DNA from: Minisyncoccota bacterium
GTDB lineage: Bacteria > Patescibacteriota > Minisyncoccia > Phycocordibacterales > UBA918
Assembly: GCA_041389005.1 (NCBI GenBank)
Contig: JAWKSR010000005.1
Coordinates: 1 to 59,376 of the forward strand
Length of the DNA: 59,376 nucleotides
Reading direction: 5' to 3'
Position numbers and translations under genes: made by a program. Under the pieces are notes generated by a model. The model saw nothing but the letters and a program-made list of their open reading frames with translations, had not been told where the DNA came from and did not search any database. This document shows positions 1 through 59,376 of this stretch, one piece after another. Numbering within the stretch: position 1 is the first letter of the stretch; each line of letters starts with the position of its first letter.

Positions 1-1
1 A

Positions 2-928
2 TACTTCTTTGAGAGTGAAGCTGCTCCTTTAGGTAAGGAGTTGGTTGAACAACATCCAGAAGTTTTTTCTCTCAGTGACGGAGCTTGGGTTTTTAAGGGT
101 GAGGAACATGGTCTTCATACTCGTGTCTTTCTCAATTCAGAGGGTTTGCCAACGTATGAAGCTAAGGAATTGGCGCTCGCGAAAATGAAAGACGACCGGT
201 TTGGGGGGTATGACCATTCAGTAGTTTCTACCGCCAATGAGATTACCGAATACTTCAAAGTGTTGTTGTGTGCGATGGGTTTTATCTATCCAGAGCTAGC
301 TAAGAAAACTGAACACATTGGACATGGCACGGTACGCTTATCTTCTGGAAAGATGTCCTCACGCACCGGCGATGTGATTGCCGCGCTTGATTTTATACAG
401 GAGATTACTGAGGCTGCAGCTTCGCGCATTGCTTCGTCCTCGCCAGAATTAGCTAAGGACCAGGAATTAGCAGAAGCCATTGCGCTTGGAGCTATCAAAT
501 ACGCCACACTCAAAGGAAATATTCTACAGGATAGTGTTTTCAATAAAGAAGAAGCTTTATCATTTGAGGGTGCTTCTGGTCCATACCTGCAGTACACTCA
601 CGCTCGACTCACTTCCGTAATAGAAAAAGCTAAAACAGCAGGGGTGACAATGGGTAGTGGAGTGCCGGATGTGCCATATCAGGTAGAGCGTATTCTCTAT
701 CGTTTTGAAGAAGCGGTAGCAGAAGCGGCACGGACTCGCGCACCACATCTCATCACCCAGTACCTCACCGAATTGGCGGGTACCTTTAACACCTTCTACG
801 CTGCAGAGAAAATCGCTGACCAGGCTGATCGGTATGCACCGTACAAACTTGCGCTGGCGGAGGCGACCAAGCAGACCCTTAAAAATGGTTTGTGGCTTCT
901 GGGCATCAAAGCGCCTGAACGGATGTAG
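2..928 (+). CDS. argS: arginine--tRNA ligase, C-terminal part (5' end lies outside the window)
   Basis: The frame is open to the window edge. SSGKMSSRTGDV is a KMSKS-type loop, followed by a DALR-type anticodon-binding domain ending GIKAPERM. Confidence 0.9.
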   Translation, partial: YFFESEAAPLGKELVEQHPEVFSLSDGAWVFKGEEHGLHTRVFLNSEGLPTYEAKELALAKMKDDRFGGYDHSVVSTANEITEYFKVLLCAMGFIYPELAKKTEHIGHGTVRLSSGKMSSRTGDVIAALDFIQEITEAAASRIASSSPELAKDQELAEAIALGAIKYATLKGNILQDSVFNKEEALSFEGASGPYLQYTHARLTSVIEKAKTAGVTMGSGVPDVPYQVERILYRFEEAVAEAARTRAPHLITQYLTELAGTFNTFYAAEKIADQADRYAPYKLALAEATKQTLKNGLWLLGIKAPERM

Positions 929-969
929 CGAGGTTGTATAATAATAGTGGGGGAAGGAAGGAAATTGCC

Positions 970-1239
970 ATGGATATCTACGCCACTTTGGCACACATGG
1001 GCGACACTCCCTTTTTGTTAGGGTCAGTAGGAGTGATCTCGTTTCTTGCTGGTTTCGTAATTGCCGTTGGATTGAAACTCCTTTCAATTTTGAGTGATGA
1101 GAAACCACCAAGCCAACCGCCGGGTGCGAAAGCGCCCGGCGGTAACTTTTCAAAATTAGAAACAGTGGTACTATGCCTAAGCGAGCCTGATATGTTCGCT
1201 TCGATACTGAAATCAAAACTAACCATAGTTATATTTTAG
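970..1239 (+). CDS. hypothetical small membrane protein
   Basis: ATG at 970 preceded by GGAAGGAAGGAAA. One hydrophobic helix (FLLGSVGVISFLAGFVIAVGLKLL). No recognisable family. Confidence 0.3.
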   Translation: MDIYATLAHMGDTPFLLGSVGVISFLAGFVIAVGLKLLSILSDEKPPSQPPGAKAPGGNFSKLETVVLCLSEPDMFASILKSKLTIVIF

Positions 1240-1273
1240 TATCTAGAATGTCTGATATACATAACAAGCTACT

Positions 1274-4200
1274 ATGAATAAAGAAACTCAAGAGAAGAGC
1301 GACGTTGCGTTGCGCGAAGAGGAAGTGTTAGCGTTTTGGCGTGAGCATGACATTTTTAAGAAGAGTGTAGAACAGGAAGCCCCGCAGGGGGATTTTGTAT
1401 TTTATGATGGACCGCCATTTGCAACTGGTCTGCCACACTACGGACATATTTTAGCGAGTACTATTAAAGATGCGGTACCGCGTTTCTGGACAATGAACGG
1501 CTATCGAGTACGTCGTACTTGGGGGTGGGACTGCCATGGCTTGCCACTGGAGAACCTGATTGAGAAAAAACTGGGGCTGGCAACCAAGCGTGATATTGAA
1601 GAGTACGGAGTAAAGAATTTCAACGAAGCCGCGCGCGGCGCAGTTTTAGAATTTGCCGATGATTGGAAGGAAATCATTCCTCGAATGGGTCGTTGGGCAG
1701 ATATGGAGAGTGACTACAAAACCATGGATAGTTCATACACCGAAAGTGTATGGTGGGTCTTTAAATCACTGCATGAGAAGGGGTTTGGTGTGTAAGGGGG
1801 CTTTAAGAGTATGCACCTTTGCCCTCGCTGTGGTACCACGCTATCTAACTTTGAGGTTAATCAAGGTTATCAAGACATCAAGGATATCGCAGTAACGGTG
1901 AAACTTCCTTTGCTTGATGAGGCAGGCGAACCAACCGACACATCACTGTTGGTCTGGACAACTACGCCGTGGACATTGCCAGGCAACATGGCAGCGGCGG
2001 TACATAAAGATGCAGATTATGTAACATTTACTGCCAAAGAGAACACCGGTGAACAGTACATCATGGCATTAGAAAACTGGAAAAAATTACCTGGTAATAC
2101 TGATGCTGTTAAAGTTTTAGATTCAGAAGAGTTTGAAATAGTCGCTACTATCAAAGGATCTGAACTGGTTGGTGGTGTGCCAGCCACCTTTTAACTATTG
2201 GCAAAAACAAGAGTTTGAGAACAAAAAAACGCCTGGAAAATCTACCATGCAGATTATGTAGAGATTGGAGAAAGAGGGCACTGGCGCTGTGCACCTAGCC
2301 CCTGCCTATGGTGAAGAAGGATATGGAGCTCGCTAAGGTAGAAGGCATTCCGATACAGCACCACGTTGATGCCGAGGGACATTTCATGGCGTTTGTGGAG
2401 GATTTTGCTCTACAACTCGTGAAGCCAAAGACGATATTGACTCTGGTGTGACGCATCTCGATGCTGATATTGAGGTTCTCAAGAAACTGCAAGAAAGAAG
2501 GAAAAATATTTAAAAAAGAAAACATCACTCACAGCTACCCGCACTGTTGGCGGTGTGATACACCACTCCTTAACTACGCGACGACCAGTTGGTTTGTAGA
2601 AGTGACAAAAATAAAAGATGAACTGGTCAATGAAAACAATAAAGTCCACTGGGTACCAGATCATGTTGGCAAGAACCGGTTTGGTAAGTGGCAGAGGCGC
2701 TCGTGACTGGGCGGTATCGCGTCAGCGCTACTGGGGCGCACCCCTGCCAGTTTGGCGTAATCCAGAGACTAAGGAAGTAAAAGTATTTGGCTCACTCAAT
2801 GAATTGCAAGAACATGTGCCAAAGAGTGGCGGTAGTATTTCCTGATGCGCCACGGAGAGAGTGAGTAATGCTGCCGGTATAGTCCAAACAGATATCTCAG
2901 TTGCCAACCCACTGACTAAGCGAGGGCAAGAAGAGGTGATGAAAGCAATTGAAGAATTGCAAGGAAAAGGGAGCATAACCAAGATTATCGTTTCTCCGTT
3001 TCCAACGTACAAAAGAGACAGCCGCTATAGTTCAAAAGAACTCAATCTGTCAGACAAGTGGTTACATACGATGAGTCACTGACTGAGATTCAAGTGCCTG
3101 AGTTTGAGGTGAGAAGTAGGAGCCAAGTATCAAAGAATTTATCGGCAATGACCCCCGTTGGTTTGATAAAAAAAACTGATTCAGGTGAATCATTATTGGG
3201 CGGACGTCCGCCGGCGTGTTGAAGGAGACTTTTGCACCAGCTAGAAACTGAGTATCAAGGAGAAAATATCCTTATCGTATCGCACAATAGTCCACTGAGA
3301 ATGATGCAATTGGTCGAAAGTGGTGAGTCATTAGAGTATTTTGATCATGACGAAGACTTGGCCAATCGCTTCTTAAATCCAGAAGTGAGAGAGTTAACCT
3401 TTGCACCATACCCACATAACGATAACTACGAACTTGATTATCATCGACCATATATAGACAATATTGAACCTCTATGAAGACGGTGTAAAGCTGGAGCGAG
3501 TACCGGACGTCTTTGACTGTTGGTTTAGTGGTTCGATGCCGTATGGACAGCACCACTATCCATTTGCGATGGATAAAGAACATTTCTGTAAAGAGCATTT
3601 CCCAGCACAGTTTATTGCTGAAGGTCTTGATCAGACTCGGGGCTGGTTCTACTCGTTGATCGTGCTTGGCACAGCACTCTTTGGTAAAAGTCCTTACGAA
3701 AATGTAATTGTGAACGGTTTGGTCTTAGCTGAAGACGGTAAGAAGATGAGTAAGAAATTGCAGAATTACCCAGACCCGATGGAGCTTGCTGATCGTGTTG
3801 GAGCTGATTCTATGCGGTACTACATGCTCTCAGCCCCAATCATGCGCGCTGAAGACCTCAACTTCAGTGAGAAAGAAGTGCTCGAACTGCAACGAAAAAA
3901 TATCGGTCGCTTACACAACGTACTAGCGATGTATCAAATGTATGCGGACGGTGGAGTAGAATCACGTAGTGATTCTACTCACGTGCTCGACCAGTGGATT
4001 ATCTCGCGCTTGAATGAGCTTATCAACGAAGTAACAACCGGTTACCAAAACTACGAACTCGACAAAGCCAACCGACCAATCACTGACTTTATTGACGACC
4101 TTTCAGTTTGGTATCTACGCCGTAGCCGAGATCGACTTAAGGGTGAGGACGAGGCAGACAAACAGCTGGCTCTTGCCACACTTCGTTATGTCTTGAAGAC

Positions 4201-4765
4201 TGTGGCACAAGTGATGGCGCCGGCTATGCCGTTTTACGCTGAACACCTGTGGCAACGTGTAAAGATGGAGTCTGAGGCAGAAAGTGTTCACCTCTCACGC
4301 TGGGCTGTCGCTGGCGAGGTTAACGAGACGTTGCTGGCTGATATGAAACAAGCGCGAGAGGTGGTGAACCAAGCACTGCAAGCACGAGTAAAAGCAGATA
4401 TCAAAGTGCGTCAACCAATTGCCTCAGTCACTGGACCGGCTATACCCGATGCCGTAGTGCCAGTGGTACTCGAGGAGGTAAATGCTCAGTCGTATCAGGT
4501 AGGGGAAGGTGTATCTATCGACACCACACTCACGCCAAAACTGATCGAAGCAGGGTATGTGCGCGAGTTTATTCGTGGTATTCAGGAGATGCGTAAAGAA
4601 TGTGGCTTCAATCCGCAAGACAGCGTCAACTATCAGTACGATGCTACTGACGAAGTAGACCTCTTTATCAAACGCCACCAAGCTGAGATTGATAAAGCCA
4701 TAAACACTCGCTTACTGACGCCACCATGCCAACTGAAGGGGCGACTGGAACCTCACGAGTACTAA
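1274..4765 (+). pseudogene. ileS: isoleucine--tRNA ligase (type 2), frame-disrupted as assembled, with an embedded histidine-phosphatase domain
   Basis: ORF fragments 1274-1795, 1811-2194, 2461-2706, 2618-2845, 2861-3082, 3232-3477 and 3464-4765 are colinear with IleRS. Motifs seen: [69 protein letters not shown] and KMSKKL. By eye there are at least a dozen frame breaks between 1790 and 3480. The segment 3464-4765 is intact. Confidence 0.9.
2840..3430 (+). other. histidine phosphatase (PGAM-like) domain encoded inside ileS
   Basis: Reading across frames gives IFLMRHGE (RHG codons 2848-2856), NPLTKRGQEE, IVSPFQRTKETAAIV, DESLTEIQVPEFE, GES and ILIVSHNSPLRMM (His codon 3283-3285). These lie between the IleRS motifs APLPVW and DYHRPYID. 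Confidence 0.7.
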
Positions 4766-4815
4766 AGGTTGGTGATATGGAGATACCGTTCTCAATCTGG
4801 AAGAGCACTACATAA

Positions 4816-5385
4816 ATGGCATACGCGACCTACACAACCGAAGCAATCGTGTGCGGTCACAAAGATAGTTATACAAGTGACCGCTCCTTTCTCTTATTCA
4901 CTCTCGATGCGGGGATGGTGTGGGCGAGTGCTCGTAGTGTGCGTGAGGAAAGAAGTAAACAACGCTACGCTCTACAAGACTTCTCATGGGTCCGTGTGTC
5001 ACTCGTGAAAGGAAAAGCTGGTTGGAAAATTGGTAGTGTGAGTGCGTTGCGTAATTTCTACGCAGAAGCAAAGGAGCGTGAATTACGCGGCCAGGTGACG
5101 CGCATACTCAGATTGGTTCGACAGTTTGTGCACGGTGAGTCACCGCACCCTCATGTCTTTACCGATACCCGTGAAGTATTATCAGCATTAGTAGAGGAGT
5201 CCGTCACCTCAGCCGAGCTACTCGAAGTCTATACGCTCCGTCTCTTGCATCAACTTGGATATATTGCCCCGCATAATACATACGACACGTTACTCACCGA
5301 TGCTCATTGGACAATGAATCCAACACCTATTCCGTCAGCTGCAAAAAAGGCCATTGAACACGCATTTAGTGTAAGCCATCTTTAA
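4816..5385 (+). CDS. recO: DNA repair protein RecO-like
   Basis: 189 aa. The N-terminal OB-fold pattern (EAIVCGHKDSYTSDRSFLLFTLDAGMVWASARSVREERSK) resembles short RecO proteins. Confidence 0.5.
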   Translation: MAYATYTTEAIVCGHKDSYTSDRSFLLFTLDAGMVWASARSVREERSKQRYALQDFSWVRVSLVKGKAGWKIGSVSALRNFYAEAKERELRGQVTRILRLVRQFVHGESPHPHVFTDTREVLSALVEESVTSAELLEVYTLRLLHQLGYIAPHNTYDTLLTDAHWTMNPTPIPSAAKKAIEHAFSVSHL

Positions 5386-5407
5386 AATAACGGTCTGTAT
5401 AGCTCAC

Positions 5408-5436
5408 ATAGACCCACTTCTAGGGTCGGGGTATAC
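5408..5436 (+). repeat. 29-nt direct repeat, copy 1 (5' arm of the recO terminator)
   Basis: ATAGACCCACTTCTAGGGTCGGGGTATAC is identical at 5547-5575. Confidence 0.9.
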
Positions 5437-5463
5437 CCCACCCTACGAAATGGGTCAGTTTTT
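5411..5463 (+). terminator. intrinsic terminator after recO
   Basis: Extended hairpin GACCCA-TAGGGT-GGGG / CCCC-ACCCTA-TGGGTC followed by AGTTTTT. Confidence 0.6.
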
Positions 5464-5546
5464 GAGAAGACAGAATCTTTACCGCTACAATCTTGAGACC
5501 CTTTTTGCAATCCTTCAGTGAGTGAAAACATTGCTGTACAACAGCA

Positions 5547-5575
5547 ATAGACCCACTTCTAGGGTCGGGGTATAC
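5547..5575 (+). repeat. 29-nt direct repeat, copy 2
   Basis: Identical to 5408-5436 and lacks the 3' arm. It lies 12 nt upstream of the ATG at 5588. Confidence 0.9.
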
Positions 5576-5587
5576 TTCTCTTTAGGT

Positions 5588-7588
5588 ATGCAAAAGGGGA
5601 AAGACCAAGACAGACTTGATGATTTACGAAAACGTCTCTACGACCGTAGTGGAACTGGGCGCTCACACGAGCGGGCTGAGTTAACTGACGAAAAAAAAGA
5701 CGTTCCAACGAAGTGGCATGAATCATCACATGTTACCTCCAACGGTGATGTGGCGTTTAATAAGACTACGGCAGAAACACCTGCTGAATCTCCGTCTCCA
5801 GTCCCGGAACCAGCCTTTGAGACAGTTACCGAACCATCACTATCAGACACTATGCCTAGAAAAAACAAACGACGCGCCTTCCGCTTCAAGCTACTCCTTG
5901 CCGGCATCTTTTTCTTTATTGTGGCGGTAGGGCTCTCGAGCCTCTTTATATTCTTCGGTGGCAACGCTATTTCTGGCGAGAATATTTCAGTCAATGTCAC
6001 GGGACCCTTCACGATTGGAGGGGGAGAGATATTACGTCTTCAGGTTGGTGTAACCAACCAAAATAGCGTACCGATCGAATCAGCGACACTCATTATGGAA
6101 TATCCGGCTGGCACCCAAGCTGCCGATCAGTCAGACCGCGAATTATTCGTGGAGCGTTTATCGCTCGAGACCATTGAGTCGGGTGAGACCGTCAATATCC
6201 CAATTCAGGCTAAGGTGTTCGGTGAAGAGAATGACGAACTTATAATCCGAGCCTCGGTTGAATATCGTGTTCGTGGTTCTAATGCTACCTTCTTCCGCGA
6301 AGCTGAACCGCTCACCATAAAAATAAGTTCTTCACCGGTAGTCCTTGATATTGATGCGGTGGAAAATTTGGCTTCCGGTCAAGAAACCGATATCACCGTA
6401 CGAGTAGTCTCTAACGCACCAACTGAGATTTCTGACATTCTGGTTAAGGCAGAGTATCCATCTGGTTTTGATTTTACCAGCGCGTCACCCAATCCTGTGG
6501 CTGGTCAGAATGTCTGGCTCATCGATTCACTAGCGCCCGAGGAGACTGCGGAAATAACCATCCGCGGCGCCATTGTCGGTAGTGAGACGGAGAGCTACGC
6601 CATGAATTTTTCCGTTGGGGTACCAAACGAGCGTGATCGCTATAGCTTAGCCTCGGTCTTTTCAACTGGTATAGCAGAGTTCTCAATCGAAGAACCGTTC
6701 TTGGATGTAGCGGTGACGGTCAATGATGTGACCAACAGCACAGCGGCAGTCAGTCCCAATGAAACGTCCAATGTCGCGGTGGTCATTACTAATACGTTGC
6801 AAAACACTATTTATGATGGGGTGGTTGAACTCAAGCTTTCCGGTAACGCGCTCTCTGACGATGAGGTAAAGGTCACCAATGGATACTACGACTCAAACAC
6901 CAAAACTATCACCTGGGATATCAGTTCTGCTTCAACACTCGAACGCTTGATTCCAGGTGATACCGAACGCTTCGGCTTCACCATCCGACCGCAAGCCGGC
7001 GTCTCGCGTACGCCGCAGATCAATCTTGATGCAGTAGTCCGCGCCCGGCGGGTATCAGAACGTAATGCGCAGGAAGAAATTGTCGGTACTATTCAGTCAG
7101 TTATTAAAGTCACGAGTGGTGTCGGACTCTTGGCTGAGACTGGTTATAACATCACCGTACTGAATGACACGGGACCGATTCCACCGGAGGTAGGAGAGAC
7201 AACCACCTACACCATCACCCAGGTGGTTGAGAATGGTAGCAACAGCATCTCGGATGTGGTAGTGACCGCTAATGTGCCATCGTACGTATCATGGGTCGGG
7301 CAGACAGCCGGTAATGGCACCTATGAGTACAATCCAACCACACGCGTTCTTACGTGGAACGTTGCTTCTCTAAATGCTGGCGCAATCGCCCAAGGTTCCT
7401 TCCAGGTGTCAATCTTGCCAAGTATCTCCCAGGTTGATAAAACACCTACATTGGTCAGTGACCTGCAGTTGAAAGCCAACGATGATTTCACCGGCGCAGT
7501 AATCCGCGCTGAGACCAACGCTGTTACCACTAAAATGCCGGAAGAAAACGGCTATGATCAGGACAACGGTACCGTTGTCGGAGGATAA
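5588..7588 (+). CDS. membrane-anchored protein with repeated beta-sandwich (CARDB/DUF11-like) domains
   Basis: Long intact ORF. I prefer the ATG at 5588 over the GTG at 5522. There is a basic/acidic N-terminus, one TM helix (LLLAGIFFFIVAVGLSSLFIFF) and 4-5 similar modules of about 100 aa. Confidence 0.6.
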   Translation: MQKGKDQDRLDDLRKRLYDRSGTGRSHERAELTDEKKDVPTKWHESSHVTSNGDVAFNKTTAETPAESPSPVPEPAFETVTEPSLSDTMPRKNKRRAFRFKLLLAGIFFFIVAVGLSSLFIFFGGNAISGENISVNVTGPFTIGGGEILRLQVGVTNQNSVPIESATLIMEYPAGTQAADQSDRELFVERLSLETIESGETVNIPIQAKVFGEENDELIIRASVEYRVRGSNATFFREAEPLTIKISSSPVVLDIDAVENLASGQETDITVRVVSNAPTEISDILVKAEYPSGFDFTSASPNPVAGQNVWLIDSLAPEETAEITIRGAIVGSETESYAMNFSVGVPNERDRYSLASVFSTGIAEFSIEEPFLDVAVTVNDVTNSTAAVSPNETSNVAVVITNTLQNTIYDGVVELKLSGNALSDDEVKVTNGYYDSNTKTITWDISSASTLERLIPGDTERFGFTIRPQAGVSRTPQINLDAVVRARRVSERNAQEEIVGTIQSVIKVTSGVGLLAETGYNITVLNDTGPIPPEVGETTTYTITQVVENGSNSISDVVVTANVPSYVSWVGQTAGNGTYEYNPTTRVLTWNVASLNAGAIAQGSFQVSILPSISQVDKTPTLVSDLQLKANDDFTGAVIRAETNAVTTKMPEENGYDQDNGTVVGG

Positions 7589-7590
7589 TC

Positions 7591-8985
7591 ATGACTGACA
7601 AAAAAGATGACAAGATGGAGAAAATAGTCGCACTGTGTAAGCGGCGTGGTTTTGTGTTTCAAGGAAGTGAGATTTATGGTGGCTTACGAGGTACATGGGA
7701 CATGGGTCCGCTTGGTGTAGCGCTTAACAACAATATCAAGCGCGAGTGGTGGAAGATGTTCGTAGAACAGCGTGAGGATATGTACGGTCTTGATGCCGCT
7801 ATTCTTATGAACGAAAAGGTCTGGGAGGCATCTGGACATACCGGTGCCGGTTTTTCTGATCCGGTGGCAATTTGTATGGCATGCGAAAAACGGCAACGAG
7901 CAGATCATGTACTGAAAGAGAATGGGAAAACTGGCGGTTTTGAGAGTAACTCGATTGAGCAGTTCAACGATAAATTCAAACACGGAAATATTATCTGCCC
8001 AAACTGTGGCAAAAGTTCGTGGAGTGAAGTAAAAAGCTTCAATCTCATGTTTGAAACTCAAGTTGGTGCTGAGGGCACAGCGAAGTCATATCTCCGCCCA
8101 GAAACCGCCCAGGGCATTTTTGTAAACTTCAAAAATGTAGTGGACTCCATGGCACCAAAAATGCCCTTTGGTATTGCTCAAATAGGAAAAGCTTTTCGCA
8201 ATGAGATAGCACCTCGAGAATGGCTCTTCCGTGTGCGTGAGTTTGAACAAATGGAGATCGAGTACTTTGTACGTGAAGATACGTGGGAAGCTGAGTTTGA
8301 AAAATTTCTCAGTATTATTCGTGCTTGGCACGAGCATCTTGGTCTTTCTAGTGAAAATGTGTGTGAGCACGAAGTGCCAGAGAATGACCTCGCCCACTAC
8401 AGCAAGCGCACTATAGACTTTGAATACAACTATCCTGGTAAGGGCTTTGATGAGCTTGCTGGTTTTGCCTACCGAACTGATCACGACCTTAAAGCACACC
8501 AAGAAGCTAGTGGAGTCTCAATGGAGTACATTGAAGCGGATGGTAGTCGCTTTATTCCACATGTCCTTGAACCTTCTTTTGGTGTCGGACGAGCGTTTAC
8601 AGCAGTATTGTGTGAAGCATATACCGAGGATGAAATGAGTGGGGACGTTCGTACCTATCTTAAACTACCAAAACACTTAGCACCGTACCGGGTAGCAGTC
8701 TCACCACTCTTAAAAAACAAACCACAACTGGTTGAGAAAGCCCGCGAAGTATTCACTATGCTTAAGAAAGAGTTTGGCAATGTTGCCTGGGATGACAATG
8801 GCAATGTCGGTAAGCGCTACCGCCGCCAAGATGAGATCGGTACTCCACATTGTGTGGTCATTGACTTCGATACCCTGGGTGAGGAAGATCCAGCGCACAA
8901 AGATACCGTCACCGTCCGCGATCGCGACACCGGGGAACAAGCCCGCGTGTCGCCGTCTCTGAACTTACTCCAATACCTTACATAA
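7591..8985 (+). CDS. glyQS: glycine--tRNA ligase (class II, alpha2 type)
   Basis: MEKIVALCKRRGFVFQGSEIYGGLRGTWDMGPLG, class II motifs and a C-terminal anticodon-binding domain. The ORF is intact. Confidence 0.93.
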   Translation: MTDKKDDKMEKIVALCKRRGFVFQGSEIYGGLRGTWDMGPLGVALNNNIKREWWKMFVEQREDMYGLDAAILMNEKVWEASGHTGAGFSDPVAICMACEKRQRADHVLKENGKTGGFESNSIEQFNDKFKHGNIICPNCGKSSWSEVKSFNLMFETQVGAEGTAKSYLRPETAQGIFVNFKNVVDSMAPKMPFGIAQIGKAFRNEIAPREWLFRVREFEQMEIEYFVREDTWEAEFEKFLSIIRAWHEHLGLSSENVCEHEVPENDLAHYSKRTIDFEYNYPGKGFDELAGFAYRTDHDLKAHQEASGVSMEYIEADGSRFIPHVLEPSFGVGRAFTAVLCEAYTEDEMSGDVRTYLKLPKHLAPYRVAVSPLLKNKPQLVEKAREVFTMLKKEFGNVAWDDNGNVGKRYRRQDEIGTPHCVVIDFDTLGEEDPAHKDTVTVRDRDTGEQARVSPSLNLLQYLT

Positions 8986-8986
8986 T

Positions 8987-9025
8987 AAAACCGCGGCGTG
9001 GAACGAATCCGCTACCGCGGGTTTT
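8987..9025. terminator. bidirectional hairpin terminator
   Basis: AAAACCGCGG ... CCGCGGGTTTT lies between the convergent glyQS and a small minus-strand ORF. Confidence 0.5.
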
Positions 9026-9045
9026 GAATCAGGGAGAGCATGTTC

Positions 9046-9132
9046 TCAGAAGAGGTAAGGCACGATTGCCGAAGCAATCAATGCTACCATAAGTCCATAC
9101 TCGATGCCGTGATTTTTGATGAAGTCCATCAT
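9046..9132 (-). CDS. 28-aa peptide with a Flp-pilin-like core (tentative)
   Basis: MMDFIKNHGIEYGLMVALIASAIVPYLF. The G-x-EYGL-hydrophobic motif resembles Flp/Fap pilins. AAGGA lies 8 nt upstream. It is too short to appear in the ORF track. Confidence 0.3.
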   Translation of the reverse strand: MMDFIKNHGIEYGLMVALIASAIVPYLF

Positions 9133-9266
9133 CGTGAGGTCCTTTTGCTGGAGGGAACTTAATGATTATATAATAACACTTTTAAGTAATTTTGTCAAGT
9201 TTTATTGAGGAAAGCGAATATCTTAGGCTTTTTTTTATGACAGGGTAGTGATACATTAGATTCACT

Positions 9267-10712
9267 ATGTCTGACAAATCCGCGCGCTATATCACCACCA
9301 CCTTGCCGTATGTAAATGCCGAGCCGCACGTTGGTTTTGCGCTAGAAGCAGTACAAGCGGACACGCTGGCACGATACTGGCGACACGTTGCCGGATGTGA
9401 AGTATTTTTTAATACGGGTACGGATGAGCATGGACAAAAAATAGCGGATAAAGCCGATGAAGCAGGGAAAGATAGACAAGCCTATGTCGATCACTATGCG
9501 GCTGAGTTTGGCAAACTGAAAGAAGCCCTGAATCTTTCGTACGACAACTTTATCCGTACTACTGACCCACAGCACAAAGCCGCCGCGCAAGCCATCTGGC
9601 AACGTTGTGCTGAGAACGGCTACATCGACAAAAAGGTCTATAAAGGTCTCTACTGTGTGGGGGACGAGATGTTCTTGCGCGAGAGTGACCTGGTTGATGG
9701 CAGGTGTCCCAACCATCCTAATATTGATCCAATCGAGATTGAAGAAGAAAACTACTACTTCAAACTCTCTGAGTTTGAAGACTATCTGATTGAATATTTA
9801 AGCAACCCTGCTTCGGTAACACCCGAATGGCAACGCCAGTGGGCACTCGATTTTGTGAAAAGTGGTTTGGGTGACTTATCTATCTCTCGCCCTAGGAGTC
9901 GCGTGGATTGGGGTATTCCTGTGCCGGGTGATGATGAGCATGTTATGTACGTGTGGTTCGATGCCCTTACCAACTACATCTCTACACTTGGCTGGGAAGC
10001 AGATACCGATGGTAATTTTAAGAAGTTTTGGCAGGATGGACAGACGCTCCAGCTTGCTGGGAAAGATCAGGTACGATTCCAGTCCATCATTTGGCAGGCA
10101 ATGTTAAAGGCGGCTGACCTTCCAGCTACCGACACTGTTTTCTATCACGGCTTTATCACCAGTGGTGGACAAAAAATGAGTAAGAGTCTCGGCAATGTCA
10201 TTTCTCCATACGAAATGATAGAACGCTATGGCACTGATGCTACTCGCTACCTACTGCTTAGACATATCCACCCGACCGATGATTCAGACATCACCTGGGA
10301 GAAAATGGACGAATGGTACACTGCCAACCTAGTAAACGGTCTTGGCAATCTTACTGCCCGCATTATGAAGATGGCGGAGACTCATTTAAAGGGTCCGATT
10401 GAAAAACCACAAGTTGGTCAATTTGACGAAGCGTATCTTAAAGCTCTTGATGAATATAACTTCCAAGGCGCCTGTGATTTTGTGTGGCAGAAAGTAGGGG
10501 AGCTTGATGAGCGAATTACTGAGACCGAACCGTTCAAACTAGTCAAAGAAGATAAAGAAGCAGCCCAAGAGATAATCAAAGAACTCGTGCACGATCTCTA
10601 CCTTGTTGGACGGATGCTTTTCCCGCTTATGCCAGAAGCCAATGTCATTATCAAAGAAGCAGTCCTTGCCAACAAAAAACCAGAGAATTTGTTTACTCGG
10701 TTAGAGATTTAA
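9267..10712 (+). CDS. metG: methionine--tRNA ligase
   Basis: TTTLPYVNAEPHVGF (HIGH-type) and KMSKSLGN. Intact 481-aa ORF. Confidence 0.93.
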   Translation: MSDKSARYITTTLPYVNAEPHVGFALEAVQADTLARYWRHVAGCEVFFNTGTDEHGQKIADKADEAGKDRQAYVDHYAAEFGKLKEALNLSYDNFIRTTDPQHKAAAQAIWQRCAENGYIDKKVYKGLYCVGDEMFLRESDLVDGRCPNHPNIDPIEIEEENYYFKLSEFEDYLIEYLSNPASVTPEWQRQWALDFVKSGLGDLSISRPRSRVDWGIPVPGDDEHVMYVWFDALTNYISTLGWEADTDGNFKKFWQDGQTLQLAGKDQVRFQSIIWQAMLKAADLPATDTVFYHGFITSGGQKMSKSLGNVISPYEMIERYGTDATRYLLLRHIHPTDDSDITWEKMDEWYTANLVNGLGNLTARIMKMAETHLKGPIEKPQVGQFDEAYLKALDEYNFQGACDFVWQKVGELDERITETEPFKLVKEDKEAAQEIIKELVHDLYLVGRMLFPLMPEANVIIKEAVLANKKPENLFTRLEI

Positions 10713-10714
10713 CT

Positions 10715-11107
10715 ATGCATGGAAATATTGACACTATTTTGGCGCTTGCAAAAAGGAATATACAGACGAATCCGACTATTGCAAAAAAGTCTGTTGAATC
10801 GGTAGTCACGCGCTATATTGAAGAAATAGCCAAAGAAGCTGCCGAAGTCTTACCTGAAGTGAAAGAACAAAATGCGATTCATCTCACAGATGAATTAGGT
10901 GATGTGTTTTGGGATTTTATAAATCTAGTATCACTGTGTGCAGACCGAGGACTCATTGATTCCGTTGATGATGTTTTTATTGCAGCAGTAGATAAATATA
11001 CTGAGCGGAGTAAAGCCTTTTCAGAATCTAACGATGAAAAATGGAATGAGATTAAAGGTGTACAAAAGGCACGTTTAGCAAAAAAACATACATATCGTTA
11101 TGGTTGA
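10715..11107 (+). CDS. MazG-like nucleotide pyrophosphohydrolase
   Basis: 130 aa with EEIAKEAAEV...LTDELGDVFWDFINL, the EExxE...ExxD helical NTP-PPase signature. Confidence 0.65.
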   Translation: MHGNIDTILALAKRNIQTNPTIAKKSVESVVTRYIEEIAKEAAEVLPEVKEQNAIHLTDELGDVFWDFINLVSLCADRGLIDSVDDVFIAAVDKYTERSKAFSESNDEKWNEIKGVQKARLAKKHTYRYG

Positions 11108-11960
11108 TAAATACATCGACACACATGCGCATTTGAATTTGTCAGCCTTTAAGGACGATGTTCATGCAGTGTCAGCACGGTGCAGAGAAGAGGGAGTGGC
11201 GGTGATAAATGTCGGCACTAAAGAGACCACCAGTGCACGAGCAGTAGAACTGGCAGAGCAGTACGAGCATTGCTACGCGATTGTCGGACTCCACCCCATT
11301 CAAACAACACCGGGCAATCATGATGAAGAAGAGATTGGTGAAGGTGGACAGTCGTTTGTTTCAAAGGGTGAGGAGTTTAACTATGCCTTTTATCGTGAAT
11401 TAGCAACGCATAAAAAAGTGGTAGGGATTGGTGAATGTGGTTTTGACTATTGGCACAATGGCGTTGAAACGTATGAGATACAAGAAAAAGCTTTCGCGGC
11501 GCAGATTGATTTAGCTAATGAACTTGGGCTACCACTGATGATTCACACTCGTAATCCAAAACCAGGGGAGGAAAGTCCGACCGGGCAAGATGTGTATGAT
11601 GATGTGTACGATATGCTCAAGGCACGAGCTCAGGTGCCGTTTAATGTCCATTTTTACGCGGGAACAATCGAGCAAGCTAAAAAATTTATTGATCTTGGCG
11701 GCACCGTCTCTTTTACTGGTGTCATTACTTTCAAAAATACTACTGAGTACCATGAGGTAATAAAAGAGTTACCGTTAGAGAAAATACATGCTGAGACGGA
11801 TTGTCCGTATGTGGCACCAGTACCGCACCGAGGTAAACGCTGTGAACCACACATGGTTATTGAAGTGTATAGACAGATAGCAACACTCAAAAATATGGAT
11901 GTAGAATCTGTGAGATTACAATTACTCGAGAATGCCAAACGGTTTTACGAGTTGCACTAA
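11100..11960 (+). CDS. tatD: TatD family hydrolase
   Basis: YIDTHAHLN, GECGFDY, MIHTR and ETDCPY metal-ligand motifs. It overlaps the upstream gene by 8 nt. Confidence 0.85.
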   Translation: MVDKYIDTHAHLNLSAFKDDVHAVSARCREEGVAVINVGTKETTSARAVELAEQYEHCYAIVGLHPIQTTPGNHDEEEIGEGGQSFVSKGEEFNYAFYRELATHKKVVGIGECGFDYWHNGVETYEIQEKAFAAQIDLANELGLPLMIHTRNPKPGEESPTGQDVYDDVYDMLKARAQVPFNVHFYAGTIEQAKKFIDLGGTVSFTGVITFKNTTEYHEVIKELPLEKIHAETDCPYVAPVPHRGKRCEPHMVIEVYRQIATLKNMDVESVRLQLLENAKRFYELH

Positions 11961-11977
11961 GAAAAAGCGAGTCTGAA

Positions 11978-12436
11978 TCAGACTCGCAGTGGGATAGGGT
12001 GCCATTGGGTGACAAATTGAAGATGTCGGAAAGCGTGTTCCGGGGAACGAATCACCAAACCATTCAATTGACGGGCATGAATTTCCTTGCAACGAAGTTC
12101 ATATTCACGGTATTCATCATAAGAAATTTTATGCCACCTTTCCCAAAGTCCAGGTTCGTTTTTAAACCATCTCTGTACAGCATTAAAAAATGCTATTGCT
12201 TCCAATGACCCGCGAAGGTTGTTGCACAAGCAACAGGCAGCAACCATGTTTTCTGGAATGGTTTTTCCTCCATAGTATCTGGGCTCGACATGGTCTTTTG
12301 TCGCTGCATTTCGAGGAGTCGGCTTTCCATCAACATGTACATGACGCATCATGATATGTCCACAGTAGCAGCACCGATGATTTTGAAGTTCTGAAAGAAC
12401 GACAATGTCTACCATGAGTACGTCCTTTCGTGTCAC
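11978..12436 (-). CDS. HNH endonuclease
   Basis: CCYCGH...ATKDHVEPRYYGG...NMVAACCLCNNLRG, an HNH beta-beta-alpha-metal motif with a Cys4 framework. Confidence 0.75.
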   Translation of the reverse strand: MTRKDVLMVDIVVLSELQNHRCCYCGHIMMRHVHVDGKPTPRNAATKDHVEPRYYGGKTIPENMVAACCLCNNLRGSLEAIAFFNAVQRWFKNEPGLWERWHKISYDEYREYELRCKEIHARQLNGLVIRSPEHAFRHLQFVTQWHPIPLRV

Positions 12437-12510
12437 TCAAGGGTTGTTCTTAAGTAAAATACTAACAATACTTAACTCAAATATCCAAGTCAGATAATTC
12501 AAATTGTGGA

Positions 12511-13448
12511 CTAGTCAAAAATATTGAGTAAGTACGAATCAATCTTCCGCTGATCCCAATCGTAGAAGTGGGCGCCGGCTTTATCTAAGTCTTTCGCGAG
12601 TTCGGTGCCGACAAACCGCCAGTGCCATGGTTCGTAAACATAGTAGGCATTGTCTTCAGGGTAGGAGAGTACAAAGCCGTATGTGTGAGCGTTATCAACC
12701 AGCCATTCATACGCAGCAGTACTACCAAAGGGCTCAAGTGCACCACCGATACCGCTGGTGGTGAAGTCGATGGTGGTACCGAGCTGGTGCTCTGAATAAC
12801 CTTGGTCAGCGGAAAAGGCATTGGCGCCCGAACCATAGGTCACGGTATAGGCACTTTTGAGTGCTGCCTGGGTACCGTACGACCGATATGCAGATACAAC
12901 CCAGAGGTCGATACCATCGTCTTTGGCAGCCTCTACCATGTCCTCAAAAAACGGCATGACCTTGCTATGCAGTTCGAGATCTTTGGTCTCAGTGTATTTC
13001 CAATCGCTGTCTATTTGAGTGAGGTTTTCTGGTACGAAGTGTTCGTTGAGGAAGTACACCTTAGAGTATTTTTGGAGGAGTTCCTCATCAGTTTTAGAAA
13101 GTTTATCGAGATCGTAGACCGTGTTAATCACCTCACGGTACTCATCTTCAAAATCATCATTCTTTTTCTTCTCCCTGCGATAATCGTCTTCCATATCATC
13201 GAGCTCTTCTTTGGTGAGGTCGAGTTCACCACCAAGCTCAGCGATAGTAGCATCTTTCTGCTCAATAAGGGCGGTGGTGGAAGCGGCGAGAGTTGCGGCT
13301 GCAGTTTCCATCTCAGCTACCTGGGCTTCGTGAGTAGCGATGGTGGAGACAAGAAACTCACGAGTCTCACTGAGCTCAAGCCACAAAAGAGACTGACCAC
13401 TACAAAACAACCCGCCACTCCCGCCAAAATATAGTGTAGTCGTTCCAT
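12511..13448 (-). CDS. M15 family D-Ala-D-Ala carboxypeptidase (VanY-like) with coiled-coil linker and N-terminal membrane anchor in a shifted frame
   Basis: SAYRSYGTQ, SEHQLGTTIDF and YEPWHWRFVG. An upstream ATG at 13448 encodes MERLHYILAGVAGCFVVVSL in another frame, with the break at a homopolymer near 13385. Confidence 0.75.
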
Positions 13449-13521
13449 GTCACACGATTGTACCACGTTGGATGCAAAATCAATCGAGTCGGGCGACTGG
13501 ATTGAAATGCGCTACTATTCG

Positions 13522-13538
13522 TGGTACTGTAGCGCCAC
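13522..13538 (+). promoter_or_regulatory. candidate rpsF promoter (extended -10 plus GC-rich discriminator)
   Basis: TGGTACTGT followed by AGCGCCAC. The pattern matches the rRNA promoters in this window. Confidence 0.35.
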
Positions 13539-13563
13539 ATTATTAGGTTAATGACAAATTATT

Positions 13564-14124
13564 GTGTCAGAAACAACAATGCCAGCAGCCGAAGCTGAGG
13601 CAGTACTAACAACCGATGAGGTTGCTAGCTACGAACTCGCTTTCCACGTACTTCCAACGGTTGCTGAAGGGGAAGTACCAACTGTATTTGAGTCTATCAA
13701 AGCCGCAGTGTCTAAAGCCGGAGCAACTATCTCTGACGAAGAGGCACCTGAACGCTTTGAACTCGCATACGAAATTGTTCAGAACGTAGAGGGAAAGAAC
13801 CGTAAGTATGGCAGCGCCTACTTTGGTTGGGTTCGCTTCACGTGTGAACCAGAGAAGATTGCTGTTATTACCGAGGAGGTAGAAGGTAACGGCAATATCC
13901 TTCGTCATCTTTTGATCCGTCTTACCCGAGCTGAGGAACAAAATCCGTTTCGTTTCCATGAAGCTATCAAGGACCAAAAAATGGTCACGACAGTTGAAGA
14001 ATCAGAGGTGGTACCAGATACCACAACTGTGAGTAAAGAGGAGAGTGACCATACTACCGAGGAAGAATCAGCTGAGGTAGATGAGAAAGAGCTCGACAAA
14101 GCACTCAAAGAAAAAGACGTTTAA
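13564..14124 (+). CDS. rpsF: 30S ribosomal protein S6 with an acidic C-terminal extension
   Basis: YELAFHVLP...FELAYEI...NILRHLLIRL, in the conserved rpsF-ssb-rpsR order. The start may instead be the ATG at 13579. Confidence 0.75.
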   Translation: MSETTMPAAEAEAVLTTDEVASYELAFHVLPTVAEGEVPTVFESIKAAVSKAGATISDEEAPERFELAYEIVQNVEGKNRKYGSAYFGWVRFTCEPEKIAVITEEVEGNGNILRHLLIRLTRAEEQNPFRFHEAIKDQKMVTTVEESEVVPDTTTVSKEESDHTTEEESAEVDEKELDKALKEKDV

Positions 14125-14142
14125 TCACTAAACTTTAGGATT

Positions 14143-14577
14143 ATGTACATTAACAAAGCAATGGTCTACGGGAATCTCACGAGAGACCCAGAACTCAAAA
14201 CCCTCCCTAGTGGTATGAGCGTATGTTCATTTTCACTTGCGACAAACCGTGTTTACAACGATCGTGATGGTAAGCGCCAAGAAGCAGTGGAGTACCACAA
14301 TATCGCTGTATTTGGTCGTCAGGCAGAAACGAGCGCCCAGTATCTTAAGAAAGGAAGCAGCGCGTATGTAGAAGGACGTCTACAAACTCGTAGTTGGGAG
14401 GCAGATGGTGTGAAGCACTATCGAACTGAAATCGTTGCTGATCGTGTACAGTTTGGTCCTCGTGGAGATGGAGCACCAAGCGGACAAGCCGCCGCCCCAG
14501 CGAAGCAAAATGATGAGGCACCGAAGGCACCGGATTATCCAGAAGAGGACATTAATCCTGAAGACATCCCTTTTTAG
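14143..14577 (+). CDS. ssb: single-stranded DNA-binding protein
   Basis: OB fold (NKAMVYGNLTRDPELKTLPSG...VEYHNIAVFGRQAE) and the acidic tail EDIPF. Confidence 0.9.
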   Translation: MYINKAMVYGNLTRDPELKTLPSGMSVCSFSLATNRVYNDRDGKRQEAVEYHNIAVFGRQAETSAQYLKKGSSAYVEGRLQTRSWEADGVKHYRTEIVADRVQFGPRGDGAPSGQAAAPAKQNDEAPKAPDYPEEDINPEDIPF

Positions 14578-14748
14578 CCCCAAAATATAACCCATCTACT
14601 GCGTTGTGCTTCGGTAAAATAACATTCGCTCGGCTCAAGCCGCACTCATGTTATTTTCCTTGCCCACCTTGTATCTGAGTCATCTTTGCGGCTAAAAAAG
14701 ATATCCAAAATCAAACTTAAGAAAGGTATATAACATTCTTAATTAACC

Positions 14749-14952
14749 ATGAAAAAAGACACTGAAACTAAGTCACAACCGTCAAATCACATTGACTACA
14801 AAGACATCACAACCTTGAAGAACTACGTAAACCCGCATGCACGTATGAACAGTCGTAAGCGTACTGGTTTTACTGCTAAGCAGCAGCGCGATTTTGCGCG
14901 GGCTACGAAGCGGGCACGGTTTATGGCCTTGATGCCATTCGTCAGCCACTAA
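14749..14952 (+). CDS. rpsR: 30S ribosomal protein S18
   Basis: IDYKDITTLKNYVNPHARMNSRKRTGFTAKQQRDFARATKRARFMALMPF. Confidence 0.9.
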   Translation: MKKDTETKSQPSNHIDYKDITTLKNYVNPHARMNSRKRTGFTAKQQRDFARATKRARFMALMPFVSH

Positions 14953-15073
14953 TTTTAAACTCCAGAATATATCCCATCTGCTTTTCTGAAGTTTAAAAGG
15001 CTAAATCAAAACAAAAAGCCCGGCGCCGAAGGCGCGAGCTTTTGTAACCCTTCGTGCGACCTACAGTTCTAAA

Positions 15074-15527
15074 ATGCGGAACAGTTTGACAAACGAGGAG
15101 GTCATCATGTGTCAGGTTGTAGCGATTCGGTGTGAGGTCACCTCACTTTCCAAGCAGTTTTGTGTCATGGTAGGGAGAGAAAAAGTAGCTGAAGCGCTAC
15201 TGCATATCTTCCACACCAAGACACGCATTTACGCAGAAATCCACGATGTTTTGGTTATGGAAGAGCACCGCGGACGAGGACATGGAACAAGGCTCTTAAA
15301 CGGCATCAGGGATTTTTGTTACAGAGTATGCCGCAGAGCAACAACACGATGTGCATATCCGCTTTACCAGCGGACCACATCGTAAAGCCGCCAATCACCT
15401 TTACCAAAAACTTGGCTACCAACTCTTGGCAAAAGCCACTAAGGATGGTACGAATTACTATGGAGCGGTCACTTCCCCTAAAGGAGAGCAACATGAAAAA
15501 CCAACCGACTATGCCACTCGCGGTTAA
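15074..15527 (+). CDS. GNAT family N-acetyltransferase (one frameshift as assembled)
   Basis: VMEEHRGRGHGTRLL (acetyl-CoA loop) in frame 1 and AANHLYQKLGYQLL in the next frame. Removing one T from the T5 run at 15312-15316 joins them as DFVTEYAAEQQHDV. Confidence 0.65.
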
Positions 15528-15622
15528 ACTCGTGTTTTGTGGTGGCGGTGGAATATTTTACTTCTTTTGGGAGTGTACAATCAAATTGCCATTCTTTGAC
15601 GTTCTAGAGAATGCCTAAAAAC

Positions 15623-15648
15623 AAAAAAGGCGCTACAGCGCCCTTTTC
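15623..15648. terminator. bidirectional terminator between the GNAT gene and efp
   Basis: AAAAGGCGC-TACA-GCGCCCTTTT. Confidence 0.55.
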
Positions 15649-16222
15649 CTATGCCTTCTCAATGCGTTCGGAGTACTGTCCAGTTTCGGTATTCACCGCT
15701 ACCGCGTCACCTTGGTTGATGAACTGGGGTACTTGGATAATTGCTCCCGTCTCCAAGGTTACTTCCTTGGTGGCGCCGCTTGGTGTTGCCTTTAACTGCC
15801 TCTGAGGCTTCTTTCACTGCCAGCTCAACTTTTATCGGTACCATGACACTCATGATCTCATCGTCAAAGACTAAGGCAGTCACCACACTGTTTTCTTTCA
15901 AAAAACGAGCATCACCAGCAATAATATCTTCTGCAAAACTAAACCGATCGCTCGGGTTATCTGGCGTACAGAACCAAAATTCACCACGGTTATTGTAGAG
16001 GTACTTCACCTCACGCTTCTCTATATCAGCTTCATCTAAGACATCAGACTGATGAAAGGTACGGTCTACTACACCGCCCGTCTTGAGGTTTTTCATTTTG
16101 ACCGCGTTGCTTGCTTTCTGACGGTCTTTTTTACTAATTGCCGAAGACAACACCACGTATGGATCACCGTCCATAATAACGGTGCGTTTCGGGAGTAATT
16201 CATTGTATTGTAGTTTCGCCAC
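15649..16222 (-). CDS. efp: elongation factor P (C-terminal domain in a shifted frame as assembled)
   Basis: ORF 15707-16222 carries domains I and II. The last part (SGATKEVTLETGAIIQVPQFINQGDAVAVNTETGQYSERIEKA) reads in another frame to a TAG at 15649-15651. GTG start. Confidence 0.85.
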
Positions 16223-16264
16223 GCTAGTTTTCTATGAGTGATAACGAATTAGAAAATCTTACGT

Positions 16265-16338
16265 CTGCCCCATTTCGGGCGAAGTGCGTGCTGAATAAGG
16301 TAATAGCACGAGCCCGTAACAGGAAATGGGGTGGGGCA
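16265..16338 (+). repeat. conserved ~72-nt stem-loop element, copy A (candidate structured RNA)
   Basis: The core at 16268-16331 is CCCCATTT CGGGC GAA GTGC GTGCTGAATAAGGTAATA GCAC GA GCCCG TAACAGG AAATGGGG. A near-identical copy lies at 27090-27161 with compensatory changes in the 4-bp stem. Confidence 0.6.
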
Positions 16339-16410
16339 AACGTAAATCAGTCATCTTTATAACAAAGTCGGGAAAGAAAGGCAAAATCCTGCAACTTTCT
16401 GTTTTTACAG

Positions 16411-16419
16411 TGGTACTAT
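16411..16419 (+). promoter_or_regulatory. extended -10 element for a leaderless sigma-factor mRNA
   Basis: TGGTACTAT ends 7 nt before the A of the ATG at 16426. Confidence 0.4.
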
Positions 16420-16425
16420 AAAAGC

Positions 16426-17011
16426 ATGCTTGGACTCACCAATACTGACCATTTGCACGATTTGAGTGATGAGGAATTACTGGCTCGTTCTCGTAAAGAG
16501 CCATGGGTGTTTGCTGCACTTCTAGACCGCTACCAAGACGCCTTTATGCGTAAAGCCATGAGTATCATCCACAATGAACTGGACGCTGAAGAAATAGTAC
16601 AAGACGCCTTTACCAAGATATACATCAACGCTGACCGTTTTGAGCCGCAAGAAGGTGCTAAGTTCTCTTCGTGGGGGTACCGTATCCTCATGAATACTGC
16701 CTTTACTCGCTACCAAAAGCGGGTAAAAGAAGGACAGCGTTTTACCAATATCGACCCCGAGTTTGAACAATTGATCGGCGAGCGGAGCGAGCATAGTGCT
16801 TTGAAGAACGCCGTGACGCTATTGACCGAGTATTAGAACGTTTGCCGGGACACTTTGCGTATGTATTGCGTCTGCATTATCTCGAACGTTGGAGTCAGCA
16901 GGATATTGCACAAGAGACTGGGAGACAGTAGGGACTGTCAAAGCCCGTATTCATCGTGCCAAAGCTGCGTTCGGGAGGAGACTGGAGACGAGGAAGTACG
17001 GCAGCTCCTAA
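16426..17011 (+). pseudogene. ECF-type RNA polymerase sigma-70 family factor, frame-disrupted as assembled
   Basis: Region 2 (EEIVQDAFTKIY...FSSWGYRILMNTAF) is in ORF 16426-16836. The region 4 HTH (LRLHYLERWSQQDIAQETG / TVGTVKARIHRAKAAFGRRL) is spread over two other frames, ending at a TAA at 17009-17011. Confidence 0.7.
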
Positions 17012-17066
17012 AAGACTGAAACTTTTTAGCGTGCAGTCGTGTTTAATAAAGGGTAATACTACGAAT

Positions 17067-17387
17067 ATGTCATACCAAACCATTCATACCACTATCATGC
17101 GCCGCGTGTACTATGCCTTTGCCGTACGTCTGGCGACTCACACAGTAACGTTGCACGTGCTGGCTCTGGCAGTGCTCGGCTTTGTGCTCGCTAAGCTGGT
17201 CTTTGTGGCTCGCGTGTACGAGAACCTCGCTAGTCGCGAATTCGGTGAGTTACTACCCGCTACGCTTCGCATACTCATGCATGCTGACGTACTCACCCTC
17301 GTTGTCTTTGCCGTAGCTGTCTTCACTGCACTATCCCTTCCAGTCCGTACGTTTGTACTGCGACCGGCGCCATTGCAATTTGCCTAA
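17067..17387 (+). CDS. hypothetical membrane protein (possible anti-sigma partner, by position only)
   Basis: ATG at 17067. 106 aa with three predicted TM helices, directly downstream of the ECF sigma gene. Confidence 0.4.
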   Translation: MSYQTIHTTIMRRVYYAFAVRLATHTVTLHVLALAVLGFVLAKLVFVARVYENLASREFGELLPATLRILMHADVLTLVVFAVAVFTALSLPVRTFVLRPAPLQFA

Positions 17388-17404
17388 GGAAGGTTTTATA
17401 ACAC

Positions 17405-17435
17405 AAAAGCCCGGCGCCAATGGCGCCGGGCTTTT
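17405..17435. terminator. bidirectional intrinsic terminator
   Basis: AAAAGCCCGGCGCC-AAT-GGCGCCGGGCTTTT between convergent genes. Confidence 0.75.
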
Positions 17436-17444
17436 ATGTTTTTA

Positions 17445-18511
17445 CTAATCTTCTTTCAGCGCTTTACGGATATTCTTCAAAAGATCGTTAGCGACTTTCT
17501 TATTCTCTCGCAGGTAGGTGCGAGCAGCATCGTACCCACGGCCGAGTTTCTCAACGGAGGATTCATCACCGCCCGGGGAGTGTATGAGTAGGAGGCGCCT
17601 GCTTTGGCAACCATGTTGTATTTTTCACCCAGTGCGAGGAGCTCACCTTCACGGCTGATACCCTCGCCATAGATAAGATCAAACTCAGTGGTGCGGAACG
17701 GCGCAGCGACCTTGTTTTTTACCACTTTCACTCGATGGCGACCTCCGACCACTTCGTCACCTTTTTGATTTGAGCAATACGGCGGATATCAAGGCGAACT
17801 GACGTATAAAATTTAAGGGCTTTACCACCTGGCGTTGTTTCCGGATTGCCAAACATCACACCAACCTGCATACGAATTTGGTTGATGAAAATAACCACGG
17901 TCTTACTCTTAGCTACAATACCAGTGAGTTTACGTAACGCCTGACTCATCAGACGCGCTTGTTTACCAACGTGATGAGCTCCCATTTCACCCTCAATTTC
18001 GTCTCGCGGAGTAAGGGCAGCAACGGAGTCGATAACAATCACGTCAACATCACCAGAACGCACCAAGGACTCAACAATCTCGAGTGCCTGCTCACCATTG
18101 TCTGGTTGTGAGATGAGTAGTTCATCCATCTTCACGCCAAGGTTTTTAGCGTACTCAGGGTCCATGGCGTGTTCAGCGTCGATAAAGGCACAGACACCAC
18201 CTGTTTTTTGCGCCTCAGCCACGGCATGGAGTGAGAGAGTAGTTTTACCAGAAGATTCAGGTCCGTATATCTCAACAATACGTCCGCGGGGAAGTCCACC
18301 AATACCTAATGCGTCATCAAGCCCAATGGAGCCAGTTGAGATGGCATCCACGTCAACTTTATGACCCTCAGCGAAGGTCATGATAGCTTCCTCACCAAAC
18401 TTAGTTTTAATACTACGTAGCGCTTCGGTAATCTTGGTCGAATCCTTCTTTTTTCAGGGGTTTCAGTAGAAGGGGTTTTTGCAGTTGTCTTTTAGCAGCT
18501 TTCTTAGCCAT
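17445..18511 (-). pseudogene. recA: recombinase RecA, frame-disrupted as assembled
   Basis: ORF 17728-18381 holds the Walker A (GPESSGKTT) and FINQIR. ORF 17477-17752 holds the following segment. The N-terminus (MAKKAAK..., ATG at 18511) and the C-terminal tail (...[17 protein letters not shown] at 17445) are in other frames. At least 4 breaks. Confidence 0.9.
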
Positions 18512-18530
18512 AGTATTGTTCATTATTCTT

Positions 18531-18905
18531 CTAATGAGGAATCGGGGTATACACAAATGCTTGTTCTACGTACGCACTGCGACCATAACGGTCGTGTACA
18601 TCAATACGGACGATGTTGTACCCTTCCTCCAGAATCACCGTTTCGTTAAATTGACCGTCTTCGTTGGTCACAATCGGGCGTCCTTGTAAGTATATCGCAG
18701 TTATATTTGAAGCGGTACCAGAGAGCGGTACTTCACGTACGGTTTGTACTACGGGAGGAATATCAGCTAGGACCACTGACGGTCCTCCGATTAAAAAACG
18801 TGCCTGAAACAGTACGTAATACAGTACTCCTGCCAATAAGAGTCCTACAGCCACTATCGTGAGTAACTTAGGCAAAGGGAACCCTTTCGTGGCAAGACCC
18901 GGCAT
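18531..18905 (-). CDS. hypothetical membrane-anchored protein with a small beta-rich ectodomain
   Basis: Intact 124-aa ORF with an N-terminal TM helix, lying between ftsK and recA. Confidence 0.45.
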   Translation of the reverse strand: MPGLATKGFPLPKLLTIVAVGLLLAGVLYYVLFQARFLIGGPSVVLADIPPVVQTVREVPLSGTASNITAIYLQGRPIVTNEDGQFNETVILEEGYNIVRIDVHDRYGRSAYVEQAFVYTPIPH

Positions 18906-18906
18906 A

Positions 18907-21071
18907 CTACATCGTAGTGTCTTCGTCTATATCACCTCCGTCACCACCAGCCAATATCTCTCGTGGCTTAGCGCCGTCTTGCGGACCAATGACGCCACGT
19001 TCTTCCAGAATATCCATTAAACGTGCAGCCCGTGAATATCCAACGCGGAGTTTGCGTTGCAGATAGGAGGTTGATGCTTTCCCGGCATCAATTACAGCTT
19101 GACGAGCTTCTTCGTAGAGATCATCTTCTTCCTCATCGTCTACGACAGCTCCAAAGAATGCATCAGGGTTATGGTCTTCTCCATTCCCGCCATCGAGGTT
19201 TATGGAGTCCAGCTCATGAGCGTCTGCTTGTTTTTTGAGGTAATTTACCACTTTTTTGAGCTCGTCCTCAGAAATAAAAGCAGACTGGAGGCGCACTGGT
19301 TTAGCAAGCTCACCAGACAGGAAGAGGGTATCACCTTGACCGAGCAATTTTTCTGCTCCGACCTGGTCGAGGATAGTCCGCGAGTCAACTTGTGAGGCAA
19401 CTTGAAGGGCAATACGACTCGGCACGTTAGCTTTAATAAGACCGGTAATAACATTCACTGACGGACGCTGAGTTGAGAGCACGAGATGAATACCTACGGC
19501 TCGACTCATCTGCGCCAAGCGTACAATTGAAGCCTCAAGTTCACGGGGGTACGTGGACATAAGATCAGCCAGCTCATCAATAATAATGACAATGTATGGC
19601 ATTGGTTCTGGCATATCCTCGACTTCTTCATCACCACTATCATCAGCGTCTTCTTTGGCCGGACGGTAGATATTTTCATGATAGGAACTAATGTCACGGA
19701 CTTTTTCCGCTTGCAGCACATCATAGCGACGTTCCATTTCCTTAATTGCCCACTTAAGCGCCAGGATAGCTTTCTTTGGCTCAGTGATCACTGGGGTGAG
19801 TAGGTGGGGAATATCGTTGTAGAGAGTGAGTTCCACTCGCTTTGGGTCAACCATGATGAAGCGGAGCTGTTCAGGAGAGTTGCGGAAAAGTAATGATGTC
19901 ACCAGGGTGTGAATGGTCACTGACTTACCAGAACCAGTAGTACCAGCGATCAGAGCGTGTGGCATCTTGGCGACGTTGGCAAAATGTGGTTTGCCAGTGA
20001 TATCGCGCCCGAGTGCTACAAGGAGTGGTTTAGGAGAGTCAGTGTATTCTGCCTGAGACAGGAGGGAAGCGAGCCCAACTTGAGACTTCTGGGTGTTTGG
20101 CACTTCAATTCCAACCAGAGACTTTCCGGGGATCGGTGCTTCAATACGAATAGGGGAGGCAGCCAATCCCATCTCCAAGTTATTTTGCAAACTAACAATC
20201 TTTGAGATACGTACTCCTTCAGCTGGCTTGAGCGCGTAGCGAGTTACTGACGGTCCGATCGATACCTCATCCATCTCAACATCGATATTAAAGTTCTTGA
20301 GGGTACGCTTGATGATGTTGGCGTTGGCTTTCACGTCACCGCTCTTACCCTTACCTTTATCTTTTTGCAAAAGTGAGAGTGGGGGAGGTGCATACGGACC
20401 CTCGAAACTCGATACCAAAAACTCAGTCGATTTAGTGATTCCTAAACGCTCACCCATGCTTTTTTGTTCTGTGGTTCTTCAGCTTCCTCTTCAGCTTCCT
20501 CGGTTTCTTCCCCCTCTTCAGCTTCTTCTTCCACCTCATCATCTAGGAACGCTTCCCCTCTTCAAGCTCTTCCTCTTCTAGTTCATCGTGCGGGGTAGAA
20601 GAAGGGAAGCGCAGTCCAGTATTAAAGGTCAAAAACACACCCACAACAAAAAGGGCTCCGAGGACCACTCCAGTGGTCAGACCACCAAACAAGACAGTCA
20701 GAGGTGCTTTAAGCGCCAAGCCGAGGATACCACCTAGTTCAGTCTGATAGAGCTCGAGCCCCCAAGAAGGGCAATAAAGAGAAGTGCGATTCCAACAATC
20801 TTCGACATACTGACCCTTTCGTCTTCTCGAGGTTTCATCAAGGCGTACACATAGAAAAGGCAGGCAATTGGCGCCAAGTAAGCACCACCGCCGAGTAGCC
20901 AGGCAAGAGCGTTTTAGTAAAACCCCCGACCATACCAGCAGTACCCATTAAAGACAGGGTGAAGTAGATTGCCAAGACCACAAAACCAACTGCTCCGATA
21001 GCTTGTTTGGTGTGTGGTGATAGGTCGTCAAATAACGGTTCGCGTGTTGCTTTCTTTTTTCTACCAGCCAT
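18907..21071 (-). CDS. ftsK: DNA translocase FtsK/SpoIIIE (motor domain intact; N-terminal membrane and linker part frame-disrupted)
   Basis: ORF 18907-20457 holds the alpha/beta/gamma domains (AGTTGSGKSV, IIIDELADLM and a C-terminal wHTH). ORF 20838-21083 (MAGRKKK..., ATG at 21071) encodes TM helices. 20458-20837 encodes a Glu-rich linker and more TM helices in shifting frames. Confidence 0.85.
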
Positions 21072-21296
21072 ATAACATTTCACTCAACAATACGCACATG
21101 ATACCACGCAGACTGCACAATCAGTTGTTAATAAGCCACTTTTTATACAGATATATCGCACAAAGTAATTACCACAATTGTCTTAAGATAGGAGGCAAAT
21201 GTACTGATTCATCAGGGCTTGCAAAAATAAAAGACAGGTATATAGTACAAAGACAACGCAAAATAATCTCATTAAAGACGATATAAAAGACTACAT

Positions 21297-21998
21297 ATGG
21301 ACAGCAGAGACATTTTAAAAGCCACGCAATCCACCCAACGGTTGGTGCAAGACCAGGATTATTATAAGTATATTTTTAAAAAGACAGAAAAGATTGTGTC
21401 TGTAATCTTTTATATCACCAACAATATAAACGACAGTGACAAATATAAGACATATGTAGATGATATTTTGTCTGCTGCTAAATCTGTCCATGACGCCGTC
21501 CTTAAGTCTTTGGAGGTACGTTCACATGTAGCAGAAGAAGTAATCCGCGATAGCGCTCATGCTCTGATTGTCTTGGAGAGCAAGCTCCATGTATCGCAGG
21601 TAGCTGGATTAATCGCCCCGGAAGTCATGCATGTGCTCTCAAGTGAGATAGATGCTGTCTTACGAGGAATGAATAAATACCTTAAAAATACGGGTGCTTT
21701 TGACGATATGGAATACACGGTAAGTCCCATACCAGACACGCCGCGACAGCGTACTGTACGAGCCCCACGCCGTGAGTCCCATGCCACAACAGCATCTGAG
21801 CCATCTATAACACTTGATCGGCGTGAGCGCATTAAGACCATTCTCGAAGCTAAAGGAGAAGCTACCATCAAAGACATTTCTGACGTTATAACGGACTGTA
21901 GTGAAAAGACCATTCAGCGTGAATTGACGACAATGATTGAGGACAATATTGTAAAAAGACACGGTGAGCGCCGATGGTCACGATATTCTCTTTTTTAA
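21297..21998 (+). CDS. hypothetical protein with a C-terminal DeoR-like winged-helix domain
   Basis: The C-terminus RRERIKTILEAKGEATIKDISDVITDCSEKTIQRELTTMIEDNIVKRHGERRWSRYSL is HTH-like. The N-terminal domain is unassigned. Confidence 0.5.
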   Translation: MDSRDILKATQSTQRLVQDQDYYKYIFKKTEKIVSVIFYITNNINDSDKYKTYVDDILSAAKSVHDAVLKSLEVRSHVAEEVIRDSAHALIVLESKLHVSQVAGLIAPEVMHVLSSEIDAVLRGMNKYLKNTGAFDDMEYTVSPIPDTPRQRTVRAPRRESHATTASEPSITLDRRERIKTILEAKGEATIKDISDVITDCSEKTIQRELTTMIEDNIVKRHGERRWSRYSLF

Positions 21999-22622
21999 AA
22001 GGAGTTGTTGTAAGAAACAGGTATTCTTATAAAGGACTAATTAGTCTTTTATAGGTAAGAATTGTTCTTTAGCAGAAGTAGGTAATAACATCGGCGGCTG
22101 CAACGAGAAAGTTGCGCGTTGTGTTTTTCGTTACATAATTTTTTTGACTGTAAGAAACGATACGTACTGTCGTCTTCGTAGTTAGATGTTACAGGGCTTT
22201 TTGGTTGACCTTTTTGGTCAAACCAGGTAGTTTTGTCGAGACATCTAAAGTAGGTGTATGCGGTTATTATCCACATACATGTGCGTACCGTTCTTACGCA
22301 AGAAGTTGTATACTTCCCGTAAGTGCCCCGTTGCGCTTTTTTTCTTAAGTGACTTTGGCTTAGCCAATGACCACGAGATATAAAAGATAAGCGACAACAA
22401 GAGGTGGTACATGTTTGTTCATTGACAGATCTTGCTTCGGCGAGAGATCAAATAGAGCACTATTTGATTTACATATTACCTGTCATTTAAACGTATATTA
22501 TTTCTGCGTGACCTGTTCCTGTATTTGACCGCTCCGCTGATACACAGACCAAATCTATGTTACTGGTTCGTATAATCAATCAGGTTGGTGTCGACCAACC
22601 GATTGTACGACTGGTTAAATTC

Positions 22623-22680
22623 GTGACATCTGTCGCTTTGTGCGCTTGAGTTTGCAAGCGTAGAAAGCGACAGATGTCGC
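22623..22680 (+). promoter_or_regulatory. long interrupted hairpin in the 5' region of the surface-protein gene
   Basis: GACATCTGTCGCTTT (22625-22639) pairs with AAAGCGACAGATGTC (22664-22678). The inner stem is CGCTTG/CAAGCG. About 21 bp in total, 65 nt upstream of the ATG at 22745. Confidence 0.5.
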
Positions 22681-22744
22681 AAATAAGATTAATTCTTATT
22701 AGTAACTAATGTTTAGTAGTAAACATTACAAACAAATCATAATT

Positions 22745-24680
22745 ATGACCATTACAAAGACTGTTGCTTCAAAGCTCGCTGTAGCTTTTGTAGCAATTGC
22801 AATGGCTTTCGTATTTGTTGCTCCAGCAGCAAACGCGCAAAGCATTGAAGATATGTCACTCGAAGAGCTTATTGCTCTTGTGAACCAACTTCAATCACAG
22901 ATGACACAAAGTACATCTGGCGGTTCATGTGACACAATTCCGCAACCACTTACTGTGGGTGCACAAAACGCTAACGTAACATCACTCCAAACCTTCCTTA
23001 TTGCTGAAGGTGAAGTGATCCCTGCGGGAGCAACTGGATACTTCGGTAGCCAGACACAAGCTGCTCTAGCTTCATGGCAAGCTAAAAACGGCATAAGTCC
23101 AGCAGCTGGTTATTACGGTCCAATCACAAAGGCAGCTATTGACGCTAAGTGTGTCTCAGCTGGCGGTGATGACATGGACGACGATGACGATTCATCATCA
23201 GATGACGATGACGAACTTATGGTGGCGAGGCTGACATCACTGACGTAGATACACGTGGTGATGAAGACGAAGCTGCTGAAGGTGAAGAGGACGTTCCAGT
23301 TCTCGAAATTGAGTTCGATGTTGAAGATGCTGATGCTGCTTGAGCGCATCGATGTAACTTTCGACAACTTTCAAACATTGCTGGTGGTTCTGAAGATGAA
23401 CCATGGGATGCTTTCGAAGAAGTATCTGTATGGGTAGATGGCGACAAGGTCGCTGACGTTGACCTTCAGATGAAGACGAGTGGGATGAGGATGGAAACGA
23501 GTTTACCATTCGCATCTCAATCGTTGATACTATCTTCCGTGAGGATGATACTGGCGAAGTTATTATCGCTATCTCTGTACAAGATGGTGTTGATCTCAGT
23601 AACACTGGTTCACAAAACCGTTGGGACATCTTCCTTCAGGATCCGCTTCGTTGATGGTGAAGGTATCGACATTGAAGAGCCTGGAGCAGACCAGTGATGC
23701 TTTAGCTTCGAGATTCAAGAAGGGCTGGTGATGACCTTGATCTTGAGTCTTCCGATGAAGATCCAGATTCAACTACCTTGAAATCGATGCAGATGACAAG
23801 GTTGAACACATGATCTTTGCGTTCGAACTTTCAGCTGAAGATTCAGACAACGACGTTACACTTGATAACCTCGTATCTGTAAATGTTACAGCTGGTGGTC
23901 CGAAGGAACTTCACTTGACAACTTCATCTCAGACTTCCGTCTTGAGATTGATGGCGAGTCATTCGATGCTGAGAGTCATACAACGGTAGCGTTGCTACTC
24001 GCAACTATCGACTTCGATATCGATGGTGACGTAACTATTGACGCTGACGATTCAGTCGTAGTTATGCTCTACGTTGAGTTTGATGACGTTGGTGATTCAT
24101 TCAACTACGCAACCATTATGGCTACAACTTCACCATGACATTGATGCAGAAGGTGCTGATGACATCACTGACTGTTACATGTTCTTGGTAATGTACACAC
24201 TGTACGAACTGATGGTCTAGCAGTAGAACTCGCAAGCGAGGACACTGAACTCGATGAGAACAATGACACTGATGCAACTGATGATGAAGGTGAATTCACT
24301 TCAGAGTAGACATTACTGCCTTCGGTGATGACGCTTACATTCCATTTGGTGTTGCCACTACAACTGATAACGCTTATGGATTTGAGCTCACCATCCTCGA
24401 CAACAGCAACAACCCAGTTACTGTTGGTGGTGGAAACGGTACAACTACTACAGTCTCAGTGGACGTAGATGATGGTTCTGCAGAGAAGATAGTTCATACA
24501 AGGTAGCTGAAGGTCAAACTGAGACCTTCACTATCGTTGATGAAGTTTGATCCAGCTACTGCTGGTTCATACAAGGTACGCCTTGATACTGTGAACTTCG
24601 GCGCAGCAGATGATGCAACTGGCGAAAACGCTCAGGATGTATCTGATGAAGACATCGACACTGCTAAGCTCACTATCTAG
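22745..24680 (+). pseudogene. secreted acidic surface protein with an N-terminal peptidoglycan-binding domain, heavily frame-disrupted as assembled
   Basis: Signal peptide MTITKTVASKLAVAFVAIAMAFVFVAPAANA. PG_binding_1-like repeat (LQTFLIAEG...GYFGSQTQAALASWQAKNGI...GYYGPITKAAI). A D/S/E-rich tract follows. The remaining ~1.4 kb of acidic, beta-rich sequence is readable only by hopping among all three frames, ending DTAKLTI at 24680. Confidence 0.55.
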
Positions 24681-24714
24681 TTAGCTTACTGACTACACTT
24701 CGGTTTAGTCATGT

Positions 24715-24752
24715 CAAAACAAAAAAGCCCCTTCGGGGGCTTTTTTGTTTTG
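24715..24752 (+). terminator. intrinsic terminator
   Basis: CAAAACAAAAAAGCCCC-TTCG-GGGGCTTTTTTGTTTTG. Confidence 0.8.
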
Positions 24753-24786
24753 TTTAAAACATTATTTCGTATACACTGACGCATAT

Positions 24787-25239
24787 ATGTTGAGTACCGT
24801 CACTCGTTGGTATCAAGAATTGCGTACCCATAGCTCTGATCCATCGAGTATTGCCTTTGGTTTTGCCTTTGGAACTTTCGTTAGTCTACTACCGACTTTT
24901 GGTTTTGGCGCTTTCTTGGTATTGGTGGCGCTGACCTTTCTTCCGTCAGTAAATAAGCCAGCAGCAATTATTGCTCTTGCGGTATGGAATCCGTTTGTAC
25001 AGATTCCTCTGTATGCTTTAAGTTTTGAAATCGGATCATATTTATTTGCGACTGCGCCTGTAATCACGTTTGATGTGGCAGTACTAAACCATGTGTATAC
25101 ATTTACACGGCGGTTTTTGGTTGGTCACATGATTGTCACAGTCAGTATGACAACAGTGTCTTACATACTCGTGTACAGTGTGTTTTGGTGGCATGCGCAT
25201 CGTGGCAGAAATAGACAGCCTAGTCTTTTGTCAGAATAA
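24787..25239 (+). CDS. DUF2062 family membrane protein
   Basis: SSIAFGFAFGTFVSLLPTFGFGAFLVLVALTFL...AVWNPFVQIPLYALSFEIG. ATG at 24787 preferred. Confidence 0.65.
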   Translation: MLSTVTRWYQELRTHSSDPSSIAFGFAFGTFVSLLPTFGFGAFLVLVALTFLPSVNKPAAIIALAVWNPFVQIPLYALSFEIGSYLFATAPVITFDVAVLNHVYTFTRRFLVGHMIVTVSMTTVSYILVYSVFWWHAHRGRNRQPSLLSE

Positions 25240-25260
25240 AGTACGGTATAATGATGGTCA

Positions 25261-25359
25261 ATGTTCAACAAGACCTTCTATAGTTTTGTGTTTAGTTTTG
25301 TTGGCGTTATCACCGTCACACTTCTTATGATACTTTTGGTGGGAATGGGTGCGCGGTAG
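25261..25359 (+). CDS. 32-aa hydrophobic peptide (tentative)
   Basis: MFNKTFYSFVFSFVGVITVTLLMILLVGMGAR. A TATAAT at 25247-25252 places a transcription start at or near the ATG. Confidence 0.25.
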   Translation: MFNKTFYSFVFSFVGVITVTLLMILLVGMGAR

Positions 25360-25374
25360 GGGAGTTATAGCACT

Positions 25375-25854
25375 ATGATTCGTATTACTGACCAGTACTT
25401 TTGGAATTTTGCTTTCAGCGTCTTTTTCGTGGTCTTGGTAGTTATGGCAACTATTATCATTGATACTGAGAGTTATAAAGACCCGATGAGTCTCACAGTG
25501 TTTGATTTTGTGCTCATGACCCTTGCCACTTTCCGTCTGACACGACTGTTTGTATACGATGCGGTGACGAAGTGGTTTCGGGAGCAATTCTGGGATGCTA
25601 AAAAGGTGCGTGGTGGGTATGTACTAGAGAAGCCAAAGGGAGGTCCGCGCCGTACGCTTGCAGACCTACTCTCATGCCCATGGTGCTTCGGTGTGTGGAT
25701 GGCAGCAGTAGTCACGTTTTTCTACCTCACCAGCCCCTGGGCGTACTTCCTCATTCTTTTCTTAGCGATTGCTGGGGTTGCTACCTTTATGCAACTCACT
25801 GCCAATCTCATCGGACACAAAGCCGAGCAAGCGAAGCGAGAAACTGGACTCTAA
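25375..25854 (+). CDS. DUF1360 family membrane protein
   Basis: FDFVLMTLATFRLTRLFVYDAVTKWFRE...LLSCPWCFGVWMAAVV. Confidence 0.65.
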   Translation: MIRITDQYFWNFAFSVFFVVLVVMATIIIDTESYKDPMSLTVFDFVLMTLATFRLTRLFVYDAVTKWFREQFWDAKKVRGGYVLEKPKGGPRRTLADLLSCPWCFGVWMAAVVTFFYLTSPWAYFLILFLAIAGVATFMQLTANLIGHKAEQAKRETGL

Positions 25855-25880
25855 CGCGTATTGAATTTACTCAAGGAGTC

Positions 25881-25965
25881 TGTTATAGTGTCGCGCATAC
25901 AGGCTCGTGACAGTTGGTTTGCGTGCGTAAAGGCACACAAGTAACGTCCGGTTTCGGACGCCAAC
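25881..25965 (+). promoter_or_regulatory. candidate rplJ promoter plus three-way-junction leader (possible L10 autoregulatory leader)
   Basis: TGTTATAGT (25881-25889) is followed by GTCGCGCATAC. Then P1 GTTGG/CCAAC (25913-17 / 25961-65) encloses two hairpins: TGCGTGC-GTAAAG-GCACACA and CGTCCG-GTTT-CGGACG. Confidence 0.3.
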
Positions 25966-26065
25966 CGAGGTCCAACACTACTATTTTGTGTGGAATGGTC
26001 GAGCCCGTCATGGGTATTTTTTATACCTTAAACGGCCTGTACATTATCCAGGATTTTTTAAAATC

Positions 26066-26551
26066 ATGGCAATTACAAAAGCACAAAGAGAGGAGATAAT
26101 CGACAAACTAAACGGTATCAAAACCGATGCTGATTCTATTGTGTTTGTGAACTTCAATGGACTCGGTGTATCAGATACGACCGCTATGCGAAGCGCTATG
26201 CGTGAAGCTGGTGTGAGTTATCTGGTGGCTAAAAAAACACTCATCAAACGAGCGTTTGATGGTGCTTTCACTGGCGATATGCCAGCACTTGAAGGTGAAA
26301 TCGCCCTTGCGTACAGCGCAGATGCGATTGCACCAGCGCAAAACGTAAAAGAGTTTGCTGGTAAGTTCAAAGACAAGATTGCTATCGTTGGTGGTGTATT
26401 TCAGGGAGTATACAAAACCAAAGAAGAGATGACTGATATTGCATCTATTCCACCACTACCGGTCTTGCGCGGTATGTTTGTTAACGTTATCAACTCACCA
26501 ATACAAGGTTTGGTTATTTCTCTTAACCAGATTGCAGAAAAACGTGGTTAA
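26066..26551 (+). CDS. rplJ: 50S ribosomal protein L10
   Basis: MAITKAQREEIIDKLNG...VSYLVAKKTLIKRA. ATG at 26066 preferred to the upstream alternative start. Confidence 0.9.
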   Translation: MAITKAQREEIIDKLNGIKTDADSIVFVNFNGLGVSDTTAMRSAMREAGVSYLVAKKTLIKRAFDGAFTGDMPALEGEIALAYSADAIAPAQNVKEFAGKFKDKIAIVGGVFQGVYKTKEEMTDIASIPPLPVLRGMFVNVINSPIQGLVISLNQIAEKRG

Positions 26552-26577
26552 TTAACAGTGTGATTACTTAATTAAAT

Positions 26578-27063
26578 ATGAGTGAAGAACAAAAGAAAGA
26601 CGAAGTAGTAGCGGAGACGAAAGAAGAAGCTACTCCAGCTACTGAAGAAAAAGCTGAGGAATCAACGTCTGATGTTGACGAGACGGTTGAGGTGCCAAAG
26701 GAATTTAAGGCGCTTGTAGAACAAGTAGAAAAGATGACTGTACTTGAGTTGCATGAGCTCGTAAAAGTACTTGAAAAGCGCTTTGGCGTATCAGCTTCTG
26801 CAGTAGCAGTGGCCGGTCCAGCTGCTGGCGGCGACGCTGGTGGGGAAGAGCAGAGTGAGTTCACGGTAGAGCTGGCTGATGCTGGTGCTCAGAAGATCGC
26901 TGTTATTAAGGTGGTCAAAGAAGCTTGCGGTCTTGGTCTGAAGGAAGCCAAGGACATGGTAGACGGTGCTCCAGCAGAAGTGAAAGCTGGTCTTAAGAAA
27001 GAAGAAGCTGAAGAACTTAAGGCAAAACTAGAAGAAGCTGGAGCGAAAGTTAATTTGAAATAA
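26578..27063 (+). CDS. rplL: 50S ribosomal protein L7/L12 (with a ~40-aa acidic N-terminal extension if the ATG at 26578 is used)
   Basis: [18 protein letters not shown]..., an A/G hinge, and the C-terminal domain [52 protein letters not shown]. Confidence 0.9.
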
Positions 27064-27082
27064 CGATTTCAAATTAACTTTC
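27045..27082 (+). other. perfect 16-bp hairpin spanning the rplL stop codon
   Basis: GAAAGTTAATTTGAAA-TAACGA-TTTCAAATTAACTTTC. The TAA stop lies in the loop. Confidence 0.7.
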
Positions 27083-27089
27083 GCGGAAT

Positions 27090-27161
27090 CCAGCCCCGTT
27101 TCGGGCGAAACACGTGCTGAATAAGGTAATAGTGTGAGCCCGTAACAAGAAATGGGGCTGG
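27090..27161 (+). repeat. conserved ~72-nt stem-loop element, copy B (candidate structured RNA)
   Basis: CCAGCCCCGTTT CGGGC GAA ACAC GTGCTGAATAAGGTAATA GTGT GA GCCCG TAACAAG AAATGGGGCTGG. The 12-bp P1 includes one G-T pair. Confidence 0.6.
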
Positions 27162-27168
27162 ATGGTGC

Positions 27169-27207
27169 AAAGAAAAAATGCGTACTAAACGTACGTATTT
27201 TTTCTTT
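27169..27207. terminator. A/T-flanked hairpin (bidirectional terminator type)
   Basis: AGAAAAAATGCGTAC-TAAAC-GTACGTATTTTTTCT. Confidence 0.55.
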
Positions 27208-27235
27208 TAACTTAGTAACTTGCGAGGAGCTATGT

Positions 27236-27268
27236 AAAGAGCCGAGGACATCGAGTCCTCGGCTCTTT
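27236..27268 (+). terminator. intrinsic terminator
   Basis: AAAGAGCCGAGGAC-ATCGA-GTCCTCGGCTCTTT followed by ATTTG. Confidence 0.6.
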
Positions 27269-27324
27269 ATTTGTATACTCAATGACTTGGAAGGCTATAA
27301 ATCTCAAATAAGGTTTATAGCCCT

Positions 27325-27362
27325 AAACAAAAAGCACAGACTTCGGTCTGTGCTTTTTGTTT
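27325..27362. terminator. intrinsic terminator (17-bp stem)
   Basis: AAACAAAAAGCACAGAC-TTCG-GTCTGTGCTTTTTGTTT. Confidence 0.7.
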
Positions 27363-27438
27363 AGGAAATACGCACTACTGCCTGTCCAGACTGTATATAT
27401 AAGAAGCGTGCTATAATCCGACCACTGTTCGCACAGCT

Positions 27439-28065
27439 ATGTCGTCTGATCCGCTTTCAATCTTGTTTGGCAGCCAAGCCCGCGTAAAACTCCTGCGTTT
27501 TTTCCTATTTAATCCTTCCAAAGATTTTACCTTTGATGAAATTTCCAGACGGGCTCGCCTCGTGCGCCGCACGGCGCGCACTGAGATGAATGCACTTGAA
27601 CGCGCTGGAGTGATAAAGAAGAAGCAAATATATATTGAACTAGACGGACGCGATAAAAAGACTCGTGCCCACGGCTTCACCCTCAACAAAAATTTTCCTG
27701 AACTCCAGGCTCTGCAGACTTTCTTGTTTGAAACCGCACCGATAAACGGCAAGACCGTCTTAAAGCATTTACGTAAAGCTGGTACCCTCGACTTTGTCTG
27801 TGTCGCTGGAGTGTTCCTGCGTGAATTTGAACAACGCCTCGATGTGCTGGTGGCAACCAAGAAACTGTCAGAAGGGAAGATTGAAAATGCGATCCGGGCG
27901 CTTGAATCAGAACTTGGTATCGAGATACGCTTTGCCGCTTTTTCTTCCGAAGATCTGCTCTATCGAGTAGGAATGTACGACAAACTCACTCGTGATGTAT
28001 TCGACTACCCGCACCAGGTGTTAGTGGATAAGATCAACGTGCGCAATGAGATCCGCCGTTCATAA
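27439..28065 (+). CDS. hypothetical protein with an N-terminal winged-helix (ArsR/MarR-like) domain
   Basis: GSQARVKLLRFFLFNPSKDFTFDEISRRARLVRRTARTEMNALERAGVIKKK. TGCTATAAT lies at 27409-27417. Confidence 0.45.
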   Translation: MSSDPLSILFGSQARVKLLRFFLFNPSKDFTFDEISRRARLVRRTARTEMNALERAGVIKKKQIYIELDGRDKKTRAHGFTLNKNFPELQALQTFLFETAPINGKTVLKHLRKAGTLDFVCVAGVFLREFEQRLDVLVATKKLSEGKIENAIRALESELGIEIRFAAFSSEDLLYRVGMYDKLTRDVFDYPHQVLVDKINVRNEIRRS

Positions 28066-28157
28066 TTGACACAATTAAGAAATGTATCGTAACCAGGGAG
28101 TTCGCCCACTCGCTGGTATTATTAGTATAGGTTTATTCACCTAATCATATATTACGT

Positions 28158-28850
28158 ATGCAACATAATGTCTTTGGTACCCTCGAAACTTCTTTTCGAA
28201 GTTTGTGGTCGGACGTTTTATTCTTTTTGCCAGAACTCGTCTTGGCAATTGTTATCCTCGTTGCTGGTTGGATCATTGCTGGCATCTTGAAACACTTGGT
28301 TGAAAAAGTGTTTGACACCCTGAAGGTCAATGATGCACTTGATGCCGCGGGCGTTGACAAGCTCACTGAACGAGCCGGGTACAAACTCAAAGCCGGTCAG
28401 TTCGTGGGAACCTTGGTGAAGTGGTTTGTGATTGTTGTCTTCTTCATTGCCGTACTCGATATCCTCTCACTCGATCAGGTTACTATCTTCTTCCGTGACG
28501 TGGTACTCGGTTACCTGCCGAAGGTGATCGTGTCGGTACTTATCCTCCTCATCGCTATGGTGGTTGCTAATGTCGCGAGTGCGAGTGTGACCGCTGGAGC
28601 TCGAGCAGCTGGCTTTGGTGCTTCGTCTATGCTCGGTACTGTGACGCGCTACGCCATCATTCTCTTTGCGGTGTTGGCAGTACTCTCACAACTTGAGATT
28701 GCACCAGCGCTCGTAGAGACGCTCTTTATGGGTATCATCTTCGGTACTTCACTTGCCTTCGGTCTCTCGTTCGGACTGGGAGGTAAAGAAGCCGCTGGTC
28801 GCTACATCAACAAGCTGTTGGGTGGGGGAGACCATCATCACCATAATTAA
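28158..28850 (+). CDS. membrane protein with conserved TM-helix repeats (MscS-N-terminal-like) and a His-rich C-terminus
   Basis: Repeated pattern of a TM helix followed by an amphipathic segment (LVLAIVILVAGWIIAGILKHLVEKVF; VKWFVIVVFFIAVLDIL ...). It ends GGGDHHHHN. Confidence 0.5.
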   Translation: MQHNVFGTLETSFRSLWSDVLFFLPELVLAIVILVAGWIIAGILKHLVEKVFDTLKVNDALDAAGVDKLTERAGYKLKAGQFVGTLVKWFVIVVFFIAVLDILSLDQVTIFFRDVVLGYLPKVIVSVLILLIAMVVANVASASVTAGARAAGFGASSMLGTVTRYAIILFAVLAVLSQLEIAPALVETLFMGIIFGTSLAFGLSFGLGGKEAAGRYINKLLGGGDHHHHN

Positions 28851-28864
28851 CACGTTAATTGCGT

Positions 28865-28905
28865 AAAAAACGCCGTTGGCACAGCTGTGCCAACGGCGTT
28901 TTTTC
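28865..28905 (+). terminator. intrinsic terminator
   Basis: AAAAAACGCCGTTGGCAC-AGCT-GTGCCAACGGCGTTTTTT. Confidence 0.8.
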
Positions 28906-28955
28906 TGGGTATAACTTTGGGGATAACACCGTGGAGAAAAGTCAATGCAGAAGTG

Positions 28956-28983
28956 TTGACATTTAAGTAGATTCCTATAGAAT
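28956..28983 (+). promoter_or_regulatory. candidate 23S-5S operon promoter
   Basis: TTGACA (28956-61), a 16-nt spacer, then TAGAAT (28978-83), followed by GGCGCCTAC. Confidence 0.5.
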
Positions 28984-29706
28984 GGCGCCTACGTATATGA
29001 GTTTAACCAACAAGCAATCGTAGCGGACTGAAGATCGCCTTGCGATTTTCTGCCGCATCTCGCGGTTTTGTTGGAAAACTTGCGAAATGCGTAGGTTTTT
29101 TGAAAAAACCTGGCGTTAGTGGCTGGTAACACAGCCAACGCGTCATGCATATCCTTTGAATCAAGTTGATGAAGGTCTGATTCCAGAAAGTCCTGTCTGT
29201 GTACTCGACATACACAGCGCCCGGGTAATACTTGTACACTCAAGCAGGTAAGTCTGTCGGGTAAAGATTATGTAGAAACACTACAGGGTCTTTTCGTCCC
29301 CGATGAACAAATGTTGTATATCAACAGATACAACAAAACCAACGTTCAAAAATTCTGTAGAGTTTTGAACATCACTCAAGTCAATGTACGGCGATTGTGC
29401 AGCATTTCCTTGCAGGAATGTAAGGGTGTATAGTGGATGCCTAGGTTTACAAGAGCGATGAAAGACGTGGAATGGCTGCGATAAGTTTCGGCGAGGTGCC
29501 AAGTAAACGCTTCGACCCGGAAATTTCTGAATACGAGGAAACCACTCCGTGTTCCGCACGGAACCTGTGTATGCAAGGGCGTACCTTGGGAAGTGAAACA
29601 TCTCAGTACCAAGAGGAAGAAAGCAATAGACGGAACTTTCTTTCTGGACGACACTGTCAAGACTTGTCTGGACGCCATTGTGTTCAGGAAGAAGGTTCTT
29701 GCGATT

Positions 29707-29744
<38 letters not shown>

Positions 29745-29965
29745 GTACGTGTTTACATGTACGGGGTTGTAGGACAGTAACAGCATTTAGTTGCGCGAAG
29801 TTACCAAGTATAGATATAGCAAAACGCTCTGCGACGACCCTAGTGGGTAATAGTCCCGTATGCGAAATGTCTGCTACCTGTGGTTACCGTTCCTGAAGTG
29901 GTTCGAGACATGAATAGCTCGAATGAATCTGCCGGCACTAACCGGTAAGGCTAAATATCTTGTAA

Positions 29966-29996
<31 letters not shown>

Positions 29997-30572
29997 AGGT
30001 GAAAAAGAACCCCGGGAGAGGGGAGCAAAATAGATCTGAAACCATACATCTACAGAGTCGGAGCCCTGCGGGGCGGCGGCGTGCCTATTGAAGAATGAGC
30101 GGCGAGTGTATCTTTGTCCTTTGTCTAAGGGTAACCCCCCGCAGGCACAGTGAAAGCGAGCGTTAATAGCGCGACTATAGGGCAGGGATACGACCCGAAG
30201 CGGGAAGAGCTTGCCATGAGCAGGGTGAAGCGGAGGTAATACTCCGTGGAGGCCCGAACCGGTTGGCCGTACAAACCATCGGATGACTTGTGGTAAGGAG
30301 TGAAAAGCTAATCGATTTCCGTAATAGCTGGTTCTCTCCGAAACAGCTTTAGGGTTGGCGTCGAGTGAAGCACTGAAGGTGGGGGGCACTGGAAGAGATA
30401 AATGTAGGAAACCTCGTTAACTTTCTATCAAACTCGAATACCAGTTGGTTATAGCTCTCAGCAGTTAGACTATGAGAGAAGCTCCATTGGTCAAAAGGGG
30501 AGCAGCCCAGATCGCCAGTTAAGGTCCCTAAATATATGCTCGGTGCATCTCGGAGGAGGTGAGGATTCTCAA

Positions 30573-30607
<35 letters not shown>

Positions 30608-30696
30608 TAAAATAGGCGTAACAGCTCACTGGTCGAGTCCTTGCGCCGAAGATGATCAGGGCTCAAGCATATTACCGAAACTGCGGATTCGTACAC

Positions 30697-30878
30697 TTCA
30701 TAAGGGATAGACATATTGGAATTTTTCCATGTCAGTGTTAGATTACTAAGCACAAAAGCAATGGTCACGGGACCGTAAAAGCTGTGCAGGATGGTGATAA
30801 TACTCGGATTTATCCGGATCTCTGACAACTGCCAAAGTAGTGGACTTTTTGTCCCACTTGCTTTGGCTCCCTTACTGA
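30697..30878 (+). other. ~180-nt insertion replacing the helix-45 loop of the 23S (IVS-like)
   Basis: The flanking helix strands TTCGTACAC (30688-96) and GTGTGCGAG (30879-87) correspond to the E. coli hairpin at about 1164-1185. The interior has no E. coli counterpart. Confidence 0.6.
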
Positions 30879-31410
30879 GTGTGCGAGTGGTAGGAGAGCG
30901 TTCGTAGTGCGATGAATGGAAGGGTAACCCGCCCTGGGCCGCTGCAAGTGAGAATGCCGGCACAAGTAACCTGGAACGGGTGAGACCCCCGTCCGCCGAA
31001 ATACCAAGGTTTCCTTCGCGATGGTGATCAGCGAAGGGTTAGTCGGTCCTAAAGGAGGAATCCCGAACGGGGGACCCGATGGAGAGCAGGTTAATATTCC
31101 TGCACACTGCTGCGTTTCGATGGAGGGACGGAGTGTTGTACCTACGGCATCTTATTGGATTGGTGCTGGAACTATGAGCGTCTTGCTTAGGCAAATCCGG
31201 TGGAAATAGCGCGAAGTAGAGTCTGAATGTGAGGGAGCTACGGCTGAGCAAATGTGGGAGCACACTTCCGAGAAAAACTTCTAAGGTTAAGCGTAGCGGT
31301 TCCGTACCTGAAACCGACACAGGTGGTAGGGTCAGAAGACCAAGGCGAACGAGTGAGAGGTCCTTAGGAACTCGGCAAAAAAGCGGCCGTAACTTCGGGA
31401 TAAGGCCTGC

Positions 31411-31748
31411 CCAATACACCACTTTGTCCTCAACTAACCCAGAAGAGGTACAAGTGGAAGCAGCAGCACAAGCTTTTAGAACTGTAAAAACAACAAGCAC
31501 TCTTTCCATTTCTGGAAGTGTTGGTGGCAGCTCAGTCACCAAATTTGTGTTTGAAAGCGGTGAAGAAGCAACCATTGAAATTAGCGATTTACGAGACGCA
31601 ATCAAAAGGGACGATGTTAAATCGCCGTATTCGGTCTTACGTTGTCTGTAGACAATTCGTTCAGGACGAAAGGTCTGTAGAAGCTCTGGGCATCTTAAAT
31701 TTTAGCCACAATCGTTCTTTGCGGATTGAGGCTAAAGTGGTATATTGG
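31411..31748 (+). other. ~340-nt stem-closed insertion at helix 63 of the 23S
   Basis: CCAATACACCACTTT (31411-25) pairs with AAAGTGGTATATTGG (31734-48). It lies between GGGATAAGGC and GACTGTTTAAC, where E. coli has a hairpin of about 45 nt. Confidence 0.6.
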
Positions 31749-31940
31749 AGCCGCAGCGAAAGATTTCCTGGCGACTGTTTAACAAAAACACAGCTCCCTG
31801 CGAACTCGTAAGAGGATGTATAGGGGGTGACGCCTGACCAATGCCGGAAGGTTAAGCACGGATGGTGTAATGACTTTTAGTTGTTATGCTGGGCTGTGTA
31901 AGCCCCGGTCAATGTCAGCGATAACTATAATCGTTCTGAG

Positions 31941-32183
31941 TACAGCACATGTGCATGCACGTGGGTTGTACGGACTGGAACGATTATATGAGTCTAAAGA
32001 CTCATTGTTAAATAGCCCGAGCCATAGTTACCTTCTCAGCTAGAAATAAGTTAGAGATAGTCCACCTAGCCAACAAGGAGACCAAATGCTAGGCACCTTC
32101 ACTTCAGATTCTGAAAAGGTGAAAGTGGAATATCCCTATTATTGCACGCATCTACTAAGGCAGATGCCGTGAAGAAAAAATAG
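31941..32183 (+). mobile_element. ORF-less group I-type intron in the 23S just 3' of helix 69 (boundaries +/- a few nt)
   Basis: It interrupts CTGAG | TAGGCGTATTTCCTTGTC, equivalent to E. coli CCUAAG|GUAGCGAAAUUCC at about 1929-1931. It contains an S-element-like AGAGATAGTCC (32053-62), a P7 pairing GGACT/AGTCC and a P8-like hairpin GAGTCT-AA-AGACTC. Confidence 0.6.
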
Positions 32184-32826
32184 GCGTATTTCCTTGTCCG
32201 GGCAGATTCCGACGTGCACGAATGGCGTAACGACTGGGAAACTGTCTCAAGGACCTGCTCGGTGAAAATACAATAGGGGTAAAGATGCCCCTTACCTGCA
32301 ATTAGACGAAAAGACCCCAGGAGCTTTACTGTAGCTTCGTATTGGGGCTGTTGAGTATGTGCGTAGTATAGTGGGGAGACTTTGAAGCGTACCTTTCGGG
32401 GGACGTGGAGTCGTCAGTGAAATACCCATCTCATTTTTGGCAGTCTCTAACCTGGTAGGAAAAACCTATTAGGGACATTGCGTGGCAGGCAGTTTTAGTG
32501 GGGCGCTACCCTCCCAAAGAGTAACGGAGGGGTCTCAAGGTCAACTAGGCGCGAATGGAAACCGTGCCGATAGTGCAATGGCAAAAGTTGGCTTGACTGC
32601 AAGGCGTAGATGCCAAGCAGACACGAAAGTGGAGCATAGTGAACCGATGGTACGCTTTAGATGCGGCCGGAGATTACCCGATAAAAGTTACCCTGGGGAT
32701 AACAGGCTAGTCGTGCCCAAGCGTCCAAAGCGACGGCACGGTTCGGCACCTCGATGTCGGCTCGACTTATCCTGGGGCTGGAGCAGGTCCCAAGGGTTTG
32801 GCTGTTCGCCAATTAAAAAGTCACGC

Positions 32827-32860
<34 letters not shown>

Positions 32861-32907
32861 CTCCTATCTACTGCAGGCGTCGATACTTGACGAGATTTGT
32901 CCCTAGT

Positions 32908-33683
32908 AAGAAATTGCTACTTCAGGGTGAGAACCCTGATGACAATACGGCTTATAACGGTGAAGTCTACGTCACTCCCGGTTTTAGAGGGTGGTACACC
33001 ATGGTCCATTGTGTACCAAACTCGCTTGAGGACCGGAAAAGTGATATGATAATACCGTGGGAAGTCGACTCAACACAGATTTAGCATACATTGCAGGTTT
33101 CCTTGATGGAGACGGAAGCATTATGTTGCAAGTAAAGAAGCGTAGCGACACCAGTCGCGGCGTTCGCTTTATGGCGGCTATATGCCTCTATCAAGATACT
33201 GCTCGCAAAACCACTAGGTGGGCTCGTGAAGTCTTAGGTATTGGTTATTATCGCACCGCAAGGACGGTATAACTGAGCTGAGGATCAATGGTTTTGCTTC
33301 GGTAAGAAAAGTGCTTTTAAAGCTCGCTCCGTATATCAAGTTTAAACAAGCTCAAGTAGTAGCCCTACATAAGGCTTGTGAAATACTTGAAAATACAACC
33401 ATGAGTAAGCTTAGCGAAGCACAATTACGTACGTTAGTTGATTTGGTTTTTACAATCAAAGAACACAACTACAAAAGTACTCAAACACTTACCAAAGACA
33501 TATTGCTACTGCGTTTGGGTTTGACCCCGTAACGACTTGCACTGAAAGATGTGCGGACTCATGGGTAGAGGAATCATTTCAAAGAAAATGACTGCTCCCA
33601 TGGGTAAGATGCCGTCATCCTCACTGGTGTCCGCCAGACGGATGAAGATATAGTCTGTGCTCCTGGAAACAGGGGAATACACG
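32908..33683 (+). mobile_element. group I intron carrying a LAGLIDADG ORF, inserted in the sarcin-ricin loop region of the 23S
   Basis: The exons read ...GTCCCTAGT | ACGAGAGGACCGGG. The 5' exon ends in T and the intron ends in G. The S element AAGATATAGTC is at 33645-33655. P7 is CGGACT/AGTCTG, and a P8-like hairpin is CATGGG...CCCATG. Confidence 0.7.
33057..33532 (+). pseudogene. LAGLIDADG homing endonuclease (single-motif, I-CreI-like), one frameshift as assembled
   Basis: LAYIAGFLDGDGSIMLQVKK... in ORF 33057-33272. It continues as SHRKDGITELRINGFASVRKVLLKLAPYIKFKQAQVV... in the frame of ORF 33311-33532. Confidence 0.75.
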
Positions 33684-33762
33684 ACGAGAGGACCGGGATG
33701 AACTGACCTCTGGTCTAAGAGCTGTCGCGCCAGCGGCATCGCTCTGTAGCTATGTTGGGAAT

Positions 33763-33795
<33 letters not shown>

Positions 33796-34302
33796 AACTT
33801 GAAGATTAGGTATCATTAAGTCTCCTGAGAGATTATCAGGTTGATAGGCACTAGGTGGAAGTGTGGTAACACATGCAGCCGAGGTGTACTAATAAGACGT
33901 AATTCTTGCAAGGAATACTGTACACGGCTAAACATTCAAAATGAGCGCATTTGCACTCGCTTCGGATTTGTCGCTTGTCACCTTACGATGAAGTAAGGCT
34001 CCAGCGCACCAAATCCTCCAGCCAGCACAACTGCATCACATTTTGAAATGTTTGCTAAAAATACAATTTAATTTGAGTAAGAGTCGTATGCTTCATTAGG
34101 ACGGAGTGCGTTATTGATACGTTTGGGTCTTTCCCTGCTGGTCGCCCATGATGCCATTAATAGGCGGGTCAAGAAGTGAAAACCAGAGCTCCGTCCGTGT
34201 TCTTACAACATGGACATGGCGAACCCTCACCGTTATGAGTTCGCCGTTCTAATGAAGTATTCGACTACAAAAAGGATATGCAAAGTTTAAAGAGCTTTTA
34301 AA

Positions 34303-34412
34303 GTTGGTGGGTCAGCGAGTGGGGTACACCCGTTCTCATTCCGAACACGGCAGTTAAGCCGCTTCGCGCCGATGGTACTTCTTTCTTAGAGGGAGAGTAG
34401 GTCACCGCCAAC
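34303..34412 (+). rRNA. rrf: 5S ribosomal RNA
   Basis: GTTGGTGG...CCCGTTCTCATTCCGAACACGGCAGTTAAGC...GCGCCGATGGTACT...GGGAGAGTAGGTCACCGCCAAC. Confidence 0.9.
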
Positions 34413-34949
34413 TTTAAGGGCTTTTTATTTTACTCTACACAATAAGGATTACTTTACTTTTTATAAAAAAATTGTATTATACAGAAAGAATGCATAGAGA
34501 GACTGGTGAACTCTCGGGCTAGTACATTGTGCGGCTGCTCCCGTCTCCCCGCAGGGGTGAGAGCCATGTTATAGAGAAGGTTTGAAGCCTCACTCGACAT
34601 GCCGTGGGTGTCAGTGCACGCACGGGTTGGAGGAACGATATCACAGGTTGTGGCAAAAATTTACTTTAGAGTTTAAGAACATATGACTTAAGCATGTGTT
34701 CTAAACAAAATTCACACGACAGTGATGTCCGGAATCTGACTGGATTTCTTCGGTCACGCTAGCGGGAGAGGATAGAGCTGCTTACTCTAGACCTCTCCAC
34801 TCACCACAAACTACTGCCCAACTGGGCAGTTTCGTAAGAAAAGCTAGCCTAGCTCGTCTTATAAGGCAGAATAGCCGGCTGATGATTGTATACAAGTCTT
34901 GCGCACAATCATTAGCTATGTTCCCACCGCAATCAGAGAAGGAAAACAA

Positions 34950-35111
34950 ATGCGGCAATTTAGCAAAAACAAGTTCACCGATCCGTTTGGATATGGTCCG
35001 GCAAAAGTTGATTCTGGGGCTTCAGATTTAAGAGTCTGGAAGGTGATGGTAGTGGCAGTCATGATTTTTGTGCCGCCATTTTTCCTTCCTAATCCTTTTT
35101 CCGGAATATAA
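34950..35111 (+). CDS. 53-aa hypothetical peptide with a C-terminal hydrophobic helix (tentative)
   Basis: ATG at 34950 preceded by GAAGGAAAA. MRQFSKNKFTDPFGYGPAKVDSGASDLRVWKVMVVAVMIFVPPFFLPNPFSGI. Confidence 0.25.
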   Translation: MRQFSKNKFTDPFGYGPAKVDSGASDLRVWKVMVVAVMIFVPPFFLPNPFSGI

Positions 35112-35292
35112 ACGTGTCCGAAGAAGAACGGAAACAAACCGAGCGTAGCAATATCCGATTTGGAGCAATGGTGCTCCTGCTCAGTTTTGCAGCGCTCATT
35201 GCGTTCAACGTCTATGTCCGCTGATGATAAAGACGATGCCCTGGGTACTCCCTGGGGCATTTTCATTTGTGCATTTGATACAATTACTGGTA

Positions 35293-36665
35293 ATGAGAAC
35301 CACTGCATTTTGGGCGTTTAAGCGCCGGCTTGCTTACGGGACGCTTTTTGCGTTTATTTTGATCTGTTGCTTCACGTGGGTGTACTTTGCGTATTTCTAC
35401 CAAGCACCGAATTGTTTTGATGGTGAACAAAATAATGATGAGGCGGCAATCGACTGTGGCGGCGGTTGTGTCCGTATTTGTCCATTTGAAGCAGTGGAAC
35501 CGTCAGTAAAATGGGCACGCAGTTTTAAGGTCACTGACGGACTTTATAATGCGGTGGCATATGTAGAAAACCTGAACCGGGTAGCAGCTACTCCAGAATT
35601 AGCCTACACATTCTCACTCTATGATGAAGCTGGAATTATCACGGAAGTGAGTGGCATTACTATCTTGCCACCGAACAGTGTATACCCAGTCTTTGCACCA
35701 CGTATTGCCACTGGTAACAGGGTACCAACCCGCACCTTCTTGGAACTTTCTCCAGCGGACCTCTGGGTCCCGTCTACTCTTGGTAGCGAGCAATTCACTG
35801 CCACTGACCGAGAGCTGGCTGACGCTGACGAGAAACCACGGTTACGCGCAACCATAAGAAATAATGACCTGGAGGAAGCGGAAGATGTGGAGATTGTGGC
35901 AACTATTTTTGATGCAAATAAGAATGCTCTTACCTCATCACGTACCTTTGTGGAGAACTTTGCACCGCGCAGTGAGCGTGAGAGTTGTCTTTATAGCAAG
36001 AGCCAATTGCTAAAACTATCCGCAGTTGTGTGCCGACTGACATGATGGTAGCTATCGACCTCTCCGGTAGTATGAATGACGATGGTGGTGAGCCACCACA
36101 GCCAATTAGTGCGGTAAAAACTGCCGCCGCCGCATTTGTGGAACGGACACGCGAACTTGATACGGTTGGTCTGGTTATCTATGCGACAGAAGCTGTCGTG
36201 GCGCTCCCGCTCTCGAGCGATAGAACCGGTGTACAACAAGCAATAAAGAACCTGGTTATTGCTCCTGAATCAGAAACTGGTAGTACAAACACCGGCGATG
36301 CACTTCGTTTGGCGGGAGAAGAACTGATTTCAGAGCGGCATAATCCAGATGCACGCAAGGTTTTGGTATTACTCACTGATGGACTAGCAACGGCGCCCGA
36401 TGAAGACCCGGAGGGTTACGCGGAAGCTGCCGCGTCTGTTGTGCGACAAGACGGTACGGAAGTGTATGTGATTGGTCTCGGTGAGAATGTGAACATGGAT
36501 TTCGTACGCCGTATTGCTACTACTCCAGCCTATGCCTATCAAGCTTTGACTCGAGATGATGTTGATCGTATCTACCAAACCATCACCTCAGCTATTTGTG
36601 AGGACGGTGCGGCAGTAATAGACATTTTGGCTAAAACAGATGCTGGATTCATCCCATTGCGTTAA
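35293..36665 (+). pseudogene. membrane-anchored von Willebrand factor A domain protein, frame-disrupted near 36000 as assembled
   Basis: ORF 35224-36045 has a TM helix, a Cys-rich motif (NCFDGEQNNDEAAIDCGGGCVRIC) and a beta-rich domain. ORF 36030-36665 has a VWA MIDAS (AIDLSGSM ... TNTGDAL ... LLTDG). The two frames join via short shifts at about 35990-36030. Confidence 0.65.
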
Positions 36666-36705
36666 CTTTGGGGGTTTGTTGTTGGTGGGGTAGAATGCAC
36701 AGTAT

Positions 36706-37830
36706 ATGCGGTTTATGCGTGGTTTGTTGGCGGGTTTTGACGGCTGGCTCGTGGGAGCGGCGGTAGCGTTATCTTTGATGGGGCTCGTGACCATGTACAC
36801 CTTTGAGGGTGAAAACACCTTTTTTATCCGACAAACCTACTGGATCGGACTCAGTGTCGCTATCATGCTCTTGGTAATGATGCCCGATTATCGGCTGCTC
36901 CGTACTGGCAATGTGACGTTTTACCTTTACATAGTCGCAGTAGCAGCGCTGGTATTGGTGCTGTTTGTCGGTGAGGTCACCTTAGGAGCGCAGAGCCGTT
37001 TTGACTTAGGATTTTTCTCCCTACAGCCATCTGATCCGGCTAAGTTGGTGCTGATTGCAGTCTTGGCAAAGTATTTTAGTAAACGCCATCAGCTTATCGG
37101 AGACTTTCGGCATATTGTTGTCTCTGGTTTCTACGCGTTTTTAATTTTTGGTCTGGTCTTTATCCAGCCTGACTTCAGGTCGGCTATCATCCTCTTTTTT
37201 ATTTGGTTCTTGATGGTACTGGTCGCTGGTATTAAAGTGCAACACCTGGCGCTTGTGTTCATTATGGGAGCGGTTGCCTTTGGCGGCATGTGGGAGTTTG
37301 CTTTTCAGGATTATCAAAAAGACCGCATTATGACGTTCCTGAATCCGCTGCAGGATATTCAGGGTGCCGGGTATAACGCCTACCAATCCACGATTGCGGT
37401 TGGGTCGGGACAAGTATGGGGTAAGGGGATTGGGTATGGAACTCAGAGTAAGTTGCAGTTTCTACCTGAGTACGAGACCGACTTTATTTTCGCAGCCTTT
37501 GCTGAGGAATGGGGGATCATTGGTGTTGCTATCCTGTTCATGCTTTTTGGTGTGGTGGTGTGGCGGCTTCTTCGTCATGCGGTCAATGGTGCCTCAAACT
37601 TTGAGCGACTCTTTGCTACCGGAGTCGCAATTCTTTTTGTCAGTCATTTCTTTGTGCATATTGGCATGAATATTGGACTCTTGCCGGTGACAGGTACCAC
37701 TGTCCCGTTTCTTTCTTATGGAGGTACGCACTTGATGACAGAGTTTCTGGGATTAGGGGTGGTAATGGCAATGCGCCGCTATAGCACTACGCACTACCAA
37801 AGTGCTGGGAAGGATATTCTCGTAAGCTAA
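36706..37830 (+). CDS. FtsW/RodA/SpoVE (SEDS) family peptidoglycan polymerase
   Basis: LQPSDPAKLVLIAVLAKYF, GYGTQSKLQFLPEYETDFIFAAFAEEWG and LLPVTGTTVPFLSYGGTHLM. Confidence 0.85.
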   Translation: MRFMRGLLAGFDGWLVGAAVALSLMGLVTMYTFEGENTFFIRQTYWIGLSVAIMLLVMMPDYRLLRTGNVTFYLYIVAVAALVLVLFVGEVTLGAQSRFDLGFFSLQPSDPAKLVLIAVLAKYFSKRHQLIGDFRHIVVSGFYAFLIFGLVFIQPDFRSAIILFFIWFLMVLVAGIKVQHLALVFIMGAVAFGGMWEFAFQDYQKDRIMTFLNPLQDIQGAGYNAYQSTIAVGSGQVWGKGIGYGTQSKLQFLPEYETDFIFAAFAEEWGIIGVAILFMLFGVVVWRLLRHAVNGASNFERLFATGVAILFVSHFFVHIGMNIGLLPVTGTTVPFLSYGGTHLMTEFLGLGVVMAMRRYSTTHYQSAGKDILVS

Positions 37831-37847
37831 CTACGTTCTAAACCTGT

Positions 37848-38390
37848 CTAAATGCAACTGCCACCAAGTGTCAGGATATACCCGTCCTCGTTGTCGTAGT
37901 TGAAAAACTGACCATCGCAGGTGAGTACACCGTCACGGGCATCTATTTCTGTGTTCGGTCCTTCTTGGGGTATGACCAACATATACCAGCGGTTACTCGT
38001 GTTGCTGGTATCTCCGTAACCACGAGCGTAATAACAATAATTAAGTCCGCCAGAATACGCGGCGGGACTCGATTCATTGATGGGGTCACTCGGCAGACCA
38101 TTTGGGAAGTATTCTGCCAATGCAGCACTGATATCGCCGCCACCGGTTGCCGGCCAGTCAGCACTGCTGCAGGACCAGCTGCTTTCCGGATAAAAACCGT
38201 TGTCTGAGTAATACGCTTCCAAAGCCTTTTGGATTTCCCGTGCTTCTGATAGTCGTTTAGCATCACGCCCCTTTTCTCGGGCGCTATTAAGGGATGCGAG
38301 CACCACAGAGGCTAAAGTGCCAATGATAGCAATGACTACTAATAACTCAATCAGTGTGAAACCTCGTTCATTGTAGCGGAATCGGTACAT
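37848..38390 (-). CDS. type IV pilin / pseudopilin (prepilin-type N-terminal cleavage/methylation domain)
   Basis: MYRFRYNERG|FTLIELLVVIAIIGTLASVVLASL. Confidence 0.8.
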   Translation of the reverse strand: MYRFRYNERGFTLIELLVVIAIIGTLASVVLASLNSAREKGRDAKRLSEAREIQKALEAYYSDNGFYPESSWSCSSADWPATGGGDISAALAEYFPNGLPSDPINESSPAAYSGGLNYCYYARGYGDTSNTSNRWYMLVIPQEGPNTEIDARDGVLTCDGQFFNYDNEDGYILTLGGSCI

Positions 38391-38393
38391 GTC

Positions 38394-38660
38394 TTATTGT
38401 GGGATGACCATAGGTTCCCCGGTGAGGGGATCAGTGTTATCAATCAGCCGTTCACGATCGGCACTGCTGCCACCGCCAAATCCAAAGAAAGCAATAACCA
38501 GCAATAAAAATACAATAATACCGATCTGTATCAGCGATGCTTGGCGGGTATTTTTAGCTAGACCCCGCGTTATCATAAAGCCAGTCAGACCAGCCGGTTT
38601 GTTGAGCCGGGCTGGCTCGCGTATGCCAAAATTAGGTTCCTCATTAAATTCAAGTCCCAT
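38394..38660 (-). CDS. hypothetical single-pass membrane protein
   Basis: ATG at 38660 preferred, which avoids overlap with the GT4 gene. TM helix LIQIGIIVFLLLVIAFFGF. Confidence 0.4.
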   Translation of the reverse strand: MGLEFNEEPNFGIREPARLNKPAGLTGFMITRGLAKNTRQASLIQIGIIVFLLLVIAFFGFGGGSSADRERLIDNTDPLTGEPMVIPQ

Positions 38661-38664
38661 ACTT

Positions 38665-39837
38665 CTATTGTACCGTATCACCCTCGTTTCGTTTGTCGGT
38701 GTAGACAGCCAGTGTCTTCGTGACCATTGATTCAACATTCCAGCGATTTATCCGTTGTTTGGCAGTTGTTCCTAAGCGCTGTCGGGTAGCCTGATTAGCG
38801 CAGTATTGAAGTGCAGCAGTAAGTTCTGCTGGCTCATAGGGATCAATGAGGTACCCGTCAACTTCATGAGTAACGATTTCAGGGATACCACCAACTTTGC
38901 TGGCTATACGCGGTAGGGAAGCGTGTGCAGCTTCAAGTAAGACATAGGGCAATCCTTCTTTTTTAGAGGGTAGTAAAAAGACATCAAAGGCAGCGAGATG
39001 TCGGCGCGCGTCTTTTTTGTGTCCAAGTAAGTGGATGTATCCCTCAGCGCCGAGTTGCTTAATGAGTGTTTGTAGTTCAGCCGTTTGTTCGCCGCCGCCA
39101 AGAATGATATAGCGGTAGGAGGTCTGATCGTGGTTTTGGTTGTACGTAACAATTGTGTTGATAGCATGGGTAAGATTTTTGTTTGAGGTTAGTTCAGCGA
39201 GGGTTCCAATCCAGAGAGCTGAATCGTCCTTTTTATAATCCGGGAGGAGTTCTTCGCGTGCCTGTTCTTTAGGAATCAGATCGATTGCATCGATACTGGG
39301 ATGAATCACGGTGGTGTGTGTACGTACCCAGGTACTCGGGGTGCTGGCATAATCTGCTTGTGAGACGGCAATTACTCGGTGTGCCAATAGACCGGTTAGC
39401 CAGGAAGCAAGATACACGAGGAGTTTCCATACCTTTGAACGATCTTCTCTAAACGCCCAGCCATGAGCAGTAAAAACAATCATCGGTACACCAAGTAGAC
39501 GTGCAATCAGTGAACCGGTGATACCAGCTTTAGAGCTATTAAGGTGGACAATGTCGGGGTCTTCTTCGTGGATGATATGAGCGAAGGAAAAAAGGGAACG
39601 TAACTCTTGGTATAGACCGATATCACGCTGTAAACCAGCTATCGAACGGTGAGTAATACCAGCTTCAGCGAGTCGATCAATCAGCTCACCACTACCACCG
39701 GAAGCCACTACAACGTTGTGTCCACGAGCGGTGAGTCGAGTTGCGAGGTCGAATACGTAGCGTTGGGCACCTCCAAAATTACTTTTGGTAATGACAAGCA
39801 GAACTTTTTTTGAGGTCTCTCCAGGGGTTTTTGGCAT
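38665..39837 (-). CDS. glycosyltransferase family 4 (GT-B fold)
   Basis: KVLLVITKSNFGGAQRYVFDLA... and the C-terminal EGLPYVLLEAAHASLPRIASKVGGIPEIV (E-x7-E region). Confidence 0.8.
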   Translation of the reverse strand: MPKTPGETSKKVLLVITKSNFGGAQRYVFDLATRLTARGHNVVVASGGSGELIDRLAEAGITHRSIAGLQRDIGLYQELRSLFSFAHIIHEEDPDIVHLNSSKAGITGSLIARLLGVPMIVFTAHGWAFREDRSKVWKLLVYLASWLTGLLAHRVIAVSQADYASTPSTWVRTHTTVIHPSIDAIDLIPKEQAREELLPDYKKDDSALWIGTLAELTSNKNLTHAINTIVTYNQNHDQTSYRYIILGGGEQTAELQTLIKQLGAEGYIHLLGHKKDARRHLAAFDVFLLPSKKEGLPYVLLEAAHASLPRIASKVGGIPEIVTHEVDGYLIDPYEPAELTAALQYCANQATRQRLGTTAKQRINRWNVESMVTKTLAVYTDKRNEGDTVQ

Positions 39838-39924
39838 GTTTGTTTTGTAACTATACCAGTATTACAATCGTTACAATAGTTGTCTATTATTAACGATTTA
39901 CGGTACCATAGCACTACCACGTGT

Positions 39925-41276
39925 ATGGGTGAACGAGCTCGAGAATTAATGATTTTATTACTTGGTGATGCTGTCTGCTTTGTGACAGCATTGTGGCTCA
40001 TGCTTTTGCTACGGTATTTTGAAGTGCCAACAGCGGAGCGTTTGTCCGCACACCTTGGTCCTTTTTTGATCCTGACTGGCGTGTGGCTCGTCTTGTTTTT
40101 TAGTGCTGGTCTTTACGACAAGCATACGACGCTTCTTAAGCAGGACCTACGCAACCGAATCATTTACACGCAGTTAGCAAACTTTTTAGTTGCTGCAGTG
40201 CTCTTTATTATTATTCCGTTTGGCATTGCTCCTAAGACCAATCTCGTACTCTATTTGCTCGTTTCCACAGCACTTTTAAGCTGGTGGCGATTATCTGGTT
40301 TTCATTTTTTTTCTCCCAAGGAACAACACAAAGCATTGTTAATCGCTGACGGTGACGAAGCGGTGGAGTTGGCTGATGAGATAAATAATAACGACCGCTA
40401 CAATTATTCTTTTGTTCGTATTATCAATGAACAAACTGCCCGTGAGGCAGACGACTTTGAAAGCAAACTATTGCAAGTAATTGAACAAGAAGACGTAAGG
40501 ATTCTCGTGGTTAGTCGTGAGGGGTCATATACACGTTCGATTATGCCAGCGATGTTTGATCTCTCATTCCTGCATTTCCGTTCTACGTTTGTTGATTTTG
40601 TGAGTTTATACGAGGACACCTTTGACCGTATTCCCGTTTCTTCATTGAGTTATGAGTGGTTTATCAATAATGTCTCAAAAGTGAGTCATCCACTCTATGC
40701 GTTTATCAAACGACTTATTGATTTGGTGGGGGTGGTTGTTTTGGCCGTGCCCTCAATGGTGCTGCTTCCATTTGTGGCTTTAGCAATAAAACTTGAAGAT
40801 GGTGGACCACTTTTTATTACACTGAGCGGGTGGGGCAGTTTAATCGACCGATTACGATTGTGAAGTTTCGTAGTATGACCGGTAGAGACCAGGGCGATAA
40901 TGCACTCAAAAGTGAACTTACAGTAACCAAAACCGGTGCATTTTTGCGTAAAACTCGCATTGATGAGCTGCCGCAATTGTTTAACGTGTTGCGCGGAGAC
41001 TTGTCTTTTATTGGTCCGCGCCCGGAAATGCCTGCTCTTGCTTCGGTGTATGCTGAACAAATTCCGTTTTACAATGTACGGCACTACATAAAACCAGGTC
41101 TCTCAGGTTGGGCGCAGATAAATGATGTCGATGCGCCACGCGGCGGCGTGGACGTGGAGCGAACTTTGTCCAAACTTTCGTATGATTTGTTTTACCTCAA
41201 ACATCGGTCGTTATTGCTTGATATTCATATTGCATTGAAGACATTAGCAGCGCTTGTGATGCGGACGGGGGTGTAA
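39925..41276 (+). pseudogene. polyprenyl-phosphate sugar phosphotransferase (WbaP/bacterial sugar transferase family), one frameshift as assembled
   Basis: ORF 39880-40863 (TM region ... KRLIDLVGVVVLAVPSMVLLPFVALAIKLEDGGPLF) and ORF 40830-41276 (RVGQFNRPITIVKFRSM ... DELPQLFNVLRGDLSFIGPRP). Adding one T to the T run at 40811-40815 joins them. Confidence 0.8.
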
Positions 41277-41282
41277 TAGATC

Positions 41283-42203
41283 ATGACAAAAGTATTAGTA
41301 ACAGGAGGAGCGGGGTTCATTGGTTCACATTGTGTGGACATGCTTTTACGCGAAAACTACGAGGTAGTGGTTTTGGATATTTTACCGGCAGATAAAGCCC
41401 GTAACCTAACGCACTGTATGGACGCCATCACCTACATAGAAGGTGATGTGCGCGATTTAAAACAGACTTGTGAGGCAATGGAGGGTTGCGATCGGGTAGT
41501 ACATTTCGCGGCGATTGTGTCAGTTCCACTTTCCATGGAAGACCCCGTGGGTTCTCATAATACCAACGTGACGGGTACACTGAATGTTTTTGAAGCAGCG
41601 CGCTTGCTGGGTGTTACGCGCGTTGTCTACGCTTCCTCAGCAGCTGTCTACGGTGACCTTGATCGAGATGCTTTGTGTGAATCAGATATCACGACACCTC
41701 TATCTCCCTACGGATGGCATAAAGTGATGAACGAGCAGTATGCAGACTTATATTGCCGTCAATTCGGAGTAGAGATGGTTGGTTTACGATTTTTCAATGT
41801 CTACGGTTCTCGTCAGGACCCCACGTCACCGTATTCGGGAGTCATTACTATTTTTAAGGAGCGTCTTATAAAAAACGAACCTCTAGTTATTTTCGGTGAT
41901 GGTGGACAGACTCGGGATTTTGTACACGTTGCTGATGTGGTAGCAACCTGCGTAGCTTTCTTGGGTGACCAGGAACCAGTTCAGGGTGTTTACAATGTCG
42001 GTACGGGTAAAGCAGTCACAATCAAAGCGGTTGCTACTACTATGATTGAGTTATTTAATCCTGATCAAGATATTACTTACAAAGAAGCACGTGAAGGTGA
42101 TATTGCCCGCAGTTGCGCTGATACTACTAAACTGCAGGCTTACTTGGGATTAGCTCCACAGACTGACATAGCAAATGGACTGCGTACTTTAGAGACGAGT
42201 TAG
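41283..42203 (+). CDS. NAD-dependent epimerase/dehydratase (UDP-sugar 4-epimerase-like SDR)
   Basis: VLVTGGAGFIGSH and the YxxxK region (SPYGWHKV). Confidence 0.85.
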   Translation: MTKVLVTGGAGFIGSHCVDMLLRENYEVVVLDILPADKARNLTHCMDAITYIEGDVRDLKQTCEAMEGCDRVVHFAAIVSVPLSMEDPVGSHNTNVTGTLNVFEAARLLGVTRVVYASSAAVYGDLDRDALCESDITTPLSPYGWHKVMNEQYADLYCRQFGVEMVGLRFFNVYGSRQDPTSPYSGVITIFKERLIKNEPLVIFGDGGQTRDFVHVADVVATCVAFLGDQEPVQGVYNVGTGKAVTIKAVATTMIELFNPDQDITYKEAREGDIARSCADTTKLQAYLGLAPQTDIANGLRTLETS

Positions 42204-42253
42204 TAATTTCTTGGTTGTAGGGGATTTTTTGGCACGGTATACTGACGCACACT

Positions 42254-43051
42254 ATGATTGTTGATGGGCGCGCAATTGCAGCTGATATTTATCGAGAGAT
42301 TGAGAACGCAATTACACATCTCGACACCACTCCACACCTAACTGTCTTTACCTGTGCACCGAATTTTGAGACCCAAAAATATCTTGATCTGAAAAGACGA
42401 AAAGCCCAGGCGGTGGGTATTGGGGTCAATGTCATTGAGTTTCCTGCCACTATCACTACCGAAGAAGTGGTGCAATCAATTAACCATGCCGCCATGCAGA
42501 CTGACGGTATCATCGTGCAGCTACCATTCCCAGCTCATGTAGATGCTGAGGAAGTGCTTAAAAACATACCCCCATCACTCGATGTTGATGCTATGCACTA
42601 TGATGGTACGGCTACCGATATATTGCCGCCAGTAGTGGGGGCTATCGCTACTATCGCCCAGCGACATGATGTGTTATTTGCTACTAGTCAGACCCTTATT
42701 ATCGGACAGGGTAGGTTGGTGGGAGCGCCTGCCAAACTCTGGGCAGAGAAAATGGGCGCGCAAGTCAGCGTTGTTACCAAAGGCAGTAAAGATATTATAG
42801 AAAAGCTACATGCTGCCCAGATTATTATCACTGGTGCTGGAGTAGCTGGATTGGTACGCGCCGAGCAGGTGATGGAAGGCGTGATCATTTTTGATGCCGG
42901 CACTTCTGAAGAGGGCGGGGAATTACGGGGAGATGTAGACCCGGCGTGTGTTGAGAAAGCTACTTTGTTTACGCCAGTTCCGGGGGGTATTGGCCCCATA
43001 ACAGTAGCTATCTTACTCCGTAATTTGGTTCGGTTAGTAGCTAAGCGATAA
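42254..43051 (+). CDS. folD: bifunctional methylenetetrahydrofolate dehydrogenase/cyclohydrolase
   Basis: MIVDGRAIAADIYREI..., GIIVQLPFP, IIGQGRLVGAP and PVPGGIGPITVAILL. Confidence 0.9.
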   Translation: MIVDGRAIAADIYREIENAITHLDTTPHLTVFTCAPNFETQKYLDLKRRKAQAVGIGVNVIEFPATITTEEVVQSINHAAMQTDGIIVQLPFPAHVDAEEVLKNIPPSLDVDAMHYDGTATDILPPVVGAIATIAQRHDVLFATSQTLIIGQGRLVGAPAKLWAEKMGAQVSVVTKGSKDIIEKLHAAQIIITGAGVAGLVRAEQVMEGVIIFDAGTSEEGGELRGDVDPACVEKATLFTPVPGGIGPITVAILLRNLVRLVAKR

Positions 43052-43093
43052 GGTGCGTTTGTAGAGGCAAAATGGTAGGATAGGCGAATTATT

Positions 43094-44530
43094 ATGGATA
43101 CACAAAGATCAGAGCACTCAAGTCAGTCCACAAAAGCTATCATTCGCAGTTTTTATGCAGTTTTAACTATTGCTTTTGGGGTTCTGGTAGCCTGGTTTGT
43201 GTGGCAAAACGCTGCCTACGAAGCGGCTGAACGTCCCTTCAAACTTGGACTTGATCTCGCAGGCGGTTCACACTTGGTCTACGAAGCTGACGTTTCCAGC
43301 ATTGCCCCGCAAGATGTGCCAGATTTGATGAATGTACTGCGCGATGTAATTGAGCGCCGAGTAAATATTTTTGGCGTCTCTGAACCTATTGTGCAAGTAG
43401 AGAGTAGCAGTTTTGTCTCAGATACAAAGACGGAACGATTGGTAGTGGAGTTGCCGGGCGTTACTGATGTGACGGAGGCGGTTCGGGAGATTGGCAAGAC
43501 TCCACTTCTGGAGTTCAAATTAGTCGATCAGGAGGCTTTGGCAACCAAAGAAGCGCTTTCTGGTATTGAAGCGAACAATACTGCCACCTCAGGGCTTTTA
43601 CTTGGTGATGTAAAAGTAAATGGAGAAACGGTAAATGAACCCTTTGTAGATACTGGACTGACCGGACGCTATCTTGAGTCGGCGCAACTTGAATTCCTCG
43701 GACAAAACAGTGGTGGTTTAGCAAACGAACCAATCGTTTCGATCAAATTTAATGATGAAGGAGGGGAGTTGTTCTACCAGATTACCCGCGATAACGTAGG
43801 CGAACAGCTCGCCATCTTTCTCGATGGAGAAATGGTCTCAGCTCCTAATATCAACGAACCAATTCCAGGGGGGTCTGCCATTATCTCTGGCAGCTTCACA
43901 CCAGATGAGGCACGTGACCTCGCCCAAAATCTAAATTTCGGTGCACTACCAGTACCGATTACACTCGCGAGTACCCAGACTATCGGCGCAACCTTGGGTG
44001 CTGAAGTACTTGATAAGGGGGTAGAAGCTGGCATGACCGGCATTAGTCTCGTAATCGTGTTCATGATTCTGTGGTATCGATTGCCTGGTGTAGTAGCCGG
44101 TATTGCACTCTTAGTTTATGTGGCTATGATGCTCGCGCTCTTCCAGCTGATTCCAGTCACCCTCACAGCGGCGGGTCTAGCTGGCTTCGTGCTTTCACTC
44201 GGTATGGCAGTGGATGCTAATGTGTTGGTGTTTGAGCGCATGAAAGAGGAGTATCGCTTTGGTAAAGGGTCACGAGAAAGTGCACAGGTCGGCTTCGCGC
44301 GAGCGTGGAGCGCAATTCGTGACGGTAATATCACGAGCCTTTTGTCCGCCATCATTCTCTTCTGGTTCGGTACGTCTATCGTAAAGGGTTTTGCGCTAGT
44401 GTTTGGTATTGGAGTAATCGTTTCTATGCTCTCAGCTCTATTGGTTACGCGGACACTTTTGATAGCGTTACCGGACTTGCGACTCGCTAAAAAGTTTGGC
44501 TGGCTTTGTAATTCAGGACTGAAAAAATAA
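43094..44530 (+). CDS. secD: protein translocase subunit SecD
   Basis: LGLDLAGGSHLVYEAD, FGVSEPIVQ and the C-terminal six-TM SecD/F domain. Confidence 0.9.
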   Translation: MDTQRSEHSSQSTKAIIRSFYAVLTIAFGVLVAWFVWQNAAYEAAERPFKLGLDLAGGSHLVYEADVSSIAPQDVPDLMNVLRDVIERRVNIFGVSEPIVQVESSSFVSDTKTERLVVELPGVTDVTEAVREIGKTPLLEFKLVDQEALATKEALSGIEANNTATSGLLLGDVKVNGETVNEPFVDTGLTGRYLESAQLEFLGQNSGGLANEPIVSIKFNDEGGELFYQITRDNVGEQLAIFLDGEMVSAPNINEPIPGGSAIISGSFTPDEARDLAQNLNFGALPVPITLASTQTIGATLGAEVLDKGVEAGMTGISLVIVFMILWYRLPGVVAGIALLVYVAMMLALFQLIPVTLTAAGLAGFVLSLGMAVDANVLVFERMKEEYRFGKGSRESAQVGFARAWSAIRDGNITSLLSAIILFWFGTSIVKGFALVFGIGVIVSMLSALLVTRTLLIALPDLRLAKKFGWLCNSGLKK

Positions 44531-44533
44531 ATT

Positions 44534-45502
44534 ATGTGGATCATTACACACAAACGAATACTTATTGTTATCGGTCTCGTTATTATGACCGCAGCAGTTT
44601 TGGTTATCGGTACGTTGGGACTCAACCTGGGTATTGATTTTACTGGAGGTTCTTTAAGTGAGGTCTCTTATGGTGAACGACCGGAAAAAACTGAGATGGA
44701 GGGGCGACTCAGCACTCTTGATTTGGGAGGGTATTCACTGAGAGAAACAACTGATGAAGCTGGGCGTGCTGGGTATATTTTACGCACACGTGATTTGAGC
44801 GAAACCGAGCGTATCGCCGTTGAAGAGGCACTGACAAGCGTTGGTGCTGAAGCGGAACTGACCCGATTTACCTCTATCGGTCCTGTTATTGGGCAGGAAT
44901 TGAAGGACAAGGCAGTCTGGGCGATCGGTGGGGTAGTTACCGTTATCATCCTCTATGTTTCGTTTGCGTTCTTTGGAGTTGGGAAACCAGTTAGTTCGTG
45001 GGTGTATGGCGGTATTACCATTTTTGCTCTGGCGCATGATGTTCTGGTTCCGACCGCCGCTATGGCACTGCTCGGGTACTTATTTGCAGTTGAAGTAGAT
45101 GTCTTGTTTGTCATGGCACTTTTAGCGGTACTTGGCTACTCGGTGAACGATACCATCGTGGTATTCGATCGCGTACGCGAAAATTTGGTACGGTACCGTC
45201 AAGAAAAGAAGATTAAAACCAAAAATGAATACGGACAGACCGAAGAGACAATCGATTATGTCTTCACGAAACCCTTCGCCACTATTGTGGGTGAATCAGT
45301 CGACCAGACTCTACTCCGTTCCATCAATACTTCCGTCACCACACTTTTGGCACTTTTGGCACTGTATTTCTTGGGCGGCGATGTGACCGCTACATTTGCC
45401 CTCATTTTGATCGTCGGTGTACTTGCGGGAACCTACTCATCGATTGCTCTTGCAAGCCCGCTTTTGGTCTGGTGGGCAGAACGCTCTAATACCAATTCAT
45501 AA
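44534..45502 (+). CDS. secF: protein translocase subunit SecF
   Basis: GIDFTGGS ... GYSVNDTIVVFDRVREN, directly downstream of secD. Confidence 0.9.
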   Translation: MWIITHKRILIVIGLVIMTAAVLVIGTLGLNLGIDFTGGSLSEVSYGERPEKTEMEGRLSTLDLGGYSLRETTDEAGRAGYILRTRDLSETERIAVEEALTSVGAEAELTRFTSIGPVIGQELKDKAVWAIGGVVTVIILYVSFAFFGVGKPVSSWVYGGITIFALAHDVLVPTAAMALLGYLFAVEVDVLFVMALLAVLGYSVNDTIVVFDRVRENLVRYRQEKKIKTKNEYGQTEETIDYVFTKPFATIVGESVDQTLLRSINTSVTTLLALLALYFLGGDVTATFALILIVGVLAGTYSSIALASPLLVWWAERSNTNS

Positions 45503-45504
45503 TC

Positions 45505-46059
45505 ATGCTGATCGGTGTTACAGGCACAGATGGTTCGGGGAAAGGAATGGTAGTCGAGTATTTGGTGAAACACAAAGGCTTTGTGCATTACTCAGCTCGT
45601 GAATTAATAACTACAGAGATTGGAAAGCGAGGACTCAGCAAAAGTCGCGAAAACACACGGATCGTGGCTAATGATATGCGACGGCAACACGGGAATGACG
45701 TGATTGTAGCTACCGCACTTAAAAAAATTAAAGAACAGGGAGTCACCGATGCAGTTGTCGAATCCATTCGGGCACTCGCAGAAGCTAAAACGTTGAAAGA
45801 AAACGGCGGTATCTTACTAGCGGTAGATGCTAATCAAACCTTGCGTTACCAACGAGTAGTAGCACGGGGTTCAGAAACCGACCATATCACGTTTGAGGAA
45901 TTTAAAGCACAGGAGATGTTGGAAATGAACGATCCGGATCCGCACGGTATGCAAAAAGCTAAGGTCATGGAGTTGGCTGACGCTACCATTTTAAACGAAG
46001 GTTCGCTAGAAGAACTCCATCGCGACATTGAACAGTTTTTGCAGAAATATGGAATTTAA
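45505..46059 (+). CDS. P-loop nucleotide kinase family protein (dephospho-CoA kinase / dNMP kinase-like)
   Basis: MLIGVTGTDGSGKGMV Walker A. Size and layout are typical of small nucleotide kinases. Specificity is not assignable. Confidence 0.5.
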   Translation: MLIGVTGTDGSGKGMVVEYLVKHKGFVHYSARELITTEIGKRGLSKSRENTRIVANDMRRQHGNDVIVATALKKIKEQGVTDAVVESIRALAEAKTLKENGGILLAVDANQTLRYQRVVARGSETDHITFEEFKAQEMLEMNDPDPHGMQKAKVMELADATILNEGSLEELHRDIEQFLQKYGI

Positions 46060-46801
46060 AAGCATCGGTATAATTGGTTACGGTGCTTTTGGCGCGTACG
46101 TAAAAGAACTAGCTCAACGTTTTGTTCCAGCAGTAGAAATAAAGGTGCACTCAAGTCGATTTGCGCCCGATGAGACAACCTTTTTCACCTTAGAGTCAGC
46201 CTGCTCGTGTGACGTGGTGGTGCTCTGCTGTGCTATTTCAGAATATGAGGAAAAACTATCTACCTTACTACCACTCATCCCCAAGACATCAGTCATTGTG
46301 GACGTAGCGACGGTAAAAGTACACACCGCCAAATTATTCAAACAATTAGCCGCTGGACACCTATACATTTGTACTCCATCCGATGTTTGGTCGGGAGAGT
46401 GATAAAAAAACTGGCAGTGATGTGGTGGTTTTCGGATTGTGGTAACTGATATGACTTTGGCTGATGGTGAGTATCAGCAGGCTAAAGATTTTCTAACCAC
46501 CTGCGGATTTGCTGTAGTTGAGATGACAGCTGAGGAGCACGATAAACTCTTGGCGGACACACTTTTTATTACTCACTATATTGCTCAGACCGTAAAAACC
46601 GGCGGATTTTCACGTACCGAACTCGATACTGTGTCATTCCAGTCTCTCATGAATGCCGTGGAGAGTGTGATGCAAGACGAAAAACTCTTTCACGATGTCT
46701 ATCGTTTTAATCCCTACTGCAAAACTGCCGCTCTACGCTTTCACGAGGCTCAGGAAAAAGTCTGGCAGGCATTGCCACGTTCTTCTGAGGAGGCTGTCTA
46801 G
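46049..46801 (+). pseudogene. prephenate/arogenate dehydrogenase-like protein, frame-disrupted near 46380-46440 as assembled
   Basis: ORF 46028-46402 (IGIIGYGAFGAY Rossmann ... VDVATVK ... ICT) and ORF 46439-46801 (EEHDKLLADTLFITHYIA ... FHDVYRFNP). Confidence 0.65.
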
Positions 46802-47364
46802 TTTATTTTTGCGCTATCAAAGAGGACGCCAAAAGCACGACACCACGTTAAGACATACGGATACTCACCAAGATCAACATCAAGTGGCACACCATAAATA
46901 AGGTTACCCTGATTGCCTTTAGCGGGACCGAGGTCAATAAATTCAGATGCCTCTAAGTCAGATGCAAGATAAATGCGTAAGTCTGGTCCATTGGTTCCTT
47001 GGTAATCAAGAAAGCGGAGGAGTGTTTCTTCTGGGGAGTAAATGACCTCAACGTCACCACTGGCAGGATGTCCGGAGGTTCCAGTAATGGGGAATGGTCC
47101 AGCGCTAAAGACTTCGGGAATAATTTCCGTATTATCTGACTGGTCTTTTTGAATTGATTCGACTGAACCGTCTGCTGGTTTGTCTGTAGTGCCTCCTTGC
47201 TTCTTAGTAGCACGAGCGTCAACTTCTGCTTGGGCGCGCAGGCGTGCTTCGAGAGCTGGGTCAAGTTCATCTTGCACTTCTACATTAATAAACAGGGGAG
47301 ACACAAACCACCAGATTAGTGCTCCAGCCAACACCAGTCCAATTAGTACGAGTAATTTCTTCAT
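46798..47364 (-). CDS. DM13 domain-containing secreted protein
   Basis: N-terminal anchor, then HPASGDVEVI...LRFLDYQGTNGPDLRIYLA...DLGPAKGNQGNLIYGVP...YVLTWCRAFGVLF. Confidence 0.6.
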   Translation of the reverse strand: MKKLLVLIGLVLAGALIWWFVSPLFINVEVQDELDPALEARLRAQAEVDARATKKQGGTTDKPADGSVESIQKDQSDNTEIIPEVFSAGPFPITGTSGHPASGDVEVIYSPEETLLRFLDYQGTNGPDLRIYLASDLEASEFIDLGPAKGNQGNLIYGVPLDVDLGEYPYVLTWCRAFGVLFDSAKIN

Positions 47365-47447
47365 CTATTTAGTATACGCTACTTCGCATAGGAGTGATGT
47401 ATGGAGTGGTATACTGTATGAACTATTTAGATTAACCTAGTTTTCTT

Positions 47448-47834
47448 ATGCATTGGTTTCTTGATCCAGTGAAAAATCACTATTTTGACTTTGAAGGACG
47501 AGTGGCACGTAAGCCATTTTGGATGTTTATTTTGATCTACATGATTATCTACATCGTCCTCATTGCTATTAACGAAGGTCTCGGCTTTTTGTTTGCTCTT
47601 GCTATGTTGTGTCCGAGCCTTGGACTCACTGCTCGGCGTCTACATGACACGAATATGTCCGGCTGGTGGCAACTCATCGGACTAATTCCGTTGGTGGGAC
47701 TGATTGTAATGATTGTTTTCTTAGTACGCGACAGCCAGCCGGAGGCTAATCAGTATGGTCCAAATCCAAAAGGGGTTGCAGCTAGTAGCCAACCAGCTCC
47801 AGCAGAAACTGAGTCGACAGAGTCGGGTATGTAA
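47448..47834 (+). CDS. DUF805 family membrane protein
   Basis: YFDFEGRVARKPFWMFIL ... LGLTARRLHDTNMSGWWQLIGLIPLVG. Confidence 0.75.
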   Translation: MHWFLDPVKNHYFDFEGRVARKPFWMFILIYMIIYIVLIAINEGLGFLFALAMLCPSLGLTARRLHDTNMSGWWQLIGLIPLVGLIVMIVFLVRDSQPEANQYGPNPKGVAASSQPAPAETESTESGM

Positions 47835-47846
47835 AAAGCCCGCACG

Positions 47847-48182
47847 TTACCGCACGGAGCCTCCCATTTTCATCTGTCTCAAAAAGAGCATTGACTCGAT
47901 CTTCCTGATCGAAAGTCGGTCCAAAGAGCTCAGGGCTTGAGTCCAGTTCGTTTTCTTTGCTCCAGAAAACTCTCTTGAACCGCGCGTCACCCGAAGCAAA
48001 GCACCAGTGCCCCCGTAGAGAACTTGTTGATAAGGCGCCAGCTCTCTGACTCGAATGCGATAGATTCGGTAGCGCTTATCGAGCATGTTCAACATCGCTT
48101 GATCGATGCGAATCAGCTTAAGTACGTCTTCGGATCCGCGGTCTTTCTGAAGCCCTAGCCTTCTGAATAGTTTGAACATCAA
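47847..48182 (-). CDS. hypothetical protein
   Basis: A 111-aa ORF fills the gap between two supported genes. No recognisable motif. Confidence 0.3.
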   Translation of the reverse strand: MMFKLFRRLGLQKDRGSEDVLKLIRIDQAMLNMLDKRYRIYRIRVRELAPYQQVLYGGTGALLRVTRGSREFSGAKKTNWTQALSSLDRLSIRKIESMLFLRQMKMGGSVR

Positions 48183-48232
48183 AACCTCCTAGATTTGTTC
48201 GGATAAAAATATACTATAAAAAAGTATTTTGT

Positions 48233-48920
48233 CTACGGATGGATGCGGGTGCCGGTGAATGCTTGATTGTTTAAGAAGTGAGAGTTCGGCGAGGTTCTCG
48301 CCGTTGAGAATAACAACTTCAATGCCATGTGCCTCTGCTTCGCGAGCAGCGGCGGGATCAAATGGGGTGGAAAGACCCGGGTCCCAGTCTTTCGGAATAA
48401 GCTCTCGGAAATCTGCCCATGTGATGTCTTCAATCGGGGTGGCATGTGGGTCGCGCTTGGGATCGGCAGTATATACGTGGGTGATGTTGGAGAGGTTGAT
48501 TACTTTTTTAGCGCCGAGCTTCTCTGCAATCTGTATCGCCCGCAGGTCGGTACTGCCACCAGGTCGGTAGCCGGCAGAAATAATAAGTTGAGCGTCTTCT
48601 GGCACATCTACCACTTCATCTGGATTGAACACAATGACGGGGTGAGCGCTGGCTTTGAAAATCGTACGCAAAAGATGCCCGTTAAGACGAGTAGCGTGGA
48701 TACCAATCCAGTCGAGGTCTTCGTCATCAAGTCCGGCGATGGTAAAGGCGGCGTCTTGGTAGCGGCGGGCGGTACGCCCGCCACCAGCGATAATGACAAA
48801 CCGGCGGTCATTAGTATCAATCTGTTCTTCGATAAAAGCTTTGAGGTTAATGAGAAAGCTGGTATCAATCTGATCGGGTACAATCAATGAACCGCCTACT
48901 GACATGACGATAGTTTCCAT
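48233..48920 (-). CDS. pyrH: UMP kinase (archaeal-type amino-acid kinase fold), C-terminal frameshift as assembled
   Basis: IVMSVGGSLI, IIAGGGRTARRY and GIHATRLNGHLL. The last ~16 aa (HFLNNQAFTGTRIHP) read in the frame of ORF 48233-48445. Confidence 0.75.
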
Positions 48921-49009
48921 ACTGCGATTATAGCACTGTTGTTATGTGGAGCTGAGGAAAGACTTATTTGATACAATTAGAGGTACATTTAGAACAAACT
49001 AATTTTTCT

Positions 49010-49909
49010 ATGGAACAAGACACACAACCAATGAATCAGCCGGAGGTAGTCCGCTCAGCGGCAGCCGCAGGATTGCCTGCAGTGGGCGCTATGCTTAAAG
49101 ACGCTATCTCATTTATGTGGCGACGATATGATCTGGGGCTTTGGTATGTCCTCGTGAGTATACTGGTGGCGATACCAATGTTATTGGGAGTCCTGGTCTG
49201 GGGATTTTTGGCAGCGTTTGGTACCGTTGGCACGGTTTTCGGAGGAGTGGTTATGGCGGTTTTAGTTATTTTCACTATAGCGCTCGCCATTATGAACGCT
49301 GGGGCGGTATTGTATAGTGCCACTGCATCTGAACCAGATACCTATAAAGCTGGGTGGCGCTGGGCACGTTCGCATATCTGGGCGTTGCTGTGGATTCAGA
49401 TGTTAACTGGACTGGTCATGATGGGCGGGTTTGTGTTATTAATCATACCGGGATTTATTGTGGCAGGTTACCTCATGCTTTCTCAAGTTGTCTTGGCGCG
49501 TGAAGGTTTGCGTGGAATGGCAGCAATGAATCGTAGTTGGCAATTGGTAAAAGGACGTTGGTGGGGCGTACTCGGACGGGTTGCAGCGATTGTATTGGTC
49601 ATCATACTTATCAGTGCGGTAGTAGAAGTAGTCGCGCTTGGTAACGAGGCAGCTGCAGGTATCCTCTCATTCATAATCAGCGGTTTTACCACTATAGCTA
49701 TGATGCGTGCGATAGGTCTTATTTATCAGGGGTGTGTGACTACCGAACCAGCCTACGCACCCGCGTCTACGACCCTTTATAAAATACTGGGATTGGTCGG
49801 TGTCGTTGCTATCGTAGTATCGATGATCGGAGTAAGTGTGGCTGCACTAACAGCTTTAGACAATCTTCCGGAGCAAGCTTTCGAGGAGGGATTGGAAATT
49901 GGAATTTAA
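49010..49909 (+). CDS. hypothetical polytopic membrane protein
   Basis: About 6 TM helices. ATG at 49010 (MEQDTQP...) preferred. Confidence 0.5.
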   Translation: MEQDTQPMNQPEVVRSAAAAGLPAVGAMLKDAISFMWRRYDLGLWYVLVSILVAIPMLLGVLVWGFLAAFGTVGTVFGGVVMAVLVIFTIALAIMNAGAVLYSATASEPDTYKAGWRWARSHIWALLWIQMLTGLVMMGGFVLLIIPGFIVAGYLMLSQVVLAREGLRGMAAMNRSWQLVKGRWWGVLGRVAAIVLVIILISAVVEVVALGNEAAAGILSFIISGFTTIAMMRAIGLIYQGCVTTEPAYAPASTTLYKILGLVGVVAIVVSMIGVSVAALTALDNLPEQAFEEGLEIGI

Positions 49910-49944
49910 ACCAAAAGACAAGCGGTTTTTACGTAGTTAGGAGG

Positions 49945-49972
49945 CTTGCGGTTTTTTTCTTTATCTGTATAA
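49945..49972 (+). promoter_or_regulatory. candidate 16S rRNA promoter
   Basis: TTGCGG (49945-50), a 16-nt spacer, then TATAAT (49967-72), followed by AGCGCCTAC. Confidence 0.5.
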
Positions 49973-50422
49973 TAGCGCCTACTTGTTCAACTCAGGTGCT
50001 GGCAAGACGAAACGCTTTTTAGAAGCGTGCTCGTGTGGGGGGGTAAGTTCCTCGCCTGTACCGGGAGAAGTGGACAGGGATGTTTGATAATTGAATAACC
50101 TGAATCAACATTTACCTTATTATGTTGGTTCAGTACGTATAGTTAAATGAACATTGTTCATTTGACGGTACGCATCAGCAAGACGAAAGATTGGATCGTC
50201 TAGCAATTTCTTCTAGGAATGGAAGAAATTGAGACGTCAATTCAGTATAGAAGCTTTGCTTCTTACTTCATTGAACTTTCTTTTGTCTTATCCTTTAGGA
50301 GGTGGCAGGAAATCCCTCGCAATTACATTGAGTACAGCGAGACGAAGTACTGACCACCCAGGTAAGTAAAGCATTGCTTTGCATAAACCCAGCCCTATTT
50401 TATAGAGCTGGATGTACCTGTC

Positions 50423-51880
<1,458 letters not shown>

Positions 51881-52060
51881 TGGACACGTCGTTTCAGTTT
51901 GGTAACAAACTGATCCAAACGGCTAATTGGTCGGTATTATATGCCTCAATTGAGCATATAATAAGGGAATGATCTTATACTCTAAAATGTAGTATCAGAC
52001 TGTAGGGAAAGACCTATCGATAAAGGATAAGGCAAAAGAGAGTTTGAATAAACAGATGCA

Positions 52061-52091
52061 CGAAAAAGCTACCCAAGTGGGTAGCTTTTCG
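52061..52091. terminator. bidirectional terminator
   Basis: CGAAAAAGCTACCC-AAGT-GGGTAGCTTTTCG. Confidence 0.7.
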
Positions 52092-52120
52092 TGTATAGTG
52101 CAACGCACATAAAAGACGCT

Positions 52121-52693
52121 TTAAATATTTATAGAATCTCCACTGTTGTCACGAAATGGATCCCAATCAGCCTCCATGTTGTCGTTTGTTTCTCCAGTGA
52201 AGTCAGGATTACCGCTTGAGCCAATTCCATCCCAGCTACCGCCGGTATTATTGTCGGGACGTGGCGTTGGTATGGGGATATTTTCCCCAAAGGGTGAAGT
52301 ATTGTTTTGGGTATCGTTGTAGTTATTTTCAAGTTGAAAATCAAGATTGGCACTGTAGTCACTATTACTCCTTGATCCACCAAACCATCCTTGTCCGCCA
52401 CCAGGAGCGCTATAAAAGTAATCGGGTTCAACTGGATAGTACCCGTCAAGGTCAAAGCCTCTTATGATTACATTGATAATACCCCAAATACTGACTAGAA
52501 ATACAAATCCCGCGACGGCATAGAGAGCTAGCTTTTTGGCTTGTTCTCGGGCGTTTTGGTCGTCAGCATTGAAAATAAAGTACCGAGCAACATTCCATAA
52601 GAAAAACAGTAAAGCAAGAGCAAACAAAAAAGGAATTAAAACACTACCAATGAAGTAATTTGCCGCCGCAATATAGTAGATAACACCTGGCAT
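52121..52693 (-). CDS. hypothetical membrane protein (two TM helices, VirB2/TrbC-pilin-like topology) with a low-complexity G/N/D-rich tail
   Basis: FLFALALLFFLWNVARYF...AKKLALYAVAGFVFLVSIWGIINVI. The family assignment is tentative. Confidence 0.45.
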   Translation of the reverse strand: MPGVIYYIAAANYFIGSVLIPFLFALALLFFLWNVARYFIFNADDQNAREQAKKLALYAVAGFVFLVSIWGIINVIIRGFDLDGYYPVEPDYFYSAPGGGQGWFGGSRSNSDYSANLDFQLENNYNDTQNNTSPFGENIPIPTPRPDNNTGGSWDGIGSSGNPDFTGETNDNMEADWDPFRDNSGDSINI

Positions 52694-52807
52694 ACACCTA
52701 TCATAACGCGACCTCGACAGGGAAGCGAGATATTTCTAAACACTTGACATGTATAGTTTATATTGGATTAAGTAGGAATAATTCATTCAAACACGAGAAA
52801 AGCCACT

Positions 52808-52831
52808 TGTCCGCGCTCTAGGATTAACCTA
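52808..52831 (-). repeat. degenerate copy of the 3' end (T-arm and acceptor) of tRNA-Ile
   Basis: TGTCCGCGCTCTAGGATT is identical to 52983-53000. AACCTA follows after a 2-nt deletion. Confidence 0.8.
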
Positions 52832-52984
52832 TCTCGTTACACGAGCTGTATACCTTTTGACTATTTCTGTTCGTCACCTCCAGAAATATAGCAAAAGCTT
52901 CTAAAACAGTTCCCCAAACTGTTTTAGCCTTTCGAGTGAGAAGCGAAGCTTCGCAAGACTGCTTTAGATATTTTGCGTTTTCTG

Positions 52985-53058
52985 TCCGCGCTCTAGGATT
53001 TGAACCTAGGACCTTTCGAGTATCAGTCGAATGCTCTAGCCAACTGAGCTAAGCGCGG
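52985..53058 (-). tRNA. tRNA-Ile (anticodon GAU)
   Basis: Cloverleaf folded by hand. Acceptor CCGCGCT/AGCGCGG. D arm GCTC-AGTTGGCTA-GAGC. Anticodon arm TTCGA-CTGATAC-TCGAA. T arm CTAGG-TTCAAAT-CCTAG. Discriminator A. CCA is not encoded. Confidence 0.85.
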
Positions 53059-53104
53059 ACACAAAAAACAAAATATCTAAAACAGTGTACAGCTCCTGTA
53101 AGGA

Positions 53105-53206
53105 GTCAGTCGAATGCCCTCAACCAACCCTATCACTTCGTAAACATCAGCGATTTGCTACGCGACCGGAAAAATTGCTATCCGCAATTTTTAGCTCGCG
53201 CGGACA
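53105..53206 (-). pseudogene. decayed 5' portion of a second tRNA-Ile copy with a ~60-nt insertion in the D-loop
   Basis: The minus strand reads TGTCCGCGCGAGCT-[insert with hairpin AAAAATTGC/GCAATTTTT]-TTGGTTGAGGGCATTCGACTGA. This matches the acceptor, D and anticodon 5' strands of the intact gene up to the middle of the anticodon. Confidence 0.6.
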
Positions 53207-53296
53207 GAAAAGGCTAACATGCTCTCTGTAGCAAATACGTGGCGGATACTATAGCAAAAAAATACAAAGATGTAAGGGTATTGCTATACTAGTTAC

Positions 53297-53635
53297 ATGA
53301 CAGAAATAGAGTATAACGATTTTGAAAAAGTGGAACTTCGCGTGGGGACTGTTACAAACGCTGAAACATTTCCGGAGGCTAAGAAACCAGCGTATAAATT
53401 AACCATTCATTTTGGCGAAGAAATTGGCACTAAGAAATCGAGTGCACAAATTACTGACCACTATACACCCGAAATGCTAGTGGGGAAGCAGGTGGTGGCG
53501 GTGGTAAATTTTCCACCCAAGCAAGTCGGACCGTTTATGTCGGAGTGTTTGGTGACTGGTTTTTATGATGATCAGAACAAAGTCGTGCTCATTGCTCCCG
53601 ACCAGCCAGTTCCTAATGGCGCTCGACTTTCGTAG
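53297..53635 (+). CDS. csaA: tRNA-binding (CsaA/EMAP-type OB fold) protein
   Basis: FEKVELRVGTVTNAETFPEAKKPAYKLTIHFGEEIGTKKSSAQIT...LVGKQVVAVVNFPPKQVG. Confidence 0.8.
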   Translation: MTEIEYNDFEKVELRVGTVTNAETFPEAKKPAYKLTIHFGEEIGTKKSSAQITDHYTPEMLVGKQVVAVVNFPPKQVGPFMSECLVTGFYDDQNKVVLIAPDQPVPNGARLS

Positions 53636-53706
53636 CTTGAAGAATTACGTCCGTCACTATAAGCTACTTTGGACTGCCAAAATGTCGGCACTAGTAGAGT
53701 AGATCC

Positions 53707-55044
53707 ATGAATTACAAAGAATATTTCAAAGATAAAAAAATAACCGTCATGGGGCTCGGTTTGCTTGGTCGTGGGGTAGGTGACGCGGCTTTTTTGGCTG
53801 AGTGTGGGGCGCAGGTGATTGTGACCGACCTCAAGTCAAAAGAAGAGCTGGCTGAATCAGTGGCTCGATTAGAACAATACGAAAATATCACCTTTGTGTT
53901 GGGTGAACATCGGGAAGAAGATTTTAAAGGTCGCGATTTTATTCTCGTAGCAGCTGGAGTCCCTCAGGATTCACATTATCTTTCGGTAGCGCGCATGCAG
54001 GGAATTCCCCTTAAACAAAGTGCTGCCTGGTTTGCTGAGCTTTCTAAAGTGCCAGTAGTAGGAGTAACAGGAACGCGTGGTAAAAGTACCGTAACTGCCA
54101 TGATCCATCACACACTTTCGGTGGTGACGGGAGAGAAGGTATTGCTCGGAGGAAATGTACGGGGACTATCTAATTTGCAATTGCTTAAAGAGGTCAAGGA
54201 AGATTCTTTGTGTGTCATGGAGCTTGATAGTTGGCAGTTACAGGGCTGGGGCTGGAATAACATGTCTCCCCAGATTGCTGTTTTTACTAACTTCATGGAG
54301 GATCACCAAAATTACTATCACTCTATGGACAAATACTTCCTCGATAAAGCACAAATATTTCTCCATCAAGAAGATAGCGATGTGCTCGTTACGACCCCTG
54401 AAGTGTTTGAGCGTATCAAGACGTTACCTGGTTCACTCGGACAACAAGTCCTGTTGGTAGACGCTAGTGTTATTCCTGAGGATGCCAATCTTGCTATGCC
54501 TGGTGAGCACAACCGGCTTAATGCTGCGTTGGCATACAAAGCCCTTGAGGCACTGAGTCTTTCTGAAACAGAGATATTTTCGGGGCTAGCGAGTTTCCCG
54601 GGAGTAGAGGGTAGACTGCAGTACGTAGGAGAGGTACATGGTGTAAGGGTGTACAATGACAACAACGCCACCACCCCGCAAGCGACCGTTGAGGGACTTA
54701 AAGCGGTTGGTGGTACAAACAACATGGTTTTGATAATCGGTGGTACTGACAAAGAGTTGGATTTAGGACAACTACCAGCGGCAATACAAAAACATTGCGC
54801 TCACGTGATTCTCTACAGCGGCAGTGGGACAGAAAAATTAAAAGAAGTGTTGCCAAAGAGTGTTTCCTTCGAAGAGCATGACACCTTCACAGCCTGTGTG
54901 GAGGCGGCTCTTGCTACCGCCGTGACTGGTAATACCATCTTATTTAGCCCGGCCTTTGCATCATTTAATAAAGAGTTTAAAAATGAATACGAACGTAATG
55001 ATGCCTTTTTGCAATCTTTAAAACAGTATGGAAACGACAGCTAA
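53707..55044 (+). CDS. murD: UDP-N-acetylmuramoylalanine--D-glutamate ligase
   Basis: KKITVMGLGLLGRG and VVGVTGTRGKSTVTAMI. Mur ligase middle and C-terminal domains. Confidence 0.9.
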   Translation: MNYKEYFKDKKITVMGLGLLGRGVGDAAFLAECGAQVIVTDLKSKEELAESVARLEQYENITFVLGEHREEDFKGRDFILVAAGVPQDSHYLSVARMQGIPLKQSAAWFAELSKVPVVGVTGTRGKSTVTAMIHHTLSVVTGEKVLLGGNVRGLSNLQLLKEVKEDSLCVMELDSWQLQGWGWNNMSPQIAVFTNFMEDHQNYYHSMDKYFLDKAQIFLHQEDSDVLVTTPEVFERIKTLPGSLGQQVLLVDASVIPEDANLAMPGEHNRLNAALAYKALEALSLSETEIFSGLASFPGVEGRLQYVGEVHGVRVYNDNNATTPQATVEGLKAVGGTNNMVLIIGGTDKELDLGQLPAAIQKHCAHVILYSGSGTEKLKEVLPKSVSFEEHDTFTACVEAALATAVTGNTILFSPAFASFNKEFKNEYERNDAFLQSLKQYGNDS

Positions 55045-56311
55045 ACATATTCATTTTATTGGTATTGGGGGAATTGGGATGTCAGCGTTGGCGCGGCATT
55101 ATGTGCATGAGGGATGGCAAGTGAGCGGCTCCGATACTACCAAAAGTCGTGTTACCGAGGCACTTGAAGCTCTTGGAGTATCGGTAGTATATGAACAGAC
55201 TGCTGAGAATCTAACTGAACCGGTTGATTTGGTGGTCTACACCGAGGCAGTGAAAAAAGATAATGCTGAACTTGTAGCCGCTCAAACCGCTGGGATTGAA
55301 ACCATAAATTATTTTGCTGCGTTAGGACGAGTTGCCAATGAGTACTATTTAATTGCAGTGGCAGGCACGCACGGGAAAAGCACCACGACTGCCATGTTAG
55401 TTGATGTGTTAGAAGAGGCGGGGCTTGATCCAACGGCAGTGGTCGGGTCACTACGTAGTAAAACTGGCAGTAACTACCGAGCCGGGAAGAGTAAATACAT
55501 GGTGGTAGAGGCCTGTGAATACAAACGTGACTTCCTGTCTCTTCAGCCTGATGTACTCATTATCACTAATATTGAGCATGAACATGTTGACTACTATAAA
55601 GACCTGACTGACGTGCAGTCTGCCTTTCGCGAACTCGTTGCACAAGTGTCGAAGGAAGGGGTGGTTATCACTGACACTGCGAGTGCGGAAGTAAAACCAG
55701 TGATAGCTGATGTTGCTCCTCAGGTTATTGATTACCGGCAATATCTGGACCTCAGTCTTAGACTCACACAGCCGGGTCTGCATAATCAACTCAATGCGGC
55801 GGCGGCTTCCGCCGCCGCCGCCTACCTTGGCATCGAAAAAACTGAAAGTAGACAAGCGCTTGAAAATTTTGCCGGCATCTGGCGGCGTTTTGAATACAAA
55901 GGAGAGATAAGTGGAGCTCCAGTGTATGATGATTACTCACACCATCCCACTGAGATTAAAGCCGCTATTGCTGGTGCTCGAGAAAGGTATCCCAACAAAA
56001 AACTTACGGTCGTGTACCAGCCGCATACCTATTCGCGCACCGCTGAGTTGTTTGATGGGTTTGTTGATGCGCTAGCATTGGCTGACAAAGTGATTTTAGT
56101 ACCTATCTATGCCGCTCGTGAAGACAATGAAACCGGCGTTTCCAGTCAGCAACTGGTTGATGCACTCACCGCTCGGCAAGTTATGAGCTCATTATTTGAA
56201 ACCCTTGATGCCGCGGTACTCAACGTACAAGAAACTGTTACACAAGATGATGTCGTCATAGTAATGGGAGCTGGTGATGTGACCAAGGTGGCAACTAAAC
56301 TCGTTACGTAA
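55028..56311 (+). CDS. murC: UDP-N-acetylmuramate--L-alanine ligase
   Basis: HIHFIGIGGIGMSALA and IAVAGTHGKSTTTAML. It overlaps murD by 17 nt. Confidence 0.9.
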   Translation: METTAKHIHFIGIGGIGMSALARHYVHEGWQVSGSDTTKSRVTEALEALGVSVVYEQTAENLTEPVDLVVYTEAVKKDNAELVAAQTAGIETINYFAALGRVANEYYLIAVAGTHGKSTTTAMLVDVLEEAGLDPTAVVGSLRSKTGSNYRAGKSKYMVVEACEYKRDFLSLQPDVLIITNIEHEHVDYYKDLTDVQSAFRELVAQVSKEGVVITDTASAEVKPVIADVAPQVIDYRQYLDLSLRLTQPGLHNQLNAAAASAAAAYLGIEKTESRQALENFAGIWRRFEYKGEISGAPVYDDYSHHPTEIKAAIAGARERYPNKKLTVVYQPHTYSRTAELFDGFVDALALADKVILVPIYAAREDNETGVSSQQLVDALTARQVMSSLFETLDAAVLNVQETVTQDDVVIVMGAGDVTKVATKLVT

Positions 56312-56355
56312 GGTGGCTTGCGTAGTGTGAGTGCCGCAAGGCATAATGAATACCT

Positions 56356-57045
56356 ATGAAAGGCACACTCTCAGTAGTAGCAACACCAATTGGTAATTTA
56401 GAAGATATCACGCACCGCGCGGTACGTAAATTGGGTGAGGTTGATTATATTCTGGCTGAAGACACCCGCGTGACCAAGAAACTTCTCAATCACTACCATA
56501 TCAGTACACCGACAAAACGATACGATGCCCACGCGAGTGAGTCGGTGCACGAGCGTGTCATTGCTGACTTACTGGCTGGTAAGAACATAGCCTTGGTGTC
56601 AGATGCTGGTACGCCAGGGGTGAGCGATCCCGGTGTGCGTATCGTGGCGTTGGCTCGCGCAGAAGCAATAGAAATTGAGGCTATTCCCGGTCCGTCTGCG
56701 GTTACAGCGGCGGTGTCTATTGCTGGTCTTTCTGGTAACCAGTTCACGTTTTTAGGGTTTGTACCACAAAAGAAAGGTCGAGAGACCTTTTTTAAGGCAC
56801 TCGCAACGTATGATCACCCGGTCATATTTTTTGAATCTACGCATCGCATCATGAAGACTGCTGAAGCTCTCGTGAAGTCTTATGGCTACAATAGTGACGA
56901 TCAGCGTCATGTAACTATCGCTCGAGAGTTGACTAAATTATATGAAGAAGTTGTTGCTGGTACACCAGAGGAGGTTTTACAGCACTTAAGCCATCACCCT
57001 GATCATCAAAAAGGAGAATTTGTAGTAATTGTATCGGGAAGCTAG
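56356..57045 (+). CDS. rsmI: 16S rRNA (cytidine1402-2'-O)-methyltransferase
   Basis: GTLSVVATPIGNLEDITHRAVRKLGEVDYILAEDTR ... SDAGTPGVSDPG. Confidence 0.9.
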   Translation: MKGTLSVVATPIGNLEDITHRAVRKLGEVDYILAEDTRVTKKLLNHYHISTPTKRYDAHASESVHERVIADLLAGKNIALVSDAGTPGVSDPGVRIVALARAEAIEIEAIPGPSAVTAAVSIAGLSGNQFTFLGFVPQKKGRETFFKALATYDHPVIFFESTHRIMKTAEALVKSYGYNSDDQRHVTIARELTKLYEEVVAGTPEEVLQHLSHHPDHQKGEFVVIVSGS

Positions 57046-57180
57046 AATATAGGGATGAGTCCCGTTAGAAGTAGAACAGTTATGTATAGTTTTAATGGGT
57101 ACATATAAATATGAATAGGTTGAATATTACTACAAGAGATAATTGTACGTTGGTTGTGTACACAACTGACTTCTAACGGG

Positions 57181-58761
57181 ATGAGTAAAGAATCATTAGT
57201 ACTGGTACTCGGTTTGGTCGTTTTTTTCACACCGACACTCGGCATACCAGATGATTGGAAACAGCATATCCTCCTAGGATCGGGCATCTTACTTTTAATT
57301 CTGGGCTTTTTTCTCCGCCGCGCATCATACCTGCGCAAGATAGATAAAGGTAATGGAGAACGGGGCAGTGACTCGTTTGTTGAAAGCCGCGGGGTTACTG
57401 AGGTAAATGAAGACAGTGAGCGTATGATACGGGTTGGTCTCCTAGGGATTGGAGCCACCGCTATGGCAGCGGCAGCACTCGTGAGTGTGCCACACTTTAC
57501 TGCAGTGACATACGATACTGGCAACAGTGCAGTTGCTGAAGAATTTGCCCGGGAGCAGGAGGAGAGTGGTGAGACTCCAGTCTCATCGGTAGAGACGACC
57601 GATGAACGACCAGTAGTACAGCATGTGCCGATGCCAGAACCAGTCAAAGCAATTTACATGTCAGCGTGTGTGGCGGGTACGCCTGGTTTTCGCGATCAAC
57701 TCGTTGAGATTGTAGAGACCACGGAGGTGAATAGTTTGGTCATTGATATTAAAGACTTCTCCGGTTCGATTTCTTTTGATCCGGTTGATGATTCGTGGCA
57801 GTACGCTTGGGAGGCAGCGGAGTGTGGCGCGCGCGATATGAAAGAGTTTCTCGCCACGCTACACGAAAAAGATATCTATGTCATTGCTCGAGTAACTGTT
57901 TTCCAAGATCCACTCTATACAACGCTTCGCCCCGACCTGGCAGTCAAACGTGCTGATGGTGTGAGTGTATGGCATGACTACAAAGGGCTATCATTTATCG
58001 ATGTGGCTGCTCGTGATTACTGGGATCATGTTGTTGCTTTGACAAAAGAAGCCTACAATCTTGGGTTTGATGAGATTAACTACGACTACGTTCGGTATCC
58101 GTCAGACGGTCCGATGTCCGACATTGCGTTTACCCACAGCGCAGGGAGTGAGTATGGATACGACAAGCAGGCTAACCTCGAAGCTTTTTTCCAGTATCTT
58201 GATGAGCACGTTAGCGACCCGACACTGTACACTGAAGTGCGACATGAGAACACTGGTCGCGAGGATGCCGTACCATACACTTCAGCTGATCTCTTTGGCA
58301 TGACCACTACCAATTACGACGATCTGTCTATTGGACAAGTGCAAGAACGGGCGATGCCACACTTTGATTTTATTGCTCCGATGGTGTATCCATCACACTA
58401 CCCTGATAGCTTCTTGGGGCTGGGTGATCCAAATCTCTATCCGTATAAGATTGTTAATTATGCGATGCAAAGTGGAGTAGATAGAGCGAAGTCTGACACG
58501 ACAATTCTCAAAGGTTTCCTGCATGAACCACTCTATACTACTAACGCCAGTGGTACGAAAATTGCTACTGGAGAGTACAGTAAGCCGGTCTATAGTGGTG
58601 ATAATTTCCGGACCTGGATACAAGACTTTGACTACGGTGGTGATTATGACGCTGCAGATGTACGGGCGCAGATTCAAGCTAGCTATGATGCGGGTGTAAA
58701 CTCTTGGATGATCTGGGCGCCAAGTAACCGGTATACTGTCGCTGCTCTGAAAGCGGAGTAG
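57181..58761 (+). CDS. membrane-anchored putative glycoside hydrolase (DUF4015 / GH-like TIM barrel)
   Basis: VKAIYMSACVAG, NSLVIDIKDFSG, ARVTVFQDP and GFDEINYDYVRYPSDG. ATG at 57181 preferred. Confidence 0.7.
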   Translation: MSKESLVLVLGLVVFFTPTLGIPDDWKQHILLGSGILLLILGFFLRRASYLRKIDKGNGERGSDSFVESRGVTEVNEDSERMIRVGLLGIGATAMAAAALVSVPHFTAVTYDTGNSAVAEEFAREQEESGETPVSSVETTDERPVVQHVPMPEPVKAIYMSACVAGTPGFRDQLVEIVETTEVNSLVIDIKDFSGSISFDPVDDSWQYAWEAAECGARDMKEFLATLHEKDIYVIARVTVFQDPLYTTLRPDLAVKRADGVSVWHDYKGLSFIDVAARDYWDHVVALTKEAYNLGFDEINYDYVRYPSDGPMSDIAFTHSAGSEYGYDKQANLEAFFQYLDEHVSDPTLYTEVRHENTGREDAVPYTSADLFGMTTTNYDDLSIGQVQERAMPHFDFIAPMVYPSHYPDSFLGLGDPNLYPYKIVNYAMQSGVDRAKSDTTILKGFLHEPLYTTNASGTKIATGEYSKPVYSGDNFRTWIQDFDYGGDYDAADVRAQIQASYDAGVNSWMIWAPSNRYTVAALKAE

Positions 58762-58811
58762 TTGCACAGCAGCGCGAAAGATGTTTTCCTGTTAAGTGGA
58801 AGGAGAGTATC

Positions 58812-58937
58812 ATGCTCAAACATATAGACATTCGTTGGTTATGGGGTCTTCTGGGTTTTTGCGTCGCAATTGCATTGTTTAATTCAGGATTTGTAGACGC
58901 AAAAGGTCTACTAGAACCGCTGACCTGGTTCAATTGA
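58812..58937 (+). CDS. 41-aa hydrophobic peptide (tentative)
   Basis: AAGGAGAG lies 6 nt upstream of the ATG. MLKHIDIRWLWGLLGFCVAIALFNSGFVDAKGLLEPLTWFN. A hairpin terminator follows. Confidence 0.3.
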   Translation: MLKHIDIRWLWGLLGFCVAIALFNSGFVDAKGLLEPLTWFN

Positions 58938-58956
58938 AGATATCCCCCGATGAAGA

Positions 58957-58985
58957 TAGCCTCCGACCCATCAGGTTGGAGGCTA
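58957..58985 (+). terminator. hairpin terminator
   Basis: TAGCCTCCGACC-CATCA-GGTTGGAGGCTA. Confidence 0.5.
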
Positions 58986-59017
58986 AATGTTTGGTATAAT
59001 TTTTTTAATGAGTTACG

Positions 59018-59376
59018 ACCCCGAACGGATTACACTTTTTGCTAAAACTGACGCGCGTGGTCAGAATGTGCCGTTTGGTATTAAAGCCAAAGACCGCACC
59101 CGACACGTCTATGTGATCGGGAAGACTGGTATGGGGAAGTCGACACTCCTTGAGAACATGGCGGTGCAGGATATCAAAAACGGCGAAGGTTTTGCTTTTA
59201 TCGACCCGCACGGACAGACCGCGGAAACACTCCTTGATTACGTCCCGGAAGAACGTATTAAAGATGTACTCTATTTTGCCCCGCATGATATGGATTACCC
59301 GGTGTCATTTAATGTCATGGAAGATGTTGGTCCCGACAAGCGCCACTTGGTGGTGTCTGGTCTGATGTCAGTCTTC
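59018..59376 (+). CDS. P-loop ATPase, VirD4/TraD (type IV coupling protein)-like or HerA-like, N-terminal part (3' end lies outside the window)
   Basis: The frame is open to the window edge, so it is absent from the ORF track. MSYDPERITLFAKTDARGQNVPFGIKAKDRTRHVYVIGKTGMGKSTLLENM...FIDPHGQTAE. TGGTATAAT at 59002-59010 lies directly upstream. Confidence 0.55.

What the first reader, a model, noticed from the sequence alone, without database searches (positions are those of the whole stretch)
2840..3430. Histidine-phosphatase (PGAM-type) domain encoded in line inside isoleucyl-tRNA synthetase
**Position.** About 590 nt lie between the IleRS motifs [10 protein letters not shown]...[13 protein letters not shown] and DYHRPYIDNI...RVPDVFDCWFSGSMPYG.

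**Phosphatase signature, in order.**
- IFLMRHGE, the catalytic RHG.
- NPLTKRGQEE.
- IVSPFQRTKETAAIV.
- DESLTEIQ.
- GES.
- ILIVSHNSPLRMM, containing the second catalytic His.

**Strand and context.** The domain is on the same strand as ileS. Other type-2 IleRS proteins have only a short Zn-binding or connective segment at this point. There is no intein signature.

**Novelty.** I do not know of an aaRS with a phosphatase inserted here. If real, it suggests a coupled activity, for example on a nucleotide or aminoacyl-adenylate-related substrate or on a regulatory phosphoprotein.

**Caveat.** The region is riddled with frame breaks. I cannot exclude a stand-alone phosphatase gene sitting between two halves of a split ileS.
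Basis: partly seen in the sequence, partly recalled or inferred. Interest (0 to 1): 0.65.

Follow-up and report, generated by a model that had tools for sequence, protein, structure and literature searches.

The report
Phosphatase domain nested inside IleRS
The isoleucyl-tRNA synthetase gene of this candidate-phyla-radiation bacterium really does carry a complete, apparently active histidine-phosphatase domain spliced in frame into its catalytic core; the same arrangement is found in hundreds of related species and I found no paper describing it, while the frame breaks seen here are assembly errors.

Summary
Confirmed. ileS (1274-4765, +) is one gene for a type-2 IleRS. About 200 codons (about 2825-3435) encode a PhoE-like histidine phosphatase (Pfam His_Phos_1, E 1e-30) nested in a surface loop that is 8 residues long in yeast IleRS.

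It is not a split gene, a chimera or an intein. At least 578 species genomes of Paceibacteria/Parcubacteria encode a relative of the insert-spanning query. The 80 retrieved all align through the insert, and about 60 read as one open frame of 1150-1240 codons. The catalytic set (RHG Arg-His, Asn, Arg, Glu, second His) is invariant in 75 inserts. AlphaFold models are confident (pLDDT 92-93).

The roughly 17 frame breaks cluster at 1783-3469. Ten coincide with indels in near-identical short-read contigs from wastewater and sludge metagenomes, so they are assembly errors. The six breaks inside the insert could not be checked.

The pattern is wider. Some CPR IleRS carry the domain at other sites or twice. 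ValRS of Gracilibacteria/Peregrinibacteria carries 1-4 copies, mostly at the homologous loop. GNAT, P-loop and IS200-transposase domains also occur nested.

The substrate is unknown. Eight literature searches found no description. The closest precedent is the CAAD insertion in cyanobacterial class I synthetases.

The parts
1274..4765 (+). ileS, one gene: a type-2 (eukaryote-like) isoleucyl-tRNA synthetase with a nested phosphatase domain. It is broken in this assembly by about 17 indels.
   Evidence: The read-through translation (1170 aa) scores 840 bits on TIGR00392 ileS, cut-off 621. Best solved relatives are yeast/Candida IleRS and Priestia IleRS2. Synteny argS-ileS-recO matches L001 and L002.
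1274..2824 (+). IleRS N-terminal part: first half of the Rossmann fold (HYGH), the CP1 editing domain (TTTPWT, GTGAVHLAPAYG), the start of the second half ([10 protein letters not shown]) and the beta-hairpin/helix [11 protein letters not shown].
   Evidence: Frameshift-aware alignment to L032, L025 and L011. Pfam tRNA-synt_1.
2825..3435 (+). Nested histidine-phosphatase (His_Phos_1, PhoE-like) domain with its two conserved junction linkers (KSG(N).Y... and ...P.PHN..YEL). RHG is at 2848-2856, the second Arg at 3006-3008, the Glu at 3085-3087 and the second His at 3283-3285.
   Evidence: Pfam E 1.1e-30. In 75 aligned inserts, R9 H10 N16 R61 E88 H152 are invariant. Profile hits in the PDB are PspA 4ij5 (2.6e-29) and PhoE 1ebb/1h2e. 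AlphaFold pLDDT is 97-98 over the domain. Foldseek best hit is PhoE 1h2e, TM 0.68. The insert replaces the 8 residues between 490 and 499 of yeast IleRS.
3436..4765 (+). IleRS C-terminal part: DYHRPYID, DCWF(E)SGSMPY, GLDQTRGWF, KMSKK (3743-3757), the anticodon-binding domain and the C-terminal DUF5915-type domain.
   Evidence: ORF 3464-4765 is intact. Pfam Anticodon_1 and DUF5915 are found in the orthologue L025. Short-read contigs restore a GAG codon after 3526.
1783..3469 (.). Cluster of about 17 single- or two-base indels (assembly errors) that break the reading frame. Positions: about 1783/1788, 2180, 2226, 2273, 2319, 2431, 2493, 2695, 2834, 2866, 2999, 3054, 3124, 3177, 3221, 3469.
   Evidence: Positions come from protein-guided alignment. 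Matching indels are seen in independent short-read contigs at 1783, 1788, 2173/2174, 2222, 2271, 2317, 2426, 2494, 2833 and 3468/3469. The break at 2695 and the six inside the insert (2866-3221) have no matching indel listed; 2866-3221 is not covered by any run.

Best explanation
**What it is (shown).** ileS of this Paceibacteria-type (candidate phyla radiation) bacterium encodes a single bifunctional polypeptide.
- It is a complete type-2 IleRS: the HIGH motif, the CP1 editing domain, KMSK, and the anticodon-binding and C-terminal domains are all present.
- An autonomous histidine-phosphatase domain of about 195 residues, PhoE/PspA/CobC-like, is nested in the distal loop of the small Zn-knuckle/connective segment. 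That segment lies between the strand ...RYWGxPxPxW and the helix DxWFESGS in the second half of the Rossmann fold.
- The arrangement is inherited and clade-wide.
- The frame breaks in this window are indel errors of the assembly, not biology.

**How it works (inferred).**
- The synthetase charges tRNA-Ile as usual.
- The nested domain hydrolyses a phosphomonoester through a phospho-histidine intermediate on the RHG histidine. The two Arg and the Asn hold the phosphate, and the Glu acts as general acid.
- I consider it most likely an independent small-molecule (metabolite or nucleotide) phosphatase lodged in a permissive loop, so that it is made 1:1 with an essential enzyme.
- A direct coupling to aminoacylation is the main alternative. 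Which substrate it acts on is not shown.
For: **The domain is real.**
- The Pfam and NCBIfam scores pass their thresholds.
- Both AlphaFold models are confident: pLDDT 92.3 with pTM 0.84 for the N-terminal 744 aa of P0018, and pLDDT 92.7 for the insert.
- Foldseek's best hit for the insert is PhoE 1h2e; for the body it is type-2 IleRS.

**It is in frame and inherited.**
- At least 578 GTDB species genomes encode a relative of the insert-spanning query; the 80 loci retrieved all align across the whole query, insert included.
- About 60 uninterrupted ORFs of 1150-1240 codons were recovered.
- 91 clusters at 50% identity match the insert query at E<=1e-30, and most top hits are 1130-1275 aa with the insert at residues about 500-750.

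**Selection acts on catalysis.**
- R, H, N, R, E and H are invariant in 75 inserts, although the insert is only 39% identical on average against 59% for the synthetase body.
- The host motifs are kept: HYGH in 55/60, TTTPWT in 58/60, KMSK in 50/60.

**The breaks are errors.**
- Short-read contigs about 99% identical to the window carry indels exactly at 10 of the 17 predicted break points. They also add the missing GAG of DCWFESGS.

**The loop is permissive.**
- GNAT, AAA_18 and IS200-transposase domains are nested in neighbouring loops of related IleRS.
- NCBIfam already has an 'ileS_w_GNAT' model.
- CAAD inserts in cyanobacterial class I synthetases leave catalysis nearly unchanged (PMC4893482).
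- The insert is acidic, median pI 5.6. Its nearest solved relatives are small-molecule phosphatases.
Against: - No biochemical data exist, so activity and substrate are inferred from conserved residues and fold only.
- The six frame breaks inside the insert of this particular window could not be checked against reads.
- Three observations speak for a functional link with class Ia synthetases rather than a mere hitch-hiker: recurrence of the same kind of domain at the homologous loop of ValRS in other CPR classes, tandem copies (up to 4), and conserved junction motifs together with a high pTM.
- I did not verify that this is the only ileS in any complete genome.
Confidence: 0.8

Rival explanations
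1. The phosphatase is functionally coupled to class Ia aminoacylation. It would act on something the synthetase binds or makes, for example a 2'/3'-phosphate on the tRNA acceptor end (end healing before charging), AMP or another nucleotide product, or a phosphorylated amino-acid precursor. It would therefore be held at a fixed place on the enzyme.
For: - Domains of the same family sit at the homologous WG..P.W / D.WF.S loop of ValRS in Gracilibacteria/Peregrinibacteria: 69 of 85 domains, with 1-3 copies per protein and four in P0247.
- They also occur at two other sites of IleRS.
- The ValRS inserts score no closer to the IleRS-insert profile than stand-alone proteins do, which suggests separate captures.
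- The junction motifs are conserved (KSGN, PxPHNxxYELD) and the two-domain model has pTM 0.84.
- One relative adds a P-loop kinase-like domain (P0249), a pairing reminiscent of kinase/phosphatase end-healing enzymes.
- A Nomurabacteria ValRS lacks the insert while Nomurabacteria IleRS has it, as if one carrier per cell suffices.
Against: - The domain is acidic (median pI 5.6, net charge -6), which is not what an RNA-binding module usually looks like.
- Histidine phosphatases act on monoesters, so Ile-AMP and PPi are poor candidates (established chemistry of the family).
- Its nearest relatives are metabolite phosphatases.
- Unrelated enzymes also nest in these loops.
- The geometry relative to the active sites could not be measured here.
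Confidence: 0.3
2. The domain is a protein phosphatase (like SixA, PGAM5 or Sts-1). It would remove an inhibitory phosphate from IleRS itself or from a partner, for example as protection against a kinase toxin that targets class I synthetases.
For: - The superfamily contains protein phosphatases (established knowledge).
- There is a weak NCBIfam similarity to SixA, 30-37 bits against a cut-off of 74.5.
- HipA-type kinases are known to phosphorylate class I synthetases GltX and TrpS (my own knowledge, not tested here).
Against: - The best matches are PhoE/PspA/CobC, not SixA.
- No kinase gene was seen next to ileS in the window, L001 or L002.
- No evidence of phosphorylation is available.
Confidence: 0.07
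3. In this particular organism ileS is a decaying pseudogene, the frame breaks are real, and another ileS copy does the work.
For: - The breaks are concentrated in ileS while nearly all other genes of the 59-kb contig are intact.
- A second long-read genome (L002) shows the same kind of cluster: 9 shifts at 5771-7262 with intact neighbours.
- KMSKK stands in place of KMSKS, and a Glu codon is missing in DCWFESGS.
Against: - All defects are indels with no accumulation of in-frame stops, and amino-acid identity to orthologues stays high between the breaks.
- Contigs from independent short-read runs, about 99% identical, have the corrected length at 10 of 17 break points and restore the Glu codon.
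- The C-terminal 433 codons are intact.
- IleRS is essential, and duplicate aaRS genes are uncommon in genomes this small (inference).
Confidence: 0.04
4. A stand-alone phosphatase gene lies between two halves of a split ileS, or the segment is an assembly chimera or an intein.
For: Only the broken frames of this window, which hide the continuity.
Against: - Continuous ORFs run through both junctions in about 60 genomes and in short-read fragments P0001-P0004.
- No start or stop codons delimit the domain in those.
- The same junction is found in hundreds of species.
- The Rossmann fold continues across the insert in the model.
- No Hint domain or intein junction residues are present.
Confidence: 0.01

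Closest known systems
CAAD domain inserted in cyanobacterial class I aminoacyl-tRNA synthetases (ValRS, IleRS, LeuRS, GluRS, ArgRS, MetRS, CysRS; Olmedo-Verd et al. 2011; PMC4893482)
   Same: - A foreign domain with stand-alone homologues is nested in frame inside monomeric class I synthetases.
- It was captured recurrently, at more than one site and in more than one synthetase.
- It is restricted to one phylum.
- The host enzyme stays active.
   Different: [quoted passage not shown]
- The domain here is a soluble enzyme with a full catalytic set, lying inside the Rossmann-fold connective segment.
- It is fixed across a whole class (Paceibacteria) rather than scattered.
- It occurs in tandem copies in some ValRS.
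IleRS with an N-acetyltransferase domain (NCBIfam NF040702 'ileS_w_GNAT')
   Same: An IleRS carrying a second enzyme domain, recognised by NCBI as a distinct architecture. A GNAT is also seen nested together with the phosphatase in relative P0162.
   Different: - It has a different added enzyme.
- The window protein scores 284 bits against a cut-off of 1999, so it is not a member.
- No NCBIfam model appeared for a phosphatase-bearing IleRS.
PhoE (Bacillus stearothermophilus YhfR, 1h2e/1ebb), PspA phosphoserine phosphatase (4ij5) and CobC alpha-ribazole phosphatase (6nru, 6e4b): small bacterial branch-1 histidine phosphatases
   Same: Same fold, size (about 200 aa) and catalytic residues, at almost the same numbering as PhoE (R9 H10 N16 R61 E88 H152). 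Identity is 22-29% and TM about 0.67-0.69.
   Different: - Those are stand-alone enzymes; this one is nested.
- It falls below every NCBIfam equivalog cut-off: CobC 80 against 163, PspA 57 against 350, archaeal dPGM 70 against 225.
- The residue after the second His is variable (N/A/D/G) instead of the usual Gly.
Type-2 (eukaryote-like, mupirocin-resistant-type) IleRS: yeast/Candida cytoplasmic IleRS (8wnd, 7d5c, 6ldk), Priestia megaterium IleRS2 (8c8u), Thermus thermophilus IleRS (1ile)
   Same: Same domain order and motifs. E is 1e-191 to 1e-207, and Foldseek's top hits agree.
   Different: Those have 8 residues (yeast 491-498) where this family has about 205.
6-phosphofructo-2-kinase/fructose-2,6-bisphosphatase and other natural fusions of a histidine phosphatase to a second enzyme
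   Same: A branch-1 histidine phosphatase fused to another catalytic domain in one chain. Relative P0249 even adds a P-loop domain.
   Different: Those are end-to-end fusions with a known shared metabolite. Here the domain is nested inside the partner's fold, and no shared substrate is known.

Membership tests
Histidine phosphatase superfamily, branch 1 (Pfam PF00300 His_Phos_1) | Score above the Pfam gathering threshold | tested here: met
   The window read-through scores 107.3 bits against 21.7. Orthologues L025 and L008 score 98-103 bits.
Histidine phosphatase superfamily, branch 1 (Pfam PF00300 His_Phos_1) | Catalytic core: RHG (Arg plus the nucleophilic His) at the end of strand 1, a second Arg, a Glu general acid and a second His | tested here: met
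   In the window: RHG at 2848-2856, R at 3006-3008, E at 3085-3087, H at 3283-3285. R9 H10 N16 R61 E88 H152 are invariant in 75 orthologous inserts.
Histidine phosphatase superfamily, branch 1 (Pfam PF00300 His_Phos_1) | Alpha/beta fold of the PGAM/PhoE type | tested here: met
   The AlphaFold model of P0006 has pLDDT 92.7. Foldseek gives PhoE 1h2e at E 8.6e-12, TM 0.68, rmsd 2.8 A over 177 columns.
Histidine phosphatase superfamily, branch 1 (Pfam PF00300 His_Phos_1) | Phosphomonoesterase or mutase activity through a phospho-histidine intermediate | not testable with these tools
   This needs an enzyme assay of a purified protein and its RHG His-to-Ala mutant.
Cofactor-dependent phosphoglycerate mutase proper (dPGM; 'PGAM-type' in the narrow sense) | Score above the NCBIfam equivalog cut-offs for dPGM/GpmA/GpmB | tested here: not met
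   dPGM_arch 66-70 bits against 225, GpmB 51-56 against 261, PRK01295 30 against 316. It is a histidine phosphatase but not demonstrably a mutase.
CobC alpha-ribazole phosphatase / PspA phosphoserine phosphatase | Score above the equivalog cut-off | tested here: not met
   CobC TIGR03162 75-80 bits against 162.9, PspA 52-57 against 350, PRK13463 52-57 against 277.
Isoleucyl-tRNA synthetase (NCBIfam TIGR00392 ileS, equivalog) | Score above the equivalog cut-off over both halves | tested here: met
   The window read-through scores 840.3 bits against 621.4. Orthologue L025 scores 880.4.
Isoleucyl-tRNA synthetase (NCBIfam TIGR00392 ileS, equivalog) | Class I signature motifs HIGH and KMSKS, and the CP1 editing motifs | tested here: met
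   The window has PHYGH, TTTPWT, GTGAVHLAPAYG and KMSKK, with the last Ser replaced. In 60 orthologues: HYGH 55, TTTPWT 58, KMSK 50.
Isoleucyl-tRNA synthetase (NCBIfam TIGR00392 ileS, equivalog) | Type 2 (eukaryote-like) rather than type 1 | tested here: met
   Type-2 structures (yeast, Candida, Priestia IleRS2, Thermus) give E 1e-191 to 1e-207. Type-1 structures (S. aureus 1ffy, Priestia IleRS1) give about 1e-88.
Isoleucyl-tRNA synthetase (NCBIfam TIGR00392 ileS, equivalog) | Charges tRNA-Ile, and is the only IleRS of the cell | not tested
Intein | Hint fold, a Cys/Ser at the first residue, and a terminal His-Asn followed by Cys/Ser/Thr | tested here: not met
   No Hint family appears in the Pfam scans and the fold is His_Phos. 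The N-junction KSGNxY has no conserved nucleophile at a fixed boundary. The C-junction PHN is followed by D/R/K/E.
CAAD-bearing aminoacyl-tRNA synthetase | Inserted CURT1-like domain with two transmembrane helices | tested here: not met
   The insert is a soluble alpha/beta enzyme domain. It resembles CAAD only in the mode of nesting.
IleRS with GNAT domain (NF040702) | Score above the model's cut-off | tested here: not met
   284.5 bits against 1999.

The most novel reading that the evidence does not exclude
The nested phosphatase is not a passenger but part of a so far undescribed kind of bifunctional class Ia synthetase. Candidate-phyla-radiation bacteria would have repeatedly recruited a PhoE-like phosphatase to the same loop of IleRS (Paceibacteria) or ValRS (Gracilibacteria/Peregrinibacteria), sometimes in 2-4 copies, because it processes a phosphorylated substrate linked to charging. 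Candidates are a tRNA acceptor end bearing a 2'/3'-phosphate, a nucleotide product, or a phosphorylated amino-acid precursor. Translation in these minimal cells would then depend on it.
Probability: 0.3. Interest if true: 0.8.

Novelty: new variant of a known kind. Interest (0 to 1): 0.6.

Why it matters
**For the field.** Added domains on aminoacyl-tRNA synthetases are a classic route to new functions, but they are rare in bacteria and almost never catalytic.
- Here an apparently active phosphatase sits inside the catalytic core of an essential enzyme across a whole bacterial class.
- Related arrangements occur in ValRS of other CPR lineages.
- If the two activities are linked, this would reveal an unknown step in tRNA charging or nucleotide handling in ultra-small symbiotic bacteria.
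- If they are not linked, it is a striking natural example of a permissive loop in a class Ia synthetase that tolerates 200 to about 600 extra residues. That is useful for protein engineering and as a phylogenetic marker for Paceibacteria.

**For annotation.**
- Gene callers split such genes in noisy long-read MAGs.
- Some fragments are mis-named 'histidine phosphatase family protein'.

Tried and rejected
- **Split gene or stand-alone phosphatase.** Rejected, because orthologues read through both junctions.
- **Intein.** Rejected: no Hint domain and the wrong junction residues.
- **Assembly chimera.** Rejected: the same junction is seen in all 80 retrieved loci of at least 578 related species genomes.
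- **True phosphoglycerate mutase, CobC or PspA orthologue.** Rejected: all scores fall below the equivalog cut-offs.
- **Correcting the insert from reads.** Failed. No indexed public run holds 2866-3400. At 80% likeness nothing covers 2886-3381. Only the flanks could be corrected.
- **Neighbourhoods of stand-alone relatives.** P0012 sits divergently next to a tilS-like gene and P0016 next to ABC transporters, with no consistent link to ileS.
- **RNA-binding hint from charge.** The insert is acidic.
- **Rfam search for an intron in the over-long 23S rRNA.** Nothing was found.
- **Eight literature searches.** These combined IleRS or ValRS, histidine phosphatase or phosphoglycerate mutase, CPR/Patescibacteria/Parcubacteria/Gracilibacteria, and the Pfam names. 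None returned a description. Subscription-only papers were not searchable.
Full report
**1. The observation**

The window is a whole 59,376-bp contig with CPR/Patescibacteria hallmarks. Its 23S+5S genes (29410-34413) and its 16S gene (50423-51880) are unlinked, and the 23S is 3485 nt against a 2925-nt model.

ileS lies at 1274-4765 on the + strand. It sits between the 3' end of argS (41-928) and a recO-like gene (4816-5385).

A read-through translation of about 2700-3560 scores Pfam His_Phos_1 at 107 bits (E 1.1e-30), flanked by tRNA-synt_1. The complete read-through protein (1170 aa, X at each break) passes the NCBIfam ileS equivalog, 840 bits against 621.

**2. In line, not split**

A first homology search returned fragments carrying both PF00133 and PF00300. 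Four of them (P0001-P0004) read through both junctions in one frame.

The 80 best all cover the whole query, insert included. They are named Kaiser-, Nomura-, Wolfe-, Taylor-, Yonath-, Lloyd- and Vogelbacteria, or Paceibacterota.

In about 60 of these the gene is one uninterrupted ORF of 1150-1240 codons. The rest are cut by contig ends. A full scan of 1.84 billion cluster representatives with an insert-rich query gave 91 hits at E<=1e-30. Most top hits are 1130-1275 aa with the insert at residues about 500-750.

This rules out a stand-alone gene between two ileS halves, and it rules out an assembly chimera. No Hint domain or intein junction residues are present.

**3. Where it sits**

The host is a type-2 (eukaryote-like) IleRS. 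Yeast, Candida, Priestia IleRS2 and Thermus structures match at E 1e-191 to 1e-207, against about 1e-88 for type-1 enzymes.

The alignment to yeast IleRS stops at residue 490 (...GSIKELEE) and resumes at 499 (DLHRDVID...). About 205 residues therefore replace an 8-residue loop.

Some orthologues keep CxxC before the insert and CxC after it (P0003, P0004, P0036), which is the Zn knuckle known from Thermus IleRS. The window has lost these cysteines.

In window coordinates the added segment is about 2825-3435. RHG is at 2848-2856, the second Arg at 3006-3008, the Glu at 3085-3087 and the second His at 3283-3285.

**4. What the domain is**

In an alignment of 75 orthologous inserts, R9, H10, N16, G35, S57, R61, E88, R130, L148 and H152 are invariant. 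This includes the whole catalytic set of branch-1 histidine phosphatases, at nearly the numbering of PhoE.

A profile of the inserts hits the following solved structures:
- PspA phosphoserine phosphatase 4ij5, E 2.6e-29
- PhoE 1ebb/1h2e, about 2e-27
- CobC 6nru, 5.7e-22

An AlphaFold model of the insert has pLDDT 92.7. Its best Foldseek match is PhoE 1h2e, with TM 0.68, rmsd 2.8 A and 28% identity.

A model of the N-terminal 744 residues of an orthologue (P0018) has pLDDT 92.3 and pTM 0.84, with 97-98 over the insert. Its best structural matches are type-2 IleRS.

The domain falls below every NCBIfam equivalog cut-off, including CobC, PspA, GpmB and archaeal dPGM. It is a histidine phosphatase of the small PhoE-like kind, but 'PGAM-type' in the sense of a mutase is not supported.

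The insert evolves faster than the synthetase body: 39% mean pairwise identity against 59%. Its catalytic residues never change, and the host keeps HYGH, TTTPWT and KMSK.

**5. The frame breaks**

A frameshift-aware protein-to-DNA alignment against three orthologues places 15 shifts between 2180 and 3469, plus a pair near 1783/1788. No genuine break was found from 3470 to the stop; the aligner's one or two shifts at about 4664-4718 lie in the divergent C-terminal tail. Almost all other genes of the contig are intact.

Public wastewater and activated-sludge metagenomes hold near-identical sequence. Their short-read contigs are 0-3 mismatches per several hundred bases from the window. They differ from it by indels exactly at 1783, 1788, 2173/2174, 2222, 2271, 2317, 2426, 2494, 2833 and 3468/3469. 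Each has the sign needed to restore the frame. They also add GAG after 3526, which restores the conserved Glu of DCWFESGS.

With the changes at 2831-2833 the junction reads KSGNQYFLMRHG, which is the family consensus.

Ten of the 17 breaks are therefore assembly indels. The break at 2695 has no matching indel listed. The six breaks inside the insert (2866-3221) cannot be checked, because no indexed run holds that stretch.

Contigs approaching from both sides run into unlike sequence at 2865 and 3408. The insert is thus much more variable between co-occurring strains than the flanks. This probably explains why long-read consensus fails here. A second long-read genome (L002) shows the same local cluster, 9 shifts with intact neighbours. 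A true pseudogene is unlikely.

**6. A wider pattern**

Some hits have other architectures:
- P0221 is an IleRS with the phosphatase between the catalytic and anticodon-binding domains.
- P0210 is an IleRS with two copies, at two further sites.
- P0255, P0212, P0248 and P0241 carry two copies.
- P0249 adds an AAA_18 P-loop domain after SGSMPYA.
- P0162 carries an IS200-type Y1 transposase domain, the phosphatase and a GNAT.
- P0247 is a ValRS with four copies. The three complete copies keep RHG, Arg, Glu and His; the fourth is cut off by the end of the sequence.

Searching with P0247 showed that phosphatase-bearing ValRS (1040-1626 aa) is common in Gracilibacteria and Peregrinibacteria. A Nomurabacteria ValRS lacks the domain.

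Of 85 phosphatase domains in these ValRS, 69 lie between WGHRIP and DTWFSS, the loop homologous to the IleRS site. They score no closer to the IleRS-insert profile than stand-alone proteins do (57-117 bits against 92-114). This suggests separate captures.

**7. How it most likely works**

*Shown:* one polypeptide, a complete IleRS, and a nested domain with an intact and strictly conserved catalytic set and a confident fold.

*Inferred:* the domain hydrolyses a phosphomonoester through a phospho-His intermediate.

I rank an autonomous small-molecule phosphatase in a permissive loop first. The reasons are:
- The domain is acidic, with median pI 5.6.
- Its nearest relatives act on metabolites.
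- Unrelated enzymes nest in the same proteins.
- The CAAD precedent shows such inserts need not touch catalysis (PMC4893482).

Coupling to charging is the serious rival (about 0.3). It is supported by recurrence at the homologous loop of two paralogous synthetases, by tandem copies, and by conserved junction motifs with a high pTM. A regulatory protein phosphatase is a distant third.

**8. Comparison with what is known, and novelty**

The closest known cases are:
- CAAD-bearing cyanobacterial class I synthetases, for the mode of nesting and its recurrence.
- NCBIfam's 'ileS_w_GNAT'.
- PhoE/PspA/CobC, for the domain itself.
- Type-2 IleRS, for the host.

The proteins are in public databases. 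They are mostly named 'isoleucine--tRNA ligase' or 'class I tRNA ligase family protein', and sometimes 'histidine phosphatase family protein, partial'. Eight full-text searches found no description.

I rate it a new variant of a known kind, namely a synthetase with a nested accessory domain. Interest is moderate to high. The main open question is the substrate.

Noticed in passing
window 29410-34413 and 50423-51880: The rRNA genes are unlinked: 23S-5S, then 16S about 16 kb further on the same strand. The 23S is about 560 nt longer than the bacterial model. No Rfam intron family matched, so the extra sequence is unexplained. Insertions in CPR rRNA genes are described in PMC11270868, which I did not read.
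   Followed up: partly
window 2865 and 3408 (edges of the phosphatase insert): Short-read contigs from several wastewater and sludge runs are 94-99% identical to the IleRS flanks. They run into completely unlike sequence exactly at the two edges of the insert. The nested domain is therefore far more variable between co-occurring strains than the synthetase body, through either fast divergence or cassette-like exchange.
   Followed up: partly
L002 5771-7262 (733-kb contig of another long-read MAG): Its ileS carries 9 frameshifts clustered in and after the phosphatase insert, while argS, recO and the other neighbours are intact. This is the same local error pattern as in the window.
   Followed up: partly
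window 3743-3757 and 3526: The KMSKS motif reads KMSKK. The conserved Glu codon of DCWFESGS is missing in the window but present (+GAG) in near-identical short-read contigs.
   Followed up: partly
relatives P0247 and P0272-P0390 (ValRS of Gracilibacteria/Peregrinibacteria): ValRS of other CPR classes carries 1-4 histidine-phosphatase domains. 69 of 85 lie at the loop homologous to the IleRS site, and the rest mostly before the RDWCISRQ motif. A Nomurabacteria ValRS has none.
   Followed up: partly
relatives P0162, P0249, P0210, P0221 (IleRS): Other nested domains occur in CPR IleRS: an IS200-type Y1 transposase domain inside CP1, a GNAT or an AAA_18 P-loop domain after SGSMPYA, and phosphatase copies at two further sites. 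The genomic context of these proteins could not be looked up.
   Followed up: no
window 41-928, 1274-4765, 7591-8985, 9267-10712: Four aminoacyl-tRNA synthetase genes lie within 11 kb: argS, ileS, a class II enzyme with an HGTP anticodon domain, and metG. recO and a 688-aa DUF11 surface-type protein sit between them. metG has no insert.
   Followed up: partly
L083 4032-5543: The closest stand-alone relative of the insert found (P0012, 180 aa) is divergently adjacent to a tilS-like gene (tRNA-Ile lysidine synthase family, PF01171) followed by ftsH. This may be coincidence.
   Followed up: no

Follow-up and report, generated by a model that had tools for sequence, protein, structure and literature searches.

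Copies A and B of the element described here belong to a conserved folded RNA family that is absent from Rfam 15 and has so far been found only in a subset of Paceibacteria (Patescibacteria). In this study, the two copies were located in the window, the whole stretch of 59,376 nucleotides of Minisyncoccota bacterium DNA that was analysed (GCA_041389005.1 JAWKSR010000005.1:1-59376). Moreover, 12 further members, 11 of them distinct, were recovered from nine other Patescibacteria/Paceibacteria assemblies, and another hit was a duplicate of one of these. With the window copies counted, the family comprises 14 members in ten genomes or assemblies (13 distinct copies), and every member comes from a Patescibacteria/Paceibacteria assembly. 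The element is conserved, structured and low in copy number, and it is tied to ribosome-component loci. The function of the RNA family is inferred and has not been shown.

Two window copies and the fold of the family

The two copies, each about 78 nt long (Table 1), share 92% mean column identity over a 70-nt core (16265-16334 and 27091-27160) and form the longest non-trivial direct repeat of the window. For the 18-mer GTGCTGAATAAGGTAATA, the window has exactly two occurrences and gains no others when up to three mismatches are allowed, and 0 of 100 shuffles contained two or more matches to it. Both copies fold far more strongly than shuffled sequence: the plus strand of copy A reached -33.7 kcal/mol (z -4.2; minus strand -24.5 kcal/mol) and that of copy B -40.8 kcal/mol (z -7.2; minus strand -31.6 kcal/mol). 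An initial annotation, made from the sequence alone, had described a two-copy stem-loop of about 72 nt with a shared core, and both copies are present as claimed. Its claim of a covarying pair of 4-mers also held: helix P3 reads GTGC/GCAC in copy A and ACAC/GTGT in copy B, with three of the four pairs altered on both sides. Beyond this block, described as the only one that differs, the copies also differ in a single P1 pair (A-U in A, G.U in B), in the outer triplet of P1 and at one purine position of the bulge. No third copy had been noticed, and a covariance-model search with filters off found neither a third copy nor a weaker one in the window; the element is not confined to this contig, though.

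Two other identities of the window copies were rejected. The small ORF at 16234-16362, which runs over copy A, is non-coding, since a stop codon lies in the same frame within copy B. The copies were also considered as att or boundary repeats of a 10.8-kb island, but the interval between them carries the housekeeping genes recA, ftsK-like, rplJ and rplL.

Table 1. Positions of the element copies and neighbouring features in the window
Feature	Position	Strand	Remarks
efp	15707-16222	-	Pfam EFP_N, EFP; divergent from copy A; C-terminus frameshifted
Hairpin H0 upstream of copy A	16228-16256	+	Arms TTTTCTA/TAGAAAA, loop TGAGTGATAACGAAT; TAACGA at 16242-16247
Copy A	16261-16338	+	Covariance-model scores 101.4, 87.0 and 79.6 bits (three successive models)
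Copy A P1	~16264-16275 with 16324-16335	+	Outer part degenerate, three G.U pairs
Copy A P2	16276-16280 with 16312-16316	+	
Copy A tandem G.A loop	16281-16283 versus 16310-16311	+	
Copy A P3	16284-16287 with 16306-16309	+	
Copy A P4	16291-16292 with 16298-16299	+	Pentaloop GAAUA 16293-16297
Copy A bulge	16317-16323	+	UAACAGG
Conserved -10-like TATAAC	16358-16363		Downstream of copy A
ECF-type sigma factor gene	16426-16836	+	Pfam Sigma70_r2; frameshift-broken
rplL (L7/L12)	26578-27063	+	Pfam Ribosomal_L12, Ribosomal_L12_N; directly upstream of copy B
Perfect 15-bp hairpin upstream of copy B	27046-27081	+	5' arm is the last rplL codons; loop TAACGA 27061-27066 includes the rplL stop codon
Copy B	27087-27164	+	Covariance-model scores 101.9, 93.6 and 92.8 bits (three successive models)
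Copy B P1	27088-27101 with 27150-27163	+	
Copy B P2	27102-27106 with 27138-27142	+	
Copy B G.A loop	27107-27109 versus 27136-27137	+	
Copy B P3	27110-27113 with 27132-27135	+	
Copy B P4	27117-27118 with 27124-27125	+	Pentaloop 27119-27123
Copy B bulge	27143-27149	+	UAACAAG
Terminator-like hairpin after copy B	27169-27207	+	Flanked by A run and T run; begins 5 nt past copy B
Second terminator-like hairpin	27237-27275	+	AAAGAGCCGAGGAC ... GTCCTCGGCTCTTT, then ATTTGT
tRNA-Ile	52984-53058		ARAGORN

The family shares the following architecture. The basal helix P1 has 14-15 bp and a conserved base, (A/G)CC-CAG...CUG-GG(U/G), and an A-rich 7-nt bulge on the 3' strand, UAACAAG, is invariant among canonical members. 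P2 (CGGGC/GCCCG) is nearly invariant, and invariant in the canonical members. It should be noted that the invariance of P2 and the bulge is partly a matter of ascertainment, because the search patterns demanded both. An internal loop of tandem G.A pairs (5' G-A-(N) against 3' G-A), conserved in all members, leads to P3, which has 4 bp and covaries freely, and then to an asymmetric internal loop. The apical helix P4 has 2-3 bp and also covaries (C-G/U-A, C-G/C-G, G-C/C-G, U-A/C-G); it is capped by a pentaloop G-R-A-Y-A, a pattern from which a GNRA-like pentaloop is inferred. The divergent member L122b has P2 as UGGUU/AACCG with a U.G closing pair, so that P2 covaries there, and its bulge reads UAGAGA; the tandem G.A is retained.

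The pairing was well supported by covariation. In a structure-blind MAFFT alignment (A6), 92.7% of the cells were paired and 18/26 pairs had changed on both sides (0/500 shuffles; slid controls 29-45%), and in a model-fitted alignment (A4) the values were 96.2% and 12/20 (0/500 shuffles; slid controls 33-49%). RNAalifold, run on six sequences, recovered P1-P2-P3 independently. The initially proposed order of P1, 7-nt 3' bulge, P2, GAA/GA loop and P3 held across 14 sequences. Two details held in part: P1, given as 8-12 bp, is longer, and the 'invariant 18-nt loop' encloses the additional helix P4 with its pentaloop.

A preference for the plus strand, previously argued from one G-T pair in copy B, also held, if modestly, on the family-wide cell counts and folding energies. 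Read in the sense direction, 250/260 cells pair, compared with 243/260 in antisense; G.U cells number 11 and A.C cells 4; and the minimum free energy is better on the sense strand in 12/13. Moreover, the conserved tandem G.A would become U.C/C.U on the other strand. A plus-strand RNA is thus modestly supported by the G.U and A.C cells, the tandem G.A and the sense folding energies.

Family members and their genomic setting

Relatives were sought with pattern scans and with the covariance models R1, R2 and R3. The successful patterns were the 3' half of the element and the skeleton CGGGCGA-N25-31-GAGCCCGTAACA; other pattern hits, in other phyla and in viral contigs, were chance matches that the covariance models rejected. 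An exact scan with the 18-mer loop gave just 11 chance matches in GTDB representative genomes and zero in viral contigs, a 5'-half pattern had no match in JGI metagenomes, and exact-protein look-ups with window genes mostly returned no match. Besides the window copies, the members are L100 and L121 (from a single MAG), L101, L102, L117, L118, L122, L124 and L131, together with L125 and L127, which lie 13 kb apart on a single 30-kb contig; L103 is from the same organism as L127. L122b, at 2046-2127 of L122, is a divergent second copy.

The inability of the initial annotation to place the element in any riboswitch, leader or sRNA family was borne out. Against Rfam 15 (4227 models) at gathering thresholds, the window and 12 related loci returned rRNA and tRNA only, namely rRNAs and one tRNA in the case of the window, and a permissive scan (E<=10) of both regions gave nothing overlapping copy A or B. 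There was no Rfam match to SRP, 6S or RNase P RNA at the element, and ARAGORN called no tRNA or tmRNA at either copy, its only call being the tRNA-Ile of Table 1. The core sequence retrieved unrelated primer matches only in the searchable literature. A covariance-model search of related genomes, which the same annotation had proposed as a check, was run and, together with the pattern scans, yielded the members in nine other assemblies.

All 14 copies are intergenic hairpins. Four of them lie 15-31 nt past the rplL stop codon, beyond a hairpin that overlaps the stop, in the conserved array rplJ-rplL-[element]-wHTH-MscS-like-23S, and have terminator-like hairpins 5-45 nt downstream. Two orthologous copies occupy the efp-sigma spacer (window A and L103/L127). 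Single copies were found in the rpsH-rplF interval, 24 nt ahead of the L6 start; 32 nt upstream of secE-nusG-rplK; between rpmB and the M50 peptidase-rpsL genes; in the rpsL-rpsG interval, on the opposite strand and antisense to the str operon (L124); in a 23S leader, about 330 nt downstream of a conserved rRNA promoter as judged by eye from the alignment (L125); about 190 nt past a 5S gene (L121); after DUF1360 and upstream of rplJ (L122b); and upstream of a PG-binding gene (L118), a gene that in L095 is part of the rplJL neighbourhood. Seven of about nine independent sites directly adjoin ribosomal-component genes; by rough inference, without a computed test, this is far above the expectation for random spacers.

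Within the same neighbourhood, different genomes carry the element in different spacers. Nine of the 13 distinct copies are in sense orientation within operon transcripts, and the next start codon is 24-94 nt away or absent downstream, depending on the copy. No consistent flanking promoter or terminator was found across the copies, and a simple sigma-70 consensus scan near copy A gave nothing beyond shuffle expectation. Runs of 100 N beside rplL in L012 and after the L122 element look like ordinary scaffold gaps and were set aside as uninformative.

In the window, the reported contexts were confirmed: by Pfam, copy A lies opposite efp and upstream of the sigma ORF, and copy B begins 28 nt past the stop of rplL, with rplJ-rplL upstream. 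The window efp and sigma genes are broken by frameshifts; by comparison, the efp ortholog in L103 is intact at 191 aa and sigma orthologues are intact at 198-200 aa. The -10-like TATAAC downstream of copy A belongs to a TTATAAC block common to L136 and L103. Equivalents of the hairpin at the end of rplL occur in the element-bearing L117, L131 and L122 and also in the element-less L095, which shows that this hairpin is independent of the element. In L117 and L131, as after copy B, a terminator-like hairpin follows (35-45 nt past the element in these two), and these three copies therefore lie in the rplJL 3' UTR.

A hairpin with TAACGA upstream of each copy had likewise been claimed, and it was found at both. 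For copy A the observation can be extended, as TAACGA is part of the loop of a module, H0, present at four loci. This module, AGAWTTTCTTA-[TGAGYG..AACGAAT]-TTAGAAAWTCT, is common to window A, L103, L100 and L124; it lies on the 5' side of the element across a gap of about 8 nt, and its outer arm is 3-5 nt from the start codon of an opposite-strand gene (efp, rpmB or rpsG; 5 nt from efp in the window). In L101 and L102, the loop motif is present but the stems are different. When the window is compared by eye with L136, H0 and the element together behave as an indel of about 115-120 nt, located between the efp start and a block, CTTTATAACAAAGTC...AAAGGCAAAA, that is common to the window and L136 and likely contains the -10 of the sigma gene. 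The H0 arms carry the -10-like GAAAWT on both strands, one 7-8 nt ahead of the element and the other 5 nt ahead of the divergent ATG, so the possibility that H0 is a bidirectional promoter should not be excluded; this is inference only, and the simple promoter scan did not call it. At the four H0-type loci, the nearest conserved promoter belongs to the gene next door and would give RNA of the opposite strand.

When whole representative genomes were scanned with the patterns, 1-2 canonical copies appeared in each; the window has two in 59 kb. The models R1, R2 and R3 found no element at 80 Patescibacteria rplL loci, where R1 matched plain hairpins only, and none in the syntenic relatives L095-L097 and L136-L140. 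Four close relatives (sigma 82-90% identical) do not have the element in their efp-sigma spacer, and the two of them whose rplL site was also examined (wHTH 84-85% identical) lack it there too. In contrast, the same rplL site is occupied in L117, L131 and L122 despite a wHTH only 38-42% identical, with an identical element core, and the same efp-sigma site is occupied in SAT3048. The flanks of the orthologous efp-sigma copies cannot be aligned. This pattern of presence and absence, with close relatives lacking the element and distant ones bearing it at the same sites, shows that the element is old and strongly constrained where retained, yet dispensable. Viral, phage and plasmid collections contained no family members. 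In L139 and L140, a different small hairpin repeat was seen in the same efp-sigma spacer.

Candidate explanations

We favour a reading in which the element forms a self-contained RNA domain, recognised by a protein, that is produced along with ribosomal transcripts and may be cut out of them. This reading rests on inference, without transcription data, and although it leads its rivals we hold it to fall a little short of probable. It was chosen as the best fit because the position shifts, one copy is inverted, gain and loss are cassette-like and unpaired nucleotides are conserved. The varying spacer and the inversion in L124 would be the behaviour of an independent small gene, comparable to a tRNA gene, rather than of a fixed leader. 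In this view, the function of the domain would not depend on its exact position in a transcript. The element would be made along with rRNA and ribosomal-protein transcripts, some copies being embedded in the rplJL 3' UTR, the spc operon, the 23S leader or the 5S trailer, and for the copy-A type a promoter within H0 may be an alternative source of RNA. The bulge, the G.A platform and the pentaloop may present a recognition surface for a common partner, be it a protein, RNA polymerase or the ribosome. P1, which is long and has a conserved base, would be the likely handle by which the RNA is excised or its ends are protected, with cleavage of the RNase III type as one candidate, and the outcome would be a stable small RNA or RNP present in amounts that follow ribosome synthesis.

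Excision and action in trans are pure inference, as there are no transcription or end-mapping data. Counting against the RNA-domain reading are the lack of a consistent flanking promoter or terminator, the dispensability of the element, the modest strand evidence and, at the H0-type loci, the direction of the nearest conserved promoter. The option of a structured RNA or protein-binding UTR element, one of those raised initially, is supported as fitting the data.

The strongest rival, which remains possible, is a cis-acting processing or stability hairpin (an RNase III site or a 3'-end protector) that tunes segment stability in the rRNA and ribosomal-protein RNAs carrying it. The sense location of 9/13 distinct copies within operon transcripts is in its favour, including the stretch from the rplL stop to the intrinsic terminator (window B, L117, L131) and sites in the spc operon, the 23S leader, the 5S trailer and the secE leader. 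P1 is moreover a 14-15 bp duplex with a conserved base, compatible with the RNase III duplex range of about 11-22 bp, although biochemical and RNA-end data are lacking. The sites are strikingly similar to E. coli locations for which processing was studied, namely rplJL-rpoBC (Barry 1980) and the secE-nusG operon (Downing 1990), both listed among the references of PMC5371410; the rRNA precursors of E. coli contain RNase III sites as well. Against this explanation, the strict bulge, the G.A platform and the pentaloop go beyond the requirements of a double-strand nuclease, and the copy in L124 runs antisense to the str operon. The copy-A type is not obviously in any mRNA, since it precedes the promoter block of the sigma gene and diverges from efp, and placement within the neighbourhood is not conserved.

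A non-autonomous mobile or selfish palindrome (REP/REPIN-, MITE- or PATE-like) that inserts beside hairpins in intergenic spacers is unlikely. It would account for the patchy distribution, with close relatives lacking the element at both window sites and distant genomes having it there, and for the H0-plus-element indel; the window copies are 92% alike, one copy is inverted, all copies are intergenic, and a different hairpin repeat occupies the efp-sigma spacer of L139 and L140. However, there are 1-2 canonical copies per genome, against a REP/REPIN criterion of tens or more. The flanks of the 13 distinct copies show an inverted extension of P1 (ACC...GGU) with no direct repeats, and no target-site duplications were seen. 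Viral, phage and plasmid collections held no members, the core and its compensatory stems are conserved across genomes whose neighbouring proteins are about 40% identical, and 7/9 independent sites adjoin ribosomal-component genes, which on a rough, uncomputed inference is very unlikely for random spacers. The initial annotation had kept a REP/MITE-like unit as an option, and copy number, the absence of target-site duplications and deep conservation disfavour it. It had also named copies in both orientations flanked by such duplications as grounds for refuting a structured RNA; only the orientation half applies, and only through the single copy L124.

Equally doubtful is a nut- or put-type elongation signal, in which a boxB-like stem and an exposed UAACAA would load Nus factors or bind RNA polymerase and confer terminator resistance. 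One copy lies in a 23S leader past the promoter, one upstream of secE-nusG-rplK, and several just ahead of terminator hairpins. G-R-A-Y-A has the form of a GNRA-like pentaloop, and lambda boxB has such a pentaloop. The bulge contains TAACA, which agrees with TAANA at the 3' end of GYTCTTTAANA, the boxA consensus of gamma-proteobacteria, for which a loss-of-function double mutant, C4T/T6C, has been described (PMC5725501). However, only 5/11 boxA positions match (TAANA and C4) and T6 is unmet, the element reading AGCCCGTAACA; the 5' half of the putative boxA is locked in P2; one copy is past 5S at the operon end and one is antisense; and the window's own rRNA leaders lack the element. A boxA identity was rejected on the consensus mismatch.

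A riboswitch or self-cleaving ribozyme within ribosomal operons is very unlikely, and ligand binding and chemistry are without data: a conserved aptamer-like core and the many invariant unpaired nucleotides of the compact fold, with an A-rich bulge, tandem G.A and a GNRA-like pentaloop able to dock, speak for it, and small ribozyme classes share the varied transcript positions, low copy number and patchy phylogeny, but there is no conserved expression platform, the next start being 24-94 nt off or absent, and no Rfam riboswitch or ribozyme matched even at E<=10.

Several further identities were rejected. An autoregulatory leader of a ribosomal protein is not consistent with the varying positions (leader, intercistronic, 3' UTR), and resemblance to rRNA is at chance level. 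As for rRNA mimicry, CGTAACAAG and GCCCGU are similar to helix 44 of 16S, but chance alone is expected to produce 9-mers in common: 9-10-mers common to the element and the organism's own 16S and 23S, CGTAACAAG included, arose in 73% and 27% of shuffles, respectively. By inspection, the element is not a kink-turn, as no 3-nt bulge lies 5' of the G.A pairs and the 7-nt bulge has no GA after it. An intrinsic terminator was excluded, as no copy has a T run after P1 and the terminator scan does not call the element.

Relation to known systems and significance

The element resembles orphan ribosomal-gene motifs, processing hairpins and operon-embedded sRNAs, and it is a member of none of them by the tests applied. 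The orphan motifs Bacteroidales-1, Lacto-rpoB and Rhodo-rpoB, which we take to be the closest Rfam analogues, are similarly lineage-restricted, covarying, of unknown function and located beside ribosomal-protein or rpoB-cluster genes. Unlike them, the element occurs in several ribosomal neighbourhoods, once inverted, and it has no sequence or structure match in Rfam.

The RNase III hairpins of E. coli (rRNA precursors, rplL-rpoB spacer, secE-nusG leader) and of the early mRNAs of phage T7 are also long, imperfect hairpins with internal loops in similar places, and the T7 sites have sequence in common among themselves (compare PMC5371410, references 65-66). The strict bulge, G.A platform and apical pentaloop of the element, together with its one antisense copy, set it apart from these hairpins; on cleavage of the element there are no data.

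Like REP, BIME and REPIN sequences, the element is an extragenic imperfect palindrome with compensatory stems, inferred to be transcribed in 3' UTRs, that can lie between a stop codon and a terminator. It differs from them in its low copy number (1-2 per genome, against tens to hundreds), the absence of a conserved GTAG-type 5' tetranucleotide, asymmetric conserved motifs that suit an RNA, and conservation across distant genomes. With lambda nut and the rrn boxB-boxA it shares a GNRA-like pentaloop hairpin followed by a TAACA single-stranded stretch and has one rRNA-leader copy, whereas in the element this stretch is a bulge inside a long helix and most copies are outside leaders. Finally, sRNAs embedded in 3' UTRs or operons, and tRNA genes in rRNA or tuf-secE clusters, are alike in flexible position and flippable orientation; they are small stable RNAs co-transcribed with highly expressed translation genes, which for the element is inferred. 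Evidence of processing or of a trans target is lacking for the element.

A bolder reading, which we consider unlikely, is that the element is the RNA part of an unknown small RNP, or a new class of ribozyme or sensor, specific to a branch of the Candidate Phyla Radiation. If true, the RNA would be produced in stoichiometry with the transcripts for rRNA and ribosomal proteins, and ribosome biogenesis or translation would be the process on which it acts.

In conclusion, the element is a solid candidate for a new RNA motif, from a phylum that has been little studied, and is absent from Rfam 15 and from the literature searched. A covariance model and defined boundaries are now at hand, and the predictions can be tested: the element should give rise to a discrete RNA from the plus strand, have a protein partner and be processed at the P1 base. 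Should it prove to be a mere processing hairpin, it would still be a rare sequence-conserved processing signal across several ribosomal operons. The genomes of Patescibacteria are tiny, non-coding DNA is very scarce in them, and the list of lineage-specific RNAs known from this phylum is short; the host organisms also lack a canonical anti-Shine-Dalgarno sequence. Strong covariation, densely spaced invariant unpaired nucleotides and a consistent link to rRNA, ribosomal-protein, EF-P, sigma and NusG loci make the element a good candidate for a new RNA, regulatory or structural, that belongs to the gene-expression machinery of this uncultivated phylum.

Frameshifted genes and scaffold gaps

Three genes around copy A of the element, efp, sigma and recA, were found to be interrupted by frameshifts when compared with the intact orthologues in the other assemblies L103, L127, L095 and L136, which suggests either an indel-rich assembly (perhaps long-read) or pseudogenisation. 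The same cause may account for the degenerate outer helix (P1) of copy A and for the missing base in H0, the hairpin upstream of copy A. Scaffold gaps of exactly 100 N were observed in three loci; one lay immediately 3' of rplL in L012, the closest GTDB relative, and another lay 28 nt past the element in L122. Assembly breaks may occur near such hairpin-rich spacers.

Coordinates of the features, by locus
Feature	Locus	Positions
efp, frameshifted	window	15707-16222
sigma, frameshifted	window	16426-17387
recA, frameshifted	window	17477-18381
100-N gap	L012	2234-2333
100-N gap	L122	4289-4388
100-N gap	L100	1147-1246
23S gene region	window	29410-34413
ORF in 23S-5S gap	window	32482-33084
23S leader with promoter	window	28955-29330
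23S leader with promoter	L125	1100-1700
16S gene	window	50423-51880
16S 3' end	window	51840-51880
42-nt direct repeat	window	5395-5436, 5534-5575
efp-sigma spacer hairpin repeat, two copies	L139	about 715-760, 905-950
efp-sigma spacer hairpin repeat, one copy	L140	about 9900-9945
rplL-end hairpin	window	27046-27081
rplL-end hairpin	L095	about 9684-9716
rplL-end hairpin, at rplL 3' end	L117, L131, L122	
wHTH upstream block	window	27360-27410
wHTH upstream block	L093, L094, L095	

rRNA genes and translation starts

At 3485 nt, the 23S gene is longer than the 2925-nt model and therefore carries insertions; LAGLIDADG and GIY-YIG genes are present in the corresponding region of relatives (L097). 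A gap of approximately 1.4 kb containing an ORF separates 23S from 5S, and the 16S gene is unlinked. The 23S leader harbors a clear promoter, TTGACA-N-TATAGAAT, and shares several conserved blocks with the genome SAT3048, including TATGAGTYTRACC immediately past the start, which is similar to the H0 loop motif TATGAGTGATAACGAAT, and GGTCTTTTCGTCCYCGAT. The 16S rRNA ends in GGAAGCTGGTCGTGGATTAATTCCAA, without the CCUCC anti-Shine-Dalgarno. No GGAGG was found upstream of the inspected start codons, namely those of the window's sigma and wHTH genes and those of L6 and secE in related genomes, and these upstream regions were A/U-rich.

Other repeats and the rplL-wHTH spacer

The two units of the direct repeat (...ATAGACCCACTTCTAGGGTCGGGGTATAC), 139 nt apart with 86% identity, are located at the 5' end of a 688-aa ORF beginning at 5522. 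In close relatives lacking the element, the efp-sigma spacer contains a different small hairpin repeat, TCCAG..AATTTGCTC-TAGGACAG-GAGCAAATT..GGGA. A strong hairpin, whose 5' arm is formed by the last rplL codons and whose stop codon lies in or beside the loop, is kept as a structure in genomes both with and without the element. Downstream, the 208-aa winged-helix-like (wHTH) gene is preceded by a conserved block, CTGTCCAGAC ... TGnTATAAT, which is probably the promoter and operator of the gene itself.

Follow-up and report, generated by a model that had tools for sequence, protein, structure and literature searches.

How an intact tRNA gene comes to lie between the pieces of a second, decayed one is the question raised by a tRNA-Ile locus of a Minisyncoccota bacterium, carried by a 59,376-nucleotide stretch (contig JAWKSR010000005.1) analysed here in its full length and referred to as the window. 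In the reading that we favour, and hold to be probable, the tRNA-Ile(GAU) gene was repeatedly hit by small elements specific to this bacterial order, and was rescued each time by a spare copy of the sequence displaced. The order of the events at the locus could be reconstructed only in part.

The sole tRNA called in the window by ARAGORN and Rfam is an intact tRNA-Ile(GAU) on the minus strand, running from 53058 to 52984 or 52985 (ARAGORN call tRNA-Ile(gat); 72.2 bits against RF00005, gathering score 29). As the initial annotation had proposed, it is nested in a second tRNA-Ile, the pieces of which are colinear with it, and the similarity is significant on both sides under formal alignment. 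By Smith-Waterman comparison of the intact tRNA with its flanks and with 2000 shuffles, the piece at 53106..53128 (minus strand; D loop, D-stem 3' strand and anticodon-stem 5' strand up to A35, ending inside the anticodon) scored 29, against a shuffle mean of 14.3 (sd 2.1, maximum 26). The 3' piece at 52808..52832 (minus strand; T arm, acceptor 3' strand and 2 nt of flank) scored 41 over 52831-52808. Neither value was reached in any of the 2000 shuffles. Two shorter minus-strand pieces complete the series. One is the acceptor 5' strand plus 5 nt at 53193..53205, with 8 identical and colinear nucleotides (53205-53198); the other, at 52928..52937, is the anticodon-stem 3' strand with the start of the variable loop, and is identical to the intact tRNA at 10 of 10 nt. 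The 18 nt said to be shared by the 3' remnant and the real gene are indeed a perfect repeat (family D2, 52808-52825 = 52983-53000). None of the outer pieces is called as a tRNA by ARAGORN, which reports one gene only, and Rfam gave no second tRNA match in 52500-53500 at E up to 10.

A promoter-like site (-35, 17-nt spacer and extended -10; 53248..53276, minus strand) lies about 43 nt upstream of the outer 5' piece. The motif recurs in relatives, inspected by eye, with comparable spacing: nested alleles have it ahead of the outer piece, clean alleles ahead of the intact tRNA. What remains outside the intact gene is an older tRNA-Ile, standing at the original and conserved promoter and now reduced to decaying remnants. 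The loop of the outer T arm carries a 2-nt deletion, the outer D region differs from that of the intact gene by 2 substitutions and a 1-nt insertion, and the 5' piece diverges from the 5' end of that gene after the first 8 nt. The locus is not an assembly artefact, since both the stretch from the 5' remnant into the tRNA and that from the element into the 3' remnant are covered by contigs of four DNA runs from four studies. No joint of an empty site was found in the contigs of the four runs; in X4 the stretch 52937-52972 is replaced relative to the window.

The outer gene carries three insertions, in the D loop, the anticodon loop and the variable loop. The first, for which a length of about 60 nt had been given, spans some 64 nt and is a module with two hairpins, called M1 (53129..53192, minus strand). 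M1 does not match R1, the covariance model of the type-1 elements described below. In relatives, copies related to M1 reside at tRNA-Ile(UAU) loci (L160, L161) and downstream of an intact tRNA-Ile (L162, L163). M1 is a third, separate module, distinct from both type-1 copies of the locus.

An inverted type-1 copy, the first insertion of this type, lies in the outer anticodon loop (53105-52938). Its junction and terminal hairpin P3 (53085..53105, plus strand) align with the full inverted element of a related genome, G007, and match exactly, over 21 nt, a tRNA-Tyr-linked copy on contig C6. On the plus strand the 3' flank of this segment corresponds, in antisense, to the 5' half of the outer tRNA, and a partial R1 match covers 53056-53105 (plus strand, 27.1 bits, E 0.0019). 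The inverted repeat noticed around the intact tRNA is real, but the 13 nt first assigned to it are too few, since the arms measure 35 nt and are 89% complementary (repeat I1); with the G007 alignment, the left and right arms are placed at 53059..53084 and 52958..52983, on the minus strand. The left arm occupies the stem position of the P1/P2 arm of the inverted element. A short hairpin at 52938..52957 (minus strand), aligned with the corresponding part of G007, stands where the inverted element has its small 5' hairpin; it includes the 12-nt palindrome already reported, located however at 52943-54 and not, 2 nt away, at 52941-52952. The intact tRNA sits in the P2-loop position of the inverted copy.

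The second insertion is a direct type-1 copy in the outer variable loop (52927-52833). It opens with a small hairpin (52901..52927, minus strand; I5) of a type that stands before many type-1 copies, and holds the scaffold, made of P1, P2, junction and P3, at 52833..52910 (minus strand; R1 89.9 bits, E 1.4e-18). This copy has no antisense arm (scores of 4), and its nearest relatives, 78% alike, occupy this locus in G036 and G063. Hairpin modules do adjoin both remnants where the initial annotation had placed them. Their complementary inner edges, described there as able to pair, are the same terminal type-1 module in two orientations. The two are alike as reverse complements at 17 of 20 positions by hand count, rather than 16 of 18, and of the three differences, two compensate each other inside each hairpin. 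Similarly, the cassette envisaged in the anticodon loop exists as a tRNA unit bracketed by inverted repeats at the break, but the single unit of ~250 bp has to be replaced by two insertions.

Alleles of the locus were compared among relatives. The nested layout is common to several species of the genus (G002, G006, G007, G021, G030, G031, G036 and G063), and clean alleles are found in others. A 5' piece of like form was identified in G002, G006, G007, G021, G022, G030, G031, G036, G061 and G063; the alleles of G012 and G003 are devoid of the 5' remnant. In G007 a complete inverted element (R1 33 bits) resides at the same anticodon-loop break, and the flanks of the inner tRNA of the window align to it. 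In both G006 and G007 the anticodon-stem 3' piece continues into a complete 3' half. The flanks of a filled tRNA-Ile(UAU) site in G032 and of an empty one in G000 are not syntenic.

In the ~78-nt, three-helix core common to type-1 elements, P1 encloses P2; a conserved junction follows, and the third helix is P3, a hairpin of 5 bp whose loop resembles TGTAA. The modules recur, as the initial annotation had thought worth checking. The 720-kb Patescibacteria genome to which the window belongs hosts 12 full copies and a partial one, and matches are found in 51 of the 61 genomes of the order, at 0-45 copies per genome; none was found in 100 genomes from the rest of the phylum. Over 50 copies, 93.9% of cells pair and 18 of 19 pairs change on both sides, as counted in an alignment fitted to the model itself; the observed level is reached in 0 of 500 shuffles, and slid controls stay at 47-57%. 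A second P1 register with an extended P2 is paired at 90.1%. With so few wobble pairs, and with both P1 registers scoring about equally, G-U pairs do not discriminate as to strand or RNA. At the tip of P2 is a conserved GAG...CGAA loop, and this, on our own reading of the motif, could form tandem G-A pairs. Copies in the genome are 58-86% alike to their nearest relative, and there was therefore no recent burst; to judge from this divergence, type-1 copies appear to be old. Pairing is kept among copies at the same locus in different species, which fits a selected function as well as a mobile lineage. Rfam, at permissive thresholds, has no family for the type-1 scaffold, M1 or the module denoted 'type 2'. 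A search of the full-text literature retrieved no description of such elements, which is no proof that none exists. Type-1 is a previously undescribed family of small structured non-coding elements, specific to this order. Viral contigs, scanned for the motif, yielded three pattern matches, none of which is an R1 match.

At tRNA genes the usual order is intact tRNA gene, hairpin spacer, inverted copy, scaffold and direct copy. A tRNA on the same strand lies 24-134 nt upstream of 28 of the 50 type-1 copies, and a terminator-like hairpin is usually interposed. The direct copy corresponds to the tRNA from the T loop to the 3' end; it is perfect over 21-26 nt in some elements (L028, L048, L050, L054 and L055), and decayed in others. 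The mean score of type-1 3' flanks is 15.6 against the cognate tRNA and 7.0 (sd 2.5) against non-cognate ones, and the cognate tRNA is the best of all matches to the 3' flank in 20 of the 28 copies. The inverted copy is exact, extends from the 3' flank of the tRNA back to the T loop, and is often split by a small hairpin. This upstream segment is the antisense of the tRNA 3' strand, rather than a duplicate of the 5' strand of that tRNA, an origin that holds at all 8 diagnostic G-U or mismatch positions in well-parsed rows; often it takes in also the discriminator and the 3' flank. Predicted folds are three-way junctions closed by pairing of the antisense segment with the direct copy (z -7.4 and -4.9), and many copies have a 2-nt bulge in the T-loop part of the stem. 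The repeats are 75-175 nt apart, and no sense ORF of at least 40 aa occurs between them. By eye, the inverted sequences are derived from the target and differ at each locus, and the left ends of five young copies have no common terminus. Other targets are used as well. At L034, tandem units are found at the 3' end of an ORF, and further copies reside at other ORF ends and at intergenic sites. At the ORF targets L053 and L034 the promoter-side and the displaced copies encode similar C-termini, and differ in DNA sequence.

Candidate enzymes were looked for in the same genomes. IS110 (PF01548, DEDD transposase) was found in 5 of 61 genomes, against 51 of 61 for type-1, and the TnpB zinc ribbon (PF07282) in 3 of 61; neither tracks type-1. 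No reverse transcriptase (RVT_1, PF00078) was detected in five genomes, four of which contain 20-45 copies. Tyrosine recombinases (PF00589) gave one match per genome in five of five, two of them lacking type-1. Y1/HUH proteins (PF01797), which in many of these genomes are ~220-250 aa long, were found in 35 of 61 genomes; 4 of the 10 genomes devoid of type-1 have them, and 20 of the 51 with type-1 do not; between Y1 presence and type-1 copy number there is a loose trend only. Scanning three Y1 loci with R1 revealed no copy adjoining a Y1 gene; three IS110 loci gave one weak match (L058).

In the explanation that we prefer, elements would enter the single-stranded loops of hairpins formed by tRNA genes, GGTTCGA sequences resembling the T loop being the commonest sites. 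The direct-inverted-direct triplication of the target, an unusual footprint around a conserved three-way junction, may be produced by fold-back (snap-back) DNA synthesis repairing the hit gene, or by recombination of a folded single-stranded form, the stem of which would mimic the target. L028, L054 and L055 are young copies whose direct repeats are perfect, and their far antisense segment is absent or imperfect, which a pure snap-back origin would not predict. At the Ile locus the inner tRNA would be made from a long precursor starting at the old promoter. Type-1, M1 and 'type 2' could also represent a new class of enzyme-poor mobile DNA, with pairing-directed, self-complementing insertion, a possibility that we put forward tentatively and with more doubt than conviction. 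Targeting would then depend on pairing of a guide-like antisense segment and of the P3 5' strand with T-loop-like sequences, insertion would take place into hairpin loops of essential genes, and harmlessness would be ensured by copying the displaced gene end, or by carrying a whole tRNA, via a fold-back or folded single-strand intermediate. Such a system could be unlike any described transposon, integrase element or intron. If targets are really chosen by pairing, the elements would exemplify a new route of site-specific insertion needing very little protein.

That type-1 is chiefly a functional non-coding RNA, derived for instance from tRNA trailers, and that the Ile locus hosts by-products of local duplication, seems to us unlikely. 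The closing helix would copy the acceptor/T-stem minihelix of the neighbouring tRNA, and tRNA-processing enzymes could therefore excise the scaffold or act on it; the spread to tRNA genes would be ancient. Such a role is consistent with compensatory pairing in all three helices across copies only 58-86% alike, with the conserved P2 cap, with the reproduction of the tRNA 3' strand, discriminator included, in the closing helix, and with the closeness of the Ile-locus copy to those at the same locus in two other species, as with the lack of a transposase tracking type-1. An RNA of this kind hardly accounts, though, for a copy number ranging from 0 to 45 inside one genus, or for the units in tandem at the L034 ORF and the copies at other ORF ends and intergenic sites. 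Both orientations have moreover been found inside loops of dead tRNA copies, and the terminator-like hairpin usually separates the tRNA from the element.

The alternative suggestion made at the outset, that the remnants are nested att-site duplications, is right in its general idea, since displaced parts of the tRNA do form direct repeats. As classical integration it does not hold, because neither integrase nor cargo is present between the repeats, and five genomes have a single tyrosine recombinase each, with or without type-1. Integrase islands or prophages in tRNA genes, later deleted to ~100 nt, are thus already disfavoured, and in our judgement very improbable. Tyrosine integrases targeting tRNA genes are said, after Williams in 2002, to cross over in the anticodon loop or the T loop, reportedly the sublocations which these enzymes use. 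The tRNA 3'-end direct repeats run from either loop, a copy of the displaced part preserves the gene intact at its promoter end, and the displaced part itself remains as a direct repeat, all as in elements of that class. In contrast, type-1 elements measure only ~100-170 nt, the same 78-nt structured core is found at each site, with a tRNA 3' repeat at the far end and no integrase or cargo between the repeats, and many different targets, ORF ends among them, are hit in one genome. The inverted target copy is not a product of integrase recombination, and the single tyrosine recombinase is present whatever the element load, also in the two genomes with no copy.

It is scarcely credible that the outer tRNA-Ile still works, the insertions being introns or processed spacers, as in multi-intron or split tRNAs, and the inner tRNA a nested second gene. 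In G007 the exon-like outer pieces, among them a 3' half of 39 nt, are almost the same as the inner gene in sequence, and the complementary edges of the insertions recall the leader pairing used by split archaeal tRNAs. The outer pieces of the window, however, are damaged in the T loop, in the D region and at the 5' end; once joined, they do not, by eye, restore a 7-nt anticodon loop; and an intact copy is present in every case. No group I intron core, and no Rfam family other than tRNA, was matched at the locus (E up to 10), nor was a group I core at seven related loci (E up to 1).

Further candidates were discarded: a hammerhead-like three-way junction (strands in the wrong order, no Rfam match), a primer-binding site for a tRNA primer (the antisense copy has the genomic flank, not CCA), a diversity-generating retroelement (no RT, PF00078, in five genomes, and no adenine-specific differences), and hairpin opening of the P-nucleotide type (spacer hairpins have ordinary loops). 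By eye, type-1 lacks the conserved terminal inverted repeats and the short fixed target duplication of a MITE. Young copies are flanked by perfect 21-26-nt direct repeats, whereas derivatives of IS200/IS605 such as PATE or REPIN insert free of duplications.

Partial likenesses to known systems are instructive for the explanation preferred here. CTX-phi, other Xer-exploiting elements and integron attC sites recombine as folded single strands. The inverted and direct copies of type-1 can similarly fold into a stem mimicking the double-stranded target, with side branches and, in many copies, the 2-nt T-loop bulge, and the direct-inverted-direct order would be expected from a single strand exchange with a folded circle; yet no dif-like or attC-like sequence is found, and the target varies by copy. 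The likeness may serve as a working analogy only. REPINs, with RAYT, are hairpin-shaped non-autonomous elements of the IS200/IS605 (Y1/HUH) world. Like them, type-1 elements are small, hairpin-rich and non-coding, reside in tens of intergenic copies, and coexist in many genomes with Y1 proteins; at variance with them, Y1 is missing in 20 of the 51 type-1 genomes, and no copy adjoins a Y1 gene at the three Y1 loci scanned. REPIN and IS200/IS605-type families are not known to leave long target repeats.

IS110/IS1111 elements carry a bridge RNA or seekRNA, and resemble type-1 in having a structured non-coding part with segments matching both target strands. The DEDD transposase is however confined to 5 of the 61 genomes, type-1 carries no gene, and its matching segments, of 10-25 nt, form a closed helix. 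Long target duplications are made by casposons and by CRISPR Cas1 integration, as by type-1, and casposons have the 3' ends of tRNA genes as insertion sites. Type-1 differs in lacking conserved terminal inverted repeats, in carrying neither Cas1 nor a polymerase as cargo, and in a duplication that begins at the T loop and runs slightly beyond the tRNA end, with the inverted copy in addition. The atp6 gene of Allomyces is reportedly a case of a mobile ORF with a replacement 3' end for the host gene. The similar C-termini encoded by the promoter-side and displaced copies at L053 and L034 are reminiscent of this; the fungal elements encode homing endonucleases, whereas type-1 has no ORF. Mobile ORFs and introns that supply the host gene with a new 3' end are reported from fungal mitochondria; PMC7315562 deals with this subject.

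The tRNA genes of a large group of uncultured, ultra-small bacteria with reduced genomes thus carry an abundant repeat family which tRNA finders and Rfam do not report, and which explains why odd, incomplete tRNA copies turn up in these assemblies. An insertion into an essential single-copy gene can be tolerated where there is a duplicate of the displaced part, or a complete replacement tRNA. The covariance model lets annotators mask the elements, and recognise rescued and dead tRNA copies. The gene next to the locus, noted as VirB2-like, is an ORF at 52121-52693 (minus strand) that matches Pfam T4SS_pilin (E 1.3e-8).

The only tRNA detected in the window by ARAGORN and Rfam is a tRNA-Ile(GAU) at 52984-53058, on the minus strand. 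The initial annotation had placed this gene between 5' and 3' remnants of a second tRNA-Ile, and both are recovered by local alignment of the tRNA to its flanks. The main upstream piece (53128-53106) scores 29 and the main downstream piece (52831-52808) scores 41; neither score is equalled in 2000 shuffles (mean 14.3, sd 2.1, max 26 for the upstream piece). Additional remnants are found at 53205-53198 and 52937-52928, and all flanking pieces are colinear with tRNA-Ile. Read 5' to 3' on the minus strand, the locus includes a promoter-like site (53276-53248), the 5' piece of the outer tRNA-Ile (53205-53193), a 64-nt two-hairpin module called M1, located inside the D loop (53192-53129), a second outer piece ending at A35 (53128-53106), an inverted P3 hairpin plus junction (53105-53085), the first stem arm (53084-53059), the intact tRNA-Ile (53058-52984), the second stem arm (52983-52958), a short hairpin (52957-52938), a third outer piece (52937-52928), a direct copy of the type-1 element (52927-52833), and the outer 3' piece (52832-52808). 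The arms of the inverted repeat bracketing the intact gene are 35 nt long and 89% complementary. The source genome (G000) is a 720 kb assembly of 12 contigs, 77% complete, and the window is its contig C5. The arrangement is not an assembly artefact, because contigs from four runs, produced in four studies, cover each of its halves. In a contig from one run (X4), a different sequence of 95 letters takes the place of 34 nt of the window, within 52937-52972 (right stem arm and short hairpin), a structural variant that another population carries at this locus. The locus lies between an ORF matching T4SS_pilin and one for a tRNA-binding-domain protein.

The stretch adjoining the 3' remnant is found again elsewhere in the same genome. 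In the covariance model (R1), built from five copies and 78 positions long, P2 lies within the P1 helix, followed by a junction and the 5-bp P3 hairpin. R1 finds 12 full copies in G000, with E from 1e-18 to 1e-5, plus a partial one at 53056-53105 on the opposite strand, which corresponds to the module adjoining the 5' remnant. In genome-wide profile searches, run through a first-look filter, R1 matches were identified in 51 of the 61 genomes of the order (0-45 copies per genome), including 35 of the 36 further species in the genus and 15 of 24 among the other families. None of 100 genomes from the rest of the phylum gave a match at E 1e-7 with stricter filters. No Rfam family corresponds to the scaffold, even at permissive thresholds, and a full-text search, covering part of the literature, found no description of type-1 elements. 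In 50 copies, 93.9% of the cells are paired and 18 of the 19 pairs change on both sides; the alignment was fitted to R1, a bias toward pairing, yet the controls fall far below: 0 of 500 shuffles attain the observed value and slid partners give 47-57%. An alternative P1 register yields similar pairing figures.

Type-1 elements sit within or beside tRNA loops. A tRNA gene on the same strand lies 24-134 nt upstream of 28 of the 50 copies; the remaining 22 lack such a tRNA, and those examined are found within tRNA remnants, in intergenic DNA or at the 3' ends of ORFs. Directly after P3 there is a direct copy of the tRNA that starts in the T loop and ends 2-4 nt beyond the discriminator. Its mean score is 15.6 against the cognate tRNA and 7.0 (sd 2.5) against non-cognate tRNAs, and the cognate tRNA is the best of all matches in 20 of the 28 copies. 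Whatever part of a hit gene is displaced, an intact copy of it is always present, and the displaced part decays. The direct copy is perfect over 21-26 nt at loci L028, L048, L050, L054 and L055, and decayed in others. The T loop of this tRNA is matched in antisense by the first ~10 nt of R1 (own 8.9 vs 6.4). Farther upstream, often past a small hairpin, lies sequence antisense to the 3' strands of the T stem and acceptor (own 9.6 vs 5.5). An inverted target copy is part of the usual layout. At G-U or mismatch sites of the stems, the antisense segment agrees with the exact complement of the tRNA 3' strand, and not with the 5' strand of the tRNA itself, at 8 of 8 sites in well-parsed rows; over all rows, four of them mis-parsed, 17 diagnostic positions fit the antisense, 1 the five-prime strand and 2 neither. 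The segment often takes in the discriminator and the 3' flank as well, and is therefore an inverted duplication of the target. In several copies the P3 3' strand already belongs to the direct copy, and P3 changes with the target; at L045, for example, it follows an unusual T loop. Predicted folds are three-way junctions, closed by the antisense T-loop segment paired with the direct copy. At L034, 95-nt tandem units are found at an ORF end. In ORF targets (L053), the copy on the promoter side and the displaced one code for similar C-termini.

Outer pieces of like shape and M1 are found in related genomes (G002, G006, G007, G021, G022, G030, G031, G036, G061, G063). The tRNA-Ile gene is clean in G012, and carries the usual T-loop element without a 5' remnant in G003. 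In nested alleles the promoter motif stands before the outer piece, in clean alleles before the intact gene, so the outer copy is the original gene. In G007 a complete inverted type-1-like element (R1 33 bits, strand opposite to the tRNA) resides at the same anticodon-loop break. The window sequences on either side of the inner tRNA can each be aligned with one half of this element. The intact tRNA-Ile of G000, like that of G006 and G021, therefore takes the place of the P2 loop in an inverted element. In G007, G030 and G031 this tRNA, with similar sequence in its proximal flanks, is placed in the D arm instead. The direct type-1 copy in the variable loop is common to G000, G036 and G063, and the copies of the latter two are its nearest relatives (78%). 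M1-like modules also cut outer copies at the tRNA-Ile(UAU) loci L160 (G010) and L161 (G025), and lie 3' of the intact tRNA-Ile(GAU) in G022 (L162) and G061 (L163), flanked by acceptor-like and D-loop-like pieces. At L161 a perfect 20-nt 3' remnant starts just 16 nt past the intact tRNA, with no scaffold in between.

Elements would enter at single-stranded hairpin loops, mainly at T-loop-like sequences; a GGTTCGA-like motif was also seen by eye in several ORF and intergenic targets. Two origins are proposed for the triplicated target: fold-back synthesis as the hit gene is repaired, or recombination in which a folded single strand mimics the target, as for CTX-phi or attC. A pure snap-back origin is disfavoured, because the far antisense arm is imperfect in young copies. 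Type-1 elements share some traits with, and differ in others from, integrases, CTX-phi, attC, REPINs, bridge RNAs, casposons and mitochondrial mobile ORFs. Among candidate enzymes, Y1/HUH proteins are found in 35 of 61 genomes, IS110 in 5 of 61 and the TnpB zinc ribbon in 3 of 61. A tyrosine recombinase occurs once per genome in 5 of 5 genomes, two of them without type-1 copies, and RVT_1 was found in none of 5 genomes searched. Y1/HUH is present in 9 of 10 genomes with at least 20 copies and in 7 of 19 with at most 3, with clear exceptions both ways and counts which are not independent, the genomes being kin. No type-1 copy adjoins a Y1 gene at the three Y1 loci scanned. Y1/HUH-domain proteins of ~210-300 aa are common in the order (L079 1333-1986) beside a few classical 151-aa IS200-type transposases, and are read as RAYT-like; their match to the Pfam model is confined to its C-terminal two thirds.

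A second, longer scaffold ('type 2') is located upstream of type-1 matches at L037, L043, L046, L051 and L052, and downstream of the outer tRNA-Ile at L066 and L067. Its layout is similar: the 5' end carries an antisense T-loop segment and the 3' end a direct copy of the tRNA 3' sequence, and one of its hairpins has a GAG...CGAA loop identical to that of type-1 P2. Serial insertion after one tRNA, type 2 then type 1, is observed. The motif CGAACGAAGTGAG, which may be a further small module, recurs by eye directly past tRNA 3' ends or displaced copies (G000 tRNA-Ala on contig C3; L038, L048, L054), and a similar run is seen inside M1 of the window. On contig C7 of G000 (~33050-33360, L015), a tRNA-like sequence not called by ARAGORN precedes a type-1 copy; by eye, its own T-stem 3' strand is unpaired, and the direct copy past the element would pair. 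A second tRNA-Ser, with an unusual ACT anticodon (ARAGORN), resides at L029 1809-1897 and L032 1641-1728, ~60-230 nt past the type-1 element that trails the tRNA-Ser(GCT) gene; the one at L032 comes with its own type-1 element. tRNA-Ile genes with a TAT anticodon, uncommon in bacteria, are found on contig C2 of G000 (82578-82651) and at L028, L160 and L161. The rRNA genes of the window are unlinked (29410-32894, 34303-34413, 50423-51880). The 5S gene lies 1.4 kb after the 23S gene, the 16S gene ~16 kb further along, and the tRNA-Ile 1.1 kb after the latter, on the opposite strand. The 23S match is 3485 nt long where the model has 2925 nt, and the gene therefore carries ~560 nt of insertions.
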